From an uncultured Candidatus Saccharibacteria bacterium (lineage in GTDB: Bacteria; Patescibacteriota; Minisyncoccia; UBA6257; 2-01-FULL-56-20), in contig CAYWDX010000001.1 in the NCBI GenBank assembly GCA_964456235.1, positions 125,935 through 189,934 of the forward strand: a stretch of 64,000 nt of DNA, read 5' to 3'. The notes below the pieces were generated by a model. That model saw only the letters and a program-made list of their open reading frames with translations, did not search any database and was not told the origin of the DNA. This document shows positions 1 to 64,000 of the stretch, piece after piece (positions within the stretch are counted from its first letter, which is position 1; every line of letters begins with the position of its first letter). Both the position numbers and the translations under genes were made by a program.

Positions 1-199
1 CGTTATTCACCTGCGCCACAGAAACGACGATAATTGATCCGGCGCCGGTTGAGCTGACGGCGCAGTTTACTGTCCCTGATCCTCCCCGAGCGCAGTTTGC
101 AGCTTGCACGACCGAAAGAGCCGCGTTCGCCGTTGGAGCCACGCAGAGGGAGATACTAACGATAAGGGTAAAGAGTACGTACGCGTATCGCTTCATCGA
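1..199 (-). CDS. hypothetical secreted protein (N-terminal part only; gene runs off the window start)
   Basis: Minus-strand ATG at 197-199 gives MKRYAYVLFTLIVSISLCVAPTANA..., a signal-peptide-like N-terminus; open to the window edge. Confidence 0.35.
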
Positions 200-280
200 T
201 GAATGTAGATGAGCGTAATAAAGACGCCCTGTATAAAAATTATATCACAGCGACCAGGCACTTTCTGATATAATAAGGAT

Positions 281-793
281 ATGAAGCGCCGTCATTCTGA
301 TGCTGGTCGCTCGTATATCTGGGTAGCGGTCGTCATTGTCGCGGTCGGTGTCGTTATTTATTATTTCGCACCCAAATTGAGTGGCCCTTCGTCGGGACAG
401 TCCGGGAGTTCATTCAAGCCAATCATGGTACAGGGAACGATTCCGGCTTCAAGTTATGGCGCCGGTGCGGTCGGAACAAAAACGGCGACGAGCGTGACGC
501 TCCAAACGCCGGTTTCTTCTGCGACGCTCGGCACGATCGTCGGCATGGCGAAGATCAGTTCCGGCGCCGGCGTCAACTTCACGACCACGGTCATCGGCCT
601 CACGGACCCAAAAACTAAAAAATTGCTCGGCAGCACGCCGTTCGGCGCCGATGGGTCATATCAATTTTTCGTGGAGCCGGGTGAATATATCCTCTCGATG
701 GTGAGCGGCCCCTTAAAAAGCGGTTCGCTCCCCCAGCGCGTCTACGTTGGCGTTGGCGAAGTTTTGAATATTAACTTTTTCGTTCACCGCTAG
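281..793 (+). CDS. membrane-anchored protein with carboxypeptidase-regulatory-like (CarboxypepD_reg) beta-sandwich domain
   Basis: AAGGAT SD 4 nt before ATG; N-terminal TM helix (IWVAVVIVAVGVVIYYF); C-terminal ...GADGSYQFFVEPGEYILSMVS... pattern typical of CarboxypepD_reg. Confidence 0.55.
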   Translation: MKRRHSDAGRSYIWVAVVIVAVGVVIYYFAPKLSGPSSGQSGSSFKPIMVQGTIPASSYGAGAVGTKTATSVTLQTPVSSATLGTIVGMAKISSGAGVNFTTTVIGLTDPKTKKLLGSTPFGADGSYQFFVEPGEYILSMVSGPLKSGSLPQRVYVGVGEVLNINFFVHR

Positions 794-818
794 TTGGTTC
801 GCTACGCTAGCTTGCTCG

Positions 819-1439
819 CTAAAGGTGGAGCAGTTGAATTTGTCCGGAGCTCGCCGTGTTCACGTTGGTGCCGGCTGCATAATTATTTCCCAATTGCCCG
901 CCCGCTGCATTATTTCCCGAACCGCCCGACCAATCGCTCTGGCCGGCCACATCACTCACGCTGCGCGTGAGGAATAGTTGATAGGTCGTCGAACTGCCGG
1001 TCCCCGATGCGTTCGCGACCACCGTTACCTTGATCGTCGAGGGGTCGAACGTGTTGCCGCTCGCAACCGTCGTCGCGTTGCCGCTTCCGTCGCGATAGAT
1101 GGTGTCGAGATAAAAGAAGCGGGTGTAGGTCGTGCTATTCACCGTCACCGATTGCCCCGTCGAGGTTCCGACCACCACAAACACCGAACTGCTCGGCGTT
1201 AAGTAATAGAGGTTCGCCGAGGTCGTCGCGAGCGTGAGTATGGTATTCCAATTCCCTGGCGCCCACGCCTGCACGTTGCCGAGCAGCTCACTCGCCAGTG
1301 AAGATTTCGCCTGGACCTGGCCCACCTGGTTATTTTGCAAAATGGCGGGCCGGATCAGCGATGCGGCAACCGCAAGAAGCACGGTGCCGATCCCGACGGC
1401 GATGAGAACCTCGATGATCGATTGTCCCTTATGGCGCAT
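819..1439 (-). CDS. type IV pilin-like / pseudopilin (prepilin N-terminal cleavage-methylation domain)
   Basis: N-terminus MRHKGQSIIEVLIAVGIGTVLL = class III signal motif G|QSIIEVLIA with Glu at +5; Thr/Ser-rich body. Confidence 0.7.
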   Translation of the reverse strand: MRHKGQSIIEVLIAVGIGTVLLAVAASLIRPAILQNNQVGQVQAKSSLASELLGNVQAWAPGNWNTILTLATTSANLYYLTPSSSVFVVVGTSTGQSVTVNSTTYTRFFYLDTIYRDGSGNATTVASGNTFDPSTIKVTVVANASGTGSSTTYQLFLTRSVSDVAGQSDWSGGSGNNAAGGQLGNNYAAGTNVNTASSGQIQLLHL

Positions 1440-1444
1440 GGCAA

Positions 1445-2650
1445 TTAGAATTGGCTCGTCAGTTGGTAGATCGGAACGATGATCGAGAGAGCGATCACGG
1501 CAACAATAATGCCCATAGCAATGAGGAGTGCCGGCTCGAGGAGCGAAACCAGCGCCCGAATATTCCCATCAATGTTCGTTTCGTAAAAATCTGAAAGCGT
1601 CACGAGCACTTCGTCGAGATGGCCGGCGCGTTCGGAAATTGCAATGAGGTTCGTGACCGATTTCGGGAACACTTCCTCGCGCCGAAATGATTCGCCAATC
1701 GTGAGCCCCTTTGCGAGTCCGTCGTGGGCAACGCGCTCGAGCGCCGCGGCAAAATCCCGATTCCCCACGGTCTGCGATGCAATCATAATGCTGTCAACGA
1801 TCGGCATACCGGCCTTCATGAGCGAACTCATCGTCGCCGCCATGCGTTGGACCGCGAGGTCGACATAAATCTTTCTGATGACCGGCAATGCGATCAGCAA
1901 TCGGTTCCATAACCGCTTGCCGGTTTCGGTTTTGTTGATGACGAACAGGAAGGCGATGATGACCGCGAAGAAGATGCCATAGAGCCAGAGGATGTTCGAT
2001 CCGATAAAGAGGCCGACACTGAACACGACGCGCGAGAAGAGCGGCGGGGTGATCGCGCTGCCGTTGAAAACGTTCGCGAGCTTGGGCAGCGCAAAGGTGA
2101 CCAGGAAGGTAAGGATCGCGAGCGCCATAACCAAAACAACGATGGGGTAGACGAGGGCCGATTTCACTTTGGCGCGGAGCTCTGCTTCTCGCTGGAGAGA
2201 AACCGAAAGTTCCTCGAATGTTTTCTGCAAATTGCCCGACGCCTCCGCCGCTTTCACGAGGTTTACGAATGTCGGCGAAAATGTTTCAGGATGTTTGGCG
2301 AACGCCGCGTAAAACGGCTGGCCACGCGTGAGGTTATTGTGCACCTCAAGCAAAAAATCGCGCATCGCCGGCTGGTCGAAATCCGCGATCAAAATATTGA
2401 TGGCCGAGAGGAGATCGGTGCCCACCCGCAACATAAGCGCGAGATATTTCGCGAGGAACACCTTATCGCTCACGCTGATGCCGCCCCAAAACTTCACCGA
2501 CTTCAGGCCCTTTTCCTTGATAGGTTTCACCGACAATGGCCTCATATCCTTCGCCGAGAGATAGCGGAGGACTTCATTCAAGGTGCTCGCTTCGAAATCT
2601 TCCTCAACGGAATTTCCGGCGCGATCGACGGCCAAATAGTGAAACAGCAT
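1445..2650 (-). CDS. pilC: type IV pilus assembly platform protein PilC (GspF family)
   Basis: 401 aa, two T2SS_F-type repeats, three TM segments; directly downstream of pilB. Confidence 0.9.
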   Translation of the reverse strand: MLFHYLAVDRAGNSVEEDFEASTLNEVLRYLSAKDMRPLSVKPIKEKGLKSVKFWGGISVSDKVFLAKYLALMLRVGTDLLSAINILIADFDQPAMRDFLLEVHNNLTRGQPFYAAFAKHPETFSPTFVNLVKAAEASGNLQKTFEELSVSLQREAELRAKVKSALVYPIVVLVMALAILTFLVTFALPKLANVFNGSAITPPLFSRVVFSVGLFIGSNILWLYGIFFAVIIAFLFVINKTETGKRLWNRLLIALPVIRKIYVDLAVQRMAATMSSLMKAGMPIVDSIMIASQTVGNRDFAAALERVAHDGLAKGLTIGESFRREEVFPKSVTNLIAISERAGHLDEVLVTLSDFYETNIDGNIRALVSLLEPALLIAMGIIVAVIALSIIVPIYQLTSQF

Positions 2651-2675
2651 GTATCAATAGTATACCACGCGCCGA

Positions 2676-4397
2676 CTACTCCCGAATCACGCGCAGCACT
2701 TCTTCGAGCGTCGTTTGTGCGAGTCCCGCCTTCTCGAGACCGTCTTCGAACATCGTCTTCATGCCTTCTTTCCATGCCGTCGCGCGGAGTTCTTCCAAAC
2801 TGAAACGTTCAGCCATAATTTTTTCTTTGACGGCTTCGGTGATGCGGAAAATTTCGAAAATGCCGAGGCGGCCGCGATAGCCGGTCATGCCGCACGCGGA
2901 ACAACCCTTCCCGCGGAATTGCGTCTTCTGCACTTTGGCGCGCTCTGGCGGAATTTGCAGATCCTTCAACTGTTGCGCGACGGTTTTCATCGTGCTCTCA
3001 TCGACGTCGTACGAATAGATGCACGACTGGCAGATCTGGCGGACCAAGCGCTGTGCGACGACGAGGTTTAAAACCGAGACGACGAGGAACGGCGGCACTT
3101 TGAGATCGAAGAAGCGCGGGATCGAGGTCGGCGCGTCGTTCGTGTGGAGCGATGAAAGCAATAAGTGGCCCGTGAGCGCTGCCTGCACGCTGATTTCGGC
3201 GGTTTCGGCGTCTCGAATTTCGCCGACCATCACGATGTTCGGGTCCTGACGCAAAATCGCGCGCAGGCCCGAAGCGAAGGTGATCCCCGCCTGCGGGTTG
3301 ATTTGCATCTGGTTCACGTAGCGCATGTTGTATTCGATCGGGTCTTCAATCGTCGTCACGTTCACCTGCGGCTTGTTCAGAATATTCATGAGCGCGTAGA
3401 GCGTCGTCGTTTTACCGGAACCGGTTGGGCCGCAGGAAAGCACCATGCCGTAGGATTTTTTCAATTCTTCCGTAATGATCGCCGAATCGGTCTCGTTCAA
3501 ACCAAGTTCCTCGAGCGAAAGCGGTTTCTGCGTCGCTTCCAGCAAACGCATTTCAATTTTTTCACCGTAGAAGGTGGGGATCACCGATACGCGGATGTCG
3601 ATCGGCTGGTTCCCTACTTCGTAGCGGAAGCGCCCGTCCTGCGGCAAAAAGTGCTCGTCAATTTTCAAGCCGGCGAGCAATTTGAGGCGCGCGACGATCG
3701 CGGTGTGGACCGCTTTCGCGACGTCCATGATCTCGTACAAAATACCGTCGATGCGGTAGCGGATGAACATGGAATCTTCCAGGACTTCAATGTGGATGTC
3801 CGACGCGCGCGAAGCGAGGGCATACGAAAGGATGTTGTCCACGATGCCGACGATCGGCAACTCGCTCGCCGCCTCCTCCGGCGTCTTCGCGCGCGTCGCG
3901 AGGGACGCTTTGATGTTATCCTCGATCAGTTTTTTGAAATCCTGGCCCAATTCGTATCCGTAAATTGAGAAGCCGCGGTTCAAATCTTCCTGCGTCGCGA
4001 GCATGGGATGGATCTTCCCGTGCAAGCGCTCAGTGAGGAACGAAACCGTTTCCAAATCCGACGGGTCCACCATCGCCGCATCAAACGAGCCATCGGCCTC
4101 GCGCGCGAACACCACCACCTGGCGCTGGCGGGCGATGTCTTCCGGAAGGATCTTCACGACCGACGAATCAATTTTTTGCTTATCGAAATCTACCTGGGGC
4201 ACGCCAAGTTCGCGCGCGATCAGGCTTTGGATATAGTCCGCCGCCATGAAGCCGCCCGAAATAAGCACGTCGATAATGCTCTGATTTTTTCGCTCGGCGT
4301 CGACCGCAAGCTCGTCAAATTTTTCCGGAGAAAGAAGCCCTTCGGATGTCGCTAATTTTTTTATTTCAGAAACAGGCAGCGGGAGCCGCATACTCAT
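2676..4397 (-). CDS. pilB: type IV pilus assembly ATPase PilB (GspE family)
   Basis: Walker A GPTGSGKTTT, N-terminal GSPII_E_N-like domain, C-terminal tetracysteine CQSC...CSAC zinc motif. Confidence 0.92.
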   Translation of the reverse strand: MSMRLPLPVSEIKKLATSEGLLSPEKFDELAVDAERKNQSIIDVLISGGFMAADYIQSLIARELGVPQVDFDKQKIDSSVVKILPEDIARQRQVVVFAREADGSFDAAMVDPSDLETVSFLTERLHGKIHPMLATQEDLNRGFSIYGYELGQDFKKLIEDNIKASLATRAKTPEEAASELPIVGIVDNILSYALASRASDIHIEVLEDSMFIRYRIDGILYEIMDVAKAVHTAIVARLKLLAGLKIDEHFLPQDGRFRYEVGNQPIDIRVSVIPTFYGEKIEMRLLEATQKPLSLEELGLNETDSAIITEELKKSYGMVLSCGPTGSGKTTTLYALMNILNKPQVNVTTIEDPIEYNMRYVNQMQINPQAGITFASGLRAILRQDPNIVMVGEIRDAETAEISVQAALTGHLLLSSLHTNDAPTSIPRFFDLKVPPFLVVSVLNLVVAQRLVRQICQSCIYSYDVDESTMKTVAQQLKDLQIPPERAKVQKTQFRGKGCSACGMTGYRGRLGIFEIFRITEAVKEKIMAERFSLEELRATAWKEGMKTMFEDGLEKAGLAQTTLEEVLRVIRE

Positions 4398-4402
4398 ATG
4401 AT

Positions 4403-4438
4403 AACAAAAAGTAACATCCCGGCCTACGCCGGGATGTT
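4403..4438 (-). terminator. rho-independent terminator downstream of major pilin gene
   Basis: 11-bp perfect stem AACATCCCGGC-CTAC-GCCGGGATGTT at 4413-4438 followed on the minus strand by ACTTTTTGTTAT. Confidence 0.6.
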
Positions 4439-4459
4439 ACCGAAACTATGAGGTGACGG

Positions 4460-5095
4460 TTAGAGCGTTAAACTCGTACCCTGCTCGTACATGAAATTGC
4501 TGCTGCCGCCGTCTGCGTTGTTCACGTCAGCCGTACCGGTGCTGTATTTCAAGCTCTCCATCTCCATACCAATCTTGTAGTTCGTGCCGCTCATGATGTA
4601 GGTGTAGAACATACCACAGCTTGAGAGGGCCGTCGTACCGCACGATGCGCTGCCCGGCGAGTTGATCGGATCAACCGGAAGTTGGCCGATCGGTGCGCCT
4701 GAGCTGATGGCGCCGAAGTTCACCGGAATCCATCCAGATCCCGTAATCACGCGCGAGCTCGAGTTGTTCAGCGACGTCGCCGTCGTGAGCCACTGCGCGC
4801 ACGAGGTGGTGGCTGCGTAGACGCCCGACTGGTTCGGGACATAGAAAGCTGTACCCGTCGCCATACTCGCATAGCAGATCGCCGCCGTTCCAAGGGAAGG
4901 CGAACTCACATCGGCGAGATAAAGCGCGAGGGCGCTCTTCAACGTTGCCGCATCCGAGACGCGGTTGGAATCCCGGGCCTGACGCAGAAGTTCGGCTGGG
5001 TTCAAGCTCAAAATGACCACGGTCGCGAGGACGGCAATGATAGCGATCACGATCAACAGTTCAATGAGCGTGAATGCCTTACGATTCTTTTTCAT
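4460..5095 (-). CDS. pilA: type IV major pilin (PilA-like)
   Basis: MKKNRKAFTLIELLIVIAIIAVLATVV: canonical prepilin motif G/A|FTLIELLIV with E+5; 211 aa. Confidence 0.8.
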   Translation of the reverse strand: MKKNRKAFTLIELLIVIAIIAVLATVVILSLNPAELLRQARDSNRVSDAATLKSALALYLADVSSPSLGTAAICYASMATGTAFYVPNQSGVYAATTSCAQWLTTATSLNNSSSRVITGSGWIPVNFGAISSGAPIGQLPVDPINSPGSASCGTTALSSCGMFYTYIMSGTNYKIGMEMESLKYSTGTADVNNADGGSSNFMYEQGTSLTL

Positions 5096-5161
5096 TATTG
5101 TCTTTGTTCTGGTGCAAAACCCGACCTTTATATATAGAACGATTATATCATGACGCGTTTT

Positions 5162-5881
5162 TTAGGCCTGAATATTCATTGTGGATAACTCTTTTGGCGG
5201 ATCTGCTTCGAATTTCAATCGCCGCCCGTCGCGCGCGGTAAATTCAAGCGAAAGCGCATGAAGCGCGAGGCGCGATGCCGCATGAGATTTTCCGTACAGT
5301 CGATCCCCGATGACCGGGTGGCCGATGCTTGCGAGATGAACGCGGATTTGGTGGGTCCGTCCCGTCTTTGGAACCACTTCAAGTAAAGAATTTTCGCCAA
5401 TCTTTTTCACCACGCGATATTCGGTGACGGCCTCCTTCATCATTTTGTTTGAATGGATGCTGCGTTTCAACGTTCCGCTCCGAATTCCGATCGGCGCATC
5501 AATCACGCCGTGATGTTGTTTGGGCATACCCACAACCAACGCGAGATATTTCTTTTTGATCTCATGTTTTTGGAAAAGCGATTTGAAATATTCGAATGAG
5601 TCCTGGGTGCGCGCGACGAGCATCACACCCGAAGTGTCCTTGTCGAGCCGGTGCACAATCCCCGGCCGCAGCTCCGGGTCATCGCCCACTTTTTTCAGTT
5701 CCGGGTAACGTTTGACGAGCCAATCGACGAGCGTATCGTGCTTGCTGCTCGTACTGGGCGCGCCGGGATGTCCCGTGGCGTGCCGGGCGGCGTGCACCTG
5801 CCAGCCGGAGGGCTTATTGATGACAAGAAAATCCTTTTCTTCGTGGATGACCTCGGGGCCCACTAGAACGCCGGGTGCCAT
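5162..5881 (-). CDS. RluA-family 23S rRNA/tRNA pseudouridine synthase
   Basis: Catalytic motif HRLDKDTSGVMLVAR; 239 aa. Confidence 0.85.
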   Translation of the reverse strand: MAPGVLVGPEVIHEEKDFLVINKPSGWQVHAARHATGHPGAPSTSSKHDTLVDWLVKRYPELKKVGDDPELRPGIVHRLDKDTSGVMLVARTQDSFEYFKSLFQKHEIKKKYLALVVGMPKQHHGVIDAPIGIRSGTLKRSIHSNKMMKEAVTEYRVVKKIGENSLLEVVPKTGRTHQIRVHLASIGHPVIGDRLYGKSHAASRLALHALSLEFTARDGRRLKFEADPPKELSTMNIQA

Positions 5882-5989
5882 TGCGTGATCGAAAGGTCGC
5901 GGATAAAGAGCGCGAGACAGAATATAACCACGGCAACCACAACGAGCGTGACGAAGTATCGTTTCATCGGTTTATTTATCCTAGCATAT

Positions 5990-8944
5990 TCATTTTTTAC
6001 AGAGCTGGTTTAATTTTTTTCGCGTGAGCGTGCCGAAGATACCGGTTCCCGCGGTCAATTGCTGCGGAGTGAGAATGTCGGCGGCGAAAATTTCCTGGAA
6101 TGCGCCCACGGCGCGCGCCCTGGCGGGGCCAAAATATTCGGTTTCGTGCCCAGGCGACCCTGGCCCATCCGCCGCTACCTGCGTAAGAGAACTTTTGTTG
6201 AGTGTTTGTTGCAATAATTGCACGCTATTCCCCGTCGCGCCTTCCTGTAAATTTTTTCTGAATGCGGCGGCGCAGTTACTGCCGAGCTGAAGCGCTATCA
6301 ATTTTTGTTTGAGTGCGATGAGTTGCGATTTGAGATCTGGTGTTGGCGTTGCCGATCCCCGCGCCGCGGTCGTCGTACTCACGCCGAGCACTTTTCCATT
6401 TTCCTGGAGCGGCGGTGATTGATTGTTCTGATTGTGCGCGGGAGGATCTTGGGCGACCGAACTGCCACCGCTCGATCCACCGCTCGATGGAGCATTCACG
6501 GGCGGCGTTGATGTCGGCGACGAGGGCGTTGATGTTGGCGACGGTGGTGCCGGCGACACATTGCCGACCGGTTGAATCACGTCATCCATCGCACCGTCGC
6601 CATCATTATCCATCTTCAAAGCCAAGTCGCTCTGCGGATTTACAAAATGGAGCTGCGCCGTGGTGCTGGCGCTCGCGAGCGAGATCAACGGATACGTGAC
6701 CGTACTGCTTACCATGGCGCCGTCATATTCTTTTATCTGCATGCGGAATATTCCTGCGTCTGATGCGCGGCCCACGATGGTATAAAATTCCCCAGCCGGC
6801 AATGCTGGCACCAAGGCGAAAAGATTACTGCCGAAAACATCGTATTCAGCTCCTGGAATCGTAGCCATAAGGATTCCCGATGTCGCCATGCTAAGCTCGC
6901 GACCTTGGGAGTCGTAAATATCAAGCGTGACCGGGCCGTTGACGCTGACCTCGAAGTTTCGAGGGCGCAGACCCATGCAATCGGGAGGGTTCATGGAAAT
7001 TCCCCGAGGCAGCGTGGTCGTCCCCGTGCCCGCAAGAATGTCTTTAATAAATTCTAGCGGGATGGCGTCAGTTGCGAGCCCCATATGATCGGTCCCCGTT
7101 TGGTCGCCAAGGATGAAATACGTATTCGAACTATTTGCCAAATTCAGAGCGCTCAACTCCGGGATGGTGCCGTCACCAATATCGCGCCTTACTTCAACGA
7201 CACCGCCGTCATACAAATCAAACCCCACGATGGTCGGGCGGTTGCAGCCGATGATGTTGTATATACTCGAAACATGTATCGGCATCGCGTCCACGGCATC
7301 ATGAAAATTGTCGGCGAGATGCGAGAGCGGCGCATTCGGCCCCATCGAATGACCGTGGTCTAATATTTCATCTTTCCCATTTCTCAAATCATGAATGTAG
7401 TCGCCGGCGATAGTCGCGTAGCGAGCGCTCGGCAGCATTTCATAAATTGCCGGCATATTTTCGACAATCATTTTCGCTTCGCGCGGATTCAAGCCGAGAC
7501 CAAGCCAATTCATGCCAAGATCGTCGCCGTAGTTTAGCATTTGGTATGCGCGGGGCGTGCCCAGTTGCGGAACGCCGAGCAGGATAGCTTTGTCGATGTC
7601 CGTATGCGACGCAAGATATTCTTCGAGAAGCAGCCCGCCCATGCTGTGCGCGATCACGTTAACTTTTCCCGTCGGGGAAATCCTCACGGCGCGCGCAATC
7701 ACCGACGCAAGCGAATCCGTCGAACTCTCGATCGAGATGCGCCAGTCATAGGGCGCGGCGAAAAGATCGCGGCCTTCTGTATAGCCGTTTTGGACAAGCA
7801 TATCAATCAAATTTTGATACAACTTTTTCTCGAACGTGACGCCGAGAAAGCTCGTCGTAACGTTGCGCAGGATGTCGGTTGGGGAAAGTTGCCGATCGGC
7901 AAATGGCGTGCCGTCGGCATCGAGGGCTAAGAAATCTAAATAGCCATCATTTGATGAAGTGATCATCTGCGATGCACTCGGCCACGCTTCCCCGCCATCG
8001 GCGCGAACAAGACGCGAACCCATGATGCCGGGAATGATGACGACCGGCTCCCGAATCGCTTCTGGCAGCGTTGCGGTTGGTATATTGAAATCGATATTGC
8101 CTGGGCTCCGAAATTCAATCCAGGGCGAAGTGAACCCGCCGGTACGATCAACCGCTCGCGCGGCCCAATGATATGCCCCTGGCGCGAGGCCGGCCACCGT
8201 TCCCGACGCGACTTCACCGATGCCGACTGAATGAGTCGTGATCGTAGTGCTCCCCGATAATGGAACTGCGATCGGTTCGACTTCGATCTGCAAGGCGGCG
8301 GTGTCGGACGCGAAAAACATCTGCATGGTTGCGCCGAATGATACGGCACTCCCCGATGCCACGCCGTTCTCCGGAATCGTGGTCGTCGTGCCGAAAAAAT
8401 ATTGCGCGAGGTTTGTGAAGCCCACCGGGGATCCGACGCCGTCAGAATCACCGAAAACTAAATACGGATAAAATGCACCATCACTCCCCCGCGTGCCATA
8501 GACTTGCGCATCAAATGAACCGGAAGAAGAAAACTGAACGCTCACGCCGGTATCGCCCGCCCCGCCGTAATTAATATTCACGTCGTCGAACGTGTAGACC
8601 GCTTTTTGCCCAAGCTTCCCGGCCGCTTCCGCCGATGTTACGCAGTGTATATAAACCTGGTTTCCTCCGCGAAAGATGTTTACGAGCACGCCGGTATTGG
8701 GCGCGACCGGACAAAACGCGCTCACCCCTCGCTGCGAGTCATTTAAAATATTCATCTCCACTTGCAGATGGCTTACATGGCCCAGCGCATCGGCATATGC
8801 TGCGCCGAGCGGGCTCATGACAACGCTTGACGTTGCATCATCAAAATACTGGGCGTACAAATTCGCTGCATCCGCGTGATGCGTCCACAATAAAAACCAG
8901 GCGCCGGCCGCCACGCTGGCGACCGCAAAAAATTTCTTTTGCAT
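5990..8944 (-). CDS. secreted LCAT-like alpha/beta-hydrolase (lipase/acyltransferase) with C-terminal peptidoglycan-binding (PG_binding_1-like) domain
   Basis: Signal peptide MQKKFFAVASVAAGAWFLLWTHHADA; PGIMGSRL...AAPYDWR...NVIAHSMGGLL (GxSxG nucleophile elbow plus YDWR, LCAT/PDAT-like); Pro/Ser/Thr linker PSPTSTPSSPTSTPP; C-terminal ...NSVQLLQQTLN...DGPGSPGHETEYFGPARARAVGAFQ...TAGTGIFGTLT... PG-binding repeat pattern. Confidence 0.7.
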   Translation of the reverse strand: MQKKFFAVASVAAGAWFLLWTHHADAANLYAQYFDDATSSVVMSPLGAAYADALGHVSHLQVEMNILNDSQRGVSAFCPVAPNTGVLVNIFRGGNQVYIHCVTSAEAAGKLGQKAVYTFDDVNINYGGAGDTGVSVQFSSSGSFDAQVYGTRGSDGAFYPYLVFGDSDGVGSPVGFTNLAQYFFGTTTTIPENGVASGSAVSFGATMQMFFASDTAALQIEVEPIAVPLSGSTTITTHSVGIGEVASGTVAGLAPGAYHWAARAVDRTGGFTSPWIEFRSPGNIDFNIPTATLPEAIREPVVIIPGIMGSRLVRADGGEAWPSASQMITSSNDGYLDFLALDADGTPFADRQLSPTDILRNVTTSFLGVTFEKKLYQNLIDMLVQNGYTEGRDLFAAPYDWRISIESSTDSLASVIARAVRISPTGKVNVIAHSMGGLLLEEYLASHTDIDKAILLGVPQLGTPRAYQMLNYGDDLGMNWLGLGLNPREAKMIVENMPAIYEMLPSARYATIAGDYIHDLRNGKDEILDHGHSMGPNAPLSHLADNFHDAVDAMPIHVSSIYNIIGCNRPTIVGFDLYDGGVVEVRRDIGDGTIPELSALNLANSSNTYFILGDQTGTDHMGLATDAIPLEFIKDILAGTGTTTLPRGISMNPPDCMGLRPRNFEVSVNGPVTLDIYDSQGRELSMATSGILMATIPGAEYDVFGSNLFALVPALPAGEFYTIVGRASDAGIFRMQIKEYDGAMVSSTVTYPLISLASASTTAQLHFVNPQSDLALKMDNDGDGAMDDVIQPVGNVSPAPPSPTSTPSSPTSTPPVNAPSSGGSSGGSSVAQDPPAHNQNNQSPPLQENGKVLGVSTTTAARGSATPTPDLKSQLIALKQKLIALQLGSNCAAAFRKNLQEGATGNSVQLLQQTLNKSSLTQVAADGPGSPGHETEYFGPARARAVGAFQEIFAADILTPQQLTAGTGIFGTLTRKKLNQLCKK

Positions 8945-9003
8945 GGCCGGGATTCTACCACAACCGCCATTAAAAACTGATTAAAATTTCGAGCCCCTTG
9001 GGG

Positions 9004-9075
9004 TGCGCGTGGTAGGGATCGAACCTACGCTCTCTCGATTATCAGTCGAGTGCTTTACCACTAAGCTACACGCGC
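9004..9075 (-). tRNA. tRNA-Ile (anticodon GAU)
   Basis: Sense GCGCGTGTAGCTTAGTGGTAAAGCACTCGACTGATAATCGAGAGAGCGTAGGTTCGATCCCTACCACGCGCA; 7-bp acceptor, GGTTCGATCC T-loop, anticodon loop CTGATAA; no encoded CCA. Confidence 0.85.
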
Positions 9076-9096
9076 GTCACGATCGTGCGATCGCGG

Positions 9097-9168
9097 TGCG
9101 TCCTGGAGGGATCGGACCTCCGGCCTCTACAGTGTCATTGTAGCGCTCTACCACTGAGCTAAGGACGC
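9097..9168 (-). tRNA. tRNA-Val (anticodon GAC)
   Basis: Sense GCGTCCTTAGCTCAGTGGTAGAGCGCTACAATGACACTGTAGAGGCCGGAGGTCCGATCCCTCCAGGACGCA; cloverleaf fits; no encoded CCA. Confidence 0.85.
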
Positions 9169-9210
9169 GGAATATTCATGCGAACAACCGTATGATACGC
9201 CGTACAGCCT

Positions 9211-9429
9211 TTATTTGACAAGCCCGCGGAGGTCGAGCGACTGGGCGCCCTTCAGATTGAAGTTCGCATTTTGCCCATCGGCGTTGCTCGGATTCGCTAT
9301 CCGATCGATCGCTCCGAACATATTACCGATCCCCCAGCTCGATAGGGCGATCAAAAAACCGAGCAGCACGAGCGCGAGCGTCGTGAGGATAATTTCAGGA
9401 TATTTGCGGAAAAAATTTTTTAATGACAT
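9211..9429 (-). CDS. small hypothetical membrane protein (72 aa)
   Basis: Single TM helix ILTTLALVLLGFLIALSSW; no recognisable domain. Confidence 0.4.
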   Translation of the reverse strand: MSLKNFFRKYPEIILTTLALVLLGFLIALSSWGIGNMFGAIDRIANPSNADGQNANFNLKGAQSLDLRGLVK

Positions 9430-9449
9430 GGGGGTGATTCGGCTTTGGT

Positions 9450-9971
9450 CTATCCTCGCGAAAATACCCTGCCGTGGGCTGTCAACGTATACCCATTCGC
9501 ATTGCTCACCAGGTCAAAAGTGTCAACCGCTATGAGAAATCCGGACGATTCAGTTTCCGCATCTTTGAGGAATGCAACGAGGTTCGCTGCGGAGCCGCTT
9601 GCCGTGATGGTGAAGCCGTCGCTCGCTGGCACATTGGCAGTCGTCGGAGCATTCACGCCCGTGAATGCGGCGGTGGCGGCAACACTATGGGACAGTCCGA
9701 CCCCAGTGACCCAGTCCGGGAAGCCGATGAGGCTGTCGTGCGATGGCAATAATTTTTGCATCGCCGCAAGATAGGGCATCGTGGTCGAAGCATCATTTTT
9801 TAAAACGGCGAGCTGGCTCACGATTGAATTTTGCTGGTCAATAAACGATTTATCCGAAATAATTTTGTCGCTTTGCGCCGCCAGGTCGCTTGAAAAGGAA
9901 TAAGCGCCGAACGACACGCCGGCGATTGCAATGACAATGACACACAGACCCACGATCCACTCCCGCTTCAT
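9450..9971 (-). CDS. hypothetical membrane-anchored protein (possibly PilO/GspM-like pilus or secretion accessory)
   Basis: N-terminal TM (WIVGLCVIVIAIAGVSF) then ~150 aa extracytoplasmic domain; PilO-like topology only, no diagnostic motif. Confidence 0.45.
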   Translation of the reverse strand: MKREWIVGLCVIVIAIAGVSFGAYSFSSDLAAQSDKIISDKSFIDQQNSIVSQLAVLKNDASTTMPYLAAMQKLLPSHDSLIGFPDWVTGVGLSHSVAATAAFTGVNAPTTANVPASDGFTITASGSAANLVAFLKDAETESSGFLIAVDTFDLVSNANGYTLTAHGRVFSRG

Positions 9972-10049
9972 ATGTTCATTGTAACATTTAGATTAAAATT
10001 TGATTAAGCACTGCTTGTGTTTTTGCGCGCGCTCGGCTAGGGATGAATT

Positions 10050-11087
10050 ATGCACGAATCTTTTTTCTACAACGCGCTCGCCAGTGCGGTAGACGGCGAT
10101 CGGAGAACATTAATCGGCATTAAGAAAAAATGTGGGTCATGGGAACGGGCCTATGCCCTGCACCGAACCATACGGCGCCCCGACGATGCATTCACCGTGC
10201 CGGACGCAGAAAAAGCATGGGCGGAGCTTGAGCGTTTCGATGTTCGCCTGGTGATGGCGGGCGAGCCAGATTACCCGACCCTGCTCAAAGAAATCATCGA
10301 TCCCCCATTCGGCCTCTATATATTAGGGAGGCTCCCAAAGGAGCCGTACTTTGCCGCAGTGGGCACCCGCCGGGCAACCCCGGAAGGAACGGCCACCATG
10401 CGCAGGTTTACTGCGACGCTCGCGCGCGCCGGATTTGCGATTGTGAGTGGCCTTGCCCTTGGCATGGATGCGGCGGCTCACGAGGGCTGCCTGGAGGGAG
10501 GCGGCACAACCATTGCCGTTTTGGCTGGCGGCTTGCACGATGTTTACCCCGGCGAAAACAAAAAGTTGGCAGAAAAAATTCTCGCGCAGGGCGGCGCATT
10601 GGTGTCGGAATATCCGATCGGATCACCGCCATATCCGAGCCGCTTCATCGAGCGCAATCGGATCATCGCCGGGCTTTCTCGCGGCGCGCTGATCATGGAA
10701 ACTCCTGAAAAGTCAGGTGCGCTCGCCACGGCGCGCCTCGCGATGGAAGAAAACCGCGACGTGTTTGTGGTACCTGGCGCGATTGCGAATAAAAACTATG
10801 AAGGGTCGCATGCGCTGATCCGTCAAGGGGCGGAGCTCGTGACGTCGCCCGAGCAAATTTTAGAATCGTATGGGATTATGCCGCGGGAAAATATAGATCG
10901 CGTAATCATCGATGCATCATCCGAAGAAAAGCAGGTTTTAAAAGCCCTGCGCGATACTCGCGCCCCACTCGACGTTGACAAAATTTTGGCGGCGACTAAA
11001 CTGGAACCCCAAACCGTGAACCGGACGCTCGCGTTCCTTCTTTCTAAAGATTTGATTAAAGAGCGCAACGGCAGGTATACAATATAA
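10050..11087 (+). CDS. dprA: DNA-processing protein DprA (Smf)
   Basis: Rossmann-like core GLALGMDAAAHEGCLEGGGTTIAVLAGGLHDVYP...RNRIIAGLS...VVPG; C-terminal winged-helix-like tail. Confidence 0.88.
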   Translation: MHESFFYNALASAVDGDRRTLIGIKKKCGSWERAYALHRTIRRPDDAFTVPDAEKAWAELERFDVRLVMAGEPDYPTLLKEIIDPPFGLYILGRLPKEPYFAAVGTRRATPEGTATMRRFTATLARAGFAIVSGLALGMDAAAHEGCLEGGGTTIAVLAGGLHDVYPGENKKLAEKILAQGGALVSEYPIGSPPYPSRFIERNRIIAGLSRGALIMETPEKSGALATARLAMEENRDVFVVPGAIANKNYEGSHALIRQGAELVTSPEQILESYGIMPRENIDRVIIDASSEEKQVLKALRDTRAPLDVDKILAATKLEPQTVNRTLAFLLSKDLIKERNGRYTI

Positions 11088-11093
11088 AACACT

Positions 11094-13331
11094 ATGGAAC
11101 TGGTAATCGTTGAGTCCCCCACCAAAGCGAAAACCATCGGGAAATTCATCGGAAAAGAGTTTACGGTGGAATCTTCCTACGGTCACGTGCGCGACCTGCC
11201 GAAAAGCAAGGTTGGCATTGATGTTGAACACGATTTTGAGCCGCAATACGTAATTCCGAACAAGGCGAAACCCGTGGTAGCAAACTTGAAAAAGCTGGCC
11301 GCCGATGCGGATGGCGTGATTCTCGCGACCGATGAAGACCGCGAAGGCGAAGCGATCGCGTGGCACCTAGTCACCGCGCTCGGGCTCGAGAAGCACCGCG
11401 AAAAAATCCAGCGCATCGCTTTCCACGAAATTACCGAGTCGGCGATCAAGAAGGCGTTGCAGAACCCGCGCGAGCTTGACCTAAACCTGGTTGACGCGCA
11501 GCAGGCGCGGCGCGTGCTCGATCGCCTGGTGGGCTATGGCTTGTCGCCATTTTTGTGGCGCAAGGTCCGCTACGGACTCTCGGCCGGGCGCGTACAGTCG
11601 GTCGCGGTGCGCCTCGTCGTCGAGCGCGAGCGGCAGATCCAAAAATTTAAGCAGGAAGAATATTGGATGATCGAAGCAAATTTTGCACAAGCCGGAAAAA
11701 CGGCCACGTTCCCCGCCACGCTCATTTCAATCGGAGGGAAATCGCTTGGCAAAATGGAGATTTCGAGCGGGCGCAAGGCAAAAGAAATAATAGAGGGGCT
11801 GAAGGGCGCAAATTACCACGTCGCGAATATTGCCGTCAAAGAAGTGCGGCGGAACCCGGCCGCTCCGTTCACCACCTCCACCTTGCAGCAGGAAGCCGCG
11901 AGGAAGCTGGGCTATTCTGCAAAACAAACCATGGTGGTCGCGCAGAAATTGTACGAGCGCGGGTTCATCACCTATATGAGAACCGACAGCGTCCATCTCG
12001 CGGAGACGGCGCTCGCAAGCGCGCGCGACGTGATCGGCGCAGAATTTGGAAAAGAGTATGCGCTCCCCGAACCGCGGCGCTATGCAACGAAGAGCAAGGG
12101 CGCGCAGGAAGCGCACGAGGCGATCCGTCCAACCGATTTGCGCGCGACGTCCGGCCACGCCCTCGGCATCAAAGAACGCAACGATCTTCGCCTCTATGAT
12201 TTGATTTGGAAGCGGACGATCGCGTCGCAAATGAAAGAAGCTCTTCTCGAACAGACGGCGGTGGACATCGAGGCGGAGACGGCGAAAAAAGAAATTTTCC
12301 GCGCGAACGGGCAGGTGGTGAAATTTGACGGATTCATCCGCGCATATACCGAAGGCCGCGACGAAGAAGACAAGGCGGGCGGCGAATTGGAAGGCGAATT
12401 GCCTAAATTGGCGGAGGGCGCGAAGCTTGCTGCAAAAGAGGTCAAGCCGATCCAGCACTTCACGGAGCCTCCCCCGCGCTACACCGATGCGACGCTCGTA
12501 AAGGCACTCGAAACCGAGGGTATCGGGCGGCCGTCAACGTATGCACCGACGCTTTCGACCATCCAGGATCGCGGCTACGTGGAAAAAGTTGATAAAAAAT
12601 ACCATCCAACCGACATTGGTTTTGTGGTCAACGATTTGCTCGTCGAAAATTTCCCCGAGATTGTCGACCTTAAATTTACTTCCGAAGTTGAGAAGGAACT
12701 CGACGATGTGGCCGAAGGAAAAATGAAATGGACTGACCTCTGCCGCTCGTTCTACACGCCGTTCAAGAAAGAACTTGATGAAAAGGAGGCGTCGGTCGAA
12801 AAGCAGGTTGAAATTTCGACGACGCCGTGCCCGCATTGCGAAAAACCGATGGTGATCAAATTCGGACGCATGGGCAAATTTCTCGCCTGCCCCGATCCGG
12901 CGGTCAAGGTGACGCTCCCGATGCCGGAAGAAGCCGCCAAAATCCGCGAGCTCGAAGAAAAAACGCGCGACGAGCGCTGCCCGATTTGCGGCAAGCCCAT
13001 GAAAGTGCGGCGCGGGCGCTTCGGTTTCTTTTTGGGATGCACCGATTATCCGAACTGCAAAGGCGTCGCAAAAATTTGGGACAAAACCGGATTCAAATGT
13101 CCGGCCTGCGGCGACAATCCGCTCCGCAACGCGAACCCTGGCGACATTGTCTTGAAAAAATCGCGTGGGCGCGGGAAACCGTTCTACGCCTGCACGCGCT
13201 ACCCCGATTGCACCTTTGTGATGAATAAAAAACCAGAAAGTGACGAAGAACTTGCCGAGGCATATAAAAAGTGGAAAGAAAATCCGCCGAAGCCCAAGAT
13301 TGCTAAAAAGAAAAAGATGGAGGAAGCATAG
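11094..13331 (+). CDS. topA: DNA topoisomerase I
   Basis: Toprim N-terminus LVIVESPTKAKTIGKF...YGHVRDLP; multiple C-terminal C4 zinc ribbons; Lys-rich tail; conserved dprA-topA linkage. Confidence 0.95.
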   Translation: MELVIVESPTKAKTIGKFIGKEFTVESSYGHVRDLPKSKVGIDVEHDFEPQYVIPNKAKPVVANLKKLAADADGVILATDEDREGEAIAWHLVTALGLEKHREKIQRIAFHEITESAIKKALQNPRELDLNLVDAQQARRVLDRLVGYGLSPFLWRKVRYGLSAGRVQSVAVRLVVERERQIQKFKQEEYWMIEANFAQAGKTATFPATLISIGGKSLGKMEISSGRKAKEIIEGLKGANYHVANIAVKEVRRNPAAPFTTSTLQQEAARKLGYSAKQTMVVAQKLYERGFITYMRTDSVHLAETALASARDVIGAEFGKEYALPEPRRYATKSKGAQEAHEAIRPTDLRATSGHALGIKERNDLRLYDLIWKRTIASQMKEALLEQTAVDIEAETAKKEIFRANGQVVKFDGFIRAYTEGRDEEDKAGGELEGELPKLAEGAKLAAKEVKPIQHFTEPPPRYTDATLVKALETEGIGRPSTYAPTLSTIQDRGYVEKVDKKYHPTDIGFVVNDLLVENFPEIVDLKFTSEVEKELDDVAEGKMKWTDLCRSFYTPFKKELDEKEASVEKQVEISTTPCPHCEKPMVIKFGRMGKFLACPDPAVKVTLPMPEEAAKIRELEEKTRDERCPICGKPMKVRRGRFGFFLGCTDYPNCKGVAKIWDKTGFKCPACGDNPLRNANPGDIVLKKSRGRGKPFYACTRYPDCTFVMNKKPESDEELAEAYKKWKENPPKPKIAKKKKMEEA

Positions 13332-13364
13332 CTTGTTTCCTCGCGGGGACAGGGCTAGGATTGA

Positions 13365-14864
13365 ATGATGGCGGCCGCTCCTATTCTCGACAACCTCATC
13401 GAAAAAGAACCGAATGGCTTGGTTGCTCAAGCGTTTGCGTTTTCAGAAAAAGCGCACGTCGCACAGGCGCGGCGGTCGGGCGAACCCTACTTCCACCATC
13501 TCCTCGAAACCGCCGAGACGCTCGCCGAATGGAAAATGGATGACGTGACGATCGCGGCGGGACTCCTCCACGACAGCGTCGAAGATACCGGCGTCCCCCT
13601 CGCTGCAATCAAAAAAGAATTTGGCGAAGATGTTTCATCGCTCGTCGACGGCGTGACGAAGCTCGGCCACCTGAAATATCGCGGCGCGGCCGAGAAGGCG
13701 GAGAACATGCGCAAAATGATCCTCGCCCTTTCGGAAGATTTGCGCGTGGTGTTCATTAAACTTGCGGACCGGCTCCACAATATGAAAACGCTCGCGGCGC
13801 TGCCTCCCGAAAAACAAAAGCGGGTGGCGCTCGAGACGGATGAGATCTATGCATCCCTCGCCTATCGGCTCGGGATGCACGGTTTGAGCGGCGAGCTGCA
13901 GGACCTCGCGCTGCCGTATCTGCATCCAAAAGAATACGATTGGCTTTTAAAGACGACGAAGGAACACTACGACGAGCGTTTGCAATATTTGAAAAAAGTG
14001 AAGCCGGCGCTCATGCGCCTCCTCGTGAAACACGACTTGAAGCCGGTCGCGATCGAAATCCGCGCCAAGCGCTACGCCAGTTTGTACAAAAAATTACTGC
14101 GGCGCGACATGGACATCAATAAAATACACGATCTCGTCGCGATGCGCGTGATTTTTGATGGCATCCCCGCCTGTTATGCGGCGCTCGGCGTGATACACGA
14201 AGCGTGGCCGCCCGTCCCCCATCGCATCAAAGATTATATCGCGATCCCCAAGCCGAACGGCTATCGCAGCTTGCACACGACGGTTGCAGGGCCGGGCCAT
14301 AAAACCGTTGAGATCCAAATCAAAACCGCGGCGATGCTCCAGGAAAACGAGTACGGCGTGGCGGCACACTGGCTGTACGACCGGAAGCGGCGCGGCGAGC
14401 CGATCCATTATCGTGGCAAGCGGCTCGCGAAAGAACTGGAGTGGGTCCAACAGCTTGCCGACTGGCAAAAACATTTTGAGAAGCGCGCGGAGAATCCCGA
14501 AGAATTTTTGGAAGCGATGAAAGTGAATTTTTTCACTGATCGTATTTTTGCCGTGACGCCGCGGGGCGACGCTATTGATTTGCCGGTTGGCGCAACGCCG
14601 GTTGACTTTGCGTATCACGTGCACACGGCGATCGGTAACGGCGCGGTCGGCGCGAAAGTGAACGGTACGATCGTGCCGCTCCAGCACCGATTGAAATCCG
14701 GCGACGTCGTCGAGATCCTCGTACAAAAAGGGAAGAAGCCGTCCGAAGACTGGCTCCATTTTGTGAAAACGCACATCGCGCGCGACCACATCCGCCAGGC
14801 GTTGCGCGCGCGGCGGTTGTTCGCGCGCGGTGCAGAATTTTTTAGCCGGAGGATCAGAAAGTAA
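13365..14864 (+). CDS. rel: short bifunctional (p)ppGpp synthetase/hydrolase Rel (HD + RelA/SpoT synthetase + TGS; no ACT/RIS C-terminal region)
   Basis: HD motif HHLLETAE...LLHDSVEDT; synthetase motif DLVAMRVIF; TGS-like FAVTPRGDAIDLPVGATPVDFAYHVHTAIG; only 499 aa. Confidence 0.9.
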   Translation: MMAAAPILDNLIEKEPNGLVAQAFAFSEKAHVAQARRSGEPYFHHLLETAETLAEWKMDDVTIAAGLLHDSVEDTGVPLAAIKKEFGEDVSSLVDGVTKLGHLKYRGAAEKAENMRKMILALSEDLRVVFIKLADRLHNMKTLAALPPEKQKRVALETDEIYASLAYRLGMHGLSGELQDLALPYLHPKEYDWLLKTTKEHYDERLQYLKKVKPALMRLLVKHDLKPVAIEIRAKRYASLYKKLLRRDMDINKIHDLVAMRVIFDGIPACYAALGVIHEAWPPVPHRIKDYIAIPKPNGYRSLHTTVAGPGHKTVEIQIKTAAMLQENEYGVAAHWLYDRKRRGEPIHYRGKRLAKELEWVQQLADWQKHFEKRAENPEEFLEAMKVNFFTDRIFAVTPRGDAIDLPVGATPVDFAYHVHTAIGNGAVGAKVNGTIVPLQHRLKSGDVVEILVQKGKKPSEDWLHFVKTHIARDHIRQALRARRLFARGAEFFSRRIRK

Positions 14865-14868
14865 AGCG

Positions 14869-15927
14869 CTACAGTTCCCCCTTCCCCAGCCGCTGCATAA
14901 TGCCGCGCAATTCTTCTTCGGAATAAAATGTGATCGTGATCGATCCTTTCGCCTGGCCCTGGTAGATTTCCACCGGCGCACCGAGGTCCATGCTCAACGT
15001 GTCTTGCATCGCTCGCAATTCTGGCGGCAATTTTTCTTCACTCTTCGGCGGACGCCCCCGACGCGGCGTGCCATCCTCGGCGTGCGCCGGAGCCATCCCA
15101 CGATCCACGCGTTCTTTTGCTTCGCGAATCGTCAAATGGTTATGCACGATATCTTCAAAAAGATGTTTTTGCGCGGCCGGTTCCTGGATCGCCAGCAAGA
15201 GGCGCGCGTGGCTCTCCGAGAGCTGCTGATGCTCGACAGCCGCGCGAATATATTCTGGCAGATCAAGCAAGCGCATCGTGTTCGCGACGCTTTCACGCGA
15301 CTTCCCAAGTTTTGCGGCGATTTCGCGCTGCGTCATGCGAAATTCTTCCTGGAGGCGCTGGAACGCGCGCGCCGTCTCGATCGCGTTCAAGTTTTCACGC
15401 TGGATATTTTCAATAACGGCGAGCTCGAGTTTCTCCCGTTCAAGATTTACGTTGCGGATGATCGCCGGAACGCGGGCGAGGCCGAGCGATTTCGCCGCGA
15501 GCAAGCGCCGCTCCCCCGCGATGAGTTCGTATCCGACGTCAATGCCGGTCGGCGATTCCTTTTCAACTTTCGTAACCACGATTGGCTGCAAAATCCCGAA
15601 TTCGCGAATTGAATTTGCGAGATCGCGGAGCGCTGCCTCGTCGAACATGCGCCGTGGCTGCCCGGGATTTGGCGCGATCTTATCTACTTCAATTTGGAAA
15701 ATTGATTCTTGGGTTGGCGGGTCGGCTGGGCGACTGACGACTGCTGGCGCAGGCTTTGAAACCGGTTGGGCCGGCTGCGGCTGCGTCGGCTGCGATTGAA
15801 CTGCTTGGGGCTGCTGCGGCTGTGTTGTTTGCGGCGGGGCGGACTGCGCCGGCGGCGCACTATTCTGATCGCCACTATTGCTACTTCCCTTCTGCGGAAT
15901 CAGCGATTCGAGTCCTTTCCCGAGCAT
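14869..15927 (-). CDS. parB: chromosome partitioning protein ParB (Spo0J) with Pro/Gln-rich N-terminal linker
   Basis: LGKGLESLIPQ box, ParB nuclease-like domain IAGERRLLAAKSLG, HTH TQREIAAKLGKSRESVANTMRLL; immediately downstream of parA. Confidence 0.88.
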   Translation of the reverse strand: MLGKGLESLIPQKGSSNSGDQNSAPPAQSAPPQTTQPQQPQAVQSQPTQPQPAQPVSKPAPAVVSRPADPPTQESIFQIEVDKIAPNPGQPRRMFDEAALRDLANSIREFGILQPIVVTKVEKESPTGIDVGYELIAGERRLLAAKSLGLARVPAIIRNVNLEREKLELAVIENIQRENLNAIETARAFQRLQEEFRMTQREIAAKLGKSRESVANTMRLLDLPEYIRAAVEHQQLSESHARLLLAIQEPAAQKHLFEDIVHNHLTIREAKERVDRGMAPAHAEDGTPRRGRPPKSEEKLPPELRAMQDTLSMDLGAPVEIYQGQAKGSITITFYSEEELRGIMQRLGKGEL

Positions 15928-15943
15928 GGCGGCGAAAAATTAA

Positions 15944-16762
15944 CTAAATATTAAAATTCCCGAAATTCTCGCTCGCGACGACCTCGCGGGGCGCTGTCAA
16001 TTGTTCCTCCTGCGCCAACACTTCACGCGCGAGCGCCGCATAGGCGCGAGCGCCCGGCGAGTCCGGCCGGTAGAGCATGATCGGCTTCGAAAAGCTCGGG
16101 GCTTCGGCCAGCGCGACGGCGCGGGGAATCTCCACGGAAAAAACGTGGTGCGGAAAATGCTCGCGGATGTTTTTCGCCACCTCCCTGCCCAGCCGCTCGC
16201 GGGCGTCAAGCATCGTGATGAGCGCCCCCGTCACGCGGATCGGGTGGTTCAAGTTTGCGCGGATCAGTCCAATCGTTTCCAAAAGCTGGCCCAGCCCTTC
16301 CAAGCTGTAATATTCTGTCTGAACCGGAATCAAAACCTCGTCGGCGGCCATGAGGCCGTTCACCGTAAGCAAACTTAAGCTGGGCGGAAGGTCAATCAGA
16401 ATGTAATCGTACTCGTGGCGTAGGCGGTTGATGAATTTCCTCAAAAAATATTCCCGATCAGGAGCATCGACAAGTTCGACGAGCGCGCCCGCAAGGTGCG
16501 GGGCAGCCGGTGCGAGTTGAAAGTTGTATATAATAGTGGGCCTCACAATTTCGCTATGCGAAGCCGCGCCCAAAATGCCATGATAGACGCTCACCGGGCT
16601 CTTGATGTCGTGCCCGAGCGCGGAACTTGCGTTTGCTTGCGGATCAAAATCCACGAGGAGTACCCGGCGCCCGGCGGCGGCGAGGTAGCTGCCCAAATTT
16701 ACTGAAGTCGTCGTCTTCCCGACGCCTCCTTTTTGGTTGCAAATCGCGATCACCCGCGCCAT
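15944..16762 (-). CDS. parA: chromosome partitioning ATPase ParA (Soj)
   Basis: Deviant Walker A VIAICNQKGGVGKTTTSVNL; 272 aa. Confidence 0.93.
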   Translation of the reverse strand: MARVIAICNQKGGVGKTTTSVNLGSYLAAAGRRVLLVDFDPQANASSALGHDIKSPVSVYHGILGAASHSEIVRPTIIYNFQLAPAAPHLAGALVELVDAPDREYFLRKFINRLRHEYDYILIDLPPSLSLLTVNGLMAADEVLIPVQTEYYSLEGLGQLLETIGLIRANLNHPIRVTGALITMLDARERLGREVAKNIREHFPHHVFSVEIPRAVALAEAPSFSKPIMLYRPDSPGARAYAALAREVLAQEEQLTAPREVVASENFGNFNI

Positions 16763-16835
16763 ATGCCTTGATTTTACCTTGATAAATCACTATTATCAAT
16801 TCGCAATGGCGCGTTCGTTGGTTCGCGCCGCGTGC

Positions 16836-16918
16836 GCCCGGGTGGCGGAATGGCAGACGCGTTGGACTCAAAATCCAATGATCGCAAGGTCGTGAGGGTT
16901 CGACTCCCTCCCCGGGCA
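16836..16918 (+). tRNA. tRNA-Leu (anticodon CAA)
   Basis: GCCCGGGTGGCGGAATGGCAGACGCGTTGGACTCAAAATCCAATGATCGCAAGGTCGTGAGGGTTCGACTCCCTCCCCGGGCA; long variable arm, anticodon loop CTCAAAA. Confidence 0.85.
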
Positions 16919-16988
16919 CGATAATAAAAAAGGGACCGAAATCATCGATCCCCTGGCCACGTTGCGGTAATGCTGCCGCAAAGAATGG

Positions 16989-17291
16989 CTAGACAAGCAA
17001 GGCGGTTGCTCGTTCGCGCAGCGTTGATTCTATTTTGCCTTTGAAGGGCAACGCGGCAAAAGGCAGCCTGCTCTCAAGAGCAATCTCCGAATCTCTCACG
17101 GTGAGCGTTCCGGAAACCGAGAAACCCATCGCAGAAAAACTGAATGTGCCAGTATTACCGTTCCAGCTTTCCCGGAGGTCGCTGATCTTGTCGGCGAACT
17201 GCGTTTTGACCTGGCTGAGAAGACTCTTGATGCGAGTGAGCGCCTCGTCCTGAGGAAGACGATGGGAAACGGATATGTTCAAACTTGGCAT
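16989..17291 (-). CDS. PHA_gran_rgn-like small protein (putative polyhydroxyalkanoic-acid-system family; function unknown)
   Basis: From internal ATG (MPSLNISVSHRLPQDEALTRIKSLL...FSFSAMGFSVSGTLTV...LPFKGKIESTLRE) the pattern resembles the ~90-100 aa PHA_gran_rgn family; the ORF-track start at 17348 is probably too far upstream. Confidence 0.45.
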   Translation of the reverse strand: MPSLNISVSHRLPQDEALTRIKSLLSQVKTQFADKISDLRESWNGNTGTFSFSAMGFSVSGTLTVRDSEIALESRLPFAALPFKGKIESTLRERATALLV

Positions 17292-17439
17292 TTCCTCTGA
17301 TCTCCTTATGCTGTGACAAGATACATAAGCACCGGCATATGCTAGCATTTATATGCATTATATTCAACAGGGGTTTGACTCTACAAAGGTCAAGGGTGCA
17401 TAGCAAAAAAAGCGGCACCCATGCTGCTGGTAAGTCCGT

Positions 17440-18096
17440 TCAGATTTTTCCTTCTCGATATGCCGGCATCCCGAATAATTCGCTAATTTTTACAAATTCC
17501 AAGCCCTTCGCGCGAGCAGCCTTAATGATAGAAGGCAGGATCGCAATCGTATCCTTTGGCCGTTCAGAATCAATTTTGAGGTCATGTCCGTCATGAAGCA
17601 GGATGATTGCTCCATTCCTTAATTTTTCGGCGATCTCTTTTATCTGTGCCTCTTGCGAGCGGTTGACGCGTGAATAAGCTGATGCCAGTATTGGAATCAA
17701 ATCGAGCTGTTTTAAAATTTTGTCGGTGCCCATGTTAAACGCCAGCTCTGGCGATGGGCGAAAAAAATGGGGATACACTCCGAGCATGTCATAAATTGTA
17801 TTTAATGAATTTTTAACTTTTTCATCAGATGCTTTCTGCCAGAATGATTTCCATTTGGAAAAAATTTCGTCTTGATGAGCGTGCCCTCCGATTTCATGAC
17901 CTTCATCAATGATGCGCTTCACGACCGCCGGCAACTTGCGCATATTGTCAGGAATCAAGAAAAAAGTTGCTTTTATCGAATGTTTCTGAAGAATATCAAG
18001 GATTTCGTCTGTCCATAACGAAGGCCCGTCGTCAAGAGTAAGAGAAATTCGAGGGAGATCTTTGGGCCCGCGACGATATTTGATCAGATACCGCAT
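17440..18096 (-). CDS. polysaccharide deacetylase (NodB homology domain)
   Basis: LTLDDGPS...TFFLI and HAHQDE His-motifs of the CE4 family. Confidence 0.85.
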   Translation of the reverse strand: MRYLIKYRRGPKDLPRISLTLDDGPSLWTDEILDILQKHSIKATFFLIPDNMRKLPAVVKRIIDEGHEIGGHAHQDEIFSKWKSFWQKASDEKVKNSLNTIYDMLGVYPHFFRPSPELAFNMGTDKILKQLDLIPILASAYSRVNRSQEAQIKEIAEKLRNGAIILLHDGHDLKIDSERPKDTIAILPSIIKAARAKGLEFVKISELFGMPAYREGKI

Positions 18097-18127
18097 ATCA
18101 TGATGGTAGCATCTCCTTTGGCGATCA

Positions 18128-18158
18128 CGAAAAATAAAACCTGCCGCGAGGGCAGGTT
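18128..18158 (-). terminator. rho-independent terminator (minus strand)
   Basis: Stem AACCTGCC-GCGAG-GGCAGGTT (18138-18158) followed on the minus strand by TTTATTTTT. Confidence 0.5.
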
Positions 18159-18368
18159 CTATTCCAAGATCAAATTATGATCTAGCGGCGAGAGCGCTTG
18201 CGAGAGTGCTTCTTAGATTTCTTCGCCTTCTTCTTGGATGCTTTCCGTTTTTTCATTATATTCGTATCGATGAGATTGTTTTCGACCTTTCTTGAACGAC
18301 AAAGTAAGTTCGTTCGTTATAAATTTATTGTAGCATATTGATTTTTCGGCAACGGTGGATAACGGCGG

Positions 18369-18452
18369 TGCCCGGGGTGGGAGTCGAACCCACAAACCCT
18401 TTCGGGTTAAGGATTTTAAGTCCTCTGCGTATACCAATTCCGCCACCCGGGC
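18369..18452 (-). tRNA. tRNA-Leu (anticodon UAA)
   Basis: Sense GCCCGGGTGGCGGAATTGGTATACGCAGAGGACTTAAAATCCTTAACCCGAAAGGGTTTGTGGGTTCGACTCCCACCCCGGGCA; long variable arm; acceptor stem identical to tRNA-Leu(CAA). Confidence 0.85.
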
Positions 18453-18531
18453 AGTTTTCAATTCGCATCCTAACGTTAAACGAAAACCAGCTCGGCCGCA
18501 ACGGCCGAGCTGGTGGTTATCTGATGGTTGG

Positions 18532-18738
18532 TTAGCCGCTCCAGTTATTCTCCTCGATTGCAAGAGTGCGTGACTTCCGCTGGGCGACAAATCCACGAGA
18601 GCCGTCCACGAGAAAAACATCGAACCGGCGCGGATCGACGTCCAGCTCGGAGAGCCTAGGATTGTCGCCGCAAACTTCGAAGTGGCCGTTCACGCGCCTA
18701 ACCGGAACCTGCATGTCGAACGGAGGATTGAATTTCAT
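18532..18738 (-). CDS. small hypothetical protein (68 aa) between tRNA genes
   Basis: Perfect AGGAGG SD 6 nt upstream of the second in-frame ATG (MKFNPPFDMQVPVRR...); no recognisable domain. Confidence 0.45.
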   Translation of the reverse strand: MKFNPPFDMQVPVRRVNGHFEVCGDNPRLSELDVDPRRFDVFLVDGSRGFVAQRKSRTLAIEENNWSG

Positions 18739-18780
18739 GGCCATCCTCCTACTATTATTAAGTTTATCAAATCGATGCGG

Positions 18781-18852
18781 AGGCCTGGGCGGGAATCGAA
18801 CCCGCGTATAAGAGTTTTGCAGACCCTTGCTTTACCACTTAGCAACCAGGCC
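18781..18852 (-). tRNA. tRNA-Cys (anticodon GCA)
   Basis: Sense GGCCTGGTTGCTAAGTGGTAAAGCAAGGGTCTGCAAAACTCTTATACGCGGGTTCGATTCCCGCCCAGGCCT. Confidence 0.85.
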
Positions 18853-18898
18853 GTTTGCTCCTATCTTACGCAAGACGCGCAGCTTTATCAAACCGCTA

Positions 18899-19228
18899 TT
18901 AAACGCCGCGGTTCAGCGTTTTTTCAACTGCCGCGGCATTTTCCAAACCGTGATCGACGACGAAAGAAATTTGCGGCATCGGTTTGATGTTGATTTTTTT
19001 CCATAAGAGATGCTGCAGCCGGCCGGTCGCGCTATTCAGGATCGCGAGTGCGCGCGCGGCCGCCTCCGATGGAATGACGCTCACCCGGACGGATGCATGA
19101 TCGAGTTTTGCATCAACATCAACGCTCGTTATCGTGACGAGCGCGCCGCCAAACTCAAGCTCGCGCACTATAATGTTGCTCAATTCCTCGCGTATCAATT
19201 TCCCGACCCTCTCCGAACGAAATTTCAT
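18899..19228 (-). CDS. rbfA: ribosome-binding factor A
   Basis: 109 aa, MKFRSERVGKLIREELSNII... RbfA KH-like fold signature; immediately downstream of infB. Confidence 0.88.
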   Translation of the reverse strand: MKFRSERVGKLIREELSNIIVRELEFGGALVTITSVDVDAKLDHASVRVSVIPSEAAARALAILNSATGRLQHLLWKKINIKPMPQISFVVDHGLENAAAVEKTLNRGV

Positions 19229-19253
19229 GCCGTTGGTGCGTTATCGTTGCGCG

Positions 19254-20870
19254 TTACTTGTGGATCACGAGCACGTCCCCCACCTGCACCGCGTGTTGCG
19301 AACTCAAGAGGACGCCGATTTCTTTTCCTTCTTCTGCTTGCGTGATTTCTGATTTCTTTTCGCGAAGGTTAAGGACGCGCGCCGTGCCGAGCGCCGTCTG
19401 GGCGACGTCTTCGTTCTTGCGGATGATGTTCGCCGTCGCCTTCTCGCGGAACATGCCCGCCGTAATTTTCCCGCCGACGAGTTGCTTGTCGAGTTTATCC
19501 TGGTTGAAGACGGCGAGAACCTCGAGCTTGCCCGTGACGGCCGGGCCGGCGCTTCCTTCCAAAAATTCTTGCACCGCTTTTTCGAGATCGTAGACAATCT
19601 TTGAGGTTATGATGGATACGCTCTGCGCTTCGGCGAGCGTCTGCGCGCCTTTCTCGACGCGGTTTTTGAAACCGACGATCGTGGCGCTGGTCGCGAGCGC
19701 GTGCTTCACGTCGCCGTCGGTGATGTCGCCGACGGATGAATCCACCATTTTCAATTCTTTACCGTCGGGATGTTTGATATTTCCGAGGACCCGCTCCAGC
19801 GCTTCAAGCGAACCGGCGTCGGATGCTTTAAGGACGAGGTTGAGCGTCTGGGGTTTTTTACCGCTACCGACATTGCCTGCGCCGTTTACATTGCCGGTCA
19901 CACTCGCGCCACCCGCGCCTGCTGCCGCCCCTTTATTATTAGCACCGGCCCCAGCCGTCTTTGTGTTTTGGGCAAGTCTTGATTCGGCATCTTTGCCGGT
20001 CGTGAACGTTTCACCAGCGCGCGGGAGTTCTTCGAGGCCGATGACTGTCGCGGGCGACGAGGCCGGTAGTTCAGCGATTGCCTCTCCTAAAAAGTTTTCG
20101 AGAATTTTTACTTTTCCGCGCACGATACTCCCTTCTGCGTTCCGGGAAACAATTTCATCGCCGCGCTTCACGACGCCATCTTTTATAATGACCGTCGCCT
20201 CAAGACCGCGCCGCGGATCCCGCCTCGCCTCCAAAACAAAACCCGATCCCGCGGCGCCTGGATCATACGTCAAGTGCTCCAAATCCGCCGCGAGCAACAC
20301 GAGGTCGAGTAATTCTTCCACGCCCGCGCCGGTTTTTGCAGAAATTCCCTGCGCACTCACCTGTCCGCCGTATCCCTCGAGCATGACGCCCGCATTCATC
20401 AAATCAACTTTTGCTTTTTCGAGCCCGGCGCCACCCGCCCCGACCGCGCCGCCTACTCCGCCATCGGCGAGCCGGTCAATTTTATTGAGCGCGACGATGA
20501 ACGGAGTTTTTGTTTCATCCAAAATCTGGATCGCTTCTTTGGTTTGCGGCTTCACGCCTTCGTCCGCGGCAACGACGAGGATCGCGAGATCGGCGATCGT
20601 CGCACCGCGCGAGCGCATGGCGGTGAACGCCTCGTGCCCGGGCGTGTCAATGAACGTAATTTTTCGCGCGGCGCCTTGGTGGCCCGCGGGCGCATGCTCG
20701 ATTTCATACGAACCGACCGCCTGCGTGATGCCGCCCGCTTCGCGCGCGGCGACATTCGCTTTGCGGATGTAGTCGAGGAGCGTCGTCTTGCCGTGATCGA
20801 CGTGGCCCATGACCACCACGATCGGCGCGCGTGTTTTTGTACCGCTTTTTGGTGCAGATTTGGCCTCCAT
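19254..20870 (-). CDS. infB: translation initiation factor IF-2 (short form, 538 aa, lacks long N-terminal region)
   Basis: G-domain VVVMGHVDHGKTTLLD...DTPGHEAF...NKIDR; Gly/Ala-rich internal linker. Confidence 0.93.
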   Translation of the reverse strand: MEAKSAPKSGTKTRAPIVVVMGHVDHGKTTLLDYIRKANVAAREAGGITQAVGSYEIEHAPAGHQGAARKITFIDTPGHEAFTAMRSRGATIADLAILVVAADEGVKPQTKEAIQILDETKTPFIVALNKIDRLADGGVGGAVGAGGAGLEKAKVDLMNAGVMLEGYGGQVSAQGISAKTGAGVEELLDLVLLAADLEHLTYDPGAAGSGFVLEARRDPRRGLEATVIIKDGVVKRGDEIVSRNAEGSIVRGKVKILENFLGEAIAELPASSPATVIGLEELPRAGETFTTGKDAESRLAQNTKTAGAGANNKGAAAGAGGASVTGNVNGAGNVGSGKKPQTLNLVLKASDAGSLEALERVLGNIKHPDGKELKMVDSSVGDITDGDVKHALATSATIVGFKNRVEKGAQTLAEAQSVSIITSKIVYDLEKAVQEFLEGSAGPAVTGKLEVLAVFNQDKLDKQLVGGKITAGMFREKATANIIRKNEDVAQTALGTARVLNLREKKSEITQAEEGKEIGVLLSSQHAVQVGDVLVIHK

Positions 20871-20952
20871 AACCCGTGAAATATATCAAGAAATCTTGTA
20901 CTTATCAACCTATTTTGCTATTGTTCTTTTGTTTGATGGTGAGGTGTTTTAT

Positions 20953-21042
20953 GGAGGCGTGGCTGAGCGGCCGAAAGCAACTTCCTGCTAAGAAGTTAAG
21001 GGAGCAATCCCTTCGAAGGTTCGAATCCTTCCGCCTCCGCCA
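20953..21042 (+). tRNA. tRNA-Ser (anticodon GCU), CCA encoded
   Basis: GGAGGCGTGGCTGAGCGGCCGAAAGCAACTTCCTGCTAAGAAGTTAAGGGAGCAATCCCTTCGAAGGTTCGAATCCTTCCGCCTCCGCCA; long variable arm; the only tRNA here with genomic CCA. Confidence 0.88.
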
Positions 21043-21104
21043 GATTACCAACTTTGAACCTAAGTAAAATAAGGGTATCTTGGATCAAAGATGTCATCAA
21101 AATT

Positions 21105-22163
21105 ATGAAAACTAAGTCCTTAAACAAAAATTTACATTCAGCAAGAACTGCTAAAACAGATGAGTTTTACACTCAACTTATTGATATTGAAAAAGAGGTA
21201 AAACACTATAAAGATCAATTTCGCGGTAAGGTTGTGTATTGCAACTGTGATGATCCGTTTGAAAGCAATTTTTTCCGATATTTTGTGCTCAATTTCAACA
21301 AGCTTGGATTAAAACGACTTATCACAACTAGTTACAAACCATCGCCTATCGCTAACACGCAATTAGGTTTATTCGGGAATGATAAGACTCTCGCAAAGAT
21401 AAAAGGTCGCCCTAAGGTAACTGCTAACAAATTTATCATTAATGAAGCGAAAGATATTGACGGTGATGGCGAATTCAACTTGAAAGACGTTGCTAATCAG
21501 TTAAAGGCAAACAAAAATAACGAGTGGACACCCCTTGAAGGAGATGGTGATTTTCGTAGTGAGGAATCCATAAATTTACTTAAACAATCCGATATTATTG
21601 TAACTAATCCACCATTTTCTTTATTCCGTGAATATCTAGCACAATTAATTGAATACAATAAAAAGTTTTTGATTCTCGGCGATCAAAATGCGGTTACTTA
21701 CAAAGAACCTTTTGGATACATTCAAAATAACAAGTTGTGGCTTGGTTATGATAACGGCGGTACAAAATGGTTTCAAGTTCCAATGGATTACGACATACCA
21801 ACCGAATCAAGAAAGAAAATTGAAAAAGGTATCAAATATTTTAGCATGGGAAGAATTTTGTGGTTTACAAATCTTGATACTACAAAACGACACGATAACT
21901 TAGTACTGTATAAAAAATATGCACCAAAGGAATTTCCTAAATATGACAACTTTGATGTTATAAATGTTGATAAAGTTTCTGACATTCCGATGAACTACGA
22001 CGGTGTTATGGGTGTTCCGATCACATTTGTTGATAAATATAATCCTAAACAATTTGAAATTTTAGGCATAGCAAATTCCGCAAGATGGATTGGTTATAAG
22101 TGCCTCACCCTCATTAAGGGTAGAAAAATATATAATCGCATTTTAATTAAAAGAAAAAAATAA
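21105..22163 (+). CDS. N6-adenine DNA methyltransferase, EcoRI-methylase-like family (NPPF motif)
   Basis: Motifs DEFYTQ, VVYCNCDDPFESNFF, GDGDFRS, IIVTNPPFSLFREYL, YDGVMGVPITFVDKYNPKQF; the ORF-track start 21054 is a TTG 12 nt after the tRNA, so the start was moved to the first ATG (MKTKSLN...). Confidence 0.75.
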   Translation: MKTKSLNKNLHSARTAKTDEFYTQLIDIEKEVKHYKDQFRGKVVYCNCDDPFESNFFRYFVLNFNKLGLKRLITTSYKPSPIANTQLGLFGNDKTLAKIKGRPKVTANKFIINEAKDIDGDGEFNLKDVANQLKANKNNEWTPLEGDGDFRSEESINLLKQSDIIVTNPPFSLFREYLAQLIEYNKKFLILGDQNAVTYKEPFGYIQNNKLWLGYDNGGTKWFQVPMDYDIPTESRKKIEKGIKYFSMGRILWFTNLDTTKRHDNLVLYKKYAPKEFPKYDNFDVINVDKVSDIPMNYDGVMGVPITFVDKYNPKQFEILGIANSARWIGYKCLTLIKGRKIYNRILIKRKK

Positions 22164-22164
22164 T

Positions 22165-23256
22165 ATGAAAATTAATCTACATAAAATTCAAATCCGTAAA
22201 GTTTTTGGTGGGTATAAGGATAGTGCCGAAGAGGGAGTCGTTGCTTATGGCGGTAAGCTGGATATTCGACCAAAATACCAGCGAGAATTCGTTTACAAAC
22301 CTGAACAACGCAATGCTGTTATAAATACTGTTCAAAATGAATTTCCACTTAACGTCATGTATTGGATAGAAAATAGTGCTGGTAAATATGAGTTGCTCGA
22401 TGGTCAACAGCGCACTTTAAGTATTTGTCAGTATGTTAATGGTGACTATTCAATTAATGACCGCTATTTCCATAATCTGACCAATGAAGAAAAAGATCAG
22501 ATTCTTGACTACGAACTCATGATCTATTTTTGTGATGGAACAGATAAGGAGCGTATTAAATGGTTCGAGGTGATTAATACGGCTGGTGAAAAACTTACAC
22601 CGCAAGAGTTGCTTAATGCCGTGTATACCGGATCATGGCTCTCAGATGCAAAATTAAAATTTAGTAAATCAGGCTGTGCCGCATATCTTTTGGCGAATGA
22701 CGATGGACAGTTAGTAAGTGGTTCTCCAATTCGGCAGGAATATCTTGAAACTGCATTATCTTGGATCAATAATGGCGATGTTGCTGGCTATATGGCAAAG
22801 CATCAGCACGACAAAAATGCTGAAAAGTTATGGGAATATTTCCAAAATGTAATTGCGTGGGTACGAAAAAATTTCACAAATTATCGTAAAGAAATGGCAA
22901 GTGTGAATTGGGGCGAGCTATACAACGAATTCAAAGATAAAAAGCTAACTGCTACCAAAATTGAAGCAGAGATTAGCAAATTAATGCAGGATGAGGACGT
23001 TACCAAAAAGTCGGGTATCTATCCGTATGTTTTGATGAGGCAAGAAAGGTATCTTTCGATTCGTGCCTTCACAGACAAAATGAAACGTGAAGCATTTGAG
23101 AGGCAAAATGGTAAGTGTTCATTTTGTAAGAAAAAATTTGATATTTCCGAAATGGAAGCCGATCATATTTCACCTTGGCACGAAGGTGGAAAAACCATAG
23201 CTCAAAATTGCCAAATGTTGTGCAAGCAGGACAATCGCACTAAATCTGGAAAATAA
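22165..23256 (+). CDS. DUF262 (ParB/Srx-like) + HNH endonuclease two-domain protein (GmrSD-like architecture)
   Basis: N-terminal ELLDGQQRTLSI (DGQQR hallmark of DUF262); C-terminal CSFCKK...ADHISPWHEGGKTIAQNCQMLCKQDNRTK (CxxC...DHIxP...GG...N...LCxxxN HNH/His-Me finger); start is 1 nt after the MTase stop. Confidence 0.75.
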   Translation: MKINLHKIQIRKVFGGYKDSAEEGVVAYGGKLDIRPKYQREFVYKPEQRNAVINTVQNEFPLNVMYWIENSAGKYELLDGQQRTLSICQYVNGDYSINDRYFHNLTNEEKDQILDYELMIYFCDGTDKERIKWFEVINTAGEKLTPQELLNAVYTGSWLSDAKLKFSKSGCAAYLLANDDGQLVSGSPIRQEYLETALSWINNGDVAGYMAKHQHDKNAEKLWEYFQNVIAWVRKNFTNYRKEMASVNWGELYNEFKDKKLTATKIEAEISKLMQDEDVTKKSGIYPYVLMRQERYLSIRAFTDKMKREAFERQNGKCSFCKKKFDISEMEADHISPWHEGGKTIAQNCQMLCKQDNRTKSGK

Positions 23257-23263
23257 AAACTTT

Positions 23264-24370
23264 TTAGGCTGGTTGAACAAATTTAACTCGAGGTCTTAAG
23301 TGGGAAAATTTTCTCCAAGCATCTTTTACACCCATTTCATGTAGTTCGTGTGCAACCCTTCCAGCAACTATAGCCGGAGATACATTAATCTCCTTTGCGA
23401 ACTTGATAATACGATCATCAGCAGAAACTCTGTCACCAGCTTTAAACTCATTAAACTTTGCATCAGAAATCAAAGTTTTACGTGCAAATTCATCGGCTTC
23501 TTTTTCTTTATCCGCTAATTCACTGTTTTCTCTTTTCTCAAACTCTATAAACTGGTCCTTTTTACCATGTTTAAGTAAATGGCCAATTTCATGAAAGAAA
23601 GTGAACCAAAAACGATCTATGTGAGCACCCCTCAAACTTACTTGTATAAGTGCTTTATCAGCTGAAAGCCATCTTGTAGCACCATCAACAAAAGTATTTG
23701 AAAAATAAGGCACAAAAGCAACAGCAACGCCAGATTCTGAACAAATCTCTTGTATGCCTTTTTCAATACCAGTAACATCTTTTTTGGTTAATGCCCGCAA
23801 ACTTTCAATTGAGTTTGTCAGCTTATCTTTATCAAAAGATTTAGTCTGTATTTTGTTTCCCTCGATCTCACCACATCTAAGCCATGCGGCAAGACATTCA
23901 TGCGACAAATTACTCTGTTTAGATTGTCTAAATGCAACCTGATGAGTTTTTTGGACAAATCCTAAAGAGCTTACACCAAAGAAGTTTAAGAGATTAAACA
24001 CCTTTTCTTTTGAATCTTTTGATTTTGGTACATAATTCCATTTTGCCAACTCTTTATAGCAATCAAATTTATCTAAGGAAGGCAACTCCTTTTCTAGCTT
24101 TTTATCTCTTTCAATTCTTGCCAATGTTTCCTGATAGCTTCTTTCAAGGCTATTCCAAAACACAGGAGACATGCCGAATACAGCAGAAAGCTTTAACGCT
24201 GTTTCCGGGGTAATAGGGTTCTTTCCCTGAATAATCTCATTGATTGTCTTTGGAGTAAGATCTGTTCTTGCGGCAAGATCAGTCTGGGTCATGTTTACGT
24301 TATCCAATAACTCCTTAAGAGTATTACCTGGATGAATTGCGATATTTGGATTGAAATCGTTTGTAGCCAT
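23264..24370 (-). CDS. higA: HigA-like HTH (XRE) antitoxin fused to ImmA/IrrE (COG2856) zinc-metallopeptidase domain
   Basis: N-terminus IHPGNTLKELLDNVNMTQTDLAARTDLTPKTINEIIQGKNPITPETALKLSAVFGMSPVFW (HigA HTH); C-terminal HEIGHLLKH (HExxH); start taken at ATG (MATNDF...) 4 nt after the higB stop rather than the upstream TTG. Confidence 0.75.
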   Translation of the reverse strand: MATNDFNPNIAIHPGNTLKELLDNVNMTQTDLAARTDLTPKTINEIIQGKNPITPETALKLSAVFGMSPVFWNSLERSYQETLARIERDKKLEKELPSLDKFDCYKELAKWNYVPKSKDSKEKVFNLLNFFGVSSLGFVQKTHQVAFRQSKQSNLSHECLAAWLRCGEIEGNKIQTKSFDKDKLTNSIESLRALTKKDVTGIEKGIQEICSESGVAVAFVPYFSNTFVDGATRWLSADKALIQVSLRGAHIDRFWFTFFHEIGHLLKHGKKDQFIEFEKRENSELADKEKEADEFARKTLISDAKFNEFKAGDRVSADDRIIKFAKEINVSPAIVAGRVAHELHEMGVKDAWRKFSHLRPRVKFVQPA

Positions 24371-24374
24371 ATGT

Positions 24375-24689
24375 TTAGTGGTAATCAATTATTTCAATAA
24401 TCATGACCTTGCTTATCGACTTTAGATCTTGAGGATCTCCATTTAAATAGGTGATGATTATTCGATACGGATGTTTGATATCTAAAGCATAACATTTTTT
24501 CAGCTTACCCTTTAACGGGTGCAGTCTGATTTGAGGAAGCTTCGATATATCAGACAGACTCTCCGCAGACAATAACTCATTAATCCTCTGGACTATCAAT
24601 TCTGCCTGAAGATGGCCGTATCTCCTCTTTAATAAGGCACCATCTTCGCAGGTTTTCTTGAGTTTTTTGTCTTTAAAGGAGAGTTCCAT
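24375..24689 (-). CDS. higB: HigB-family (RelE/ParE superfamily) mRNA interferase toxin
   Basis: MELSFKDKKLKK...RLHPLKGKLKK...YLNGD...IIDYH matches the HigB pattern (xSFKxKxLKK / LHPLKG / NGD / DYH C-terminus). Confidence 0.8.
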   Translation of the reverse strand: MELSFKDKKLKKTCEDGALLKRRYGHLQAELIVQRINELLSAESLSDISKLPQIRLHPLKGKLKKCYALDIKHPYRIIITYLNGDPQDLKSISKVMIIEIIDYH

Positions 24690-24792
24690 TCTAATGCTAT
24701 AGGACGGTTATTAGAGTAAATCATTACTACCCGAGTGTAGCAAAACTCACTAAATATGTCAAATGTGGATAACCCAATAGGTTAATGATATT

Positions 24793-24820
24793 TTGACATT
24801 GTGCAGGAAGAGCATATAAT
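24793..24820 (+). promoter_or_regulatory. near-consensus sigma70-type promoter (TTGACA-16-TATAAT)
   Basis: ttgaca at 24793-24798, 16-nt spacer, tataat at 24815-24820; lies in the higB / DUF2188-ORF divergent intergenic region. Confidence 0.55.
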
Positions 24821-24861
24821 TGAAAACGTTTGAGGCTCGACAAACATTTTATCAAAAATAA

Positions 24862-25110
24862 TTTTGCAAACGCCAAATAGCCACAAAACAATACAAGCAA
24901 GTTTGGGTCAGTCCAATCGGTGATGATTGGAAAGTGAAAAGCGCCGGGGCTGATCGAGCTGCCGCAATCGTAGACACGAAAGCGGAAGCGGTGGAGCTAG
25001 CACGTGAGATCGCGATCAATAAGAAAGCAGAACTTATTGTTCAAAACGCAGATGGTGAGATTGGGTGGAGGAATTCGTATGGTCACGATTCTTTCCCTCC
25101 TCGGGGATAG
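24862..25110 (+). CDS. DUF2188-like small protein ORF lacking a canonical start codon (possible pseudogene or non-AUG start)
   Basis: Frame translates ...QYKQVWVSPIGDDWKVKSAGADRAAAIVDTKAEAVELAREIAINKKAELIVQNADGEIGWRNSYGHDSFPPRG*, matching the DUF2188 pattern (VWVSP..G.W.VK..G..RA......A.A...AR.IA......EL..QG.DG.I...NSYG.DP.PP); no in-frame ATG/GTG/TTG covers the domain, only an internal GTG that would give 58 aa. Confidence 0.4.
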   Translation, partial: FCKRQIATKQYKQVWVSPIGDDWKVKSAGADRAAAIVDTKAEAVELAREIAINKKAELIVQNADGEIGWRNSYGHDSFPPRG

Positions 25111-25411
25111 TACAAAGAAAACTGACCAACGGCCAGTTTTCTCCGATTCTTATTCAAAGTCGTCCCGCAGTGGGCGACTTTGTTATTCTAACATGAACGT
25201 AAATTTATATTATCCACTTTTTAGTTGATCGAATAATCAACAACATTGTTTCCTTTATCCGATTTTGGCTTGGGAACTTCAAACCATTCAGGATGGACTT
25301 TGTAGATAGACCTTAATTTCTGTATACTTTTATCAAGATCCTCGAATTTGAGCCGTGTTTCTGGTTCAAAGTTGTGGCAATCGTCCCCGCAGCTGTTACA
25401 CTTACAACCAA

Positions 25412-26185
25412 CTACCGCAGAAGCAGGAACGCGAAAATGATTGCGAATATTATCCGGTAAACGCCGAATGAGGTGAACTTGTGGTTTTTGATGTAGTCCA
25501 GGAGAAATTTCACCGCGAAATAAGCGGTAACAAAGGCAACCAGAAACCCTGCGGCGAGCATGCCATAGCCGCCGCTCGCAATTCCGGCGTGGCTTTTATA
25601 AAGATCGTAGCCCGATGCCGCGATCATCGTAGGCACCGCGAGCAGGAATGAAAACTCGACGATCGCGCGGCGGCGCACGCCGAGAAGCATGCCGCCGACA
25701 ATCGTTGCCGCCGCGCGGGAGACGCCGGGTATGACGGCGAGGGACTGCGCGCACCCAATCAAGAACGCTTGTCGGTATGAAAGAGAGCGCGCTTCGCTCA
25801 CGTGAAATTCCTGCTCGCGATGGAACGCCTCGAACAAGATGAGGACCGCGCCGCCGAGGAGGAGCATCCATAAAATCAATATCGTATCTTCAAAGAAAAA
25901 ACCTTTAATGATTTTGTAGAGAACGAAGCCGATCACGGCGGTCGGGACGAAAGCGACAATGATGCGCTTGTTGGTCTCCCAGTCCGCGAGGAATCGTTTA
26001 GCGTAGAGTGCGACGACCGCAAGGATCGCGCCCAGTTGAATAAAAATTTCGAAGGTGGTCAGGAAAACCGTTTGCGGCAGTTTGAAAAGGTCTGCGATTA
26101 AGACTTGGTGTGCTGTCGACGATACCGGAAGAAACTCGGTCAAGCCCTCGATCGCGCCCAAGATAATGGAATGAAAAAGGGTCAT
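25412..26185 (-). CDS. uppP: undecaprenyl-diphosphatase UppP (BacA)
   Basis: GAIEGLTEFLPVSSTAHQVL signature; 8 predicted TM segments. Confidence 0.9.
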   Translation of the reverse strand: MTLFHSIILGAIEGLTEFLPVSSTAHQVLIADLFKLPQTVFLTTFEIFIQLGAILAVVALYAKRFLADWETNKRIIVAFVPTAVIGFVLYKIIKGFFFEDTILILWMLLLGGAVLILFEAFHREQEFHVSEARSLSYRQAFLIGCAQSLAVIPGVSRAAATIVGGMLLGVRRRAIVEFSFLLAVPTMIAASGYDLYKSHAGIASGGYGMLAAGFLVAFVTAYFAVKFLLDYIKNHKFTSFGVYRIIFAIIFAFLLLR

Positions 26186-26814
26186 TATGAAGAAGAGTTA
26201 AGAGAGGACGATGGCGACGATCCCGATGACGATGACGGAGGCGATGCTCCCGAGCCGGGCGTGGGAGTCCTCGCAGTCGTTCCAAAGAGAGCTTTTCGCT
26301 CTTGGCCCAAGAGCCGGTGGACAGCCCACGCGACCGCCATTCCAATCACCGCACCTCCTATTATATCAGTCGGCCAATGAACGCCGGCATACACCCGCGC
26401 TAGTCCATTCCCAATCGCAAAAATGAAAAGCCAAGCTCCCCATGTACGATCCGCATACCATACGATGAGCGCGAGTGCGAAAAACCACGCGGCATGAGCC
26501 GAAGGAAAGGACCACCCGCCTTCTTGGACGAGCGGGACAAATCCATAAACATCAAATGGCCGGGGCTCGTGATAGAACCAGCGGATGATTTCCACGATGA
26601 GACCGCGCCCCACCATGACGGCGAGTGCTCCTTCCGCAAAAAGATATGCGCGCTTGCGCCACTCGCCTGCCTGCCACGCGAGCAGCAAAAACGCAGCCAC
26701 TAAAAAATATGGCACGTAGGTTGCAAAAAAAATCCCGAGGTCATCGAGAAGAACATGGCGTCCGGCGAATTGATGGATCCACGAGAAGGCAGCTTGGTCG
26801 AATGAGTTCATCAC
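26185..26814 (-). CDS. PAP2-family membrane phosphatase (PgpB/undecaprenyl-PP phosphatase-like)
   Basis: PAP2 motifs YHEPRP, PSAHAAW, GVHWPTD; overlaps the uppP start by 1 nt; Ser/Pro-rich C-terminal tail. Confidence 0.85.
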   Translation of the reverse strand: MMNSFDQAAFSWIHQFAGRHVLLDDLGIFFATYVPYFLVAAFLLLAWQAGEWRKRAYLFAEGALAVMVGRGLIVEIIRWFYHEPRPFDVYGFVPLVQEGGWSFPSAHAAWFFALALIVWYADRTWGAWLFIFAIGNGLARVYAGVHWPTDIIGGAVIGMAVAWAVHRLLGQERKALFGTTARTPTPGSGASPPSSSSGSSPSSSLNSSS

Positions 26815-26834
26815 TCCATCCTACCGCGTCTTTA

Positions 26835-27038
26835 CTAACCGCGCACGTAGGGCAAGAGTCCCATGAACCGCGCCCGCTTGATCGCTTCAGCCAGTTTTCG
26901 TTGGTGTTTCGCGCAAATGCCGGTATGGCGCGGGTCAATAATCTTCGCCTGGCTCGAAACAAAGCGGCGCAAAAGCTCCACCTCCTTGTAGTCGATGTTC
27001 ATGATATTCTGCGAGCAGAAAAAACACTGTTGGGGCAT
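26835..27038 (-). CDS. rpsR: 30S ribosomal protein bS18
   Basis: [64 protein letters not shown]. Confidence 0.9.
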
Positions 27039-27062
27039 TTTAATAAATTCTTAATGTTTTCA

Positions 27063-27662
27063 TTAGACTTTCTTAACCTGGAGCGAGTCCAGTTCCACGG
27101 CGGTGTCGCGTCCGAAAATCGGAACAAGCACCTTGATGCTTCCCTTTTCCGTATTCACTTCAGCCACTTTGCCGTCGTATTCTTTGAACGGACCGTCGGT
27201 TATTTTTACCAGATCGCCAACTTTGAGGTCAAGCACCATCTTGCCTTCGTCCTTCGTCGAACGCGCGAGGAGCATGTCGACTTCATCTTTTGAAAGAGGC
27301 GTCGGCGTCGTGTTATCGGGGCCGACGAAACCGGTGACGCGCGGCGTGTTGCGCACGACATACCAGGAATCTTCCGTGAGAATCATTTCGACAAGCACAT
27401 AGCCCGGATAAATTTTTTCCTCCACGGTCTGGCGTTTACCGCCCTTCACGCGGATGGTTTTTTCTTTGGGAACCAAAATATTGAAAATTTTGTCGCCCAT
27501 CTCGAGCGATTCGACGCGCTGCTTCAAATAGCGCGCGACGGCCTCTTCATAACCGGAATAGGTCTGCACGGCATACCACTGCCGCATCTTGGGCGATTCG
27601 CTATGGGTTCCCGGGCGTGAAGGTTGCAAGGGCATGGTGATGAGGTGATTAAGAAATGACAA
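27063..27662 (-). CDS. nusG: transcription termination/antitermination factor NusG
   Basis: NGN domain WYAVQTYSGYEE; KOW motif KVGDLVKITDGPFKEYDGKVAEV; the true start may be the internal Met (MRQWYAV). Confidence 0.9.
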   Translation of the reverse strand: MSFLNHLITMPLQPSRPGTHSESPKMRQWYAVQTYSGYEEAVARYLKQRVESLEMGDKIFNILVPKEKTIRVKGGKRQTVEEKIYPGYVLVEMILTEDSWYVVRNTPRVTGFVGPDNTTPTPLSKDEVDMLLARSTKDEGKMVLDLKVGDLVKITDGPFKEYDGKVAEVNTEKGSIKVLVPIFGRDTAVELDSLQVKKV

Positions 27663-27837
27663 ATGATTTTATGATATTCGTGAAAAGATAATCGAAGAGG
27701 CCAAGAAACAGGGCGATGCCGAGCGCCATGATGATCACGATCGAGGTAAGGCGCACCGCTTCCTGGCGCGTCGGCCAGTTCACGTGACGCAACTCCTGGC
27801 GCGATTCTGCAAAAAAGCTTTTGAGTCGGGCGAACAT
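27649..27837 (-). CDS. secE: preprotein translocase subunit SecE
   Basis: 62 aa, single C-terminal TM; canonical secE-nusG order. Confidence 0.8.
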   Translation of the reverse strand: MFARLKSFFAESRQELRHVNWPTRQEAVRLTSIVIIMALGIALFLGLFDYLFTNIIKSFVIS

Positions 27838-27945
27838 TTTTTATTTTTACGATATATTGATTGCGCGCCGCACGCGGTTCGATGCGCCGAGCGCTACCCC
27901 CGAATTAAAATACCGCTATACTCGCGGCATTGGGAGGATGGCACC

Positions 27946-27974
27946 AGTATAGCCCTCGGGATGCCCCTCGTCAA
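27946..27974 (-). promoter_or_regulatory. candidate sigma70 promoter for secE-nusG (TTGACG-17-TATACT)
   Basis: Minus-strand ttgacg (27969-27974) and tatact (27946-27951) with a 17-nt spacer, ~100 nt upstream of secE. Confidence 0.45.
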
Positions 27975-28111
27975 CACGGCCGTGCCTGTGGATCCGGCGG
28001 GACTTGCACCCGCTTCCCCGGTCTGGCGAGAACGGGATCCTACTCCATAAACGACGGACCCATCCACAGGCGGAACGATGCTAACACATGCGCGATTAAA
28101 AAATGCTTAAA

Positions 28112-28142
28112 GAAAACAAAAACGGCCGCAGAGGCAGCCGTT
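28112..28142 (-). terminator. rho-independent terminator ~120 nt downstream of gyrB
   Basis: Minus strand AACGGCTGCCTCTGCGGCCGTT stem-loop followed by TTTTTGTTTTC. Confidence 0.55.
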
Positions 28143-28190
28143 AGCGCGCCAGACCGTGTATCCATCGTTTCCAACGGACCCCGTTCCTTG
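28112..28190 (-). ncRNA. candidate ~80-nt small RNA (promoter-to-terminator unit) in the gyrB-secE spacer; identity unknown
   Basis: Minus-strand TTGACA (28218-28223), 16-nt spacer, TATGCT (28196-28201), then ~80 nt ending at the terminator above; no ORF; no match by eye to SRP, tmRNA or RNase P motifs. Confidence 0.25.
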
Positions 28191-28258
28191 GCTCCAGCAT
28201 AACGCTAGAGCAAGAGATGTCAAGTAAGATTTTAATAACTTTTTAATGAAGGCAGTTC

Positions 28259-30355
28259 TTATGCCTGCAAATCCAAGTTCTGCACGGTCGCCGCGTGCGC
28301 CTGGATGAAATTCTTGCGCGGCTCCACGGCATCGCCCATCAAAATGTCGAAAAGCTTGTCAGCTTTTTCAGCGTCGTCGATCGTCACCTGTTTCATTAAG
28401 CGATTTTCCGGATTCATCGTCGTTTCCCAAAGCTGGTCGGCATTCATTTCGCCGAGACCCTTGTAGCGCTGCACATTCGGCGTGCGTTTTGCATCGCCGC
28501 TTTCAGCCACTTCCAAACCCTCTTCGGCGGCATCCCCAGCAGTGCGAGTAACCCCGGTCTCCGCAGCTTTCGCACCTGCTTTTTTAACACCGGCCTTCGC
28601 CGCAGGCGCAGCTTTTTGCAATTCCGCGATCACTTTTGTTTTTTCAGCATCAGAAAACGCGTAACGGAACGCTTTACCAAGTTGGACGCGATAGAGTGGC
28701 GGCTGCGCGATATACAAAAACCCTCCCTCGACTACCGCTTTGAAATAACGGTAGAAAAGCGTAAGGAGGAGCGTCCGGATGTGCGCGCCGTCCACGTCAG
28801 CATCGGTCATGATGATAATTTTGTGGTAGCGCAACTTTTCCATATTAAATTCCTCGCCGATCGCCGTGCCGATGGCGACGACAAGCGCGCGGACCTCGGC
28901 GTTCGCGAGCATCTTGTCAAGGCGCGCACGTTCTACGTTCAGAATTTTTCCGCGCAAAGGCAGGATCGCTTGCGTGTGGCGATTGCGCCCCTGCTTTGCG
29001 GTACCTCCCGCCGAGTCGCCCTCTACTATAAATAACTCTGAATCGGCGGCACTCTTCGAAATGCAGTCGGCGAGCTTGCCCGGCAGCGTGAGCCCTTCGA
29101 ACGCGCCCTTGCGGAGCACGGTCTCGCGCGCCGCGCGCGCCGCCATGCGCGCCCGTGCCGTCAACATGACTTTTGCGAGAATCCCCTTCGCTTCTTGCGG
29201 ATGTTTTTCCAAAAATTCCTTGAGCGCCTCGTTCATCACGGCTTCAACGGCGGTGCGGGCTTCAGGATTGCCGAGCTTGGCTTTCGTTTGCCCCTCAAAC
29301 TGCGGCTCGCGCAATTTTATAGAAACGATAGCGACGAGGCCTTCGCGCATGTCATCGCTCGTCAGATTTTCGTCTTTCTCTTTGAGATATCCTTCGCCGC
29401 GCGCGTAATTGTTGAGCGATCGGGTGAGCGCGGAACGAAAACCGGTCAGGTGCATGCCGCCGTCGGGCGTGTAAATATTATTCGCAAAGCTCATCTCCTG
29501 CACTTTCGTGTCATCGACATAGAGGAACGCGACCTCGACGCCGATTTTTTCCTGGTCCTTATCTATATAAAAAACATCTTCATGGAGCCGATTTTTTTTC
29601 TCGGCCAGGAATTTTACGAACGAAAGCAATCCACCTTCAAAATAGAAGCCGTGGAATACGGGCACCGCCCCGCGGCGATCGAACACGTTGATGCGCACTC
29701 CCTTTGTGAGATAGGCCTGCTGTCGCAGGTGATCGAGTATCGTCTTCTCGTTAAATTCGAGTTCGGAAAAAATTTGCTGGTCCGGCGAGAACGTGACGCG
29801 CGTGCCATGCCGCTTCGATGCGCCGACCTTCTTTACCTTATATTTCGGTTTGCCGCGCTCATATTCCTGCACGAACATCCCCCCGTCGCGCTCGACTTCG
29901 ACTTTGAGCCACTCTGAAAGCGCGTTCACGACCGACACGCCGACGCCATGCAAGCCGCCGGAAACTTTATATGATTCGCCGCCGAATTTTCCGCCAGCGT
30001 GGAGCGTGGTGAGCACCGTTTCGAGCGCTGACTTTTTTGTTTGTGCATGCGTTTCAACCGGAATGCCGCGGCCGTCGTCGACAACGCTCACGCGGTTTTT
30101 CGGCAAAAGTTCGATCGTTATATTCTTCGCGTAGCTGGCCATCGCCTCGTCGATCGAGTTGTCGACGACTTCCCAGATCAGGTGGTGCAATCCAAGCGAG
30201 CCGGTCGAACCGATGTACATGCCCGGCCGCTTGCGGACCGGCTCAAGGCCTTCGAGAACATAGATATCCTTCGCGCTGTAGGAGGCGCTGCCCTTCGTAT
30301 CGTTTTTCTCTTCCTTTTTCGATTTAGGCGCGGTTTTTGTTGCTTTTTCGGGCAT
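28259..30355 (-). CDS. gyrB: DNA gyrase subunit B
   Basis: GHKL ATPase N-terminus (YSAKDIYVLEGLEPVRKRPGMYIGST...LHHLIWEVVDNSIDEAM), Toprim EGDSAGG, Ala/Lys-rich insert near the C-terminus. Confidence 0.95.
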   Translation of the reverse strand: MPEKATKTAPKSKKEEKNDTKGSASYSAKDIYVLEGLEPVRKRPGMYIGSTGSLGLHHLIWEVVDNSIDEAMASYAKNITIELLPKNRVSVVDDGRGIPVETHAQTKKSALETVLTTLHAGGKFGGESYKVSGGLHGVGVSVVNALSEWLKVEVERDGGMFVQEYERGKPKYKVKKVGASKRHGTRVTFSPDQQIFSELEFNEKTILDHLRQQAYLTKGVRINVFDRRGAVPVFHGFYFEGGLLSFVKFLAEKKNRLHEDVFYIDKDQEKIGVEVAFLYVDDTKVQEMSFANNIYTPDGGMHLTGFRSALTRSLNNYARGEGYLKEKDENLTSDDMREGLVAIVSIKLREPQFEGQTKAKLGNPEARTAVEAVMNEALKEFLEKHPQEAKGILAKVMLTARARMAARAARETVLRKGAFEGLTLPGKLADCISKSAADSELFIVEGDSAGGTAKQGRNRHTQAILPLRGKILNVERARLDKMLANAEVRALVVAIGTAIGEEFNMEKLRYHKIIIMTDADVDGAHIRTLLLTLFYRYFKAVVEGGFLYIAQPPLYRVQLGKAFRYAFSDAEKTKVIAELQKAAPAAKAGVKKAGAKAAETGVTRTAGDAAEEGLEVAESGDAKRTPNVQRYKGLGEMNADQLWETTMNPENRLMKQVTIDDAEKADKLFDILMGDAVEPRKNFIQAHAATVQNLDLQA

Positions 30356-30459
30356 AGTTTTAGAGCCAACGTGAGGCTTTAAAGATGCTTCATTTTACCA
30401 CGTTTTGGGGTCAATTTCCAACCCTCCTCAAGCATTAAAATCTTGTTAAAATATACCCA

Positions 30460-32325
30460 ATGAATGCCCTCGCGCGAGCTGAAAAAGAACTGAAGAAAAT
30501 TGCGAATCTTCCAAGGGGAATTGCCCGGAGTCAAGCTAATACTCTCGAGCCGCTGAATAATGCAACCCTTATTGTTTCTGATGCGCGAGACCGGGCGTCT
30601 CTTCTCGCGAACGTTCATCCCGATAAAAAAGTCCGTGATAACGCCGAGAAAGAAATTCAAAAACTCTCAAAATTTTTCCCAAAACTTTATTCGAGAGAAG
30701 ATCTTTACCGTGCCGTCAAAACTGTTTCGCCTCGAAACCTTGACCCTGTGGCGCGACGATTTAGAGAAAAAGAGTTGCTCAATTTCAAACTTTCCGGCAT
30801 TGAAAAATCAGTGCCTGTTCGTCGTGAAATTAAAAAAATGATTGCGAAAATGGTAAAACTGGGGCAAGTTTTTGATAGAACGATTAAGGATGATGTGCGC
30901 CATCTCGCGGTCAAAGCTAGCGAGCTCGAAGGGATGCCAGCAGACTATCTCGAAGCTCGTCCGGCGGATGAGAACGGCGTGGTCGAAATCTCTACACAGT
31001 ATCCGGATTATTATCCAGCCATGCAGCATATGAAGAGTGGCACTATGCGTAAGAAATTATTTTCCCTTTCGATCAATCGTGGTTGGCCGAAGAATGATAA
31101 GGCGTTACGCCAGTTACTCGCCACGCGCCAACGCATTGCTCAATTACTTGGATATAAAGATTGGGCGTATTATTCTATGTTCGACAAAATGGCCAAGTCC
31201 CCCTCGACCGCATGGAGTTTCCTCAACCATGCTAGCCAGCTTGCCAAACCTACCTCGCTGCGCGATATGGGGTCGCTCCTCAAAAGGAAGAAAGAAGATC
31301 TCCCTCGCGCACGCGCGATAGATCCATGGGATCTTCAATATTACGAAACGATTGTCGCCAAGGAAAAGATTGGCGTCGATTTGAAACAGGTGCGCGAATA
31401 TTTTCCCTTTAAGAATGTGAAGCCGGGCATCCTCGGGATCACTGAACGCTTATTCGGTCTTACCTATCGCCGCCTCACGGTCAAAACCTGGCATGAAGAT
31501 GTGGAGGCTTATGACGTGTATCGAAGAAAAGTTAAGATTGGCCGATTCTATTTAGACCTACACCCACGGCAAGGTAAATATAATCATGCAGCTTGCTTCG
31601 GCCTGAAGGCGGGCATCAAAGGGAGGCAACTCCCAGAAGCAGTTCTTGTCTGTAATTTCTCCCGCGGTCTTGCGACTCACGAAGAAGTCACCACCTTCCT
31701 CCACGAGTTCGGCCATCTTGTTCATTTTATTCTTGGTGGGCACCAACACTGGGTGCGCTTCTCTGGATATTCTGGCGAACATGATTTCATTGAATCACCT
31801 TCGCAAATGCTCGAGGCATGGGCGCTCGATTTTGAAACCGTCAAAAGATTTGCGCGTCATTATAGAACTGGGAAGCCGATACCCCGGGCTCTCTTTGAGC
31901 GGATAATAAAATCTGACAGATTCGGGCGCGGCACATGGATACGTCGTCAAATCTTTTATTCGGCGCTCGCACTTCGCTATCATCAAGAAAAAAATCCTCT
32001 CCGGGCCAACTTATCGGGCATTATGAAAAAATTACAGAAAAAATATGATTTAATTACATATCCACCGGGCGCCCATTTCTATACGAATTTTGGACACCTC
32101 TATGGTTATTCTGCCCTCTATTATACTTACCCCTGGTCACGCGCGATTGCGGAAGACATTCTCTCACCTTTCAAAAAACGGGGTATGTATAACAAAAAAG
32201 TTGCGAGTGAATACGCTGAAAAAATCCTCGCGCAGGGCGGCTCCAAAGATAGTAATAAGCTTATTCGCGATTTTCTTGGGAGAAAATGGCAGCTGAAAGC
32301 TTTCGAGAAATGGCTGAGAGAATGA
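30460..32325 (+). CDS. M3-family zinc oligopeptidase (oligopeptidase A / Dcp-like)
   Basis: HEFGHLVHF HExxH motif in M3 context; 621 aa. Confidence 0.88.
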   Translation: MNALARAEKELKKIANLPRGIARSQANTLEPLNNATLIVSDARDRASLLANVHPDKKVRDNAEKEIQKLSKFFPKLYSREDLYRAVKTVSPRNLDPVARRFREKELLNFKLSGIEKSVPVRREIKKMIAKMVKLGQVFDRTIKDDVRHLAVKASELEGMPADYLEARPADENGVVEISTQYPDYYPAMQHMKSGTMRKKLFSLSINRGWPKNDKALRQLLATRQRIAQLLGYKDWAYYSMFDKMAKSPSTAWSFLNHASQLAKPTSLRDMGSLLKRKKEDLPRARAIDPWDLQYYETIVAKEKIGVDLKQVREYFPFKNVKPGILGITERLFGLTYRRLTVKTWHEDVEAYDVYRRKVKIGRFYLDLHPRQGKYNHAACFGLKAGIKGRQLPEAVLVCNFSRGLATHEEVTTFLHEFGHLVHFILGGHQHWVRFSGYSGEHDFIESPSQMLEAWALDFETVKRFARHYRTGKPIPRALFERIIKSDRFGRGTWIRRQIFYSALALRYHQEKNPLRANLSGIMKKLQKKYDLITYPPGAHFYTNFGHLYGYSALYYTYPWSRAIAEDILSPFKKRGMYNKKVASEYAEKILAQGGSKDSNKLIRDFLGRKWQLKAFEKWLRE

Positions 32326-32392
32326 CCCATAATAAAATCGGGAGCCCTGTCGCACTTGCGCAAGCGGGAACTTAATTAAATAATTATTAAAT

Positions 32393-33178
32393 ATGAAGGA
32401 GACGAAGGTCCTGATGGGCATGCCCGTCACGGTGGAAATTGTTGATGCGCAAGCGGACGTGAACGACGGCCGAGGTGCGGAAGACGCGATTCGCGCCGTC
32501 TTCGATTATTTCAATTACATTGATGAGAAATTCAGCACCTATAAAGATGCGAGCGAAATTGTGGCGATCAACCGCGGCGAACTTCCGCCAGAACAATGGA
32601 GCGAGGATATGAAAACGGTTTTTATTCTTGCGGAAAAGACCAAGATGCTCACCGATGGCTACTTCGATATCAAGATGCCGGACGGCAAGTACGATCCTTC
32701 AGGCATCGTGAAGGGTTGGGCGGTGTGGAATGCATCAGACATCATCACGAAGGCCGGCTTCAAACATTTTTATGTTGACGCCGGCGGCGACATTCAAACG
32801 AGCGGCATGAACGCCGAAGGGGAAAAATGGGTGGTCCACATTAAGAATCCGTGGAATAACGATGAAACCATGAAGGTGGTCTGCCTTTCGGGCGAAGGCA
32901 TCGCGACATCTGGAACCCATATCCGCGGCGATCACATCTACAATCCCCGCACGGGCGCCAAGGCGAGTGAAATCGCGAGCTTGACCGTGATCGGTCCGAA
33001 TGTCTATGAAGCTGATCGATTTGCGACGGGCGCGTTCGCGATGGGCAATAACGCAATCAGTTACATCGAAAATTTGCGCGACATGGCAAGTTTCCCTCTC
33101 GAGGGATATGCGATCGACAACAAGAAGATTGTTACGATGACGAACGGCTTCGCGAAGTATGTGGCCGAAGCGTCGTGA
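32393..33178 (+). CDS. ApbE-family FAD:protein FMN transferase-like protein
   Basis: ApbE-like motifs DPSGIVKGWAV and YVDAGGDI; 261 aa (shorter than typical ApbE). Confidence 0.65.
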   Translation: MKETKVLMGMPVTVEIVDAQADVNDGRGAEDAIRAVFDYFNYIDEKFSTYKDASEIVAINRGELPPEQWSEDMKTVFILAEKTKMLTDGYFDIKMPDGKYDPSGIVKGWAVWNASDIITKAGFKHFYVDAGGDIQTSGMNAEGEKWVVHIKNPWNNDETMKVVCLSGEGIATSGTHIRGDHIYNPRTGAKASEIASLTVIGPNVYEADRFATGAFAMGNNAISYIENLRDMASFPLEGYAIDNKKIVTMTNGFAKYVAEAS

Positions 33179-33668
33179 AATTTGCTGCCGGCTCCGCGGG
33201 AAGAATCCAATCGCCGAGCCATTTTAGAAAGGCTTCCCGCCGCGGCTCAAAAACAACTTCTTGAATGTGCATGCGCGGGTGCGCCTCGGGCGTGTATTCA
33301 TAGTGGCCGCGCAATTCGCCATCATCAAAAAGCCGCAAGTGGTATTGGTATTCCCATCCATCGAGGATGCGCAGGCTAAGCACTTCGCCATCGTCGCGCC
33401 ACGCGAAGAAATGATTGCCGAATCCTTTGTTCCCGATGTCCGTTAAGAATTTTTTAATATCCGCTCCTTCGCGCAGCCAGCCGAGCAAATATTCCTGCCG
33501 GCCAACGTGGTTCAACAAACCGACCTGCGAAAGCAGGTCACGAAAGAATGGGTTGAACGGCGAGTAAAGGCGCCAAAAGCCAAACTTGACACGATGCCAT
33601 GCGTCCCCCGTGAGAGGAATTTTTGATGCTGGAATCTTCGACTTGAGCTCTTCGGTAACCGCTTGCAT
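33132..33668 (-). CDS. hypothetical protein
   Basis: 178-aa ORF with no recognisable motifs; convergent 47-nt overlap with the apbE end; start uncertain. Confidence 0.4.
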   Translation of the reverse strand: MQAVTEELKSKIPASKIPLTGDAWHRVKFGFWRLYSPFNPFFRDLLSQVGLLNHVGRQEYLLGWLREGADIKKFLTDIGNKGFGNHFFAWRDDGEVLSLRILDGWEYQYHLRLFDDGELRGHYEYTPEAHPRMHIQEVVFEPRREAFLKWLGDWILPAEPAANFTTLRPHTSRSRSSS

Positions 33669-33712
33669 TAATCCTTATTATATCATCGCCGGCCGCCAAA
33701 AATCCAGCATTT

Positions 33713-34375
33713 TTATGCTGCGGCGTGATCAAATGCAATATCCCAAACTTTCCCGGCCACGTTCCGTGCGGGTCCATGATAGGGATAATGATGGAGATCA
33801 ATGAACGGCAGACTGTTGCATTCGATCACGCCGCAAACCTGTTCTTGCCACGGCTTCGCCATGTCTTCGATCATGAAGTCAACGCCGACGAGTGGGTCAT
33901 CGAGCACCTCGCCGATTTTTATGAACATCTTTTCGTTTTCGGGATGGATCATTGGAATTTCTGTTGTCGTCGCGCCGACGGCCCGGCTCACTTTTGGATG
34001 CAGTACCACCATCACTCCTTTTTTAGGGACGCTATTCAGCGAAAGATTTTGCTCCTTGAGCGTCGCGCGAACTTCATCGTCAACGACGATCATATGAAAA
34101 ATTGGCCCAGCGCGCAACGGATTTTTATTTTCATGCTCGATGAGCGTCTTGATGGCGTTGTTACCATCCCCCATCACATGCGGCGCCTCCCGCCGCATCA
34201 CGCCCACGATTTTCCCGCCGACCAGCGTGACGCGGAAGACAAAACCCGGGAGTTCCTGCTCCACGACGACGCGCGGGGAAATTTCTTTGGCTTTTTGAAA
34301 CGCCTTGGTGAGTTCGATCGCATTCGTAATGTGAAGATAGGTGTGGCGACTGCGCGACCCGAGCGTTGGCTTCAC
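33713..34375 (-). CDS. ATP-grasp ligase, C-terminal portion (ATP-binding and catalytic half)
   Basis: ISPRVVVEQELPGFVFRVTLVGGKIVGVMRR...GVDFMIED: ATP-grasp central and C-domain pattern; lacks the N-terminal half, which sits in the upstream ORF in a different frame. Confidence 0.6.
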   Translation of the reverse strand: MKPTLGSRSRHTYLHITNAIELTKAFQKAKEISPRVVVEQELPGFVFRVTLVGGKIVGVMRREAPHVMGDGNNAIKTLIEHENKNPLRAGPIFHMIVVDDEVRATLKEQNLSLNSVPKKGVMVVLHPKVSRAVGATTTEIPMIHPENEKMFIKIGEVLDDPLVGVDFMIEDMAKPWQEQVCGVIECNSLPFIDLHHYPYHGPARNVAGKVWDIAFDHAAA

Positions 34376-34452
34376 GATCGCGGCGGCTGGGGCGGCGGAT
34401 GGCGCAGCGGCCGGCCCCGGCGCGTTTTTAATTTTTATTTCATTAAAAATTT

Positions 34453-35031
34453 CTAAAGCCCCGGCGAGCGAGCGCTTCCGCCCTGCGGCACTGGGATCCC
34501 CGCCTTCTTAAATTTCGAAAGTATGATGCCCTTGTCATCCATCCAATTGAGCGCCGCTTCAGGGGCGTTCCGGGGACGCGGGAGACCGTCAAAGAAGCGC
34601 GTGTCGTCGCCGAGCGTCGCATAAAAAAGTTCGCGCGGGAGGCCGAAGGGGCGAAATTCCCGCATCAGAATCCCTCGGTGATTCGCTTCTTCCCGGAGCA
34701 CTCGCGCGCGCCAGGTATTTTCTTCATCGGGGTGCTCCATGATGCGGCCTAAGCCAAGGGCAGCCAGAATATTCAGGATTGACGGGGCCAGGCGGCCTGG
34801 TTCGAGCACGGCGATGAACGGGCGCACGGCTTGCCACAGGGCGTCGAGCGGCCGGCTGAAGTAATCAATAAAATAATCCAGCTCGATCGAAAGCCGCTCG
34901 GCGCGGTGCGAGACCGCGACCGGACCGCAATCAGCACATTCGATGCGCGCGTTCATGTTAGTTTGCGCGCCGCATGAGCTACATCGGATTTTTCGGCTGG
35001 AGCATACTCGCGTGATTCCCTTCCGTGTCAA
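34453..35031 (-). CDS. ATP-grasp ligase, N-terminal portion, with 4-Cys zinc-ribbon (possible frameshift split from the downstream ORF)
   Basis: CSSCGAQT...CADCGP zinc ribbon; ends ...DKGIILSKFKKAGIPVPQG, the typical entry to the ATP-grasp core that continues in ORF 33713..34375; the two are 77 nt apart and out of frame; an internal Met (MNARIECADCGP) is an alternative start that avoids overlap with the VOC gene. Confidence 0.5.
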   Translation of the reverse strand: MTRKGITRVCSSRKIRCSSCGAQTNMNARIECADCGPVAVSHRAERLSIELDYFIDYFSRPLDALWQAVRPFIAVLEPGRLAPSILNILAALGLGRIMEHPDEENTWRARVLREEANHRGILMREFRPFGLPRELFYATLGDDTRFFDGLPRPRNAPEAALNWMDDKGIILSKFKKAGIPVPQGGSARSPGL

Positions 35032-35392
35032 TGAACCCCGCGTAGAGTCCCACGCCCGGGATATCGTCAGGCTTGCCGGCGACCTGCATGCCGCCGAGCA
35101 CCTTGCCGCCCGCCGCAGTCACCCGCTTCATCGCCTCCTCAATGTTATCCACCGCAATCGTCACGCGCGTCATCTGATCCGGCTTCGTCTTGTCATAAAA
35201 TCCGCCGTTGATCTGCCCAGGATTTTTCACCATGCGGTTTTCATCGGTCTCGGCCGTCGTCACGACAACATAGTTCCCCATTTCGGGACCCAGCTGCTGC
35301 GACTTCCATCCAAATGCGTCCTCGTAAAATTTCATCATGCGCGCCTTGTCCTCCGCCGGCATTTCAAAATGCACCACAGGATTTGTTTTCAT
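34979..35392 (-). CDS. VOC-family (glyoxalase/bleomycin-resistance fold) protein
   Basis: 137 aa, paired beta-alpha-beta-beta-beta modules; VVHFEM...GNHASM pattern. Confidence 0.75.
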   Translation of the reverse strand: MKTNPVVHFEMPAEDKARMMKFYEDAFGWKSQQLGPEMGNYVVVTTAETDENRMVKNPGQINGGFYDKTKPDQMTRVTIAVDNIEEAMKRVTAAGGKVLGGMQVAGKPDDIPGVGLYAGFIDTEGNHASMLQPKNPM

Positions 35393-35457
35393 CGTAACGT
35401 TAATGATTTTTTAATAAGGTTTATTTGCGACGTTTTCTATTCTATCATAGGTGGGAT

Positions 35458-35488
35458 AGGTTTTCACCCCGGATATAGATTTTCACCC
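35458..35488 (+). promoter_or_regulatory. direct repeat AG[G/A]TTTTCACCC x2 (19-bp spacing) overlapping a -35 region; candidate response-regulator site
   Basis: aggttttcaccc at 35458-35469 and agattttcaccc at 35477-35488; TATATT -10 at 35501-35506 lies 7 nt before the ATG at 35513, suggesting a leaderless transcript. Confidence 0.3.
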
Positions 35489-35512
35489 TAAGCAACGCCC
35501 TATATTTCAAAC

Positions 35513-36799
35513 ATGAAGCATAAATTCTTATCGCTCACGCTCTTCATGATTACCATCCTCACGATGGCGACCAATACCTATGGGCCTCTTGCCGCGCAAA
35601 CGGCCTGGGCCCAGGCGACGCCTCCGCCGCCGGCCGGAATCAGCACGGCGGGCTCTCTTCAGGATCAGATTGATGCCAGCAATCAGCAGATTACGACGCT
35701 GAATCAGCAGATTGCGCAGTACCAGTCTGAACTCCAACAGATCGGGTCAGACAAGCGCACGCTCCAGGCGGCGATTAAATCGCTCGACCTCCAGCGCAGC
35801 ACGGTTGAGGCGCAGATCACGATCACCCAGCGCCAGATGGCGATCACACAATTGCAAGTGCAGCAACTTGGTGGCGAAATTACCGACACGCAACAGGCGA
35901 TCATGAACGACCAAAATTCTTTGGGCGCCTACATACGCGATCTTCAAAAAAATGAAAACATTCCCCTCTTGATCCAAGTGCTTTCCTCGAGCGACATCAC
36001 GCAGGCGTGGACGGATCTGAATGCAAACTTGCAGATGCAGGAATATGCGCAGAACGAAATGCAGGCGCTCCAGGTACAGGAGAAAAGTTTGGCGAACGCG
36101 AAGGCAAATTCGCAGGCGAAGCAACAGGTCCTTACGTCGCAACAAAAATCTCTCGCAACGCAACAGAAAACGCTCGCGCAAACCGTGCAGTCGAAGAATC
36201 AACTTCTCGCCGACACGAATGCGAAGGAATCAACGTACCAACAACTTCTTGCCGCGGCTGAGGCGGAGCTGAACAGTTTCTCTGCGTTCGTGCAGAATGC
36301 TGGTGGATCAAAATTACTTGCCAATCAAACGAATTGCGACGCCTGGGGCTGCTATTACAGTCAGCGCGATTCAGCATGGGGCGCGCAGGCGCTGAATGGC
36401 ACGCGCTACACGCTCGCGAGCGACGGCTGCTTGATCACCTCGATGGCGATGGTGCTCACGCACTACGGCCTGCGCGACGTGACGCCCGCGACCATCAACG
36501 GGAATCCGGCGAATTTCGCATCGTATTACCCGGCCTATCTTCTCTACACGATTGTGGTGGATGGCGTGACAGCGACGCGCAAGACGGCTTCACTCGATGC
36601 CACGCTCGCAACCGGAAATCCCGTCATCGTCGGCCTCCGGGCTTATGGCGGCACGCACTTTGTCGTACTCGTGAGCGGCGCCCGAGGCCACTATATTATG
36701 CGCGACCCCTACGTCGCCGGCGGCAAAGACATCAGCTTCACCGATCGCTACGCCGTCCGCAGCATCTTCAGTATTGCGAAAGTGGTGGTGGGGAGCTAG
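35513..36799 (+). CDS. secreted coiled-coil + C-terminal Cys/His peptidase (C39-like/CHAP-like) protein; PcsB-like putative peptidoglycan hydrolase
   Basis: Signal peptide; ~250 aa Gln/Leu-rich heptad coiled coil; C-terminal NCDAWGCYYSQRDSAWG...DGCLITSMAMVLTHYG...GGTHFVVLV resembles peptidase_C39-like/CHAP catalytic Cys and His regions. Confidence 0.7.
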   Translation: MKHKFLSLTLFMITILTMATNTYGPLAAQTAWAQATPPPPAGISTAGSLQDQIDASNQQITTLNQQIAQYQSELQQIGSDKRTLQAAIKSLDLQRSTVEAQITITQRQMAITQLQVQQLGGEITDTQQAIMNDQNSLGAYIRDLQKNENIPLLIQVLSSSDITQAWTDLNANLQMQEYAQNEMQALQVQEKSLANAKANSQAKQQVLTSQQKSLATQQKTLAQTVQSKNQLLADTNAKESTYQQLLAAAEAELNSFSAFVQNAGGSKLLANQTNCDAWGCYYSQRDSAWGAQALNGTRYTLASDGCLITSMAMVLTHYGLRDVTPATINGNPANFASYYPAYLLYTIVVDGVTATRKTASLDATLATGNPVIVGLRAYGGTHFVVLVSGARGHYIMRDPYVAGGKDISFTDRYAVRSIFSIAKVVVGS

Positions 36800-36818
36800 G
36801 GCTGATAAAAATCTTTTG

Positions 36819-36905
36819 CGGAAGGGGCGAGATTCGAACTCGCGGTACCATTTCTGGCACACGATCTTTCCAGGATCGCCAGTTAAACCACTCCTGCACC
36901 CTTCC
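36819..36905 (-). tRNA. tRNA-Ser (anticodon GGA)
   Basis: Sense GGAAGGGTGCAGGAGTGGTTTAACTGGCGATCCTGGAAAGATCGTGTGCCAGAAATGGTACCGCGAGTTCGAATCTCGCCCCTTCCG; long variable arm. Confidence 0.85.
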
Positions 36906-36949
36906 TTACTATTATTTTTTTCCTGCGAGTACTTTAGCACAAACGGTGC

Positions 36950-37864
36950 CTACTTTGAAAGCGCCTGGAGTGCGGCGATGCGTTCTTCGATCGGCGGGTG
37001 CGTCATAAAAAGCTTGTGCCACCAGGAGACGCCCTGGCCCTTGAACGGATTGTCGAGCCACATATGCGCGGTCGAATCTTTTGCAGAGCGCATGGGCGTT
37101 TGGTCGACGGCGATCTTTTGGAGGGCGGCGATGAGGCCTTCCGGATAGCGCGTGAGGAGGACGCCCGAGGCGTCCGCGAGCGCTTCGCGCCGGCGCGAAA
37201 TCGCGAGTTGGATCAGCATCGTGCCGATCGGCGCGAGGATCGACAGCACGATCGCCGCGATGAAGAAAATTTCTTGCGCTTCCCCGTTCTGCCCGCCACC
37301 GCGACGCCCGCCGCCTCCGAAGCCACCCCAGAATATGGAGCGGAGGAAGACGTCGGCAATCAACGAAATGATGCCTGCGAGGATGGCGGCGACGGTCGAA
37401 ACGAGGATGTCGCGATTTCCCACATGTGAAAGTTCGTGCGCAATCACGCCTTCAAGTTCGGTTTTATCGAGGCGCGCGAGCGCGCCCTGCGTTACGGCGA
37501 CGGCCGCGTGCTGCGGGCCACGCCCGGTGGCGAACGCGTTGATCTGCGCTTCGGGTGTCACGTAGATCGCAGGCATCGGAAGCCCCGCCGCGATCGTCAG
37601 GTTTTCAACAATATTATAGAGCGCGGGATTGTCGTGTTTTTCGATCGGCACCGCGCGAGCGAGCGAGAGCGCGATCGACGCCGAGGCGTAATAGCTGATC
37701 AGCGAATAAATAATGCTGAAAATGATCGCGAAGATGAGGAAGCTTGGATCGCCGTAGTAACCCGAAATCACCCAACCGATCGCGGCGAGTACGATAAAAA
37801 ACACGACAAACATGAGCCACGTCCGGCGCACATTCGACGCCTGGTACTGGTAAAGATTAGCCAT
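36950..37864 (-). CDS. htpX: membrane zinc metalloprotease HtpX (M48)
   Basis: HELSHVGNRD HExxH motif, multiple TM segments, Gly-rich loop. Confidence 0.9.
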   Translation of the reverse strand: MANLYQYQASNVRRTWLMFVVFFIVLAAIGWVISGYYGDPSFLIFAIIFSIIYSLISYYASASIALSLARAVPIEKHDNPALYNIVENLTIAAGLPMPAIYVTPEAQINAFATGRGPQHAAVAVTQGALARLDKTELEGVIAHELSHVGNRDILVSTVAAILAGIISLIADVFLRSIFWGGFGGGGRRGGGQNGEAQEIFFIAAIVLSILAPIGTMLIQLAISRRREALADASGVLLTRYPEGLIAALQKIAVDQTPMRSAKDSTAHMWLDNPFKGQGVSWWHKLFMTHPPIEERIAALQALSK

Positions 37865-37867
37865 CTG

Positions 37868-38413
37868 CTAGAATTTCACCGAAACCGCCTGTTTCTCCGC
37901 GTCCGAAAGATTGCCGAAAAATTCCATCGCCGTGAATCCCATCATGCGCGCAAATAAATTCGTTGGGAAAATTTGGATCTTCGTGTTCAGATCGCGCACC
38001 ATGCCATTGTAGAAGCGGCGGGCGGCTTGGATTTTGTCTTCGGTGTCGGTCAATTCGTTCTGTAAATTCAAAAAGTTTTCGTTCGCCTTGAGCTGCGGAT
38101 AATTTTCCGCAACCGCAAAGAGTGATTTCAACGCGCCGCTCAAAGCATCTTCCGCGCCGGCCTTCGCCGCGCCCGTCGCCTGCATCGCCCGCGATCGCGC
38201 CTGCGTCACTTTTTCAAAAACGCCCGACTCGTGCGCCATGTACCCCTTCACCGATTCAACGAGGTTCGGAATGAGGTCGTAGCGGCGCTTCAACTGCACG
38301 TCGATGTCGGACCACGCCTCCTGCGCCCGGTTGCGCGTGCGAACGAGGCCGTTATATGCGGCGATGAGCCATACGACGATGATGACGACTGCTGCGACTA
38401 TCCACGTGATCAT
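37868..38413 (-). CDS. lemA: LemA-family membrane protein
   Basis: N-terminal TM plus conserved LemA pattern NGLVRTRNRAQEAWSDIDVQLKRRYDLIPNLVESVKGY. Confidence 0.88.
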   Translation of the reverse strand: MITWIVAAVVIIVVWLIAAYNGLVRTRNRAQEAWSDIDVQLKRRYDLIPNLVESVKGYMAHESGVFEKVTQARSRAMQATGAAKAGAEDALSGALKSLFAVAENYPQLKANENFLNLQNELTDTEDKIQAARRFYNGMVRDLNTKIQIFPTNLFARMMGFTAMEFFGNLSDAEKQAVSVKF

Positions 38414-38435
38414 GTTTTTATTATACGCCTATGAG

Positions 38436-40061
38436 TTAGTAATCCTCCCCGCCCATCATGCCGCCGGGCATTCCTGCGGGGCCTGCGGTCTTTTTCTCGG
38501 GGATGTTCGTGACGGCGGCGCCAACCGTGAGATAGTTCGCGGCCACCGAAACGGCGTTCGTGAATGCGGCGCGCGTCACTTTCAAGGGGTCGATGATACC
38601 GGCCTCTTTGAGATCCCCAATTTCATTTTTGATTGCATTGAAGCCCGTCCAAGCCTTGCCGCCGCCGCGCTTTTGGATCTGCGAGATCACGCGATCAGGC
38701 GACTCGCCGCTGTTCGTGACGATCGCGCGGAGCGGTGCTTCAAGCGCGCGCATCAAAATGGTTGACGCGCCGCTCTTTGCCGTGACCGCCGGGAGCGCAT
38801 TCCACAATGCAATGCCGCCGCCGGGCACGATCCCTTCTTCCATGGCCGCGCGCGTTGCTGCAACCGCATCCTCAACCCGCTGCTTCAATTCTTTTTGCGC
38901 CGCTTCCGTGGGCGAGCCTACTTTAATCACCGCGACGCCGCCGGAAAGTTTGCCGAGGCGCTCCTGCAATTTCTCTTTATCAAAATCAGAATCAGTTTTT
39001 TTGATCTGCGCTTTGATTTGCGCCACGCGATCCTCGATCGCTTTCTTCTCGCCGCGCCCGCCGACGACCGTCGTCGCGTCTTTTGTCGAAACAACGCGAT
39101 GCGCGCGGCCCAGGTCGTCAACCGTCGCGGCCTCAAGTTTCTTGCCAGTCTCTTCTGAAATCAGTGTTGCGCCGGCCACGATTGCGATGTCCTGCAGCAT
39201 TTCTTTTTTGCGGTCGCCGAAGCCCGGCGCTTTTACCGCGAGCACATTAAATACGCCCCGCAGTTTGTTCACGATGAGCGTCGTAAGCGCCTCGCCTTCG
39301 ACATCGTCGGCAACAATCAAGAGTTCCTTTTTGCCGCTCTGCACCACTTTTTCGAGGAGCTGCAAAATGTCCTGGATCGAAGAAATTTTCTTGTCGGTCA
39401 CGAGAATGTACGGGTCCTCAAGCGCCGCCTCCATCCGCTCCTGGTTCGTCACCATGTATTGCGAAACGTAGCCGCGGTCAAACTGCATGCCTTCGACAAT
39501 TTCGAAGGAATTGCCGATCGTGTTCGAATCTTCAACCGTCACGACGCCCTCCTTGCCGATTTTTTCCATCACGGTCGCGATGAGGCCGCCGATTTCCGCA
39601 TCCTTCGCGGAAAGCGTCGCCACTTCTTTTATTTTTTTATTGTCATTGATAAGTTCGCGTTGGTCTTCGAGCGCTTTCGCAACCGCGTGGCTCGCCTGCT
39701 TGAGCTCTTCGGCGAGCTGGATCACATTAAAACCTTTCTCGCGGATTACCTTCTCTCCCTCATCGATCATCGCGTGCGCGAGGACGGTCGCCGTCGTCGT
39801 GCCATCGCCTACGCCGTCGTTTGTTTTATCAGCCGCCTGCTTGATAAATTCGGCGCCAACATTTTCCCACTTGTCTTCGAGCTCGATTTCCTTCGCCACC
39901 GTCACGCCGTCAAACGTAACCATGGGCGCGCCATAGCCCTTTTCGATCACCACCGCGCGGCCGCGGGGGCCGAGCGTCATAATGACGGCTGACGCCAATT
40001 TGTCGATGCCTTTCTTCATCGCTGCTCGCGCATCCTCGTTGAATTTAATTTGTTTTGCCAT
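38436..40061 (-). CDS. groL: chaperonin GroEL
   Basis: 541 aa; AAVEEGIVPGGG and C-terminal GGM repeat (MPGGMMGG). Confidence 0.97.
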   Translation of the reverse strand: MAKQIKFNEDARAAMKKGIDKLASAVIMTLGPRGRAVVIEKGYGAPMVTFDGVTVAKEIELEDKWENVGAEFIKQAADKTNDGVGDGTTTATVLAHAMIDEGEKVIREKGFNVIQLAEELKQASHAVAKALEDQRELINDNKKIKEVATLSAKDAEIGGLIATVMEKIGKEGVVTVEDSNTIGNSFEIVEGMQFDRGYVSQYMVTNQERMEAALEDPYILVTDKKISSIQDILQLLEKVVQSGKKELLIVADDVEGEALTTLIVNKLRGVFNVLAVKAPGFGDRKKEMLQDIAIVAGATLISEETGKKLEAATVDDLGRAHRVVSTKDATTVVGGRGEKKAIEDRVAQIKAQIKKTDSDFDKEKLQERLGKLSGGVAVIKVGSPTEAAQKELKQRVEDAVAATRAAMEEGIVPGGGIALWNALPAVTAKSGASTILMRALEAPLRAIVTNSGESPDRVISQIQKRGGGKAWTGFNAIKNEIGDLKEAGIIDPLKVTRAAFTNAVSVAANYLTVGAAVTNIPEKKTAGPAGMPGGMMGGEDY

Positions 40062-40103
40062 ATGGTTTAATAATTTTTTAATTAAAAATTTATTAAAGGC
40101 CCT

Positions 40104-40400
40104 CTATTCGATAACGGCGAGGATGTCGTCCTCGTCGCCGACCAAATATTTTTTCCCTTCGATTTCAATTTCGTCCGGGCCATACTTTTTAAAAAGCACG
40201 ACATCGCCCACCTTTACGCCCATCGGCTGCATCTCGCCCTTGTCATTCCGCTTGCCCGGGCCCACGGCAAGCACTTTCCCCTTGATCGGCTTTTCACGCT
40301 CGGCGGTTTCGGGCAGCACGATGCCACCCTTTGTGACCTTTTCTTCCCCCAACGGCTCCAAAAAAATGTGATTGGTTAATGGTTTAAGGTTCATCACCAA
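40104..40400 (-). CDS. groS: co-chaperonin GroES
   Basis: 98 aa, mobile loop TKGGIVLPETA. Confidence 0.95.
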   Translation of the reverse strand: MVMNLKPLTNHIFLEPLGEEKVTKGGIVLPETAEREKPIKGKVLAVGPGKRNDKGEMQPMGVKVGDVVLFKKYGPDEIEIEGKKYLVGDEDDILAVIE

Positions 40401-40421
40401 AAATTAAAGATTTATTAAGAT

Positions 40422-40448
40422 TTAGCACTCACGACCAATGAGTGCCAA
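40422..40448. promoter_or_regulatory. CIRCE operator (HrcA-binding inverted repeat) upstream of groES
   Basis: TTAGCACTC-N9-GAGTGCCAA versus consensus TTAGCACTC-N9-GAGTGCTAA (one mismatch). Confidence 0.8.
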
Positions 40449-40453
40449 CCAGA

Positions 40454-40481
40454 ATTGTAGCGGAGAGCGCCGCCGTGTCAA
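40454..40481 (-). promoter_or_regulatory. sigma70-type promoter of groES-groEL (TTGACA-16-TACAAT) just upstream of CIRCE
   Basis: Minus-strand ttgaca (40476-40481), 16-nt spacer, tacaat (40454-40459); CIRCE begins ~6 nt downstream. Confidence 0.6.
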
Positions 40482-40512
40482 GCCGCGACTGCCATAGGAA
40501 ACCCGCTTGCGG

Positions 40513-41448
40513 CTACGCCATCTTCACCTCGTCGTAAATATTCAAAACTGCCTTCACCGCGTCGCCGGCCGAAATGTTATTTTGCCGATAGATGCCATCC
40601 GTCACATCCCCTATCGCCCAAATGCCCGGCGCGGACGTCCGCTGCGTGCGCGCATCAACTTTAATGTCGCCGCGGTCATCAAGATCGACAACGCCTTTCA
40701 CGAAATCAGAATTTGGGATAAGGCCGACCTCGACGAACACTCCTTCGACGGCGAGCTCCTTCGATTCATTCGTTTTCACATCGTGATAGCGCACGCCCGT
40801 CACCTGCGCGGAACCGAGCACTTCGTCCACGACGCCATTCCAAATGATTTCCACTTTCGGATTGTTGCGTACCTTGTCTTGTGAGACCGGATCGCCCTTC
40901 AAAACTTCCGAACGGATCATCAAATAAATCTTTTTTGCGTAGGGGTGCAAATCAAGCACGCTCTCAAGCGCCGAATTGCCGCCGCCAACCACGACAACGG
41001 TTTTGTTGTCGAAAAGCGGCGCGTCGCACGTGGAACAATAGACCACGCCCCGGCCCTCGTGTTCTTTTTCCCCCGGGACATTCAAACGCTTGCGGCTGCT
41101 GCCCGACGCGATCAAAACATATTTTGTTTCGTGCGTTTTCCCGTTGCGCGTCAAAACGCGGTAGCCGCCGGCCGCGCCAGCGGCGCCTGCCATTGTTTCG
41201 ACGCCCGTCACGAGGTCATCGTCAATAATTTCGATCCCACTTTGCGCGCGAATATGTTCCTCGAGCGCTTTTGCCAGATCATAGCCCGTGAGCGATTTGG
41301 TTCCGATCCAATTTTCGATGCCGCCCGAAATTGCCGACTGGCCGCCGAAGCTGTCGGTGATCAATAACGTTTTAATTTTTTTGCGGGCTGCGTAGACGCC
41401 GGCAGAAACCCCGCCTGGTCCCGCGCCCACAATGATCAGGTCATACAT
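40513..41448 (-). CDS. trxB: thioredoxin-disulfide reductase
   Basis: FAD motif IIVGAGPGG, redox-active CSTCD, NADPH motif VVVVGGGNSA. Confidence 0.92.
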   Translation of the reverse strand: MYDLIIVGAGPGGVSAGVYAARKKIKTLLITDSFGGQSAISGGIENWIGTKSLTGYDLAKALEEHIRAQSGIEIIDDDLVTGVETMAGAAGAAGGYRVLTRNGKTHETKYVLIASGSSRKRLNVPGEKEHEGRGVVYCSTCDAPLFDNKTVVVVGGGNSALESVLDLHPYAKKIYLMIRSEVLKGDPVSQDKVRNNPKVEIIWNGVVDEVLGSAQVTGVRYHDVKTNESKELAVEGVFVEVGLIPNSDFVKGVVDLDDRGDIKVDARTQRTSAPGIWAIGDVTDGIYRQNNISAGDAVKAVLNIYDEVKMA

Positions 41449-41466
41449 GGCGCGCTAAAAACTTTT

Positions 41467-41706
41467 TTATTTTTGCGGAACGAGCAAATCCTCGAGCGTT
41501 TTTTTGTCAAAACCGACGAGTATTTGGCCATCAACATCAATCACCGGCACGCCCATCTGGTGAGATTTCGCGAACATCTCCTCGCGCGCCTTTAAATCCG
41601 ACGCGACGTTGTGTTCCGTGTACGCAATCCCATTTTTCGTGAAAAAATCTTTCGCCATCTTGCAGTAGACGCAGGTTGGGGTGCTGTAAATGGTTACGGT
41701 CGCCAT
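41467..41706 (-). CDS. glutaredoxin-like protein (NrdH/YruB-type)
   Basis: 79 aa, TIYSTPTCVYCKMAK CxxC motif. Confidence 0.8.
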   Translation of the reverse strand: MATVTIYSTPTCVYCKMAKDFFTKNGIAYTEHNVASDLKAREEMFAKSHQMGVPVIDVDGQILVGFDKKTLEDLLVPQK

Positions 41707-41764
41707 GGTTTTAATAAAGTTTTAATGAAAAATTTGTTAAAAAATATCGCACAAAGACTTTTCC

Positions 41765-41938
41765 ATTATAATCGGGGCTCTGATTTTTCCGCAAAGAGCT
41801 GCCAGGCACTTACGAGAATGAGAACGATGCCGCAGAGGGCCGAACTCCACTTCGCGAGGGAGATGTCGCTGAATTGAAGGAGCCACGGCGAGAGCAAGAG
41901 CCAGATCCCGATCGCGCCCTGTGTCCACGTTGCTGCCA
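41765..41938 (-). CDS. small SPW-repeat membrane protein (57 aa, GTG start)
   Basis: Frame not in the ORF track: (V)AATWTQGAIGIWLLLSPWLLQFSDISLAKWSSALCGIVLILVSAW...; contains an LSPW motif and two TM helices; TAA stop immediately upstream of the GTG. Confidence 0.35.
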
Positions 41939-41996
41939 CGCAACTATTTTACGCCGCCCCGCGCAGGCGAGTCAAATCAAAAACCTTGCCAGAAGC

Positions 41997-43469
41997 CTAT
42001 CGTACGAAGAGATAATCAGGATTGGTCACCTTTCCCGAAGCGAACTTGCCCAAATAAGTGCCGCTTGCGTCAAATATCTGGACGTTGTTGCTGGTATTAT
42101 CCGAAACATAGATCGTTCCATTTGCATCAACCGTCACGCCAGAGGTTCCCCTAAACTGTCCGGTACTCGTGCCATACGACCCGAATTTCATAAGGAAATT
42201 TCCACTCGAATCAAATTTCTGAACGCGATCCTGGTTACCGCTACCGCCGTCTGCGACATAAATATTGTTACCTGAATCGACGGCGAGGCCACGGATGTTA
42301 AGGAACTGTCCATCGCTCGAACCATATGAGCCGAACTGCGCGAGGTAGTTACCGCCAGAGTCAAACTTTTCAACCCGCAAATGTGAAATGTTCCCGCTGT
42401 CAACCGCATATACATTGCCACTTGAATCAACGCCGATGCCGGAAACACCGTTGAATTGGCCGTCGCCCGATCCTGAAGTGCCGAACTGAAGCACATAGTT
42501 TCCATTCGAATCGAATTTCTCTACCCGATGGTTCCCTCCATCGCCCGCATAGACATATCCATCGAGGCTAGTACCAATACCCAACTGGGACCCCCCTGCC
42601 GCGCTAAATTGGCCGTTCCCACTTCCTGACGACCCAGACTGGAGCAGATAGTTCCCATTTGAATCAAATTTCTGGATGCGGTGATTCCCTCCGTCTTGCA
42701 CCCAGATATTGCCGGTAGAATCCACCGTCACGCCCCACGCAAAGCTCAATTGGCCGTTCCCACTTCCTGAAGAACCGACGGTGGCGAGATAATTCCCGTT
42801 GTAATCAAATTTTTGGACGCGGCTAGCGCTGAAATCTGCGACCCACACGCACGGACCGCCGTTTGCGCATCCATAATCTTCCTTAATGAGCGTGAGTGAA
42901 GTGCCTTTCGCGTAGAGGAAAGGGATGGGACCGCCGCCGCCCGTTTCTTGTCCAGAGTATTTCACCGACTGTACATTTGCCGTAATTTCATAATTCGTCC
43001 CATCGGTCGCATAGGCGTAGTAAGAACCGGTCGAGGTCTGGTTTTTCGGGTCAACCGGGAGAAGTCCGATCGGTGAGCCGCCGGTCACTTTGGTGAGGTC
43101 AACTGGAATCCATCCCGTACCATCAACGTTGCGATAATTTTGCGAAGAAACACACCAGTAGGTTTGCCCAGCGGGAAGGGTAACCAAGCCGAGCGATGAA
43201 CAGGTGCTGGTCTGTGCACCGGAGAGCGTAGGATCGGGCACTGAAACGTAAATAGTGTTCGCGGCTCCCAGCGACGTGATGTTTTTGGCGAGCGGGAGGA
43301 CTGAATCCAGTTGGCTGATGTCAGCAATGCGCGTGCTGTCGTTCGCCTGGAGCGAAAGCTCGGACGGGTTGAGGAAATAAATGACGGTGAGCGCGCCAGC
43401 CGCGATGACCGCGATCACGATCAAAATTTCTGGCAACGTGAAACCGCGCCGGCGAATAATATTCTTCAT
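41997..43469 (-). CDS. type IV pilin-like protein fused to C-terminal NHL-repeat beta-propeller domain
   Basis: N-terminus MKNIIRRRGFTLPEILIVIAVIAAGAL (G|FTLPE prepilin motif); first ~190 aa resemble the pilA product (...TDGTNYEITANVQSVKYSG...AKGTSLTL); then ~6 NHL repeats (SGSGNGQF.....GV.VDS.GNIYV.D..N.R.QKFD). Confidence 0.75.
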   Translation of the reverse strand: MKNIIRRRGFTLPEILIVIAVIAAGALTVIYFLNPSELSLQANDSTRIADISQLDSVLPLAKNITSLGAANTIYVSVPDPTLSGAQTSTCSSLGLVTLPAGQTYWCVSSQNYRNVDGTGWIPVDLTKVTGGSPIGLLPVDPKNQTSTGSYYAYATDGTNYEITANVQSVKYSGQETGGGGPIPFLYAKGTSLTLIKEDYGCANGGPCVWVADFSASRVQKFDYNGNYLATVGSSGSGNGQLSFAWGVTVDSTGNIWVQDGGNHRIQKFDSNGNYLLQSGSSGSGNGQFSAAGGSQLGIGTSLDGYVYAGDGGNHRVEKFDSNGNYVLQFGTSGSGDGQFNGVSGIGVDSSGNVYAVDSGNISHLRVEKFDSGGNYLAQFGSYGSSDGQFLNIRGLAVDSGNNIYVADGGSGNQDRVQKFDSSGNFLMKFGSYGTSTGQFRGTSGVTVDANGTIYVSDNTSNNVQIFDASGTYLGKFASGKVTNPDYLFVR

Positions 43470-43527
43470 GAATAAATTATACCATACGATGCCGCGCAGG
43501 CGCGGCTACGACTTGAATGTAACGTTG

Positions 43528-44376
43528 CTATTTCAACGCCGCATCAATCACCTGCGCGAAATCGGCGTAGGGTTGCGCGCCGAGAACCGATGTTCCATTC
43601 ACGAAAAACGATGGCGTAGAATTGATTCCTGCTGCGGTGGCAGCCGCTCTCTCCTGTGCGACGAGCGACGCATTTTTATTCGTGTCGACACAGCTCGTGA
43701 AGGTCGTCATATTCAATCCCAAACCCTGGGCGAGCTTTACGAAGAGCGCCCGGTTATAGAAACCGTCGTTTTCCCCGCCCCCCTTCTGTTCATCACCCAC
43801 CTTGGCGGCGTAGAGCGCGTCGTGATATGGCCACAACTTGCCCTGATCGTTTGCGCATTCTGCTGCCTGCGCCGCCGCCGTTGATTCCGGCCCCAGGAAC
43901 GGGAAATTGCGGAACACTATTTTCACTTTTCCGCTGTTCACGTAATTCGCGATGATCTGCGGCTCCGTTTGCGAAAAGAATTGCGCGCAGAACGGGCACT
44001 GGTAATCGCCGTATTCGATGATCGTGACCGGCGCATTTTGTGCTCCGAGAATGGCGTCGCGCGCGCCGAGTTTCATGATCGCCTCGTTCGTTGCAAGAGC
44101 GCCCGCGCCTGCGCCGTTGCCGCCGCTGGGCGTCACGTTCGGGCGATACATCGTAGAAAAAACGAGCGCTCCGCCGATCACGGCGGCGGCAACTAAAACA
44201 CTGATAGCGAGAAAACGGTCGCGGGGCGCCTCGATCGGATGCGCCGGGTGCGAAGGCATCACCGGACCCATATTTTCGTGATTCCGCATTTCGTCCATGA
44301 AACCAGCATAGCACACCGGCGCTGTTCTATAATGAAAGGCAATGCCGATCGCAACTTCCCTTGCCCATTGGCTCAT
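43528..44376 (-). CDS. DsbA-family thiol:disulfide oxidoreductase (membrane-anchored)
   Basis: YQCPFCAQFF CxxC active site in a thioredoxin fold; N-terminal TM. Confidence 0.85.
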   Translation of the reverse strand: MSQWAREVAIGIAFHYRTAPVCYAGFMDEMRNHENMGPVMPSHPAHPIEAPRDRFLAISVLVAAAVIGGALVFSTMYRPNVTPSGGNGAGAGALATNEAIMKLGARDAILGAQNAPVTIIEYGDYQCPFCAQFFSQTEPQIIANYVNSGKVKIVFRNFPFLGPESTAAAQAAECANDQGKLWPYHDALYAAKVGDEQKGGGENDGFYNRALFVKLAQGLGLNMTTFTSCVDTNKNASLVAQERAAATAAGINSTPSFFVNGTSVLGAQPYADFAQVIDAALK

Positions 44377-44932
44377 AACGTATCGTTACCCGATCGCCTA
44401 CCCTCTCGCGATCGCGGAGGGGCCGGTCCTTATGATGATCGCGGGCTTCCTCGTGCGCACCGGCTTTCTCGATTTTTGGCCGATCTATTTTATTTTGATG
44501 GCGGGCGATCTCACCGGCGACATCGTGTGGTACAAAATCGGGCAGCATGGGGCGCGTCGATTCATCGACCGGTTTGGAAAATTTTTCAGCGTTTCCGAAG
44601 CCCACGTACTCCGCGCGGAAAAATTTTTCCAAGAGCATCAAACAAAAATTCTTTTTGTCTCAAAAATTACGATGGGCCTGGGATTTGCGCTCGCGACATT
44701 GATGGCCGCCGGCGCCGCGCGCGTTCCCTTCAAAAAATATATGATCGTGAACGCGCTCGGCCAGTTCATTTGGACGGGCATTCTCATGGCGATCGGCTTT
44801 TTCCTCGGCAATCTCTACACGCTCGTCGATAAAAGCCTGCGTTGGGGCTTCGTCACGGCCATCATCATCATGTTTGCGCTCATGATGATGGGATTTGCGA
44901 AGTACGTGCGGAAACGGGTGTCGGAGATGTAA
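44342..44932 (+). CDS. DedA-family (VTT domain) membrane protein
   Basis: DedA pattern ...FWPIYFILMAGDLTGDIVWYKIG..., 4-5 TM segments. Confidence 0.8.
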   Translation: MPIATSLAHWLITYRYPIAYPLAIAEGPVLMMIAGFLVRTGFLDFWPIYFILMAGDLTGDIVWYKIGQHGARRFIDRFGKFFSVSEAHVLRAEKFFQEHQTKILFVSKITMGLGFALATLMAAGAARVPFKKYMIVNALGQFIWTGILMAIGFFLGNLYTLVDKSLRWGFVTAIIIMFALMMMGFAKYVRKRVSEM

Positions 44933-44941
44933 AATAGAGGC

Positions 44942-46537
44942 ATGACGTTGTCTATCGTGATCCCTACGCTGAACGAAGCGTCGGGCATCGAGCGCCTCCT
45001 CGCGCAAATAAAAAATAAGCTTACCGAGATCGATTATGAGTTGATCGTCACCGACGACGGCTCGACCGACGGCACGGTCGGCATCGCGAAGCGCTACGCG
45101 AAAGTGATTTCTGAACCGAACCCGAATCGCACGATCGGCACGAACCGCAATAAGGGGGCTCGCCACGCGAAGGGCGAGTTTTTGGTTTTTATTGACGCCG
45201 ACATGTTCGTCCCCGAGCCGAATCATTTTTTCAAAGTGCTCCTTGATGAATTTCGCCGCGATCCGCAGCTCCTCGCTCAAACCGTAAATATTAAAGTGTA
45301 TCCCGACGAGGCGACGCGCGCGGACGACCTCTTCCTCGGCATCAGCAACCTCACGATGCGGTTCATGAACAATGCTCTCCGCATCGGCGCCTCGTCGGGC
45401 GAATTTCAAATCGTGCGGCGTTCGGCATTTGAACAAGTCGGCGGCTTCCGCGAACATCTCGTGGTCGCTGAAGATCAAGACCTCTTCCGGCGCCTCGCGA
45501 AAATCGGGCATACGCGCTTTGAGCATGGGCTCGAGGCGTGGAATGACGGGCGGCGCCCGCACACGGTTGGCTGGCTGCGGCTTTTCGCCCAATGGATTCG
45601 CAACTCAATCTCGTTGAGTTTCTGGGGCCGTTCCTACGACAAGACTTGGCATGAAGTGCGCTATTGGAAAATGAGTTTTGTGATCCCCGCCTACAATGAA
45701 GAGCATTACCTCGCCGATTGCCTGAAGGCGATCATGCGGCAAAAAGAAAAAACTTCCTACGAGATCGAGGTGATCGTGGTGAATAATGCTTCGACCGATC
45801 GCACCAGAGAAGTAGCGAAAGGATTTGCCGGCGTGAAAGTCGTTGACGAACCAAAAAAAGGGATCGTGTATGCGCGGCGCGCCGGTTTTCTCGCAGCGAC
45901 GGGCGATCTTATCGCGAATATCGATTCCGATTCGCGCCTCACGCCTGGTTGGATCAATAAAGTGGTGCAGGCGTTCGCGCGGGATGAAAAATTAGTTGCG
46001 ATTTCGGGCCCGTTCATCTATTACGACGCGCCGCGTTCGGTACGCATGGTTACACGCATGTTTTATGGCATCGGCTACCTCTTCTATTTCATCAACCGTT
46101 TCATACTACACACCGGATCCATGCTCCAGGGCGGAAATTTTGTCGTCAAAAAAACGGCGATCGACGCCATCGGCGGCTATGACACGTCAATCAGTTTTTA
46201 TGGAGAGGACACCGACCTCGCGCGACGCTTGAATAAAATCGGCCGCGTGCGATTTACCTTTAACCTGCCAATGTACTCTTCGAGCCGACGTCTCGCGAAG
46301 GAGGGCGCCTTCACGATCGGCCTCCGCTACGCCATGAATTATTTTTGGACGACTTTTTTCGGAAGGCCGTTCACGCACGCCTACATTGATATCCGCCCGG
46401 GCGAATCAAAACGCGGCGCCTCACTTTCCTTTACGCCGAACGAGGGGTGGAAGGAATGGGTGATCGGCGTAACCGCCCTCGTCCTTTTCGTCGCGATCAT
46501 TATTGGTCTTGCATACGCAATCTATTATTTCGCCTAG
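44942..46537 (+). CDS. tandem double-domain family-2 glycosyltransferase
   Basis: Two GT-A modules: LSIVIPTLNEASGIERLL...VTDDGSTDGT and SFVIPAYNEEHYLADCL...VVNNASTDRT; DxD-type motifs (IDAD, IDSD); C-terminal TM. Confidence 0.85.
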   Translation: MTLSIVIPTLNEASGIERLLAQIKNKLTEIDYELIVTDDGSTDGTVGIAKRYAKVISEPNPNRTIGTNRNKGARHAKGEFLVFIDADMFVPEPNHFFKVLLDEFRRDPQLLAQTVNIKVYPDEATRADDLFLGISNLTMRFMNNALRIGASSGEFQIVRRSAFEQVGGFREHLVVAEDQDLFRRLAKIGHTRFEHGLEAWNDGRRPHTVGWLRLFAQWIRNSISLSFWGRSYDKTWHEVRYWKMSFVIPAYNEEHYLADCLKAIMRQKEKTSYEIEVIVVNNASTDRTREVAKGFAGVKVVDEPKKGIVYARRAGFLAATGDLIANIDSDSRLTPGWINKVVQAFARDEKLVAISGPFIYYDAPRSVRMVTRMFYGIGYLFYFINRFILHTGSMLQGGNFVVKKTAIDAIGGYDTSISFYGEDTDLARRLNKIGRVRFTFNLPMYSSSRRLAKEGAFTIGLRYAMNYFWTTFFGRPFTHAYIDIRPGESKRGASLSFTPNEGWKEWVIGVTALVLFVAIIIGLAYAIYYFA

Positions 46538-46557
46538 TATTGTGATACAAGAAGATC

Positions 46558-47946
46558 ATGTCTGCCCGCAGTAAGGCGATCGTTTTCCTTCTTTTTCTCG
46601 GGGATGTCGTCGCGCTGTATGCGTGCCTTTTCCTTACGCTCTATGTGCGTTACGGCGGCGCATTTTACGATGCGTTCCTTGATGCGCACGTGCTGCCATT
46701 CTCGATCGTTTTTATACCGTGGCTGCTCATATTTTATATCGCAGGCCTCTATGACCTCCGCCGCCTCCGCAATAATCTCGATTTTTTTAAAACGTTAGCG
46801 CTCTCGCTCGGCACAAACGCGATCGTTGCCGTGCTCGTATTCTATCTCGTACCCGCGTTCGGCATCGCGCCCAAAACCAATCTTTTTATTTTCATTTTGA
46901 TTTTTGCCGTTATCGAATTGTTCTGGCGGCGCTTATGGAACCGGATGACGGAGTCGGCGGAGGCGCCGAATCGGGTGTTGCTCGTGGGGAATGGGAAAAC
47001 GACGGAAGAAATTCTTGAAACGCTCGCCGGCAATCCACAGTTCGGCTACACGATCGCCGCGCGCATTTCGGAAGATAAAGCCGATGAAAATCCCTCGGCT
47101 CTCGCGCGCATCGTGCGTGAGGCGAGCGCGAACCTCGTTGTTGTGCCGCGCGAGTTAAAACGGAAGGATACGCTCGCCCCGGCGCTCTATCAACTTTTTG
47201 GCGCCGGCACGATCATTCTCGACCTCGATACATTTTACGAAATTGTGATGCGCAAAGTGCCGCTGGGCGACGTGCGCGAAGCTTGGTTTTTGGAAAACAT
47301 CGAAGGCTCGGCGCGCTTTTACGATCCTTTCAAGCGCGCGGTGGAATTTTTATTGGCGCTCGTGACTGGCATCGTGCTCTTGCCGATCGAGATTTTGATC
47401 GCGCTCCTCGTGGCGGCCACCTCGCGCGGGCCGATCTTCATTCGGCAGGCGCGCGTCGGCGCGCTCGGCCGCAATTTCACGCTCATCAAATTCCGCAGCA
47501 TGGTGGCGCTCGCGCCGGACGGCCAGGCCGAAGCGAATGGCGCCCAGTGGGCCGCGAAAAACGACCGCCGCATAACGCCCGTGGGGCGGCTTCTCCGCGC
47601 GAGCCACCTTGACGAGCTCCCGCAGCTCTGGAACATCGTCCGCGGGCATACTTCATTTGTAGGCCCGCGCCCGGAACGCCCAGAATTCGTTGAGAAGTTA
47701 AAGCGCGAGATCCCCTTCTACGAGGTCCGGCTCTTGGTGAAGCCGGGCGTGACCGGGTGGGCGCAGATCAATTATCCAGCCGACGAGACGCTCGACGACG
47801 TGCGCCAAAAACTCCAGTATGATATTTACTACTTAAAAAACCGCTCGCCGATTCTTGACCTCGCGATCATTTTGAAAACGCTCAAATCGTTTTTCATTAA
47901 TCCGCAGCGGGAGAAAAAACTGGTGCAGCCGGCGAACCAATCCTAG
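46558..47946 (+). CDS. polyprenyl-phosphate sugar phosphotransferase (WbaP/WcaJ-like initiating enzyme)
   Basis: Bacterial sugar transferase domain: GPIFIRQARVGALGRNFTLIKFRSM...DELPQLWNIVRGHTSFVGPRPERP. Confidence 0.9.
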   Translation: MSARSKAIVFLLFLGDVVALYACLFLTLYVRYGGAFYDAFLDAHVLPFSIVFIPWLLIFYIAGLYDLRRLRNNLDFFKTLALSLGTNAIVAVLVFYLVPAFGIAPKTNLFIFILIFAVIELFWRRLWNRMTESAEAPNRVLLVGNGKTTEEILETLAGNPQFGYTIAARISEDKADENPSALARIVREASANLVVVPRELKRKDTLAPALYQLFGAGTIILDLDTFYEIVMRKVPLGDVREAWFLENIEGSARFYDPFKRAVEFLLALVTGIVLLPIEILIALLVAATSRGPIFIRQARVGALGRNFTLIKFRSMVALAPDGQAEANGAQWAAKNDRRITPVGRLLRASHLDELPQLWNIVRGHTSFVGPRPERPEFVEKLKREIPFYEVRLLVKPGVTGWAQINYPADETLDDVRQKLQYDIYYLKNRSPILDLAIILKTLKSFFINPQREKKLVQPANQS

Positions 47947-47965
47947 GGTCGCTATAATAAAAGGA

Positions 47966-48907
47966 ATGAAAATTATCGTGACGGGCGGAGCGGGATTCAT
48001 CGGTTCGCATGTGGTTGACGCGTATGTGAAAGCCGGGCACCGCGTGGCGGTGATCGATAACTTACTGACCGGCTTCCGCAAGAATTTGAATCCGCGCGCA
48101 ACGTTTTACAAAGCGGACATCACCGACCGCCATGCGATGAGCCGCATTTTCAAAAAAGAGCGGCCGGAAATCGTGAACCACCACGCGGCGATCGCCGAGG
48201 TCGTGAAGTCCCTGCGCGACCCGATCCCCACGCTCACGACGAATGTGCTCGGCACTACGAACGTGCTCTTGGCGTTCGGCGAATACGGGCGCGGGCACGG
48301 CAACCATGGGAACCCAGGGCGCAGTAAATTTATTTTTTCTTCGACCGGCGGCGCCATGTATGGCGACCCGAAGCGCTTGCCTGCAGATGAACGCGAAAAA
48401 ACGATCACACTTTCCCCGTATGGCCTTTCAAAACAGCTCGGCGAAGAAACGATAAAATTTTATGCCCGCCATTACGGGTTCAATTATTTCATTTTCCGTT
48501 ATGCGAACGTGTTCGGCCCGCGCCAGAATCCGAAAGGCGAGGCCGGCGTAATCGCCATATTTGGCGGGCTCATCAAGGCGGGTAAGCGGCCGATCATTTT
48601 TGGCGACGGCACGAAGGCGCGCGATTATGTCTATGTTGATGACGTGGCGCATGCGAACCTCCTCGCGCTCCGGCGCGGGAATGGCGAAACGGTGAATATC
48701 GGGCGCGGGAAATTGACGAGTGATCGAGAAATTTTTGACGCGGTTGCCGCGGAACTGGAATTCCGTGAGAAGCCGATCCATGCGCCGTATCGCACCGGCG
48801 AGCTCTATAAGATCAGCTTGAATGCGCAGAAGGCGCGGCGCGTGCTCGGATGGAAACCGAAGATGCCATTCAAGCTCGGCGTGCGGAAGGCGCTGAAAAA
48901 TTTGTAA
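47966..48907 (+). CDS. NAD-dependent nucleotide-sugar epimerase/dehydratase (SDR family)
   Basis: VTGGAGFIGSHVV Rossmann motif, YGLSK catalytic YxxxK. Confidence 0.88.
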   Translation: MKIIVTGGAGFIGSHVVDAYVKAGHRVAVIDNLLTGFRKNLNPRATFYKADITDRHAMSRIFKKERPEIVNHHAAIAEVVKSLRDPIPTLTTNVLGTTNVLLAFGEYGRGHGNHGNPGRSKFIFSSTGGAMYGDPKRLPADEREKTITLSPYGLSKQLGEETIKFYARHYGFNYFIFRYANVFGPRQNPKGEAGVIAIFGGLIKAGKRPIIFGDGTKARDYVYVDDVAHANLLALRRGNGETVNIGRGKLTSDREIFDAVAAELEFREKPIHAPYRTGELYKISLNAQKARRVLGWKPKMPFKLGVRKALKNL

Positions 48908-48910
48908 CGC

Positions 48911-50383
48911 ATGTTCAAACGAATACGATCGTTTTTGTTTGAAAATAAAACGGCGAAACAGACCGTCGCAAAAAATACGTTCTGGCTTTCGGTAACGAAC
49001 TTTGGCGGCCGCGCGGTGAAATCGATCATCGTCCTCTACGCCGCCCGCGTTTTGAACACGGCGGGCTACGGCGTATTTTCCTACGCGGTCACGCTCGCCG
49101 GTTTTTTCACGCTCTTCCTCGACCCCGGCGTGAACGCGATGGTGATGCGCGAAGTGCCGAAAGGCGACGAAGCAGAAAAGCGGTCGTTCCTCTCGACGAC
49201 GTTTGTCATCAAACTGATCCTCCTCGGCGTCGGCATCCCCTTCGTGCTACTGGTGGCGCCGCTCTTCAGCACGCTCCCGGGCGCGCCCGAACTGTTGCCG
49301 CTGGTCGCGCTCCTCGTGAGTTTTGACACCATCCGCGAGCTCTTCTCGGCCTTCATGCGCGCCCGGGAGCGGATGGAATGGGAGACCGCGAGCTTTATTA
49401 CGACGAACGTCGTCATTGTCCTTGCTGGCCTTTACTACCTTTCCATCTCCGCCACGCCTGCGGCGTTTGCCTGGGCCTATATCACCGGCACCGTCTGCGG
49501 GACGCTCGTTTCCATCGTCTTCCTCCGGGACTATCTCGGTGATCTTTTCTCCCGTTTTTCTAAAAAACTGGTTGGCCCTATCGTGCGCTCCGCGTGGCCG
49601 TTTGCAATCACGAGCGCCCTCGGCGCCCTGCTCACGAGCGCGGACGTCATCATCATCAGCTGGCTGCGGAGCGCATCCGACGTCGGCATTTATTCTGCGG
49701 CGGTGCGCATCGTGCAGGTGCTCTATTTGGTCCCCACCATTTTCCAATTCAGCACGCTGCCGCTCATCGCCCAGCTCGCGAATAAAGACAATGAGCGGTT
49801 GCGGAGCGTATTCGAACGGACGCTCGGCATGATTTTCCTCACGTCAGTCCCGCTCGCGATCGGCGGCATCATTCTTGCAAAACCGATCATGTCGCTCGTT
49901 TTCGGACCGCCCTACGTGCCCGGCGCGCCATCCTTCCAGGTCCTCATGCTCACGCTGTTCTTCGATTTCCCGCTCACGGTGATCAGCACCGCGATCTTCG
50001 CCTATAACCGGCAAAAAAATCTTATCGTTTCCGCTTCGATCGCCGGCGGGCTGAACGTAATTCTTGATTTACTCCTCATCCCGCCGTTCGGCATCACGGG
50101 TTCGGCGTTCGCAACGCTCATTGCGCAGGCAGCCACCAATTGGTACCTGTGGTCCGTCATGAAAAAAATAAATTATTTTGAAGTGTTGTCGAAACTCGGG
50201 AAAATTACGGCGGCAGGAATCGGGATGGGCGCCGTCACCCTCGCGCTTTATTTCGCCCACATCCATGCCGCTTTCAACATCGGCATTTCCGCGCTGGCTT
50301 ACTTCGCGTTTTTGAAATTATTCAACGAACCCTTGATGCAGGAGGTGCTGGTCACGCTCCACCTTACGAAAGCGACCGTTTAA
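48911..50383 (+). CDS. Wzx-type oligosaccharide flippase (polysaccharide biosynthesis protein, MOP superfamily)
   Basis: 490 aa, ~12-14 TM segments, N-terminal NTFWLSVTNFGGRAVKSIIVLYAARVL pattern. Confidence 0.85.
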   Translation: MFKRIRSFLFENKTAKQTVAKNTFWLSVTNFGGRAVKSIIVLYAARVLNTAGYGVFSYAVTLAGFFTLFLDPGVNAMVMREVPKGDEAEKRSFLSTTFVIKLILLGVGIPFVLLVAPLFSTLPGAPELLPLVALLVSFDTIRELFSAFMRARERMEWETASFITTNVVIVLAGLYYLSISATPAAFAWAYITGTVCGTLVSIVFLRDYLGDLFSRFSKKLVGPIVRSAWPFAITSALGALLTSADVIIISWLRSASDVGIYSAAVRIVQVLYLVPTIFQFSTLPLIAQLANKDNERLRSVFERTLGMIFLTSVPLAIGGIILAKPIMSLVFGPPYVPGAPSFQVLMLTLFFDFPLTVISTAIFAYNRQKNLIVSASIAGGLNVILDLLLIPPFGITGSAFATLIAQAATNWYLWSVMKKINYFEVLSKLGKITAAGIGMGAVTLALYFAHIHAAFNIGISALAYFAFLKLFNEPLMQEVLVTLHLTKATV

Positions 50384-51197
50384 GGCTCGAAAGAAATCGG
50401 TGCAATCTCCGCTGCGCGCCAAGCGGCAGGAACGAATACAGTTGCTGCGCCCGCGCGACCAGATAGGCCTTTCCGTAACCCGGGTACTCATGGCGATGCA
50501 GCTGCACGGTTCGCAAAATTTCTTCTGACTGCGAGCGTTTAAAAATGAACGTTTTGCTTTCTTCGGTCAGCCGGTAACGGATAAAATATTCCGGAAAATT
50601 ATAGAACGTGCCTCGGTTCCCCATCTTGAGCCACAAATCCCAGTCCTCGGCATTTTTGAACGGCCCGTACCCGCCAACGTCAAGCGCGAGCTTGCGCCGG
50701 AAGAGCACTGTCGAATGCGTGAAAGGGTTTGCGAGAAGCGCCCGCGCCCGAATGGTCGCGTCGTTCTCCGATTTCAAATAGCGGAATTTTTCTTGGTCGT
50801 GTTCGTCAACAACGATCACGCCGCCTCCGACGACAACGCAATCCGGGTGTGCATCCAAATAGGCGACCTGTTTTTTTAGTTTATCGCGATCACTCCACGT
50901 ATCATCATCGTCGAGGCGCGCGGCATATTCGCCGCGGGCCGCGCGCAATCCTTCATTCAACGTCCCCGAAATATCGGGATAATTATTTTTTTCATGATGG
51001 ACCGGGCGCACGCGGTGGTCGCTTTTCGCCAATGCATCGAGATACGCCCGCGTCCCGTCAGTCGAGGCGTCGTTAATTGCGATCAATTCCCAGTCATGGA
51101 ACGACTGCGCCGCAATGCTCTCCACCGCGCGTTTCAGCGTCGCCACGCGATTGAATGTCGGGAGAATGATGCTCACCCGCGGATCCCCGTTTTGCAT
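50364..51197 (-). CDS. family-2 glycosyltransferase
   Basis: VSIILPTFNRVATLKRAVESIAAQSFHDWELIAINDASTDGT; DDDD motif. Confidence 0.85.
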   Translation of the reverse strand: MQNGDPRVSIILPTFNRVATLKRAVESIAAQSFHDWELIAINDASTDGTRAYLDALAKSDHRVRPVHHEKNNYPDISGTLNEGLRAARGEYAARLDDDDTWSDRDKLKKQVAYLDAHPDCVVVGGGVIVVDEHDQEKFRYLKSENDATIRARALLANPFTHSTVLFRRKLALDVGGYGPFKNAEDWDLWLKMGNRGTFYNFPEYFIRYRLTEESKTFIFKRSQSEEILRTVQLHRHEYPGYGKAYLVARAQQLYSFLPLGAQRRLHRFLSSLKRSLS

Positions 51198-51307
51198 CCC
51201 ACTATTATATACTCGGAACGCCGGGATTATATACTCCGGCCGAAAGATCGAAACGCCGAAAAGGCTATGAAGATCGGTTTTTTTGTGCTAGAGTAGCCTC
51301 GTAAAAC

Positions 51308-52081
51308 ATGAAAACTATTATTTTGTGCGGTGGCCGTGGCTCGCGCATGAAAGAGGAAACCGAATTTCGTCCGAAGCCGCTCGTCACCGTGGGCGACAAG
51401 CCGATCCTGTGGCACATCATGAAAATCTATGCCCATCATGGGTTTAATGATTTTATTCTCGCGCTCGGCTACAAGGGCCACATGATTAAAGAATATTTCC
51501 TAAACCGCCGCATCATTGCGGGCGACTTCTCGCTCAACACGAAAACCGACGAAAAGACATTTCACGATGAACCGCCGGAAGATTTCAAAATCACTTTTGC
51601 CGAAACGGGTCTCGATAGCAATACGTCTGATCGCGTGCTCTTGAGCAAGAAATATCTCGGGGACGATGATTTCATGGTCACGTTCGGAGACGGCGTCTCG
51701 GACATTGATCTCAAGGCGCTCGTGGATTTCCATAAAAAACAGGGCACGGTCGGGACCGTCACCGGCGTCCACCTGAAATCGAAGTATGGCGTCATGAAAT
51801 TTGATCCGGAAAAGAAAAAGGTCACTCGATTCGACCAGAAGCCATTGATGTCGGACCATGTCGCCGGCGGTTTCATGATTTTCAAGAAGAAAGCGCTCGA
51901 TTATTTCCGCCCGGGCGAAATTCTCGAAATCGGACTCGGCAGGATGGTTGAGGAAGGGCAACTTTCGCTCTATCAACACGAAGGATTCTGGCGCGCGATG
52001 GACACCTACCAAGAAGTAGAAGAGTTGAATGACCTGTGGCGCAAGAACCAACCTTGGGCAATATGGAAAAAATCCTCGTAA
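51308..52081 (+). CDS. rfbF: glucose-1-phosphate cytidylyltransferase
   Basis: MKTIILCGGRGSRMKEETEFRPKPLV...ILALGYKGHMIKEYF, typical of RfbF (CDP-glucose pyrophosphorylase). Confidence 0.88.
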   Translation: MKTIILCGGRGSRMKEETEFRPKPLVTVGDKPILWHIMKIYAHHGFNDFILALGYKGHMIKEYFLNRRIIAGDFSLNTKTDEKTFHDEPPEDFKITFAETGLDSNTSDRVLLSKKYLGDDDFMVTFGDGVSDIDLKALVDFHKKQGTVGTVTGVHLKSKYGVMKFDPEKKKVTRFDQKPLMSDHVAGGFMIFKKKALDYFRPGEILEIGLGRMVEEGQLSLYQHEGFWRAMDTYQEVEELNDLWRKNQPWAIWKKSS

Positions 52082-53082
52082 CCGGCAACGAAGGATACAT
52101 CGGCTCCGTTCTCGTCGAAGAGCTCCTGGCGAAAGGTTATACGGTGACCGGCCTTGACTCCGGCGCCTTTAGCGACGTTGCATTCGTCCCCCGCCACAAT
52201 CCTCATCAGCAAATTTATAAAGATATTCGCGACGTGGAGCGCAAGGATTTGGAGGGGTGCGATGCCGTCATCCACCTCGCGGGGCTTTCGAACGATCCCC
52301 TGGGAGATCTTGACCCGTCGCTTACCTACGACATCAACCTCAACGCGACCGTCCGCCTCGCAGACTTTGCGAAACAGGCCGGCGTGAAGCGTTTTCTTTT
52401 TTCTTCTTCGTGCAGCTTGTACGGAGTTGCGGGCGACGCTCCGGTTGCCGAAGAAGCATCGTTCAATCCGCAAACGCCGTATGCCGAGTCGAAAGTGAAG
52501 GCGGAGGCGGCGATCGCACCGTTTGCCGGACCGGATTTTTGCCCCGTATATTTGCGGAACTCGACCGTCTTCGGCATTTCGCCGCGCATGCGCCTTGACC
52601 TTGTCGTGCAAAACCTTGCCGCGTCGGGTTACCTGACTGGGAAAATCACCATCATGAGCGACGGCACTCCTTGGCGGCCGCTCGTCCACGTTCGGGACGT
52701 CGCGGGCGCTTTCATATTTTTCTTGGAACAGCCGGCCGGCCGCGTTGGCAACCGGGCGTTCAACATCGGGAAGACGGAAAATAATTTGCGCGTGCGCGAT
52801 ATCGCGGAAATCGTCAAAACCGTTTTGCCGAACACGACCGTGGTGATCGAAAATAAAACGCCGAGCGACACGAGGTCCTACCGCGTTGATTTTTCAAAAC
52901 TGTATGCGCTCGGTTTTGTCCCTCAACACGACGTGCTCGCCGGCGTGCGGGAGATTTGTGAGGCCTTCAAAACTCACGGCCTTACCGCGCAGGATTTTCA
53001 GTCAGACAGCTTCATCACGCTCAAGCGGTACCTCGCCCTGAAGCAAAGCGGGCGCATGGGCAACGACCTGCGCATCAAATAG
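52063..53082 (+). CDS. NAD-dependent epimerase/dehydratase (SDR) acting on a CDP- or NDP-hexose
   Basis: ILVTGNEGYIGSVLV Rossmann motif; YAESK catalytic YxxxK; start moved to the MEKILVTG Met. Confidence 0.8.
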   Translation: MEKILVTGNEGYIGSVLVEELLAKGYTVTGLDSGAFSDVAFVPRHNPHQQIYKDIRDVERKDLEGCDAVIHLAGLSNDPLGDLDPSLTYDINLNATVRLADFAKQAGVKRFLFSSSCSLYGVAGDAPVAEEASFNPQTPYAESKVKAEAAIAPFAGPDFCPVYLRNSTVFGISPRMRLDLVVQNLAASGYLTGKITIMSDGTPWRPLVHVRDVAGAFIFFLEQPAGRVGNRAFNIGKTENNLRVRDIAEIVKTVLPNTTVVIENKTPSDTRSYRVDFSKLYALGFVPQHDVLAGVREICEAFKTHGLTAQDFQSDSFITLKRYLALKQSGRMGNDLRIK

Positions 53083-53140
53083 CGCGCCGGGGTTTTCTCG
53101 ATCGTCGAATTCGCCCAGTTCGCGCAGCTTGCCGAGTCCG

Positions 53141-54007
53141 TTAGACTTTCTTTCGGGTGAAGAGGCGCGTGACGACAACGAGATTCCAAAACAGGAGTTT
53201 TATTTTTTGCCAAACAGAAAGTCCGGGCACCGTCATCAAAAATGCCATATTCGCAAATTCATTTTTCGTGCGCGCGAGGCGAACGTTCAAGCCGCGATAA
53301 AGCTTCTTTGGCCCGAACGGCATGTCTTTGGTTGAGGTCGAGCCGGGAAGCGTTCCTTTGTGGTACAGCGCTTCGGGCGTGGCGAGCAAGAAATATCCGC
53401 GCGACAAACCGTGCAGCGAGAGACTGATGTCGGCTTCGTACGCGTCGGTGTTTTCGAGATGGCCCGCGACGCTCTTCCGCCAAACTCCGTAAATAAAAAT
53501 GCCGCGGTTGTCGTGCGAATAAAAAAGCGTGAGCTGTTTCAATCGCCTATAGAGATCTTTTTCATCGGGGAAATAAAGGCGCGGATCACGTTTAATAACG
53601 CGGCCGTCTTCCCAAAAGAATGATTCGTGGCCCGTGTAGGCCAGCGCGGCTTTCGGATCCGCAAGGAGCGCATCCATGCAGAGTTTGAGAAAGGGCGGAT
53701 CCCACAGGTCATCGTCGGCTGCCATCATAAAATATTCTCCCGTCGCGATGATCGCCTGCAAGGCGTCATTAAAATTTATCGTCTGCCCCGCATTTTTTTC
53801 ACGCCGCGCATACCGCACGCGGTGGTCGCTCCGCATATATTCCTCACACACCGCCCGCGTCCCATCCGTCGAACCGTTATCGTAAACCAGAATCACGAAA
53901 TTCCGATAGGTCTGCGCGAGTAGCGAATCCATCGCCTTCTTGAGATGAGAGGCGCGATTGTAGGTTGGCATGCCGATCGCAACGAGCGGTTCGGAGGAAG
54001 AAAGCAT
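53141..54007 (-). CDS. family-2 glycosyltransferase
   Basis: VAIGMPTYNRASHLKKAMDSLLAQTYRNFVILVYDNGSTDGT; ADDD motif. Confidence 0.85.
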   Translation of the reverse strand: MLSSSEPLVAIGMPTYNRASHLKKAMDSLLAQTYRNFVILVYDNGSTDGTRAVCEEYMRSDHRVRYARREKNAGQTINFNDALQAIIATGEYFMMAADDDLWDPPFLKLCMDALLADPKAALAYTGHESFFWEDGRVIKRDPRLYFPDEKDLYRRLKQLTLFYSHDNRGIFIYGVWRKSVAGHLENTDAYEADISLSLHGLSRGYFLLATPEALYHKGTLPGSTSTKDMPFGPKKLYRGLNVRLARTKNEFANMAFLMTVPGLSVWQKIKLLFWNLVVVTRLFTRKKV

Positions 54008-54109
54008 TTTAGTATGCCTTATTATAGAGTATGTCCCACGTACTTGACAAAAAATTGAAAATAGATTACAATTTTCCTAGCATTATATCCAATAAGGAGG
54101 ATTCGAGAA

Positions 54110-54859
54110 ATGTTCGCCGAGCAAGATGCGCAAGCGCTCCTCGGCACCATCCCGTGGGCCGAGGGACGCGAGATACCCATCATCAAAGGTCCTTACCGCC
54201 ACACGCTGGTGATCCTGTGCTCAGAGCATGGACGGCAGGAGGCGACTTTCGCCGACGGCGAAAAACATCGCTACTTCGGCTTCATGCGATTGAGTAGCGG
54301 CATGAGCGTGGTGCCCGTGCTACCTGATGGGCGCCTTCTCATGATCGTCGAGCAACGTCCGGCCCAAGGAAGAGTGGCTGAACGGCCCCACATCGTCCAG
54401 CGGAAGCGGAGCTCGGGGGGTCCCCTGGACCTCAGGGCGGTTGGTCCCTACAGCTCCCTGGAATTCCCTGGCGGTGCAACCGACCCAGCGGATGCCACGA
54501 TCACGATTGGTGCCTTGCGGGAGCTGAAGGAGGAAACGGAAGCGATCGACCAGAAAGTGATCGTGTATCGGTCGCGCTACTCGTATTACTCCTTGGGCTC
54601 TGACGTCACCACACACAACACGACAGCGGTTGTCTTCCTCTCGACGGGACAGTACGCGAGTAAGGTGAAGACTGATGGCGGCCTCACCGTGCTCGCTCTA
54701 ACCCCCGAAGAGGTCCGCTGGAACATCAATGGCGGCGTCATCGTGAGTGCGCAAGCAGGCGTTCTGCCATGGCATATTTACCTGGAAGCCATGGCTGCCA
54801 GAGAAAGCACGATGGCGTGCTCCGAGTTCTTCGTCGTGGACGAGCTCGATCTCAAGTAG
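54110..54859 (+). CDS. NUDIX-like hydrolase (degenerate Nudix box) embedded in the glycan cluster
   Basis: LEFPGGATDPADATITIGALRELKEETEA approximates GX5EX7REUXEEXGU with substitutions; 249 aa. Confidence 0.45.
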   Translation: MFAEQDAQALLGTIPWAEGREIPIIKGPYRHTLVILCSEHGRQEATFADGEKHRYFGFMRLSSGMSVVPVLPDGRLLMIVEQRPAQGRVAERPHIVQRKRSSGGPLDLRAVGPYSSLEFPGGATDPADATITIGALRELKEETEAIDQKVIVYRSRYSYYSLGSDVTTHNTTAVVFLSTGQYASKVKTDGGLTVLALTPEEVRWNINGGVIVSAQAGVLPWHIYLEAMAARESTMACSEFFVVDELDLK

Positions 54860-54881
54860 TCGGGTGCGCGAACGCAACCGC

Positions 54882-54917
54882 GCGCGGAGAGAATTTCTCT
54901 CCGCGCTTTTTATTTTT
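54882..54917 (+). terminator. rho-independent terminator after the NUDIX-like gene
   Basis: GCGCGGAGAGA-ATTT-CTCTCCGCGC stem-loop followed by TTTTTATTTTT. Confidence 0.7.
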
Positions 54918-54956
54918 GACACCTCGGTTGTCTTTCGCTACACTTGAGAGACTGTT

Positions 54957-56231
54957 ATGAATTATCCCTCCCATCATTCTTTGAAAACCGGGCACGTTGC
55001 CAATTGCCAGATCTGTAATTCAGAAAAATTACACACGGTCCTCGACCTTGGCCACCAGCCGCTCTGCGCCGCCATGCTCACGAAGGAAGAGCTGAATCAG
55101 CCGGAGACGAGCTATCCCCTGCGCATGATCTGGTGCGAGAATTGCAACGGCGTGCAGATCGATTATTGCGTTGATCGGGCAAAAGTGTTCAATCCGGACT
55201 ATCCCTACAAGAGCGGCGTCACGAAGGAACTCGTTGAATATCAGGCAAAAATTGCGGAGGGGCTGATCAAAAAACTAAATCTTAAGCCCGGCGATCTCGT
55301 TGTGGATGTGGGCTCAAACGATGGCACACTCCTCGCCGGCTTCAACGGAACGGGCGTGAAGACACTCGGCGTAGAGCCCACAAACATTGCACGGTTCGCG
55401 CGTGAAGCGGGCATCGACACCATCCAAGCTTTCTTTGATACAAAGGTTGCGGATGAGATCAAAAAGAAATATGGCTCGGCGGCGGTCGTCACGACCACGA
55501 ACACCTTTGCGCACGTGCAAGAACTCGGCGAGTTCATCATGGGCGCCTACAACTTACTAAAAGATGGTGGCCACCTCGTTTCCGAAACCCACTATCTTCT
55601 CGACGTCATCCAGGGTGGGCAGTTTGATACGATTTACCACGAGCATTTGCGCACATATTCCCTCACCTCCCTCGTTGCATTGTTCAATCAATACGATTTC
55701 ACCGTAGTTGATGTCGAACGCGGCAGCCGCTACGGCGGGAACATCCGTGTTTACGTCGCGAAGGGCAAGGGAAAGACGCCGGGCCCCGAAGTTGAGAAAT
55801 TACTAAAACTGGAGCGCGACTTTGGTTTGGATAAATTAAAAACCTATGAAGTTTTTGCCGATCGCGTGAAAAAAGCCCGGACCCATTTCATGGATTTCCT
55901 GATCAAAATGAAAAAAGATGGGAAGCGGGTCGTTGGTAATTCGTGCCCGGGCCGCTGCTCCACGCTTTTAAATTATTATGGCGCCGATACCGAGCTCATC
56001 CCCTACCTCGCCGAACAACCGGCATCTTTGAAGCTCAATATGTTTTTACCGGGCAAGCATCTGCCCGTGTATGACAATAAAATTCTTATCGAAGAGCAGC
56101 CGGATTATGTGATCTTGATGGCATGGCACTACGCGAAACCGATCATGGAACAGCTCAAAGCGCGCGGGCTCAAGTCCGACTTCATCGTGCCGCTCCCCGA
56201 CTTCACCATCGTTAAGAACTCTGAGGTTTAA
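54957..56231 (+). CDS. SAM-dependent sugar C-methyltransferase (TylC3/NovU-like: N-terminal Zn-ribbon + class I MTase + C-methyltransferase C-terminal domain)
   Basis: CQICNS...WCENCNG 4-Cys motif; SAM motif VVDVGSNDGTLL; overall 424-aa organisation typical of NDP-hexose 3-C-methyltransferases. Confidence 0.65.
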   Translation: MNYPSHHSLKTGHVANCQICNSEKLHTVLDLGHQPLCAAMLTKEELNQPETSYPLRMIWCENCNGVQIDYCVDRAKVFNPDYPYKSGVTKELVEYQAKIAEGLIKKLNLKPGDLVVDVGSNDGTLLAGFNGTGVKTLGVEPTNIARFAREAGIDTIQAFFDTKVADEIKKKYGSAAVVTTTNTFAHVQELGEFIMGAYNLLKDGGHLVSETHYLLDVIQGGQFDTIYHEHLRTYSLTSLVALFNQYDFTVVDVERGSRYGGNIRVYVAKGKGKTPGPEVEKLLKLERDFGLDKLKTYEVFADRVKKARTHFMDFLIKMKKDGKRVVGNSCPGRCSTLLNYYGADTELIPYLAEQPASLKLNMFLPGKHLPVYDNKILIEEQPDYVILMAWHYAKPIMEQLKARGLKSDFIVPLPDFTIVKNSEV

Positions 56232-57269
56232 TTGCTCAATAAGATGCTTAAGGTTGGCATCGTTGGATCGGGGTTCGGCCTCTATGGCCTCCTCCCGGCT
56301 TTTCGCGGCGTGAATGGGTGTCGCGTCGTGAGCATCGCCGGCAAAAATACTCCGCGCCTCCTCGACTACTGCGCAAGTATTGGCCTTCAAAATATTTATA
56401 CGGACTGGCGTTTGATGCTTGCGCATGAAAACTTGGACGCCGTTGCGATTGCCGTTGTCCCGGCGACCCAATACACGGTCGCGAAAACCGCGATTAAAAA
56501 GGGCTTGCACGTGTTTGCAGAAAAACCGCTCGCGGTCAATTCAAGGCAGGCGAAAGAACTTCTTACGCTCGCCAAAAAACATCGCGTCGCGCACGGGATG
56601 GATTTTATTTTCCCCGAAATCCCCGCCTGGCAAGAAGTTAAAAAAAAATTAAAAGAGAATCGCTACGGCAAGCTAAAATATATTTCTTCAAACTGGGATT
56701 TTCTCAGTTACGACATTAAAAATAAATTAAAAGGATGGAAAACGGACGCATCTGCCGGCGGCGGCGCACTTTCATTTTATTTTTCCCACGTGCTTTATTA
56801 TTTGGAATATTTTACTGGTCCGATCGTCGGGCTCGCGAGTCAGCTCACTTACTCACGGGCAAGCCGGAATGGCGGCGACACCGGCGTGGATGTTATTGTA
56901 CGCTTCAAAAAAGGTGCCCATGGCTACGCTCACCTTTCTTGCAACGCCCCCGACATGAATCAGCATGAGATACTTCTGGTTTTCGAAAAGGCGGCGATCG
57001 TCCTTTCGAGCGAGAATGGGAGCGTGGTGAATTTCTCCCTGACCATCCACCAGAATGGCAAAATAAAAAAATGGCGGCCGGCAAAAATCGCCAGAACGGC
57101 TCGCGCCAAGCAAGGAATCAAGAATGGTGAAGATGAGCGGGTGGCCGTGGTCCGACGGTTGGCTGAACGGTTTATAAAAGCTTGCCGCGGCGGACGGGCG
57201 ATGGTCCCCTCATTTGCCGATGGTGTGCGGGTCCAGGAATTGATCGAGATGATCAGGCGGCAGCAATAA
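56232..57269 (+). CDS. Gfo/Idh/MocA-family NAD(P)-dependent oxidoreductase (sugar dehydrogenase/ketoreductase)
   Basis: LKVGIVGSGFG Rossmann N-terminus, AEKPLA motif; start is 1 nt after the C-methyltransferase stop. Confidence 0.88.
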   Translation: MLNKMLKVGIVGSGFGLYGLLPAFRGVNGCRVVSIAGKNTPRLLDYCASIGLQNIYTDWRLMLAHENLDAVAIAVVPATQYTVAKTAIKKGLHVFAEKPLAVNSRQAKELLTLAKKHRVAHGMDFIFPEIPAWQEVKKKLKENRYGKLKYISSNWDFLSYDIKNKLKGWKTDASAGGGALSFYFSHVLYYLEYFTGPIVGLASQLTYSRASRNGGDTGVDVIVRFKKGAHGYAHLSCNAPDMNQHEILLVFEKAAIVLSSENGSVVNFSLTIHQNGKIKKWRPAKIARTARAKQGIKNGEDERVAVVRRLAERFIKACRGGRAMVPSFADGVRVQELIEMIRRQQ

Positions 57270-58092
57270 GCTTTTCCATCCACTCTTTTTTTGCTTCAAG
57301 CGCAACCGCCGGCGCTCCCGCGCCCGATGACCCTTCAAAGTGGACAAAGTCGCCGCACTTACGCACCGGCACGCCCGGTGCAATTTCAATAAGCGGTGAG
57401 TCGTAGAAATCAATGAGATCCGGGATGGCCGTCGTGATTTTTTCATCGAGTGGGATGCGGCCGCCGGTGTCAACGCCAAAGTCCGGCAAAAAGTTGATCA
57501 TCTTTCCTTTGAAACGCTCGGTGCGGAAAAATAGCAAGCCAACCCACAAATACACCGGGTAGTGCCACGGCGTGAGGCGCGGTTTCAACTTGATAGAAAT
57601 TCCCCATGCCTCGCTCTTCGCCAAATAATCCGAAGCCTTGACCGGCTTCGTCGGGAACAAGTCGTAGTCCCAAAAACCGAACGCCCAAGGCTTAAATCGC
57701 AGCACGATGTTGCGATAGGCCCAGTTCAGCGACATGCCGTGCGCCGTTCCAGCGTCGCGTTGTTTATTGCCAATATTCTCGCTCAAGCGGGCGTAATTGA
57801 AATTATTTTCGAGACAATATTTTTTGATTTCCTGTGATTTTTCCTCGTTGTTGGAATTATCGACGACAAAATAGTTGTAGGGATCTTTAAAAAATTTATT
57901 GAGTGCTTTCACTTGGAGCCTCACCAGACTCAAATCGTTAAACGCAACGGTAATTACTGCCATCTTTTTCGGATCAATATTATGGAACGACTCGAAAAGC
58001 GACACCCGGCGGACAAAGCCATAATTAATGAAGGGCAAAATAAAAAAACGCCAGGCCTTCCTGCGCCACCGTGCGAAAAAAGTTTTCGGCAT
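57253..58092 (-). CDS. hypothetical protein, possibly GT-A-fold glycosyltransferase-like
   Basis: MAVITVAFNDLSLVRLQVKALNKFF...YFVVDNSNN resembles the N-terminus of GT2-like nucleotide-sugar transferases; likely real start at the internal Met. Confidence 0.5.
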   Translation of the reverse strand: MPKTFFARWRRKAWRFFILPFINYGFVRRVSLFESFHNIDPKKMAVITVAFNDLSLVRLQVKALNKFFKDPYNYFVVDNSNNEEKSQEIKKYCLENNFNYARLSENIGNKQRDAGTAHGMSLNWAYRNIVLRFKPWAFGFWDYDLFPTKPVKASDYLAKSEAWGISIKLKPRLTPWHYPVYLWVGLLFFRTERFKGKMINFLPDFGVDTGGRIPLDEKITTAIPDLIDFYDSPLIEIAPGVPVRKCGDFVHFEGSSGAGAPAVALEAKKEWMEKLIAAA

Positions 58093-58173
58093 AATTCACT
58101 TATTATATTGATTTTTTTTGAAAAGAAAAGGCCCGCGGAAATTTTCCGCGGGCCGAAATCTGAAACTGTCGCA

Positions 58174-58887
58174 TCAGGCCGGAGTGCCGATCCGGATGTC
58201 GGTCAGGCCCTGGTACTTGCCGGCCGCGACATCCGCAAGCCCCTTGGCTTCGTTCTCGAGCCGCTTCTTGCCATCGGCAGAGTCGTACGCCGCGTCGATC
58301 GCGGAGTCGTACTTCCCGGGTTCGTGGTGGCGCAGGACCTCTTCCGCCGAGATGAAGTCGATCGCGCACCTCACCTGGGGATTCACCCGCAGCACGGCCT
58401 CGTAGAGCGCTTTCACCCGAGGCGCGTGATACTCATTCGTGAGAATGGCGATGTACTTCCACCCTTCACCATGAACGATCGTGAGCACCTCGGTGATGTT
58501 GGTGAGCGAGCTCGTGGAGCGATCCTCATGGATCACCTCAACCTCGGCGTCGTCGCCGACGAGCTCGGAGAACATCTTCCCGTAGACGAACGCCTCCGTT
58601 GGAATGTCCTCGCCGAACATCTTCACCTGATGAGGCGCCTTGCCCGTCGTGAAGACGAACTCGTCCGCCTCCCCGGCCTTGAACAAGGCCGCGGCGGCGA
58701 AGACGCGCATATCCCCGCCCATCATGCCGAATTGGTCACCGTGCGCATAATCGGTAGGCTTGAACTCGTCGCCGACCTTCATGAGGCCGCCGCCGAGAAC
58801 CACCACCGCATCATATTTCAATGGGAAACTCCTCTCTCTCCTCCTGCGAAGTTTAAGCCGTAAAACTACTGGCGGCATTATATTCAA
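58174..58887 (-). CDS. DUF218 (YdcF/SanA/ElyC-family) protein
   Basis: YDAVVVLGGGL motif and overall DUF218 pattern. Confidence 0.65.
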   Translation of the reverse strand: MNIMPPVVLRLKLRRRRERSFPLKYDAVVVLGGGLMKVGDEFKPTDYAHGDQFGMMGGDMRVFAAAALFKAGEADEFVFTTGKAPHQVKMFGEDIPTEAFVYGKMFSELVGDDAEVEVIHEDRSTSSLTNITEVLTIVHGEGWKYIAILTNEYHAPRVKALYEAVLRVNPQVRCAIDFISAEEVLRHHEPGKYDSAIDAAYDSADGKKRLENEAKGLADVAAGKYQGLTDIRIGTPA

Positions 58888-58936
58888 GAACTATAAAAAT
58901 GTCAATGGCCTGTCATTGCGACAGGCCATTTTATTT

Positions 58937-59998
58937 TTACGAAAGATACGACTTCTCTTCCGCCGGCGTGAGATCTGGGTCGAGCACGTCGAACTTCCCT
59001 TTGGCAAAGTGGATGTACTCGCGGACGATGTCGTCGAGCGCATATTTTGGCGACCACCCTATTTCTGCCGAAATGCGTTCGATATCGGGAATTTTATTCC
59101 ACGCCTCCTCGTAAAGCGGGCCGTACAATTTTTTAGGATCGGTTTCGCGGATTTCACTCTTTGATTCGCAAAGGGCCACGATTTTGTGCGCGAGATCTTT
59201 AATAGAAAGAATGTTCGCCGGATTGCCCACGTTGTAGATGCGCCCGTCGACGCCGGAATTCATGATCATAACGAATGCATCGACAATGTCTTGTACGTGA
59301 GTGAACGTGCGCTTCTGTGATCCATCGCCGAACACCGTGAGCGGTTCGTTCTTTAACGCTGCGTCCACAAAACGCGGCACCACAAAGCCCGATTCACCAT
59401 TCTGGTTGGGGCCAATGATATTAAACGGACGGACGAAGTTCACATGGAGCGGCTGCACTTTGGCGAGATTTAAGAGTGCGATCTCGGTCATCAATTTCCC
59501 CACGCCATATTCGAGACGCACCGTAACATTCGCCGGAACCACTTTCGGAATATCTTCGTGCTGGCCAAGACCGCCTTCTGGATGCTTGCCGTACACCTCG
59601 GATGTCGAAACCATGAGCAGTTTTGCGTTGTCGCGGAGCGCGAGGTCGGCCATTTTCACCGCATCATTCAGGATGATAAGCCCCATCCGCCCGGCATATT
59701 TTAAAACGCCGGCTGGCCCCACGGGGCTCGCAAGGTGGTAGATTTGGTCATATTTCGTGCCCGACTGCGGCTTATAATCATCAACGGTTGCCTTGATGAA
59801 GCGGATATTGTTCTTCTTGAAAAAATTGAGGCGGCGTTCAGGCACCGAAGAACTCGAAAGGTCGTCCACGATGTCCATCGTCCCAAATTTTTTTTGTCGG
59901 ACGAGCTCGTTCACTAAATGGGTGCCGATAAACCCGGTGCCACCCGTGACGAGGACGCGCGGCTTCGATTTATGTTCGGTCGGAGACATTCCCGTCAA
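58937..59998 (-). CDS. NAD-dependent epimerase/dehydratase; UDP-glucuronate decarboxylase (UXS)-like
   Basis: VLVTGGTGFIGTHLV; catalytic YGVGK (YxxxK); adjacent to the UGDH-family gene. Confidence 0.8.
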   Translation of the reverse strand: MTGMSPTEHKSKPRVLVTGGTGFIGTHLVNELVRQKKFGTMDIVDDLSSSSVPERRLNFFKKNNIRFIKATVDDYKPQSGTKYDQIYHLASPVGPAGVLKYAGRMGLIILNDAVKMADLALRDNAKLLMVSTSEVYGKHPEGGLGQHEDIPKVVPANVTVRLEYGVGKLMTEIALLNLAKVQPLHVNFVRPFNIIGPNQNGESGFVVPRFVDAALKNEPLTVFGDGSQKRTFTHVQDIVDAFVMIMNSGVDGRIYNVGNPANILSIKDLAHKIVALCESKSEIRETDPKKLYGPLYEEAWNKIPDIERISAEIGWSPKYALDDIVREYIHFAKGKFDVLDPDLTPAEEKSYLS

Positions 59999-60770
59999 TA
60001 TAATTCTTATTGAGTTTTTTTACAAGAGCGAGCAGCTCGAGCGGTGACTTATTTTTCGCAGCATCATCAATGAGCGCGCTGGTATCTTTTGGGAGACACG
60101 CTCCTCCAAATCCGCGGTACCCATCATGAAAGATATTAAGGTGAATTTCGCCGCCCATCCGTGGTGCAAACTTTACAATATTTTTTACGGTCTCGTAATC
60201 AATCCCTTTCGCATGGCAGTAATCATACATTTGATTGGCGAACGTATTCTTGGTGGCCATGAAACTGTTCAATACATACTTCACCATTTCCGATTCGTTT
60301 GCATCGCAAATCACCGCGCGCGCCGCCGGCGGTAACATCTTCATCACTTCGTCGGCGCGGCTTTTTGATACTAGGGTTATTCCCAGTACCTGGATGTCAG
60401 GTGATGCGAAATCTTTTGCTGCCGTTTTGGAATCCAAAAATTCAGGATTATGGAAAAGGACCACGTCCGGACGCTCTTTTTGGAATTTTTCTGTAGTGCC
60501 GGGAATGACCGTAGATTTTATGATCGTAATTTTCCCTTTCGGAAGCGCCTTGATGATCTCGCCAAGCGCCGAGGCATCCTGGGCACCATCATCTTTCGTT
60601 GGGGTCGGCAGACAAAGGAACAAATAATCCGCCCTCACCACCTCATCAAAACTGCCAATATCCTTGTATTTATCGAATAAAAAAAGTTGCTGGCCTTCTT
60701 GTGCTTTGTAGTAGGCCGCAACCGCATTCCCTACGACGCCAACGCCGATAATACCGATCGATGGTTTCAT
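59970..60770 (-). CDS. UDP-glucose/GDP-mannose dehydrogenase-family protein (short, 266 aa)
   Basis: GIIGVGVVGNAVA NAD-binding motif; catalytic GGACLPKD motif; lacks the usual C-terminal UDP-binding domain. Confidence 0.7.
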   Translation of the reverse strand: MKPSIGIIGVGVVGNAVAAYYKAQEGQQLFLFDKYKDIGSFDEVVRADYLFLCLPTPTKDDGAQDASALGEIIKALPKGKITIIKSTVIPGTTEKFQKERPDVVLFHNPEFLDSKTAAKDFASPDIQVLGITLVSKSRADEVMKMLPPAARAVICDANESEMVKYVLNSFMATKNTFANQMYDYCHAKGIDYETVKNIVKFAPRMGGEIHLNIFHDGYRGFGGACLPKDTSALIDDAAKNKSPLELLALVKKLNKNYIDGNVSDRT

Positions 60771-60788
60771 TGACCAAGAAATAATAGC

Positions 60789-61829
60789 TCACTCTCGCAC
60801 GAGGGACAAGAACAACCCCTCATATTTTTTCGCAGCCACATCCCACGTGTGGCCTTCCGCCTCCCGGCGGGCCGCCGCGGAAAACGTGCGGCGCAAATGT
60901 TCATCACTTAATAATTTTTTAATGATCGCGACGAACGCATCGATTTCTTTTTCATCTTGAGGGACGAGAAACCCCGATTCGCCATCTTTCAAGAATTCAA
61001 CGCTTCCCCCGCTCTTCGACATCACGGGCACCGCGCCCGATGCCATCGATTCCAGAATGCAAAGCGCCGCCGGCTCGCGCAGGCTGGGGAACACGAAGAT
61101 TTCGCTTGAGGCGAGGCAAATCGCCATATCTTCCCGCGACATGAGCGGAATCGATTGGAAATTCGGGATGTCCTGCGCGCGCGTGAGAAAATCACCCTCG
61201 AGCTCTGGCAGCGGCCGCCCCACGGCGAGGAACGTGGCGTCCGGGAGCCGGCGGGCAATTTCGATGAACACGTCGGGCCGTTTGCGGCCCTGGAGCGCGC
61301 CGACAAACGTGACGATCGGTTTTGAAATATTGACGCCGAATTTTTCTGCGAGATGCGGCACGTTGCGCTTCGAGGGATGGAAGAAATTCGGATCAATCCC
61401 GTTCAGCACGAATTCAACACGCGTTTTTGGGAAAAACTTTTTGATCGTTCCCGCGGAAAACGCGGAAGGCGCGATCACCATGTCGGCCTGTGAAAAAATA
61501 AATTTGCGCAGGAACCACGGCATCCGCACGCGCCAGTGCGGCTCGCTTTTTTTGAGCATGATGCTTTGATAATGGAGCGCGTATTTGGTTTTTTTCGGCC
61601 GGCCGAAAACGCCGAGCATTTCTTCTGGCCGCCCGACCCCAAACAGTATTTCGTACTTGCCCGATCGACCATCCCATAAGGTGGGGCCGCTTCCGACCCA
61701 CTCATCGGAAAATGGCGGCGATGGGAGGCGCCCGAACACGTTGGCCATCGTGGTCTCTACGGAATCATAGGGACGCCCATTGCGGGGCTTGAGCGAAAGG
61801 ATGGCGATTTTTTGATTTTTTTGGTCCAT
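60789..61829 (-). CDS. family-4 glycosyltransferase (GT-B, glycos_transf_1)
   Basis: C-terminal VFPSLREPAALCILESMASGAVPVMSKSGGSVEFLKDGESGFLV (EX7E motif). Confidence 0.88.
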   Translation of the reverse strand: MDQKNQKIAILSLKPRNGRPYDSVETTMANVFGRLPSPPFSDEWVGSGPTLWDGRSGKYEILFGVGRPEEMLGVFGRPKKTKYALHYQSIMLKKSEPHWRVRMPWFLRKFIFSQADMVIAPSAFSAGTIKKFFPKTRVEFVLNGIDPNFFHPSKRNVPHLAEKFGVNISKPIVTFVGALQGRKRPDVFIEIARRLPDATFLAVGRPLPELEGDFLTRAQDIPNFQSIPLMSREDMAICLASSEIFVFPSLREPAALCILESMASGAVPVMSKSGGSVEFLKDGESGFLVPQDEKEIDAFVAIIKKLLSDEHLRRTFSAAARREAEGHTWDVAAKKYEGLFLSLVRE

Positions 61830-61850
61830 ACGCGATGGCGATAGAGTTGA

Positions 61851-62756
61851 TTATAGGCGGACCCACTCCGGCGGGAAAGCGTCCGTGTCATCAAAGGAAT
61901 TATTGTGGAACATGTCTTTGGTTGCTATCACGATCTTCCCAGGATTTTTCGACAGCCATGCGCCCCACCACGAGAAGGTGCTATTCGGTAATATAAAATG
62001 CTGACACAAGCTCATTAAGTGCAAATCTTCATCATCGGCGAACGGCGCGTGGCCTTCCGCAATGAAAAAATGTTTCGGTTTGATTTTTAAATTTGCGCGG
62101 CACCATTCCACCTCATCGGAAAAAACAAAAACGGTGATGTCGTTGCCGACTCTCTTCTCTATATATTCGATCGCCCGGTCGTAATAGGTCTGTCCAACGA
62201 CGACGTGCAAGCTGCTCGGGATGATCCCCCACACGCGGTCGCCGCGGCGCACGTGGAGCGCGACCGCTTTTGATGCCGTGATCCGTTTGGCCATTTCGGC
62301 TGCGGGGCCCATGAGCGGGCGGCGGAATGTGAAATCTTTTCGGATGGCCGCCTCCTGGTCTTTAAAATATTTTTCCGATATCCACCCGCCGTGCAGGTAT
62401 ACATCGCCGCGCAGCGCGGCGACTTCGGGGATGAAGCCATAGGTTTTCGTGTCTTTCACCATCTTGAAACGGCCGAGCGACGCGAGCATGGGGCCGTAGA
62501 GTTTTCCGACGATCGCGGGGAGATAGGGGATTTTGACGGCATTAAAAAATTTTGCGGCGGGCGTCAAAGGAAAATTGCCAGCAAAATATTTATCTAAAAT
62601 ATAATGGCGTTTTGCAGCACCCGGGCGGGACATCGGGTCAAGGAGCTCGAGAGGGTCGAGCCGGAGCTTGGTCCCCTGACGCAGCGAAAGGGCGCGCCCC
62701 GCGGCATATTGAAACATTTGATTCCCAACTCCACCGCCAAGCGCAACCGTGACCAT
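61851..62756 (-). CDS. family-11 glycosyltransferase (alpha-1,2-fucosyltransferase-like)
   Basis: N-terminal GGGVGNQMFQYAAGRAL; HVRRGDRV motif; C-terminal ...NSTFSWWGAWL. Confidence 0.8.
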   Translation of the reverse strand: MVTVALGGGVGNQMFQYAAGRALSLRQGTKLRLDPLELLDPMSRPGAAKRHYILDKYFAGNFPLTPAAKFFNAVKIPYLPAIVGKLYGPMLASLGRFKMVKDTKTYGFIPEVAALRGDVYLHGGWISEKYFKDQEAAIRKDFTFRRPLMGPAAEMAKRITASKAVALHVRRGDRVWGIIPSSLHVVVGQTYYDRAIEYIEKRVGNDITVFVFSDEVEWCRANLKIKPKHFFIAEGHAPFADDEDLHLMSLCQHFILPNSTFSWWGAWLSKNPGKIVIATKDMFHNNSFDDTDAFPPEWVRL

Positions 62757-62763
62757 AGGAAAG

Positions 62764-63444
62764 CTATTTCCGTTCCCAATTCTCCCAAATAAAGTGGTAC
62801 CCCCAGGTCATCCGATGGGTTGCCGTGAGATTCCGATGGATTTCTTCCATCCGGGCGTCGGCATTCGGATAAAACTCGTGGAACTGCACCTGAAAATCTT
62901 TTACCCTTTTGAGCCAACCGGTTTTCATGAGATGGGGCAGTAATTCGTATTCACCTCCTTCAATATTAATTTTCAGGAGATCAATTTCGCGGATGCCGAG
63001 CTCATCCATCGCCGCACCAAATTCCCGCATTTTGATTTCCATGTTGGGGTTGCCGCGGAAAAAACTGGAAGCTGCTTCGTCGAGGTGAATCCGCCGGGTT
63101 TCATTTTTATCGCCCAGCCCATATTCGAACGTTTTGATGTGCGAATTTTTCTTGAAGCGGTTTTTGGTGCTCTCCGCGTAATCGTGCACGGGTTCAAAGA
63201 CGTAAACGCGGCAAAGATATTTTGCAAAAATGTCGCTCGCGAAATCACCCTTATAGCCACCGAGATCGACCACCACCGAGTGCTCGTTCAAAAAATCGTA
63301 ATCGATGCGGACGCCGGTATCGCCCCCCGCATCGGCAAATTTCTTTTGCGCTTTTTCGATGGGGCTATAGATAAACCGGTCCCGGATCCATTTCCCGCCG
63401 GCCAGCAAGGTCCGGCGCACTTTGTATTTACGGTTTTCGGTCAT
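62764..63444 (-). CDS. FkbM-family SAM-dependent methyltransferase
   Basis: VVVDLGGYKGDFA SAM motif I; IDLLKINIEGGEYELL pattern characteristic of Methyltransf_21/FkbM. Confidence 0.8.
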   Translation of the reverse strand: MTENRKYKVRRTLLAGGKWIRDRFIYSPIEKAQKKFADAGGDTGVRIDYDFLNEHSVVVDLGGYKGDFASDIFAKYLCRVYVFEPVHDYAESTKNRFKKNSHIKTFEYGLGDKNETRRIHLDEAASSFFRGNPNMEIKMREFGAAMDELGIREIDLLKINIEGGEYELLPHLMKTGWLKRVKDFQVQFHEFYPNADARMEEIHRNLTATHRMTWGYHFIWENWERK

Positions 63445-63538
63445 GCGAATAGAAGTTGAGTAATACTCAATACGATAATAATAGGCTTATAATACGCTGC
63501 TTGCGCGACCGCTTCAACCCTTGGTGTAACTTGAGCGA

Positions 63539-64000
63539 CTAGAGTCGCACCCAGCCTGCCGGCACCACATCGCGCTCCAAGGCGGGGTCGGCATACCACT
63601 GCTTCGGCGCCACGATTATTTTCTTGTCGTTTACATTCAGCCACGCGCCCCACCACGAGAAGGTGCTGTTCGCGACAATGTTGTGCTTGCATCGCGACAT
63701 CAGTTCAAGATGGAAGGCATCGTTGGGGCCCGCCGCTTCCGCCGGGACCAATGTCATCGGATACGGGAGCTTGAGGTGTCCGCGGCACCATGCGACGTCG
63801 TCCGAAAAAATAAAAAAGTGCGGCCGCTCCACACGTTCGGCAATGTATTTTGCCGCGCGGTCATAATAGGAGAGGTCCATTTTCCCATGCAACGCTTCGA
63901 CGTTTTTCATTGAGACGAAATCTCCGCGCCGCACGTGCACCGAAACCGACGTGAATCCGGCTTCGTCCATGGCGTTCGCAATCGCAAGCGCCTCGCCCCG
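63539..64000 (-). CDS. second family-11 glycosyltransferase paralog (C-terminal part; N-terminus beyond window end)
   Basis: VHVRRGDFV and ...NSTFSWWGAWLN... match the neighbouring GT11; the ORF is open at the window edge. Confidence 0.75.
   Translation of the reverse strand, partial: RGEALAIANAMDEAGFTSVSVHVRRGDFVSMKNVEALHGKMDLSYYDRAAKYIAERVERPHFFIFSDDVAWCRGHLKLPYPMTLVPAEAAGPNDAFHLELMSRCKHNIVANSTFSWWGAWLNVNDKKIIVAPKQWYADPALERDVVPAGWVRL

Follow-up and report, generated by a model that had tools for sequence, protein, structure and literature searches.

A DUF262-HNH nuclease gene adjoining an EcoRI-family adenine methylase gene in a Saccharibacteria genome: a probable two-gene restriction-modification cassette

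Introduction

Nucleases with an N-terminal DUF262 (GmrS, ParB-like) domain are known from modification-dependent defence. GmrSD, BrxU and SspE are enzymes of 560-580 aa in which this domain is combined with a C-terminal DUF1524 His-Me domain. They work alone or together with Ssp or BREX modules, and their DUF262 domain is marked by the motifs QR, DGQQR and FxxxN (motif definitions in PMC4619093). No methylase family is better known in molecular biology than that of the EcoRI system, in which the nuclease gene precedes the methylase gene. A pair that combines a DUF262-HNH nuclease with an EcoRI-family methylase has been reported for plasmid pDSM14862_g of Sulfitobacter indolifex (DSM14862_04460 and its neighbour), where it was proposed by the authors as a possible novel restriction-modification (R-M) system (PMC9025767). 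Beyond this remark, searches of the accessible literature returned no biochemical or genetic data on members of the family.

Here a pair of this kind is described from the window, a stretch of 64,000 nucleotides of an uncultured Candidatus Saccharibacteria bacterium. The locus is probably an intact, horizontally acquired two-gene R-M cassette, the nuclease of which would attack DNA that does not carry the N6-methyladenine (m6A) mark of its partner.

Organization of the locus

The cassette starts 63 nt 3' of a tRNA-Ser (GCT) gene, at which the GC content drops from ~57% to ~34% (Table 1). The low-GC island that begins here has a GC content of 36.4%, compared to 54.0% in the remainder of the window. 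Apart from the R-M cassette it harbours only a HigB/HigA-M78 pair and a small ORF. Neither an integrase nor an att-like or tRNA-derived direct repeat was found for the island. The stretch between the tRNA gene and the methylase gene shows no convincing sigma-70 promoter, the counts of sites being at shuffle level. DNA homology to other genomes is limited to positions 21100-23258, i.e. exactly both genes, which indicates that the pair moves as a unit. Horizontal acquisition of an intact cassette that is transcribed methylase-first is the best explanation.

Table 1 Features of the locus (positions in the window)
Feature	Position	Strand	Basis
tRNA-Ser (GCT), left border of low-GC island	20953..21042	+	ARAGORN
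Low-GC island (right border approximate)	21043..25300	.	composition
EcoRI-family N6-adenine DNA methyltransferase, 352 aa	21105..22163	+	Pfam PF13651, PADLOC PDLC03297
Junction TAA-T-ATG (methylase stop, 1 base, nuclease start)	22161..22167	+	sequence
Nuclease N-terminal DUF262/GmrS (ParB/Srx-like) domain, aa 1 to ~160	22165..22644	+	
Nuclease central all-helical region, aa ~161-317	22645..23115	+	AF2 model
Nuclease C-terminal zinc-bound HNH domain, aa 318-363	23116..23256	+	

The methylase reading frame offers two starts, a TTG at 21054 that gives a longer ORF and an ATG at 21105. The latter was taken as the start because M.EcoRI and other homologues align from this ATG. A first-pass annotation of the same DNA had placed the methylase stop 1 nt before the start of a 363-aa ORF, and this is indeed the arrangement: the TAA stop (22161-22163) is followed by a single base, T22164, and by the ATG (22165) of the nuclease gene, which lies on the same strand (22165-23256, +, 363 aa). 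Judged from its sequence, the TAA-T-ATG junction is a predicted site of translational coupling of methylase and nuclease.

Domain structure of the two proteins

All Pfam assignments for both proteins exceeded the curated cut-offs by which they were judged, and all methylase and nuclease motifs quoted in the first-pass annotation were found in the translations. The methylase carries the EcoRI_methylase domain PF13651 (E=1.2e-129, 433 bits, cut-off 26.4) with the motifs DEFYTQ (aa 19-24), VVYCNCDDP (aa 43-51), GDGDFRS (aa 146-152), TNPPF (aa 167-171) and GVMGVPITF (aa 300-308). The catalytic motif of N6-adenine methylases, NPPF, is present at aa 168-171 (21606-21617), and VVYCNCDDP (21231-21257) is a putative M.EcoRI-type motif, recognised as such at first reading. 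The protein shares 46-49% identity with M.EcoRI over its full length (45.9% with the copy adjoining R.EcoRI on E. coli plasmid NZ_CP103650.1). A sequence search of the PDB with the methylase gave no match. Phylogenetic analysis showed that M.EcoRI nests among the methylases that partner DUF262-HNH nucleases (91/100 bootstraps), with a methylase from a Macrococcoides plasmid as its sister (87/100 bootstraps).

The nuclease combines an N-terminal GmrSD_N domain (PF03235, E=3.1e-20, 73.6 bits, cut-off 33.2) with a C-terminal HNH domain (PF01844, E=2.4e-11, 44.1 bits, cut-off 21.4). All three putative nucleotide-binding motifs of the former are retained: QR (22279-22284), DGQQR (aa 79-83, 22399-22413) and FxxxN (22564-22578). 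That the DGQQR pocket is intact points to a nucleotide cofactor, which a Type II enzyme would not typically need. The HNH region contains CSFC (aa 318-321), DHISP (aa 333-337), NCQMLC (aa 348-353) and QDNR (aa 355-358). Among its residues are D333-H334, with the predicted general base, N348 and N357, and C318xxC321 and C349xxxC353 form the zinc site. Catalytic and nucleotide-pocket residues are invariant in 113 homologues. The C-terminus had been annotated as an HNH or His-Me finger of the GmrSD/BrxU/SspE type. The canonical HNH assignment holds, but the likeness to those enzymes does not extend to this domain, as DUF1524 (PF07510) gave no match in the nuclease at E<=0.01.

An AF2 model of the nuclease based on an alignment of these 113 sequences reached a pLDDT of 94.3; it replaced an earlier run with a shallow two-clade alignment, for which the pLDDT was 67 and Foldseek was uninformative. 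The solved folds closest to the model are BrxU and SspE for the N-terminal domain and Cas9/McrA for the HNH domain. Foldseek alignments to ParB/Noc run past the N-terminal domain. The central region, with helices at 172-313, matches no assigned family and is, going by the model, a candidate DNA-binding or specificity domain. A PDB sequence search with the nuclease returned matches to the HNH domain only.

Comparison with described systems

The nuclease matches the PADLOC profile REase_II PDLC03418 from end to end (aa 1-363 of 363, profile positions 1-372 of 372, E=7.4e-128), as do its homologues from five other organisms. This profile is labelled 'Type II restriction enzyme'; its seed sequences may be either characterised or predicted enzymes. 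The methylase likewise matches MTase_II PDLC03297 over its full length (E=5e-117), so that the logic of PADLOC would call the locus RM_type_II. Of the possibilities raised in the first-pass annotation, a two-gene R-M system with a DUF262-HNH restriction component is the best supported.

The arrangement, a methylase gene with a nuclease gene directly behind it, is in line with Type II R-M systems, but the nuclease falls outside both the PD-(D/E)XK enzymes and the small HNH enzymes. Classical type IIP enzymes, which depend on Mg2+ only, lack a GmrS/ParB-like putative nucleotide-binding domain such as the one found here. R.EcoRI is no relative of the nuclease and matches another profile, PDLC03551, which the nuclease does not match. 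The gene order is the reverse of that in the EcoRI system. With GmrSD, BrxU and SspE the nuclease shares the N-terminal DUF262 domain and its three motifs. However, it is much smaller, has a zinc-bound canonical HNH domain instead of DUF1524, and belongs to a family that is nearly always accompanied by its own adenine methylase. Unlike in the Ssp system (SspABCD-SspE), no phosphorothioate modification genes are linked to it. Menshen (NsnA) and PD-T4-2_A match no more of the nuclease than aa 30-158, its DUF262 segment (E=1.9e-23 and 1.2e-10, respectively). The Sulfitobacter pair is directly homologous to both genes (54.7% identity for the nuclease and 48.7% for the methylase, with a 4-nt gene overlap), but it belongs to a different subclade and resides on an alphaproteobacterial plasmid, and its specificity need not apply here.

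Linkage of methylase and nuclease

Conservation of the neighbourhood had been put forward as a check on the coupling of the two genes. Of 80 related genomic loci, 79 have an EcoRI-family methylase gene upstream of the nuclease gene and in the same orientation, and the remaining locus has just 463 nt of upstream sequence. No other neighbour is conserved across the 80 loci. The pair was present in every plasmid region opened (Macrococcoides, L. pentosus, Sulfitobacter, Aeromonas, Variovorax, Ruania and Moraxella), and also in Acinetobacter chromosomes, a Haemophilus Tn7-like element and a Flavobacterium phage. The 1-nt gap recurs in Macrococcoides, the genes are 9 nt apart on the Moraxella plasmid, and they overlap by 1-11 nt in Aeromonas, Sulfitobacter, Variovorax, Ruania, Acinetobacter, L. 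pentosus and the Flavobacterium phage. At 13 of the 80 loci unrelated cargo of 0.6-1.9 kb lies between the genes, and strict co-translation is thus not required. A second nuclease clade (35-39% identity) is likewise paired with EcoRI-family methylases, and the methylase-linked nucleases span several phyla, including an archaeon. Furthermore, methylase and nuclease are fused in at least two independent, divergent proteins, of 688 aa and 717 aa, which share 42% identity. The proposed functional coupling of an R-M-like pair is supported by the domain assignments, by this linkage, by its occurrence on plasmids and phage and in the second clade, and by the fusions.

These data bear on two other readings. 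According to the first, the methylase is an orphan that by chance lies beside an independent, GmrSD-like type IV enzyme directed at another modification. The DUF262 domain and the fold similarity to BrxU and SspE would agree with this, as would the name 'McrA' that some database sources give to homologues. Linkage throughout divergent clades, mobile elements and phyla and the existence of fusions effectively refute this possibility, which had been listed in the first-pass annotation; homology blocks that stop exactly at the borders of the two genes also argue against it, and its probability is minimal. According to the second, by analogy to Ssp, host m6A would be a positive self signal, sensed by the DUF262 domain and arming the nuclease against unmarked invaders. 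Nothing favours this polarity over simple protection, and it is very improbable: PADLOC groups the nuclease family with Type II nucleases, the C-terminal domain is a canonical HNH and not the DUF1524 of SspE, and the minimal two-gene unit moves onto plasmids and phages like classical R-M modules.

Proposed mode of action

In the favoured reading of a two-gene R-M system, the EcoRI-family methyltransferase would mark a defined sequence of the host DNA with N6-methyladenine, and the coupled 363-aa nuclease would attack DNA without this mark, cutting with its zinc-stabilised HNH (beta-beta-alpha-metal) site. The role of the GmrS/ParB-like domain is most likely to bind, and perhaps to hydrolyse, a nucleotide by which cleavage is gated or stimulated, as is the case for GmrSD, BrxU and SspE. 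The solved relatives of this domain all act on modified DNA or use a modification positively, and it is thus from the linkage of the two genes that we infer that methylation blocks, rather than triggers, cleavage. By the same reading the nuclease would need a nucleotide and would itself read the DNA sequence.

Recognition sequence

Word avoidance was analyzed with Markov-corrected observed/expected ratios of 4-, 5- and 6-mers, both for the host portion of the window and for 72 pooled sequences (872 kb). No recognition site stands out in these data, and palindromes are mildly depleted in general. Ratios in the pooled sequences were 0.65 for ATGCAT, 0.75 for GATATC and 0.82 for GAATTC. The ratio of GAATTC in the host portion of the window was 0.49, and in neither set does it differ from those of other palindromes. 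The unameliorated GC content of the island indicates that it is too recent for avoidance to have evolved.

A GAATTC specificity based on homology to M.EcoRI was rejected as unsafe. M.EcoRI nests within the group, but a 52%-identical Sulfitobacter homologue leaves GAATTC unmethylated (PMC9025767), and this specificity therefore cannot be assumed. In one methylome pipeline motifs are transferred at a threshold of 80% identity. PacBio motifs of the Sulfitobacter strain are the sole experimental data on that pair; they include a non-palindromic m6A motif unique to the strain, GGCATC (PMC9025767). This motif is a candidate product of the methylase homologue, the single methylase there. A literature search on GGCATC returned primer noise only.

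Divergence of the two partners

The nuclease is better conserved than the methylase, with 71-90% identity among nucleases while their partner methylases fall to ~50%. Whether two nucleases belong to one methylase group or to different groups makes no difference to their identity (0.794 vs 0.791; Mantel r=0.19). At one of the related loci (L036) the methylase is closer to those of Sulfitobacter (63% identity) and to M.EcoRI (59%) than to the methylase of the window (55%), yet its nuclease shares 75% identity with that of the window. The two partners diverge nearly independently, which is unusual if each nuclease had to match the specificity of its methylase.

This pattern would suit a methylase-guided nuclease following the logic of type III or type IIG systems. 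In such a system the nuclease would have little or no sequence specificity of its own and would bind to its partner methylase or be licensed by it, the methylase would supply the target, methylation would protect self, and the ParB-like domain would act as a nucleotide switch. The recurrent fusions and the tight coupling in nearly all loci examined point in the same direction, and so does GGCATC, although its assignment to the Sulfitobacter methylase is that of a candidate. At a deep level, however, the partners do co-diverge, as clade 2 nucleases are found with clade 2 methylases, and the cargo between the genes in 13 loci does not fit well with guidance by the methylase. Moreover, the clade-1 methylases may all have one specificity, and the ~150-aa helical region of the modelled nuclease could itself read DNA. 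This reading is unlikely on balance. A related form of it is unlikely too: DUF262-HNH would be a ParB-modelled, nucleotide-switched module that is blind to sequence and is targeted or licensed by the coupled EcoRI-family methylase, a minimal, helicase-free analogue of type III systems. Such a module would explain the conservation of the nuclease, the interchangeable methylase subfamilies, which probably differ in specificity, and the fusions. It would also account for the possible link, in Sulfitobacter, between a single methylase and GGCATC, a non-palindromic motif on one strand.

Distribution and annotation of the family

The family counts 384 relatives in a set of 185,579 species-representative genomes, together with 463 clusters at 50% identity (E<=1e-30), and it is especially abundant in Patescibacteria. 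EcoRI-family methylases had been said in the first-pass annotation to pair usually with EcoRI-fold nucleases. On plasmids, however, the DUF262-HNH partner is the commoner one: ~44 plasmid records hold a full-length copy, whereas the small plasmids of the R.EcoRI type are confined to Enterobacteriaceae (one was examined and the rest are assumed to be of the same type).

The pairing is thus widespread and is already catalogued in a defence-gene library, and its novelty is modest. It had been rated too high at first reading, given that the family is in the PADLOC HMM library and that the pair had been flagged in Sulfitobacter (PMC9025767). If the two-gene R-M reading is true, the locus adds a further copy to a very common but unstudied R-M family. 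In this family the nuclease chassis of GmrSD, BrxU and SspE adjoins an EcoRI-type methylase and is apparently used with the opposite polarity. From one characterised member it would become clear how classical restriction makes use of a ParB-like nucleotide pocket, and why methylases of the M.EcoRI type are partnered by two unrelated kinds of nuclease. It would also improve the annotation of these proteins, which PGAP still labels 'DUF262 domain-containing protein'.

The gene pair in the window

Both open reading frames were recovered exactly at the positions assigned to them in the first-pass annotation, as was every motif quoted there. The two genes are joined by the sequence TAA-T-ATG. The EcoRI_methylase, GmrSD_N/DUF262 and HNH assignments all score well over the curated Pfam cut-offs. 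The nuclease had been described as carrying a canonical HNH domain in an architecture of the GmrSD/BrxU/SspE type. The canonical HNH (PF01844) is confirmed for the C-terminal domain, with a zinc site CxxC...CxxxC; it differs from the DUF1524 domain of GmrSD, BrxU and SspE.

Features of the gene pair, the low-GC island and a second GC dip (positions within the window)
Feature	Position	Strand	Remarks
Polysaccharide-deacetylase-like ORF	17440-18096		from a reading of the sequence
tRNA-Ser(GCT)	20953-21042		island starts directly after it
Low-GC island	about 21043-25300		36% GC vs 54% GC in the window
EcoRI-family methylase	21105-22163	+	352 aa; EcoRI_methylase E=1.2e-129
DUF262-HNH nuclease	22165-23256	+	363 aa; GmrSD_N/DUF262 E=3.1e-20; HNH PF01844 E=2.4e-11
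HigA-HTH/M78-peptidase fusion antitoxin	23264-24388	-	374 aa; M78/ImmA-IrrE peptidase domain
HigB-like toxin	24375-24689	-	104 aa; PF05015
Small ORF	24934-25110	+	58 aa from GTG, possibly longer

An AlphaFold2 model of the nuclease, built on a 113-sequence alignment, is confident (pLDDT 94.3, pTM 0.81). Invariant throughout the family are Q39-R40, D79-G80-x-x-R83, N138, Q147-E148, C318, G342 and N348, while H334 is conserved in at least 90%. The first three correspond to the signatures QR, DGQQR and FxxxN, and DGQQR has been placed in the nucleotide pocket of GmrS (Machnicka et al., PMC4619093). Conservation of these signatures and the GmrS pocket assignment together suggest a nuclease with a bound nucleotide. 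The natural candidate for reading the DNA is the helical middle region (~150 residues, no family assignment).

Both proteins match Type II profiles of PADLOC, the nuclease end to end with PDLC03418 ('REase_II, Type II restriction enzyme'; E=7.4e-128) and the methylase with MTase_II PDLC03297. PADLOC thus already lists the nuclease family under type II restriction; the locus is a copy of that family and not a new kind of system. Five homologues from other clades also match PDLC03418 (284-456 bits); in bits per residue all five lie below the level of R.EcoRI against its own profile, and we infer that the seeds of PDLC03418 are other family members. The NCBI annotation pipeline names these nucleases 'DUF262 domain-containing protein' or 'HNH endonuclease family protein'. 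The sole paper found to discuss the methylase-nuclease pair deals with the Sulfitobacter indolifex plasmid homologue, our match NZ_CP084958.1 (PMC9025767). The Sulfitobacter methylase is 52% identical to M.EcoRI, yet GAATTC was unmethylated by PacBio; GGCATC was an m6A motif unique to the strain, without a REBASE match (PMC9025767). Transfer of GAATTC from M.EcoRI homology is accordingly not safe. Word-avoidance tests for the recognition site gave no informative signal.

Linkage of methylase and nuclease

A scan with one genome per species yielded 384 nuclease relatives. Of the best 80 loci, 79 have an EcoRI-family methylase gene upstream in the same orientation; in the remaining locus the upstream DNA is only 463 nt long. 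Hosts are mostly Patescibacteria, and further include Gammaproteobacteria, Bdellovibrionales, Omnitrophota, Flavobacteriaceae, Atribacterota, Fidelibacterota and a Methanobacterium MAG. Full-length nuclease homologues (35-59% identity) occur on about 44 plasmid records, and every plasmid region opened (Macrococcoides, L. pentosus, Moraxella, Sulfitobacter, Aeromonas, Variovorax, Ruania) shows the methylase followed by the nuclease, with overlapping genes or a gap of 1 nt or 9 nt. The nucleases of a second clade, about 387 aa long and 36-39% identical, also always follow an EcoRI-family methylase; this clade occurs in Acinetobacter chromosomes, in a Haemophilus Tn7-like element and in a Flavobacterium phage. 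EcoRI_methylase, GmrSD_N and HNH are even fused into single full-length chains, P0264 (688 aa) and P0394 (717 aa), and the shorter P0395 (535 aa) carries the same domains. P0264 and P0394 are only 42% identical, which points to an old fusion or to one with more than one origin. The pairing is real, and this linkage effectively excludes one of the readings first considered, in which the methylase is an orphan and the type IV enzyme next to it is unrelated. In L089-L091 (Haemophilus haemolyticus and metagenomes), TniB/TniQ genes are found upstream of the clade-2 pair, which is apparently cargo of a Tn7-like transposon.

In 13 of the 80 loci (L005, L006, L015, L018, L033, L040, L042, L044, L055, L066, L067, L075 and L077) unrelated genes spanning 0.6-1.9 kb lie between methylase and nuclease, as they do in Haemophilus haemolyticus (L090:4391-4996). 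They encode RhuM, Fic, Bro-N, T5orf172/GIY-YIG-like and unknown proteins. The junction is therefore a point of insertion and recombination, and looks like a site where small accessory or defence-type genes preferentially insert. The Variovorax sp. SRS16 megaplasmid (L095) has two EcoRI-family methylases (288-1316 and 1995-3011), which share 59% identity, in front of a single DUF262-HNH nuclease. This recalls type IIS systems, the arrangement being typical of asymmetric recognition sites. No second methylase was found in any of the 80 clade-1 loci.

Evolution of the partners and mechanism

Among 72 clade-1 pairs (71 complete pairs plus that of the window) mean pairwise identity is 79% for the nuclease (minimum 71%) and 65% for the methylase (minimum 50%). 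In 96.5% of comparisons the nuclease is better conserved than the methylase, opposite to what is usual in type II systems; clade 2 (L083, L086, L090, L092) shows the same trend. Nuclease identity hardly differs within and between methylase subgroups (0.794 vs 0.791; Mantel r=0.19), and the two proteins diverge almost independently. In the methylase tree, genuine M.EcoRI (L081:864-1844, beside R.EcoRI on a plasmid) nests among the partners of DUF262-HNH nucleases (91/100 bootstraps), as sister to a Macrococcoides canis plasmid methylase (87/100). By this nesting, a single methylase lineage has had nuclease partners of two unrelated folds, and partners were reshuffled; either a PD-(D/E)XK nuclease gave way to a DUF262-HNH nuclease in this lineage, or the exchange went the other way.

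Methylase linkage, fusions and the PADLOC Type II match support the coupled system first suggested. The pair is quite probably a genuine R-M system, in which the methylase would mark self DNA with m6A and the HNH nuclease would cut unmarked DNA, cleavage probably being gated by a nucleotide through the ParB-like domain. Guidance of a nuclease without intrinsic specificity by its own methylase, in the manner of type III or type IIG systems, would explain the asymmetry in conservation, the interchangeable methylases, the fusion proteins and a possible one-strand asymmetric motif; however, nuclease and methylase clades co-diverge at depth and some loci have cargo between the genes, and this explanation is considered rather unlikely. 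Positive sensing of m6A as in Ssp, also raised earlier, is highly improbable. The window locus is ordinary, a representative of an R-M family that is very common and already catalogued but apparently unstudied; the family itself raises mechanistic questions on polarity, cofactor and which partner reads the DNA.

The low-GC island

Methylase and nuclease genes both lie in the low-GC island directly 3' of tRNA-Ser(GCT). DNA homology to other genomes (70-82%) runs from methylase start to nuclease stop, so the mobile unit is just these two genes. They are the only island genes with DNA homology elsewhere; an integrase or att-like repeat of the island was looked for and none was found. The HigB-like toxin gene overlaps its antitoxin gene, and the two are convergent to the nuclease gene, tail to tail with 7 nt between. 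The antitoxin matches the PADLOC profiles PD-Lambda-2_B (E=2.6e-38) and RmrA. Homologues of this toxin-antitoxin pair were not found beside the R-M pair in the 80 related loci searched. A perfect sigma-70 consensus (TTGACA-16-TATAAT, 24793-24820, + strand) lies upstream of the small ORF, which we take to resemble DUF2188-type proteins. A second GC dip (46-49%) at 17000-19000 could be another small insertion; the polysaccharide-deacetylase-like ORF is flanked by tRNA-Leu(CAA), tRNA-Leu(TAA) and tRNA-Cys.

Follow-up and report, generated by a model that had tools for sequence, protein, structure and literature searches.

A higBA-type toxin-antitoxin-like module with a HigA-ImmA/IrrE peptidase fusion in a putative defence islet of a Candidatus Saccharibacteria genome

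Why should the presumptive antitoxin of a HigB-like toxin carry a complete metallopeptidase domain? The question is raised by two adjacent minus-strand genes in a 64,000-nucleotide stretch of a Candidatus Saccharibacteria genome (the window, i.e., the whole stretch of DNA analysed): a higB-like gene, and a gene whose product joins a HigA-type helix-turn-helix (HTH) to a peptidase of the M78 (ImmA/IrrE) family. We read the pair as a two-gene, higBA-type toxin-antitoxin-like module of a widespread HigB plus HigA-ImmA/IrrE class, in which the peptidase would serve as a switch, and we give this reading a probability of roughly 0.55. The identity of the module and its assignment to this family are held with high confidence, while self-cleavage as the trigger of the switch is a tentative proposal.

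The locus and its genomic setting

The genes of the region and the islet that contains them are as follows (positions in the window):

20953–21042: tRNA-Ser(gct)
21043–25360: low-GC islet, whose insertion point is the 3′ end of tRNA-Ser(gct)
21054–22163, plus strand: EcoRI-type adenine methyltransferase gene (Pfam EcoRI_methylase, E 1e-129; PADLOC MTase_II, E 6e-117)
22165–23256, plus strand: DUF262/GmrSD_N+HNH endonuclease gene (Pfam GmrSD_N plus HNH; PADLOC REase_II, E 7e-128)
23264–24370, minus strand: HigA-HTH/M78 peptidase fusion gene; coordinates include the stop codon, product of 368 aa (PADLOC PD-Lambda-2_B; AF2)
24375–24689, minus strand: higB-like toxin gene, an ORF of 104 aa, stop included
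24934–25110, plus strand: DUF2188 gene, a PADLOC PDC-S16 candidate-defence gene (PF09954, E 5.6e-14; PDC-S16, E 2.5e-21)

The module is best explained as part of a small, horizontally acquired defence islet of this Patescibacteria genome, located beside tRNA-Ser. The GC content is 0.32–0.41 within the islet, compared with 0.52–0.62 outside. A 55-nt match at the left end spans 21022–21076, and the right boundary was placed solely by the end of homology to the related locus L086 at 25360. No repeat of the tRNA 3′ end was found in 20800–25600. The type II restriction-modification pair (21054–23256) is convergent with the fusion gene and is treated as context outside the module. On the other side, the DUF2188 gene is divergent from higB, a layout that is also seen in L086 and in a second related locus, L087; the ATG of the L086 gene reads ATA at the present locus.

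The original prediction described a 104-aa HigB-family ORF followed 4 nt later by a second ORF, and both the coordinates and the motifs agree with this description. The HigB-like translation contains MELSFKDKKLKK...LHPLKG...NGD...IIDYH, and its TAA stop codon (24377–24375) is separated by a gap of 4 nt (24371–24374) from the ATG of the fusion gene at 24370. The second protein, given previously as 369 aa, measures 368 aa by its ORF, but its fused two-domain composition is borne out by HTH_3, TIGR02607, and PF06114. An in-frame TTG at 24388 would lengthen the fusion protein to 374 aa; the start at 24370 is preferred because 33 of 33 homologs (alignment A1) begin at this MATND-type position.

Domain calls for both proteins are far beyond chance. 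The 104-aa ORF matches the Pfam model HigB-like_toxin (PF05015) with an E-value of 7.5e-9 and 36.4 bits (cut-off 27), and its score against TIGR02385 (RelE_StbE) is under that model's cut-off. The N-terminus of the fusion protein matches HTH_3 (E 4e-14) and the HigA model TIGR02607 (62.9 bits; cut-off 47.7), while its C-terminus matches Peptidase_M78 (PF06114; E 6.8e-10, 39.2 bits; cut-off 22).

The intergenic region upstream of higB contains the following promoter and operator candidates:

24715–24728: palindrome AGTAA-TGAT-TTACT, a short distance downstream of the higB −10 box; second candidate operator
24734–24762, minus strand: sigma-70-like promoter of higB (TTGACA, 17 nt, TACACT, with TG; 10/12, a consensus match only)
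24770–24784: palindrome TAACC-N5-GGTTA, between the two divergent −35 boxes; candidate operator
24793–24820, plus strand: divergent promoter-like site toward the DUF2188 gene (TTGACA, 16 nt, TATAAT; 12/12 consensus)

Both hexamers of the higB promoter are kept in three related loci, and its −35 box pairs with the divergent −35 box in an inverted repeat, each forming one arm (ATGTCAAA/TTTGACAT). The operator candidates are palindromes compared among four closely related sequences: the arms of TAACC-N5-GGTTA are invariant in all four loci and its spacer is variable, whereas AGTAA-TGAT-TTACT is invariant throughout.

Two predicted active sites in a very large family

The best PDB matches of the toxin by phmmer are Proteus vulgaris HigB, with LHPLKG and the Arg of YRI aligned. 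An AF2 model, built with 24 sequences, has a pLDDT of 93.6, and its top 12 Foldseek matches in the PDB are all P. vulgaris HigB (TM 0.77, reaching 0.78 at most); the toxin thus has a RelE-like microbial RNase fold. Residues H57, R76, and D102-Y103-H104 of the toxin correspond to H54, R73, and D90-Y91-H92 of P. vulgaris HigB, where the roles of His54, Arg73, Asp90, Tyr91, and His92 in catalysis have been described (PMC5027501). As in that protein, the last three of these residues form the exact C-terminal end of the chain. All five P. vulgaris HigB catalytic residues are thus retained, and the enzyme looks active. In the partner toxins of related fusion proteins, H57 is kept in 79/80 and R76 in 78/80; about 60 of the 80 end in D/N-Y/T/F-H, and 12 end in KHY. 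The toxin differs from P. vulgaris HigB (Rts1) by an insertion of 11–12 residues ahead of the last strand. The toxin gene comes first in the operon, as it does in the classical HigB-HigA system of Rts1.

The fusion protein contains three regions of note:

24131–24340, minus strand: HigA-type Xre HTH domain, residues 11–80
23926–23940, minus strand: conserved A-[FY]-R-x-S loop, located between the HigA and peptidase portions, about residues 144–150
23357–23617, minus strand: M78 (ImmA/IrrE) peptidase core, residues 252–338

HigA structures are the top matches of the HTH part in both sequence and structure comparisons, in accordance with the HigA-type N-terminus that had been proposed. This HTH is shared with classical HigA, but the latter has only about 100 aa without an enzymatic domain, whereas the protein described here has about 270 additional residues carrying the M78 peptidase. 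The HExxH motif of the C-terminal domain was likewise located where it was expected: HEIGHLLKH occupies residues 260–268, with HEIGH at residues 260–264 (codons at 23579–23593) and Glu289 as a candidate for the third zinc ligand. Among the relatives, H260 is present in 228/228, E261 in 226/228, H264 in 228/228, and E289 in 227/228. The metal site is strictly conserved, and the peptidase looks active.

Whether the HExxH fold is intact had been named as a check on the original prediction. In the AF2 model of the fusion protein (pLDDT 85.8), it is: the C-terminal half matches the peptidases PprI/IrrE (8sln_A, 3dti) and CapP (7t5t) by Foldseek. The chain ends about 25 residues past the peptidase domain. 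An extra C-terminal domain of the kind found in IrrE and CapP was not found in the model, nor is there room for one, because the last helices reach residue 354 of 368. In size, the protein is ImmA-like. Within the A-[FY]-R-x-S loop, pLDDT falls below 50 at residues 144–146, and R148 and F/Y147 are conserved in 214/228 and 207/228 relatives, respectively; we infer from these features that the loop is a candidate hinge or cleavage site. A cysteine-switch loop of the CapP type was ruled out, given that the Cys104 column consists of 83% gaps across the family. Nor is any of the columns conserved in alignment A1 (33 homologs) a Cys.

Searches at E ≤ 1e-30 recovered 1,193 clusters (50% identity) of the fusion family, whose usual database name is "HigA family addiction module antitoxin." The fusion gene is directly preceded by a HigB-like ORF in the same orientation in 77 of the 79 assessable genome loci, which come from many phyla, and the spacing between the two genes usually falls between −32 and +30 nt. 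The pairing holds across phyla. The two-gene HigB plus HigA-ImmA/IrrE form is a very large family in which both predicted active sites are conserved. A conserved, co-oriented third gene was not found among 80 loci, where the downstream ORFs comprised two pairs and otherwise singletons. Such loci are annotated plainly as "HigA antitoxin" or "XRE regulator," and the toxin gene is at times overlooked.

The family tends to be located among defence genes. Frequent downstream neighbours elsewhere include type I restriction-modification subunits, methyltransferases, and proteins of the patatin, SIR2, and HNH types. A search of E. coli genomes with a homolog from a Pantoea plasmid revealed a two-gene E. 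coli locus distinct from PD-lambda-2 (PCN033-type; NZ_CP006632, 4819201–4820606). Of 5,426 E. coli genomes that are complete, 235 have this unannotated two-gene copy.

Relation to described systems

The architecture of the locus is not new. Makarova, Wolf and Koonin (2009; PMC2701414) described fusions of Xre and COG2856 encoded in the same operons as RelE and PIN toxins; they also drew the analogy with LexA-like autoproteases and, for Xre-COG2856 pairs, predicted COG2856 to be the toxin. The present locus has exactly that architecture, a fused HTH-zinc peptidase beside a toxin of the RelE superfamily. The earlier survey rested on small computational counts (e.g., 15–22 RelE links), whereas the locus represents a specific and very large HigB/HigA-type subfamily. 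Cleavage of the HTH has been proposed for ImmA-domain antitoxins (Ernits et al., 2023; PMC10440598), and the idea of an HTH-plus-protease antitoxin with self-cleavage is thus already published.

In RosmerTA (RmrT/RmrA), the antitoxin likewise consists of an N-terminal HTH and an ImmA-type peptidase (Millman et al., 2022; Ernits et al., 2023, PMC10440598). RosmerTA has varied toxin partners and a role in phage defence, with HTH cleavage as the proposed regulatory step (PMC10440598). Its RmrT toxin from Gordonia phage Kita depolarises membranes (PMC10440598), in contrast to a HigB RNase. Thirteen RmrA models of PADLOC match the fusion protein weakly and in the peptidase part only (best E 5.8e-11, residues 229–350).

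The M78 peptidases of ImmA/ImmR, IrrE(PprI)/DdrO, and CapP/CapH cleave an Xre-family repressor upon a DNA-damage signal and provide a precedent for such cleavage. The fusion protein has the same HExxH plus Glu pattern in its M78 peptidase, and its model matches PprI, IrrE, and CapP. In these systems, however, the repressor is a protein distinct from the protease, and it is transcription that changes rather than a toxin that is set free. Both IrrE and CapP also have an extra C-terminal domain, which the fusion protein lacks. The ssDNA-binding groove of CapP lies between its domains, and so an ssDNA signal cannot simply be assumed for the fusion protein.

The only experimentally studied relative is PD-lambda-2 of E. 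coli ECOR42, a three-gene anti-phage system that acts by abortive infection (Vassallo et al., 2022; PMC9519451). It resembles the present module in that a HigB-like gene precedes one encoding an ImmA/IrrE peptidase with a HigA-like Xre HTH fused to it, and the present module is also set among defence genes. In a comparison made via PADLOC models, the best match of the fusion protein was PD-Lambda-2_B (PDLC03982; E 2.6e-38), with residues 21–345 aligned to profile positions 67–379 of 402. The PD-Lambda-2_A model had no match at E ≤ 0.01 in the toxin of the locus or in any of the 80 family toxins. The third gene of PD-lambda-2 is related to a P4 phage antitoxin and is required for defence (PMC9519451). 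A PD-Lambda-2_C-like gene is absent at the locus, where the gene downstream is the convergent restriction endonuclease, and the DUF2188 product matches PDC-S16 in PADLOC rather than PD-Lambda-2_C. Since the A-type and C components are both absent, the module can be described as a two-gene sister form of PD-lambda-2, and for the same reason any transfer of function from that system is indirect.

Competing readings and a proposed mechanism

PD-lambda-2 bears directly on which of the two proteins is the effector. Its Xre-peptidase protein was toxic alone and was rescued by the HigB-like protein (PMC9519451), a polarity which, if carried over by analogy, would be opposite to that of a simple HigB toxin. 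The HigA-M78 fusion could then be the growth-inhibiting effector, for example as a protease acting on host proteins or as an over-repressing DNA binder, with the HigB-like protein as its inhibitor; or both could be effectors that restrain each other until something disturbs their complex. Homology to PD-Lambda-2_B over almost the whole length of the fusion protein, the earlier naming of COG2856 as the predicted toxin, and a peptidase site conserved as strictly as that of an effector would be are all consistent with this. However, the RNase residues kept in nearly all 80 HigB partners are hard to square with a mere inhibitor, the family toxins miss the PD-Lambda-2_A model such that the PD-lambda-2 result may not transfer, and an over-expressed DNA-binding protease may be toxic simply as an artefact. 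We consider reversed or mutual polarity unlikely.

The first role found for classical higBA was plasmid maintenance, and the islet could potentially be kept simply by post-segregational killing, with a peptidase that sets antitoxin turnover only and senses no phage. Its position in a mobile, low-GC islet and the presence of near full-length relatives of the fusion protein on 42 plasmids would fit such an addiction module. On the other hand, defence genes recur as neighbours both here and elsewhere, and the closest studied relative protects against phage. Furthermore, an additional, entire enzymatic domain is strictly conserved in more than 1,000 clusters, which points to a regulated role and not just to instability. 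Plain stabilisation is therefore quite unlikely.

A primarily transcriptional switch, like ImmR/ImmA or CapH/CapP but in a single chain, in which the HTH represses DUF2188/PDC-S16 or other defence genes, the peptidase lifts this repression, and HigB is accessory, is very unlikely: divergent promoters with symmetric −35 boxes around a central palindrome, weak PADLOC matches to capP and capH, and the control of defence operons by CapP/CapH speak for it, but HigB is the only partner kept across phyla, DUF2188 is found beside the module only in the closest relatives and in none of the 80 genome loci, the downstream genes in those loci are not conserved and often convergent, and the HTH is specifically of the HigA type.

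We therefore return to the toxin-antitoxin-like module with a peptidase switch. HigB would act as a ribosome-dependent mRNA endonuclease, and the N-terminal, HigA-like segment of the fusion protein would form a complex with it and keep it inactive. The same segment may repress the operon through the palindromes around the promoter. The peptidase domain would respond to a signal tied to infection or DNA damage by cutting the fusion protein, either its own chain (in cis) or that of a dimer partner (in trans), and plausibly at the flexible A-F-R loop; alternatively, it may cleave an associated factor. Cleavage would both free HigB and derepress the operon, and the ensuing halt of translation in the infected cell would amount to abortive infection.

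The copy in E. coli would offer a far more tractable test bed for these ideas than the Patescibacteria metagenome locus. A more elaborate and rather improbable version would have the HigB RNase and the HigA-M78 protease inhibit each other until a phage-cued, LexA-like self-cut at A-[FY]-R-x-S frees HigB and derepresses the operon. If true, such mutual restraint would make the RNase site, intact at this locus, compatible with the toxicity of the PD-lambda-2 fusion protein, and would give a role to the HigA-fused peptidase domain.

Anatomy and active sites of the gene pair

The toxin gene precedes the gene for the HigA/peptidase fusion protein on the reverse strand:

24375..24689 (-), HigB-like toxin ORF, 104 aa, MELSFKDKKLKK...RLHPLKGK...YLNGD...IIDYH (ORF reading)
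23264..24370 (-), fusion-protein ORF, 368 aa, ATG at 24370 and end at 23264 (ORF reading)
about 23921-23941 (-), A-[FY]-R-x-S loop of the fusion protein, residues 144-150, R148 in 214 of 228 relatives

As in the original prediction, a 104-aa HigB-family toxin (HigB-like_toxin, 36.4 bits against a curated threshold of 27) is followed closely by the second gene: the TAA stop is separated by 4 nt from the ATG at 24370. The fusion protein had been given as 369 aa and is one residue shorter; an in-frame TTG is present upstream of its ATG, and a MATND-type start is used by 33 of 33 homologs. Domain searches recovered both parts claimed for it, namely an N-terminal HigA-type HTH (HTH_3, E 4e-14; TIGR02607 HigA, 62.9 bits against a curated threshold of 47.7) and a C-terminal ImmA/IrrE domain (Peptidase_M78, 39.2 bits against 22) with HEIGHLLKH at residues 260-268. 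In a structure model from 34 homologs (pLDDT 85.8), the N-terminal 100 residues can be superposed on structures of HigA and VapI, and the C-terminal half, its HExxH fold intact, matches PprI/IrrE and CapP.

H260 and H264 are shared by every one of 228 diverse relatives, while E261 is kept in 226 and E289, within the E..A[DN].FA..L[IL] motif typical of COG2856, in 227. The peptidase domain ends about 25 residues before the C-terminus, so that the extra C-terminal domain of IrrE/CapP is absent from the modelled protein. Since CapP has its ssDNA-binding groove between its domains, a signal of that kind cannot simply be assumed here. The model's sole low-confidence inter-domain stretch, which separates the HigA part from the peptidase, coincides with the A-[FY]-R-x-S motif, strongly conserved family-wide; this loop is a candidate hinge or cleavage site.

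P. vulgaris HigB chains were the sole PDB-sequence matches of the toxin (phmmer), and the best structure matches of its AlphaFold model (24 homologs, pLDDT 93.6) were likewise all P. vulgaris HigB (TM about 0.77). The LHPLKG of both proteins aligns, as does the Arg of YRI with that of WRI, and the counterparts of the catalytic residues of P. vulgaris HigB (Schureck et al.) are H57, R76 and, at the C-terminus, D102-Y103-H104. The predicted RNase site is under selection throughout the family, because H57 (79/80), R76 (78/80) and the C-terminal D/N-Y/T/F-H motif (about 60/80, with a KHY variant in 12) are kept among 80 partner toxins.

Spread of the pair and relation to PD-lambda-2

At E<=1e-3, a word-indexed search scored 4,508 proteins against the fusion protein; almost all have about 360 aa and carry both HTH_3 and Peptidase_M78, and many are named 'HigA family addiction module antitoxin'. 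In RefSeq the two genes are labelled 'killer suppression protein' and 'HigA family addiction module antitoxin'. An exhaustive search of 50%-identity representatives gave 1,193 clusters at E<=1e-30, and the family was confirmed on at least 589 stretches in one-genome-per-species contigs. Taxa among the matches listed include Patescibacteria, Omnitrophota, Spirochaetota, Cyanobacteriota, Pseudomonadota, Bacillota, Actinomycetota and others; near-full-length relatives were also found on 42 plasmids and 4 phages. Of eighty loci taken, 79 include upstream sequence, and 77 of these have a HigB-like ORF as the immediately preceding gene in the same orientation. No conserved downstream gene was found among the 80 loci, the slot often being empty or holding a convergent gene; where present, downstream genes frequently encode a type I RM subunit, methyltransferase, or patatin-, SIR2- or HNH-type protein. 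One Spirochaetia contig carries the same HigB-like ORF twice, inverted, near both contig ends (477-824, +; 7198-7545, -); an assembly artefact may explain this, or an inverted duplication.

The architecture is real, but well known and abundant. More than half of the COG2856-Xre cases are fusions, many of them encoded in one operon with a RelE or PIN toxin, and an analogy to the LexA autoprotease-repressor has already been drawn (Makarova, Wolf and Koonin, 2009, PMC2701414). The ImmA-domain protein is treated as a hub antitoxin in RosmerTA, with HTH cleavage suggested as its regulatory step (Ernits et al., 2023, PMC10440598). The mechanism originally proposed, in which a signal-activated protease domain inactivates its own antitoxin and releases HigB, is a restatement of published hypotheses and partly conflicts with the sole experimental precedent. 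That precedent, PD-lambda-2, is an abortive-infection defence isolated from E. coli, comprising a HigB-like protein, a HigA-like HTH/peptidase fusion and a third, P4-antitoxin-like protein; unexpectedly, the fusion protein was toxic on its own, a toxicity relieved by the HigB-like protein (Vassallo et al., 2022, PMC9519451). No later mechanistic study was found in the literature searched.

The fusion protein resembles PD-lambda-2 in that its best PADLOC match is the model of the B component (PD-Lambda-2_B, E 2.6e-38; weaker matches include the best RmrA model, 5.8e-11, and CapP, 1.3e-9). In contrast, neither the window toxin nor any of 79 other family toxins matched PD-Lambda-2_A, and no third gene of PD-lambda-2 type was found at the locus. 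For these two reasons the module is, judged by sequence, a two-gene sister of PD-lambda-2, outside that system as defined.

Predicted promoters and genomic islet

21022-21076 (8467-8520 in L086, a MAG contig with a related block), shared 55-nt left end consisting of the 3' end of tRNA-Ser and a further 34 nt
21054-23256 (+), type II RM pair, EcoRI-type adenine methyltransferase and DUF262/GmrSD_N+HNH endonuclease
23264-25360 (5331-7426 in L086), shared right block
24880-25110 (+), DUF2188 gene, divergent from higB (PADLOC candidate PDC-S16, E 2.5e-21)
25412-26185, BacA/UppP gene

Upstream of higB lie a sigma-70-like promoter and, pointing the other way, one that matches the consensus perfectly; their two -35 boxes pair as a perfect 8-nt inverted repeat, ATGTCAAA/TTTGACAT (24756-24799), whose centre is the palindrome TAACC-N5-GGTTA. 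Two short palindromes upstream of higB, with arms invariant in four related loci, are putative operators. Just downstream of the DUF2188-facing promoter is a GTTTG-N8-CAAAC inverted repeat, the same in four related loci, one base excepted.

The module sits in a 4.3-kb stretch of 32-41% GC (flanks 52-62%) that begins directly past tRNA-Ser(gct). The complete RM pair follows the tRNA directly and runs convergently towards the fusion gene; its endonuclease matches PADLOC REase_II (E 7e-128). From the fusion-gene stop to 25360, the 2,097 nt holding the fusion gene, higB and DUF2188 are 88.5% identical to L086, and the cargo between the shared pieces differs (RM in the window; a Zn-ribbon protein and a 198-aa unknown in L086). 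In L086 the 55-nt piece is an incomplete copy of a tRNA end and lies about 170 nt away from a tRNA-Ser(gga). Neither an integrase nor a second att copy was found at the locus, which has the look of a small mobile islet whose cargo can be exchanged. The DUF2188 copy of L086 starts with ATG where the window reads ATA; the ORF as listed thus starts at an internal GTG, about 19 N-terminal residues short, which could reflect a non-canonical start or gene decay. At the right end, 25220-25360 (-) holds the 3' portion of a small ORF that is 86 aa long in L086 and matches no family. It has no start codon in the window, so the boundary of the islet seems to truncate this gene a short way ahead of where the BacA/UppP gene ends. 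The host belongs to the Patescibacteria, and its GyrB shares 84% identity with the GyrB of Minisyncoccia/Paceibacterota MAGs.

Proposed mechanism and alternatives

We hold the identity and family of the module as assigned with a probability of about 0.9. The observations are a HigA-type HTH, a conserved gene pair, a defence-rich neighbourhood, and predicted active sites of HigB and the M78 peptidase that are intact and conserved. HigB would be neutralised by the HigA part, which would also autoregulate the operon, and the peptidase would turn a signal into loss of both neutralisation and repression. Self-cleavage by the fusion protein as the trigger is a tentative and somewhat doubtful proposal.

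The main rival is reversed or mutual polarity, as in PD-lambda-2. The conserved RNase site counts against HigB as a mere inhibitor, while mutual restraint of the two proteins is still conceivable. A plain addiction role is less likely, as is a pure transcription switch.

A 360-aa fusion homolog is present in 235 of 5,426 complete E. coli genomes, annotated solely as 'XRE family transcriptional regulator':

L085 2548-3953 (within NZ_CP006632 4816654-4824036), E. coli PCN033 two-gene locus

Its start is overlapped by 4 nt by an unannotated 108-aa HigB-like ORF (E 2.5e-13 against the family profile), and its neighbours include aGPT-Pplase3/ADDT-type thymidine-hypermodification enzyme, thymidylate-synthase-like, MazG-like and dGTPase-family genes. 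For work on what the peptidase domain does biochemically, this two-gene homolog would be the practical system.

What the first reader, a model, noticed from the sequence alone, without database searches (positions are those of the whole stretch)
27838..28258. Unusually long (~420 nt) non-coding spacer between gyrB and secE containing a promoter/terminator-bounded candidate sRNA and a large stem structure
Spacers in this genome are otherwise a few to ~100 nt. On the minus strand I can read the gyrB stop, then TTGACA-16-TATGCT, then an ~80-nt transcript region ending in a GC-rich hairpin plus TTTTTGTTTTC (28112-28142). Next come a 9-bp inverted repeat CCTGTGGAT...ATCCACAGG (28031-28083) enclosing ~35 nt, and then a TTGACG-17-TATACT promoter ~100 nt upstream of secE. 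No ORF with coding character lies here; the two 88-90-aa ORFs in the track look like GC artefacts. It could be a housekeeping RNA (SRP, RNase P and tmRNA genes are often unrecognisable in CPR genomes), a cis-regulatory leader for secE-nusG, or a novel sRNA. I could not match SRP domain IV, the tmRNA tRNA-like end or RNase P P4 motifs by eye.
Basis: seen in the sequence. Interest (0 to 1): 0.55.

Follow-up and report, generated by a model that had tools for sequence, protein, structure and literature searches.

The report
tRNA mimic with its own antisense RNA
The long gap between gyrB and secE holds two small RNA genes, an alanine-type tRNA look-alike and a partner RNA complementary to it; this co-evolving pair recurs in many uncultured bacteria, and I found no description of it.

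Summary
Only the inverted-repeat coordinates are wrong. The 421-nt gyrB-secE spacer is neither a leader nor SRP, RNase P or tmRNA. It carries an inserted module of two non-coding genes on the minus strand.

1. sRNA1 (~28189..28111) has a TTGACA-16-TATGCT promoter, a hairpin, a single-stranded segment and an intrinsic terminator.
2. A 73-nt tRNA-shaped RNA (28061..27989) has G3:U70 and A73, the alanine identity marks.

sRNA1 is a block-permuted antisense of the first two-thirds of the tRNA-like RNA (positions 3-17, 24-33 and 34-43).

The same architecture occurs in 23 modules from four other Patescibacteria species genomes and 14 metagenome contigs. Every pairing sequence is different, and each sRNA1 pairs best with its own neighbour. 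Pairing tolerates G:U but not A:C, so it acts at the RNA level. Close relatives with a ~90-nt spacer lack the module.

No Rfam family covers sRNA1 or the pair, and my searches found no paper on it. The most likely mechanism is that the antisense RNA captures and unfolds an alanine-accepting tRNA mimic. The physiological role is unknown; an RNA-only toxin-antitoxin role is possible.

The parts
28196..28223 (-). Promoter of sRNA1: -35 TTGACA (28218-28223), 16-nt spacer, -10 TATGCT (28196-28201)
   Evidence: scores 10 of 12 consensus positions. A script found a -35-like hexamer (TTGACA in most) 16-18 nt upstream of a TAnnnT hexamer at the same relative place in 22 of 23 modules, usually TTGACA-16-TATAAT or TATACT.
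28111..28189 (-). sRNA1, about 79 nt. The 5' end is inferred as 7 nt after the -10; the 3' end is inferred in the U run.
   Evidence: It is bounded by the promoter and terminator. The fold is a 5' arm/X helix, the P2 hairpin and the terminator. The architecture is conserved in 23 modules. No Rfam family matches.
28178..28187 (-). sRNA1 5' arm GGAACGGGGU, complementary to tRNA-like positions 24-33 (28029-28038)
   Evidence: One search reports it independently as repeat I4 (10 of 11 complementary). Cognate arm helices of at least 8 bp occur in 18 of 23 modules.
28160..28179 (-). sRNA1 hairpin P2 (GUCCGUUGGAAACGAUGGAU). Its loop and 3' strand (28160-28174) are complementary to tRNA-like positions 3-17 (28045-28059).
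   Evidence: In all 23 modules 10-19 positions pair; shuffled controls give 7.8 +/- 1.5.
28147..28156 (-). sRNA1 segment X, CGGUCUGGCG, perfectly complementary to tRNA-like positions 34-43 (28019-28028: the anticodon, C37, A38 and the 3' strand of the anticodon stem)
   Evidence: and (repeat I3, 10 of 10). The helix is 10-17 bp in all 23 modules, always at the same tRNA position, and all 23 sequences differ.
28111..28142 (-). Intrinsic terminator T1: a 9-bp stem (28121-28142) and a U run. It probably also ends gyrB transcripts.
   Evidence: A strict hairpin-plus-U-run rule is met in 20 of 23 modules. No other terminator lies between the gyrB stop and this site.
28078..28086 (-). Extended -10-like element TGtTAGCAT for the tRNA-like gene (inferred promoter)
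   Evidence: A TAnnnT hexamer lies 14-20 nt before the core start in 20 of 23 modules (21 with any match). It is TATAAT in 10 of the 15 broad-clade modules. No good -35 was found.
28062..28071 (-). Leader strand GCCUGUGGAU, which pairs with the trailer at 27984-27993
   Evidence: repeat I2, 10 of 10. Leader helices of 8-11 bp occur in 20 of 23 modules. One position is U-A, C-G or G-C in different species.
27989..28061 (-). tRNA-like RNA, G1 to A73. Acceptor GGGUCCG/CGGAUCC with G3:U70; A73; weak D stem; anticodon loop CUCGCCA (CGC, with C37); T loop UGCAAGU.
   Evidence: tmRNA model, acceptor and T arm only; model R1, 87 bits; cloverleaf covariation over 22 sequences; 18-55 tertiary covariation. 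ARAGORN finds no tRNA here, and Rfam tRNA does not reach its threshold.
27984..27993 (-). Trailer strand AUCCACAGGC. It overlaps positions 69-73 of the tRNA-like RNA and pairs with the leader.
27946..27974 (-). secE-nusG promoter TTGACG-17-TATACT. This is a neighbour, not part of the module.
   Evidence: It is conserved in relatives with and without the module. In short-spacer relatives its -35 overlaps the end of gyrB.
27913..27927 (-). secE 5'UTR hairpin CCGCGAGUAUAGCGG followed by UAUUUUAAUU. This is a neighbour and a separate cis element.
   Evidence: It is conserved by BLAST in 12 related loci. More distant loci replace it with GCAGC/GCUGC or GGCGAAU/AUUCGC hairpins followed by a U run.

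Best explanation
The spacer carries an inserted, self-contained module of two non-coding RNA genes transcribed in the same direction as gyrB and secE.

Gene 1 (sRNA1) runs from a near-consensus sigma-70 promoter to an intrinsic terminator. Gene 2 is a tRNA-shaped RNA. Its conserved part is the acceptor/T-arm half, with G3:U70, A73 and a T loop that co-varies with the D loop. Its D arm and anticodon arm are free to vary.

sRNA1 is antisense to that variable part in three blocks: its 5' arm matches positions ~23-33, its hairpin P2 matches ~3-19, and its segment X matches 34-46.

Shown:
- the architecture;
- the cloverleaf with tertiary covariation;
- three co-varying intermolecular helices;
- cognate specificity;
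- pairing at the RNA level.

Inferred mechanism. The single-stranded 3' half of X seeds on the anticodon loop. Pairing then invades the anticodon stem and, alternatively, the D arm and the acceptor 5' strand. The freed acceptor 3' strand pairs with the leader. In this way sRNA1 stops the tRNA mimic from adopting, or keeping, the L shape it needs to be processed, charged with alanine or admitted to the ribosome. It may also mark it for a duplex-specific RNase.

The free tRNA mimic is most likely an AlaRS substrate that does not decode normally, because position 37 is C or U and the loop is often 9 nt. The physiological purpose is not established.
For: Ascertainment. Members were collected by NusG synteny or by a pattern on the 3' part of the tRNA-like RNA only. 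The partner complementarity was therefore not selected for.

Partner complementarity:
- An upstream complement of at least 9 nt (10-16 nt in 22) was present in 23 of 25 hits; a 24th, L165, pairs over 12-15 bp with one G:U.
- Among 106 tmRNA or tRNA hits with the same 3' pattern in viral contigs, only 2 had a complement, and those were 9 nt.
- Helix X has a median of 12 bp (range 10-17), always falls at positions 34-46, and has 23 distinct sequences.
- The arm helix is at least 8 bp in 18 of 23 modules.
- The middle helix has 10-19 paired positions, against 7.8 +/- 1.5 for shuffles.
- A median of 36 nt is paired per module.

Specificity and level of pairing:
- Cognate duplex energy is -36.3 kcal/mol; non-cognate is -16.3 +/- 5.1.
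- The cognate partner is the best one in 23 of 23 rows.
- Allowing G:U lengthens the helices far more than the mirror A:C does (31.4 against 24.9; 22.5 with Watson-Crick pairs only; 19 of 23 modules).

tRNA-like structure:
- 92.4% of cloverleaf cells are paired, with 70 double-change cells against 26 +/- 5 in shuffles; slid controls give 35-58%.
- G3:U70 is present in 21 of 22 sequences and A73 in 22 of 22.
- Position 55 = G goes with 18 = A or C, and 55 = U or C goes with 18 = G, in 21 of 21.

Transcription signals appear.

Insertion. Close relatives have ~90-120-nt spacers in which the secE -35 abuts gyrB.

Window copy. All three blocks and the leader helix are intact.
Against: - There are no expression or end-mapping data, so one read-through transcript cannot be excluded.
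- The window copy is the least tRNA-like member. ARAGORN and Rfam tRNA do not call it. Its D stem is almost all wobble pairs, and MFE folding does not return a cloverleaf.
- The predicted net association energy for the window pair is only -4.4 kcal/mol, against -1.3 +/- 1.3 for shuffles.
- By simple geometry (my inference), one sRNA1 cannot form all three helices at once, so the final complex is unknown.
- Alanylation, RNase P processing and any effect on the cell are untested.
- Covariation counts are inflated by shared ancestry.
- The window clade lacks a terminator after the tRNA-like gene.
Confidence: 0.6

Rival explanations
1. The pair is an RNA-only toxin-antitoxin or addiction module, possibly acting in abortive infection. 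The tRNA mimic is harmful when free, for example as an alanine-charged decoder prone to frameshifting or mistranslation, or as a sink for AlaRS, EF-Tu or RNase P. The strongly expressed sRNA1 is its antidote. This is a specific version of the best explanation.
For: - Distribution is patchy: the module is an insertion present in some species of one clade and absent in their relatives.
- It occupies unrelated genomic sites elsewhere.
- L157 and L117 each carry two modules on one contig (about 0.7 and 1.85 kb apart) with different pairing sequences.
- Every pair is distinct, and each cognate pair is mutually best.
- sRNA1 has a consensus promoter, while the tRNA-like gene has only a -10.
- Position 37 is never a purine and loops are often 9 nt. 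From textbook knowledge, such features favour frameshifting.
Against: - Toxicity is untested.
- Four members, including the window, carry Ala anticodons (CGC or UGC), which would make simple mistranslation harmless.
- There is no link to phages or plasmids.
- No known RNA toxin works this way.
Confidence: 0.22
2. The tRNA-like RNA is a working, non-ribosomal alanine carrier or a genuine tRNA isoacceptor, for example for cell-wall or lipid aminoacylation. sRNA1 tunes its availability as a housekeeping regulator rather than a selfish element.
For: - The AlaRS identity set is conserved while the anticodon drifts.
- The T loop/D loop variant UGCAA with A18 recalls, from memory only, non-proteinogenic staphylococcal tRNA-Gly that lack the standard T-loop sequence.
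- Seven of nine members scanned pass the Rfam tRNA threshold at 32-45 bits.
Against: - A housekeeping pair would not need 23 different pairing sequences or tandem orthogonal copies.
- The module is absent from close relatives at this locus.
- No Fem- or MprF-type gene recurs next to it.
- C37 or U37 is not seen in decoding tRNAs.
Confidence: 0.12
3. The whole region is one long structured RNA, or a cis-acting leader of secE-nusG. In this reading the 'terminator' is an internal hairpin and the complementarity forms long-range intramolecular helices.
For: - Both parts are on the same strand and adjacent.
- In the window clade no terminator follows the tRNA-like part, so transcription could continue into secE.
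- The arm and middle blocks would nest in cis.
Against: - T1 is a canonical hairpin plus U run in 20 of 23 modules (by a strict rule; the other three have hairpins with a mismatch in the folds), and a -10 hexamer follows it.
- In the broad clade the tRNA-like gene has its own terminator.
- Contexts are unrelated to secE.
- Relatives keep the secE promoter and UTR without the module.
- L013 has the opposite orientation.
Confidence: 0.08
4. The element is a diverged housekeeping RNA: a two-piece tmRNA, or SRP or RNase P RNA.
For: - The acceptor and T arm match the tmRNA model.
- G3:U70 is present, as in tmRNA.
- Two RNAs held together by base pairing recall two-piece tmRNA.
Against: - sRNA1 has no tag reading frame. 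Terminator stems vary in length by non-multiples of three and co-vary as helices.
- There are no pseudoknots.
- The tRNA-like part is a complete cloverleaf, not a split one.
- The module is multi-copy and patchy.
- There is no SRP or RNase P signal at E<=10.
Confidence: 0.04
5. The tRNA-like element is a decaying tRNA-Ala pseudogene, and the rest is the gyrB 3'UTR with its terminator. The complementarity is a relic of an old inverted duplication or a DNA-level repeat.
For: - The window copy scores poorly as a tRNA.
- T1 is the only terminator after gyrB.
- sRNA1 looks like an antisense copy of the tRNA-like gene, which fits an origin by duplication.
Against: - A relic would not keep three helices matched through 23 different sequence states, each best with its own neighbour.
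- It would not show a G:U over A:C bias.
- It would not keep its own consensus promoter.
Confidence: 0.03

Closest known systems
tRNA-Ala and the tRNA-like domain of tmRNA (Rfam RF00005, RF00023)
   Same: Both have a 7-bp acceptor stem with G3:U70 and A73, a 5-bp GC-rich T stem and a D-loop/T-loop contact. The 3' 25 nt are almost identical to many tmRNA 3' ends.
   Different: - The 'anticodon' is not conserved.
- Position 37 is C or U, never a purine.
- The anticodon loop is often 9 nt.
- The T loop is UGCAA with A or C at position 18.
- A leader copies the acceptor 5' strand.
- There is no mRNA-like domain.
- Every copy comes with a dedicated antisense RNA.
Antisense-RNA control pairs such as CopA/CopT of plasmid R1, RNA I/RNA II of ColE1 and the Sok/hok type I toxin-antitoxin (recalled from general knowledge)
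   Same: A small, strongly expressed, structured RNA presents a single-stranded seed to a hairpin loop of its target, and pairing then spreads into the stem. Pair specificity evolves quickly.
   Different: - The target here is a non-coding tRNA mimic, not an mRNA or a replication primer.
- The antisense RNA is encoded in trans on the same strand.
- It is block-permuted rather than a mirror transcript of the opposite strand.
Type VIII toxin-antitoxin systems, i.e. RNA toxin with RNA antitoxin, such as CreT/CreA (listed in reviews found; mechanism recalled from memory)
   Same: Both partners would be RNAs, and the translation apparatus is the likely target.
   Different: As I recall it, CreT sequesters a rare tRNA and CreA needs Cascade. 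Here the presumed effector itself mimics a tRNA and is neutralised by direct pairing, with no associated protein gene. Toxicity has not been shown.
T-box riboswitch
   Same: An RNA reads a tRNA through base pairs with its anticodon, and the element sits just upstream of a terminator.
   Different: - There is no Stem I platform, T-box sequence or antiterminator.
- Pairing spans 10-17 nt plus two further blocks.
- The partner is a dedicated tRNA mimic, not a cellular tRNA.
- Rfam finds no T-box match.

Membership tests
Canonical tRNA (RF00005) | Cloverleaf with a 7-bp acceptor stem and D, anticodon and T arms, supported by covariation | tested here: met
   92.4% of cells paired, 70 double-change cells against 26 in shuffles, and slid controls at 58% or below.
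Canonical tRNA (RF00005) | Reaches the Rfam gathering score or is detected by ARAGORN | tested here: not met
   The window copy has no RF00005 hit at the gathering score, and ARAGORN finds none. Seven other members reach 32-45 bits. ARAGORN calls three window-clade orthologues with inconsistent anticodons: Ala, Leu and Leu.
Canonical tRNA (RF00005) | Purine at position 37 and an anticodon conserved among orthologues | tested here: not met
   position 37 is C in 18 and U in 4 of 22 sequences. The syntenic orthologues carry CGC, UGC, UAA, GAG and UAA.
Alanine-accepting RNA (AlaRS substrate) | G3:U70 wobble pair in the acceptor stem, with A73 | tested here: met
   G:U in 21 of 22 sequences and A73 in 22 of 22, while pairs 4-69 and 6-67 vary.
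Alanine-accepting RNA (AlaRS substrate) | Mature 5' end at G1, a 3' CCA end, and actual charging | not testable with these tools
   The genomic sequence after A73 is CAG here and CNN elsewhere. Processing and charging need experiments.
tmRNA (RF00023) | tRNA-like domain formed by the 5' and 3' ends | tested here: met
   the acceptor and T arm align to the model ends, E 3e-6.
tmRNA (RF00023) | Internal tag reading frame with a resume codon and stop, plus pseudoknots, and a score at or above 47 bits | tested here: not met
   20.4 bits, with 28 nt where the model has 312. No conserved frame exists in sRNA1.
SRP RNA, RNase P RNA or 6S RNA | Match to the family covariance model | tested here: not met
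   No hit, even at E<=10 with permissive filters.
T-box leader | Stem I with a specifier loop, the T-box sequence, and an antiterminator/terminator switch | tested here: not met
   There is no Rfam hit. I saw no alternative pairing of the terminator 5' strand in the sRNA1 sequences (checked by eye, not scanned systematically).
Antisense-RNA-regulated pair, or RNA toxin-antitoxin | Adjacent genes whose RNAs are extensively and specifically complementary | tested here: met
Antisense-RNA-regulated pair, or RNA toxin-antitoxin | One partner is toxic and the other neutralises it, with a difference in stability | not testable with these tools
   No experiment or expression data are available.
cis-regulatory leader of secE-nusG | Conserved position and orientation upstream of secE in relatives | tested here: not met
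   The module is absent from relatives that keep the secE promoter and UTR. Elsewhere it lies in other contexts.

The most novel reading that the evidence does not exclude
The module is an RNA-only addiction or defence module. The toxin is an alanine-accepting tRNA mimic that frameshifts or mistranslates, or that jams the tRNA-handling enzymes. The antitoxin is a permuted antisense sRNA. Their hypervariable three-helix interface keeps co-resident copies orthogonal. This would be a new kind of toxin-antitoxin logic in the reduced genomes of Patescibacteria.
Probability: 0.22. Interest if true: 0.92.

Novelty: categorically new. Interest (0 to 1): 0.82.

Why it matters
Patescibacteria (CPR) make up a large share of bacterial diversity, yet few of their non-coding RNAs have been characterised.

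This module is a compact RNA-only system that can be tested directly. It consists of two short transcripts with strong promoters and a specificity code readable from sequence: 23 pairs, each different and each matched to its own partner.

- If the tRNA mimic is charged with alanine, the pair shows a new way to gate a tRNA-like molecule.
- If it is harmful when free, it would be a new type of toxin-antitoxin.
- In either case the orthogonal pairs could serve as a natural set of RNA-RNA parts.

It also matters for annotation. At least seven members pass the Rfam tRNA threshold, and three window-clade orthologues are called tRNA-Ala or tRNA-Leu by ARAGORN. Some are therefore probably counted as ordinary Pro, Ser, Leu, Val or Ala tRNA genes in these genomes.

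Tried and rejected
- **Rfam at gathering threshold on the window and 20 loci:** only ordinary tRNAs elsewhere.
- **Rfam at E<=10 on the spacer:** a partial tmRNA match and chance hits (Plastid-ycf2, RAGATH-21, twister-sister), all driven by the T arm.
- **ARAGORN on the spacer:** nothing.
- **A small ribosomal protein gene such as rpmG, as in other bacteria:** six-frame translation and Pfam show none.
- **A tRNA-Trp, as found upstream of secE in other phyla (from memory):** the identity marks are those of Ala, and the anticodon varies.
- **The SRP motif AGCCAAGG in sRNA1:** there is no GNRA loop context and no Rfam hit.
- **Two-piece tmRNA with sRNA1 as the coding piece:** there is no conserved frame, and the terminator stems behave as helices.
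- **A promoter inside the anticodon loop (the TTGACA-like loops):** no -10 follows.
- **Pairing of sRNA1 P2 with the acceptor strand as a strict helix:** recurrent A:C mismatches at C4. I kept it only as part of the looser 'middle block'.
- **A conserved neighbouring protein:** none.
- **Phage or plasmid association:** none.
- **Literature:** nothing describes the pair.
- **Thermodynamic co-folding of the window pair:** not decisive.
- **Exact-protein look-up for strain-level presence/absence:** only identical copies were found.
Full report
**Observation**

The region 27838-28258 is a 421-nt gap between gyrB (28259-30355) and secE (27649-27837), both on the minus strand and both identified by NCBIfam. 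nusG, rpsR and two undecaprenyl-diphosphate phosphatase genes follow.

- TTGACA-16-TATGCT at 28223..28196;
- a 9-bp GC-rich hairpin at 28142..28121 followed by a U run;
- TTGACG-17-TATACT at 27974..27946.

The inverted repeat exists, but its arms are at 27984-27993 and 28062-28071 and enclose 68 nt, not at 28031-28083 enclosing about 35 nt. The spacer ORFs have no significant Pfam match (best E 0.13, below the cut-off). A crude ORF map gives a median gap of 25 nt in this window, and the other large gaps hold small proteins or tRNAs.

**What the repeat encloses**

Rfam at its gathering thresholds finds nothing in the spacer. A permissive scan aligns 28061..27986 to the two ends of the tmRNA model, that is, to the acceptor stem and T arm only (20.4 bits, E 3e-6).

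Read as a tRNA, the 73 nt from 28061 to 27989 number canonically. They have G3:U70, A73, U8, A14, U33, a 5-nt variable loop and a GCGGG/CCCGC T stem. They also have a D stem made almost wholly of wobble pairs, C at position 37 and the T loop UGCAAGU. ARAGORN does not call it.

**Relatives**

A NusG-based scan of one genome per species returned 57 loci, nearly all labelled Patescibacteria, Paceibacterota or similar. gyrB-secE synteny is widespread among them, but the spacer varies from about 30 nt to 1.8 kb and holds different ORFs in different species.

The closest relatives (L001, L005, L008, L020) have ~90-120-nt spacers in which the secE -35 overlaps or abuts the end of gyrB. Only the last ~100 nt of the window's spacer are shared with them: the secE promoter and a 5'UTR hairpin.

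Four species (L009, L010, L014, L015) share the rest with the window: the promoter, an ~80-nt RNA with its terminator, a -10-like box and the tRNA-like element. The module is therefore an insertion carried by part of the clade.

**The key finding**

In these five loci the segment just upstream of the first terminator is complementary to the anticodon and the 3' strand of the anticodon stem of the tRNA-like element, and it changes together with it. For example, the window has CGGUCUGGCG with CGCCAGACCG, and L014 has UUCGUUUGCUC with GAGCAAACGAA.

I then scanned metagenome contigs with a pattern taken only from the T arm and the acceptor 3' strand. This returned archaeal tRNA-Ala genes, tmRNA 3' ends and 20 copies of this element on 16 contigs (L114 repeats L084, and L111 has no partner). 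That left 18 new modules on 14 contigs spanning 31-57% GC.

In 23 of 25 hits an upstream segment was complementary over at least 9 nt (10-16 nt in 22) to the same part of the tRNA-like RNA. A 24th, L165, pairs over 12-15 bp with one G:U. Among 106 hits to the same pattern in viral contigs, all of them tmRNA ends or ordinary tRNAs, only two had even a 9-nt complement. That set serves as the negative control.

**Architecture of the family**

Each module has, in order:
- a near-consensus promoter (TTGACA-16-TATAAT or TATACT);
- sRNA1, which consists of a 5' arm, hairpin P2, a short linker, segment X, an A-rich linker and an intrinsic terminator;
- a -10 hexamer;
- a leader;
- the tRNA-like RNA;
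- outside the window's clade, a second terminator.

**Structure of the tRNA-like RNA**

The cloverleaf is well supported on 22 sequences. 92.4% of cells are paired, and there are 70 double-change cells against 26 +/- 5 in shuffles. Partners slid by one to three columns give 35-58%.

- G3:U70 is kept in 21 of 22 sequences and A73 in all 22, while neighbouring acceptor pairs vary.
- Position 37 is C in 18 and U in 4, never a purine.
- The 'anticodon' takes nine different values.
- The T loop and D loop co-vary without exception: G55 goes with A or C at the position-18 equivalent in 15 cases, and U55 or C55 goes with G in 6 cases.

This last point indicates a genuine tRNA elbow. The parts conserved in sequence are the acceptor stem, the T arm and A73-C74.

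A leader of 8-11 nt pairs with the 3' side in 20 of 23 modules. In the window's clade it pairs mostly with the trailer (positions 69/71-79). In the others it pairs with positions 66/67-75, where it excludes the acceptor stem and would give an alternative helix with A3-U70.

**sRNA1 is a permuted antisense of the tRNA-like RNA**

Besides X (positions 34-46; median 12 bp; 23 distinct sequences), two further blocks pair:
- The 5' arm pairs with positions ~23-33, with at least 8 bp in 18 of 23 modules.
- The P2 region pairs with positions ~1/3-13/19, with 10-19 paired positions against 7.8 +/- 1.5 for shuffles.

The median is 36 paired nucleotides per module. In the window the blocks are 28178-28187 with 28029-28038, 28160-28174 with 28045-28059, and 28147-28156 with 28019-28028. 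The repeat finder reports the first and third independently.

Each sRNA1 prefers its own neighbour. Cognate duplex energy is -36.3 kcal/mol against -16.3 +/- 5.1 for non-cognate pairs, and the cognate is best in 23 of 23 rows.

Allowing G:U on the predicted transcripts lengthens the helices much more than allowing the mirror A:C does (31.4 against 24.9, and 22.5 with Watson-Crick pairs only; 19 of 23 modules). The constraint therefore acts on RNA from this strand, not on DNA.

Within sRNA1 the 5' arm also pairs with the 5' half of X, and P2 folds using G:U pairs. This leaves the 3' half of X, the complement of the anticodon loop, single-stranded as a likely seed.

**Mechanism**

Shown: two adjacent genes with their own signals, a tRNA-like fold, and three co-evolving intermolecular helices with cognate specificity.

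Inferred: sRNA1 seeds on the anticodon loop and invades the stem. It can also capture the D arm and the acceptor 5' strand while the leader takes the acceptor 3' strand. This would keep the mimic from being processed, alanylated or used.

My own geometric reasoning says that one sRNA1 cannot form all three helices at once, so the end state is open. Single-sequence thermodynamics for the GC-rich window copy are not decisive.

**Function**

The conserved alanine identity set together with a drifting 'anticodon' suggests that the acceptor half is the business end.

Several features fit a selfish or defensive RNA-RNA toxin-antitoxin:
- patchy distribution;
- different genomic sites and no conserved neighbouring protein;
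- two modules per contig with orthogonal pairing sequences (L157 ~0.7 kb apart, L117 ~1.85 kb apart);
- a stronger promoter on sRNA1.

Nothing here tests toxicity, and four members carry Ala anticodons.

**Other readings**

The rival explanations listed separately carry the arguments. In brief:
- A housekeeping alanine carrier with a regulator fits poorly with 23 different pairing sequences and with the module's absence from close relatives.
- A single long RNA or a secE leader is contradicted by the terminators, the unrelated contexts and the L013 orientation.
- A diverged tmRNA is contradicted by the lack of a tag frame and pseudoknots.
- A pseudogene relic is contradicted by the maintained, RNA-level, cognate-specific complementarity.

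**Comparison with known systems**

The RNA resembles tRNA-Ala and the tmRNA tRNA-like domain, but it fails defining tests for both. The interaction works like classical antisense pairs (CopA/CopT, Sok/hok), but the target is a tRNA mimic and the antisense RNA is encoded in trans and block-permuted.

No Rfam family covers sRNA1 or the pair. At least seven members pass the Rfam tRNA threshold, and ARAGORN calls three of the syntenic copies tRNA-Ala or tRNA-Leu, so some may be annotated as ordinary tRNAs. Eight full-text searches found no description; the library does not include most subscription journals.

**Verdict**

The 'novel sRNA' reading is right as far as it goes, but it misses the main point: the spacer encodes a co-evolving pair made of a tRNA mimic and its antisense RNA.

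Noticed in passing
window 27913-27927 (minus strand), with the U run to about 27903: The secE 5'UTR carries a small hairpin, CCGCGAGUAUAGCGG, followed by UAUUUUAAUU. It is conserved in 12 related loci. In more distant ones (L018, L019) a different hairpin plus U run takes its place. It looks like a leader attenuator for secE-nusG. A review read here (PMC12288461) describes NusA-stimulated termination autoregulating nusA in B. subtilis; a NusG analogue is only my guess.
   Followed up: partly
L001-L046, between gyrB and secE (for example L006 1607-2814, L009 1050-2816, L032 1729-2806): The gyrB-secE junction is an insertion hot spot in this clade. Spacers run from about 30 nt to 1.8 kb and hold unrelated ORFs. 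These include HNH-endonuclease-like ORFs with CxxC motifs in L014 (2008-2331, minus) and L004 (1738-2154, minus).
   Followed up: partly
L013 2467-2484 and 2545-2616: This is a variant module. A tRNA-like RNA with G3:U70, A73 and an 8-bp anticodon helix lies on the strand opposite to secE. A single contiguous 18-nt antisense segment lies about 60 nt downstream of it on the same strand, next to an apparent terminator hairpin (judged by eye) that could also serve gyrB.
   Followed up: partly
L066, L084, L117, L119 and others; in the window the leader at 28062-28071: In most metagenome members the leader (GGAUCYG) is a second copy of the acceptor 5' strand. It can form a perfect alternative 7-10-bp helix with the 3' strand, giving A3-U70 instead of G3:U70. 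This may be a switch between a chargeable and a non-chargeable form.
   Followed up: partly
window 28074-28087 and 28156-28169: A further 14-nt inverted repeat (11 of 14 complementary) links the P2/X region of sRNA1 to the -10 and leader region of the tRNA-like gene. I have no explanation for it; it may be chance.
   Followed up: no
L117 192-266: One module has a tRNA-like gene that lacks much of the D arm (about 65 nt), yet it keeps a matched sRNA1 (13-bp X helix and 9-bp arm helix).
   Followed up: no
window 9095-9168 (minus strand): The genuine tRNA-Val of this genome has C at position 55 of the T loop (GGUCCGAUCC). This is the same unusual base seen in the tRNA-like RNAs of L010 and L014.
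   Followed up: no
window 26835-27038 (minus strand); L284 1435-1638: nusG is followed by rpsR (S18; Pfam PF01084 in the contig look-up), a PAP2-type phosphatase and BacA/UppP, rather than by the usual rplK-rplA. The nusG ORF as listed (TTG start, 199 aa) is probably 190 aa.
   Followed up: no
window 24375-24689 (minus strand) and 24934-25110 (plus strand): A HigB-like toxin gene (PF05015 in the contig look-up) and a small ORF lie in the 722-nt gap downstream of uppP.
   Followed up: no
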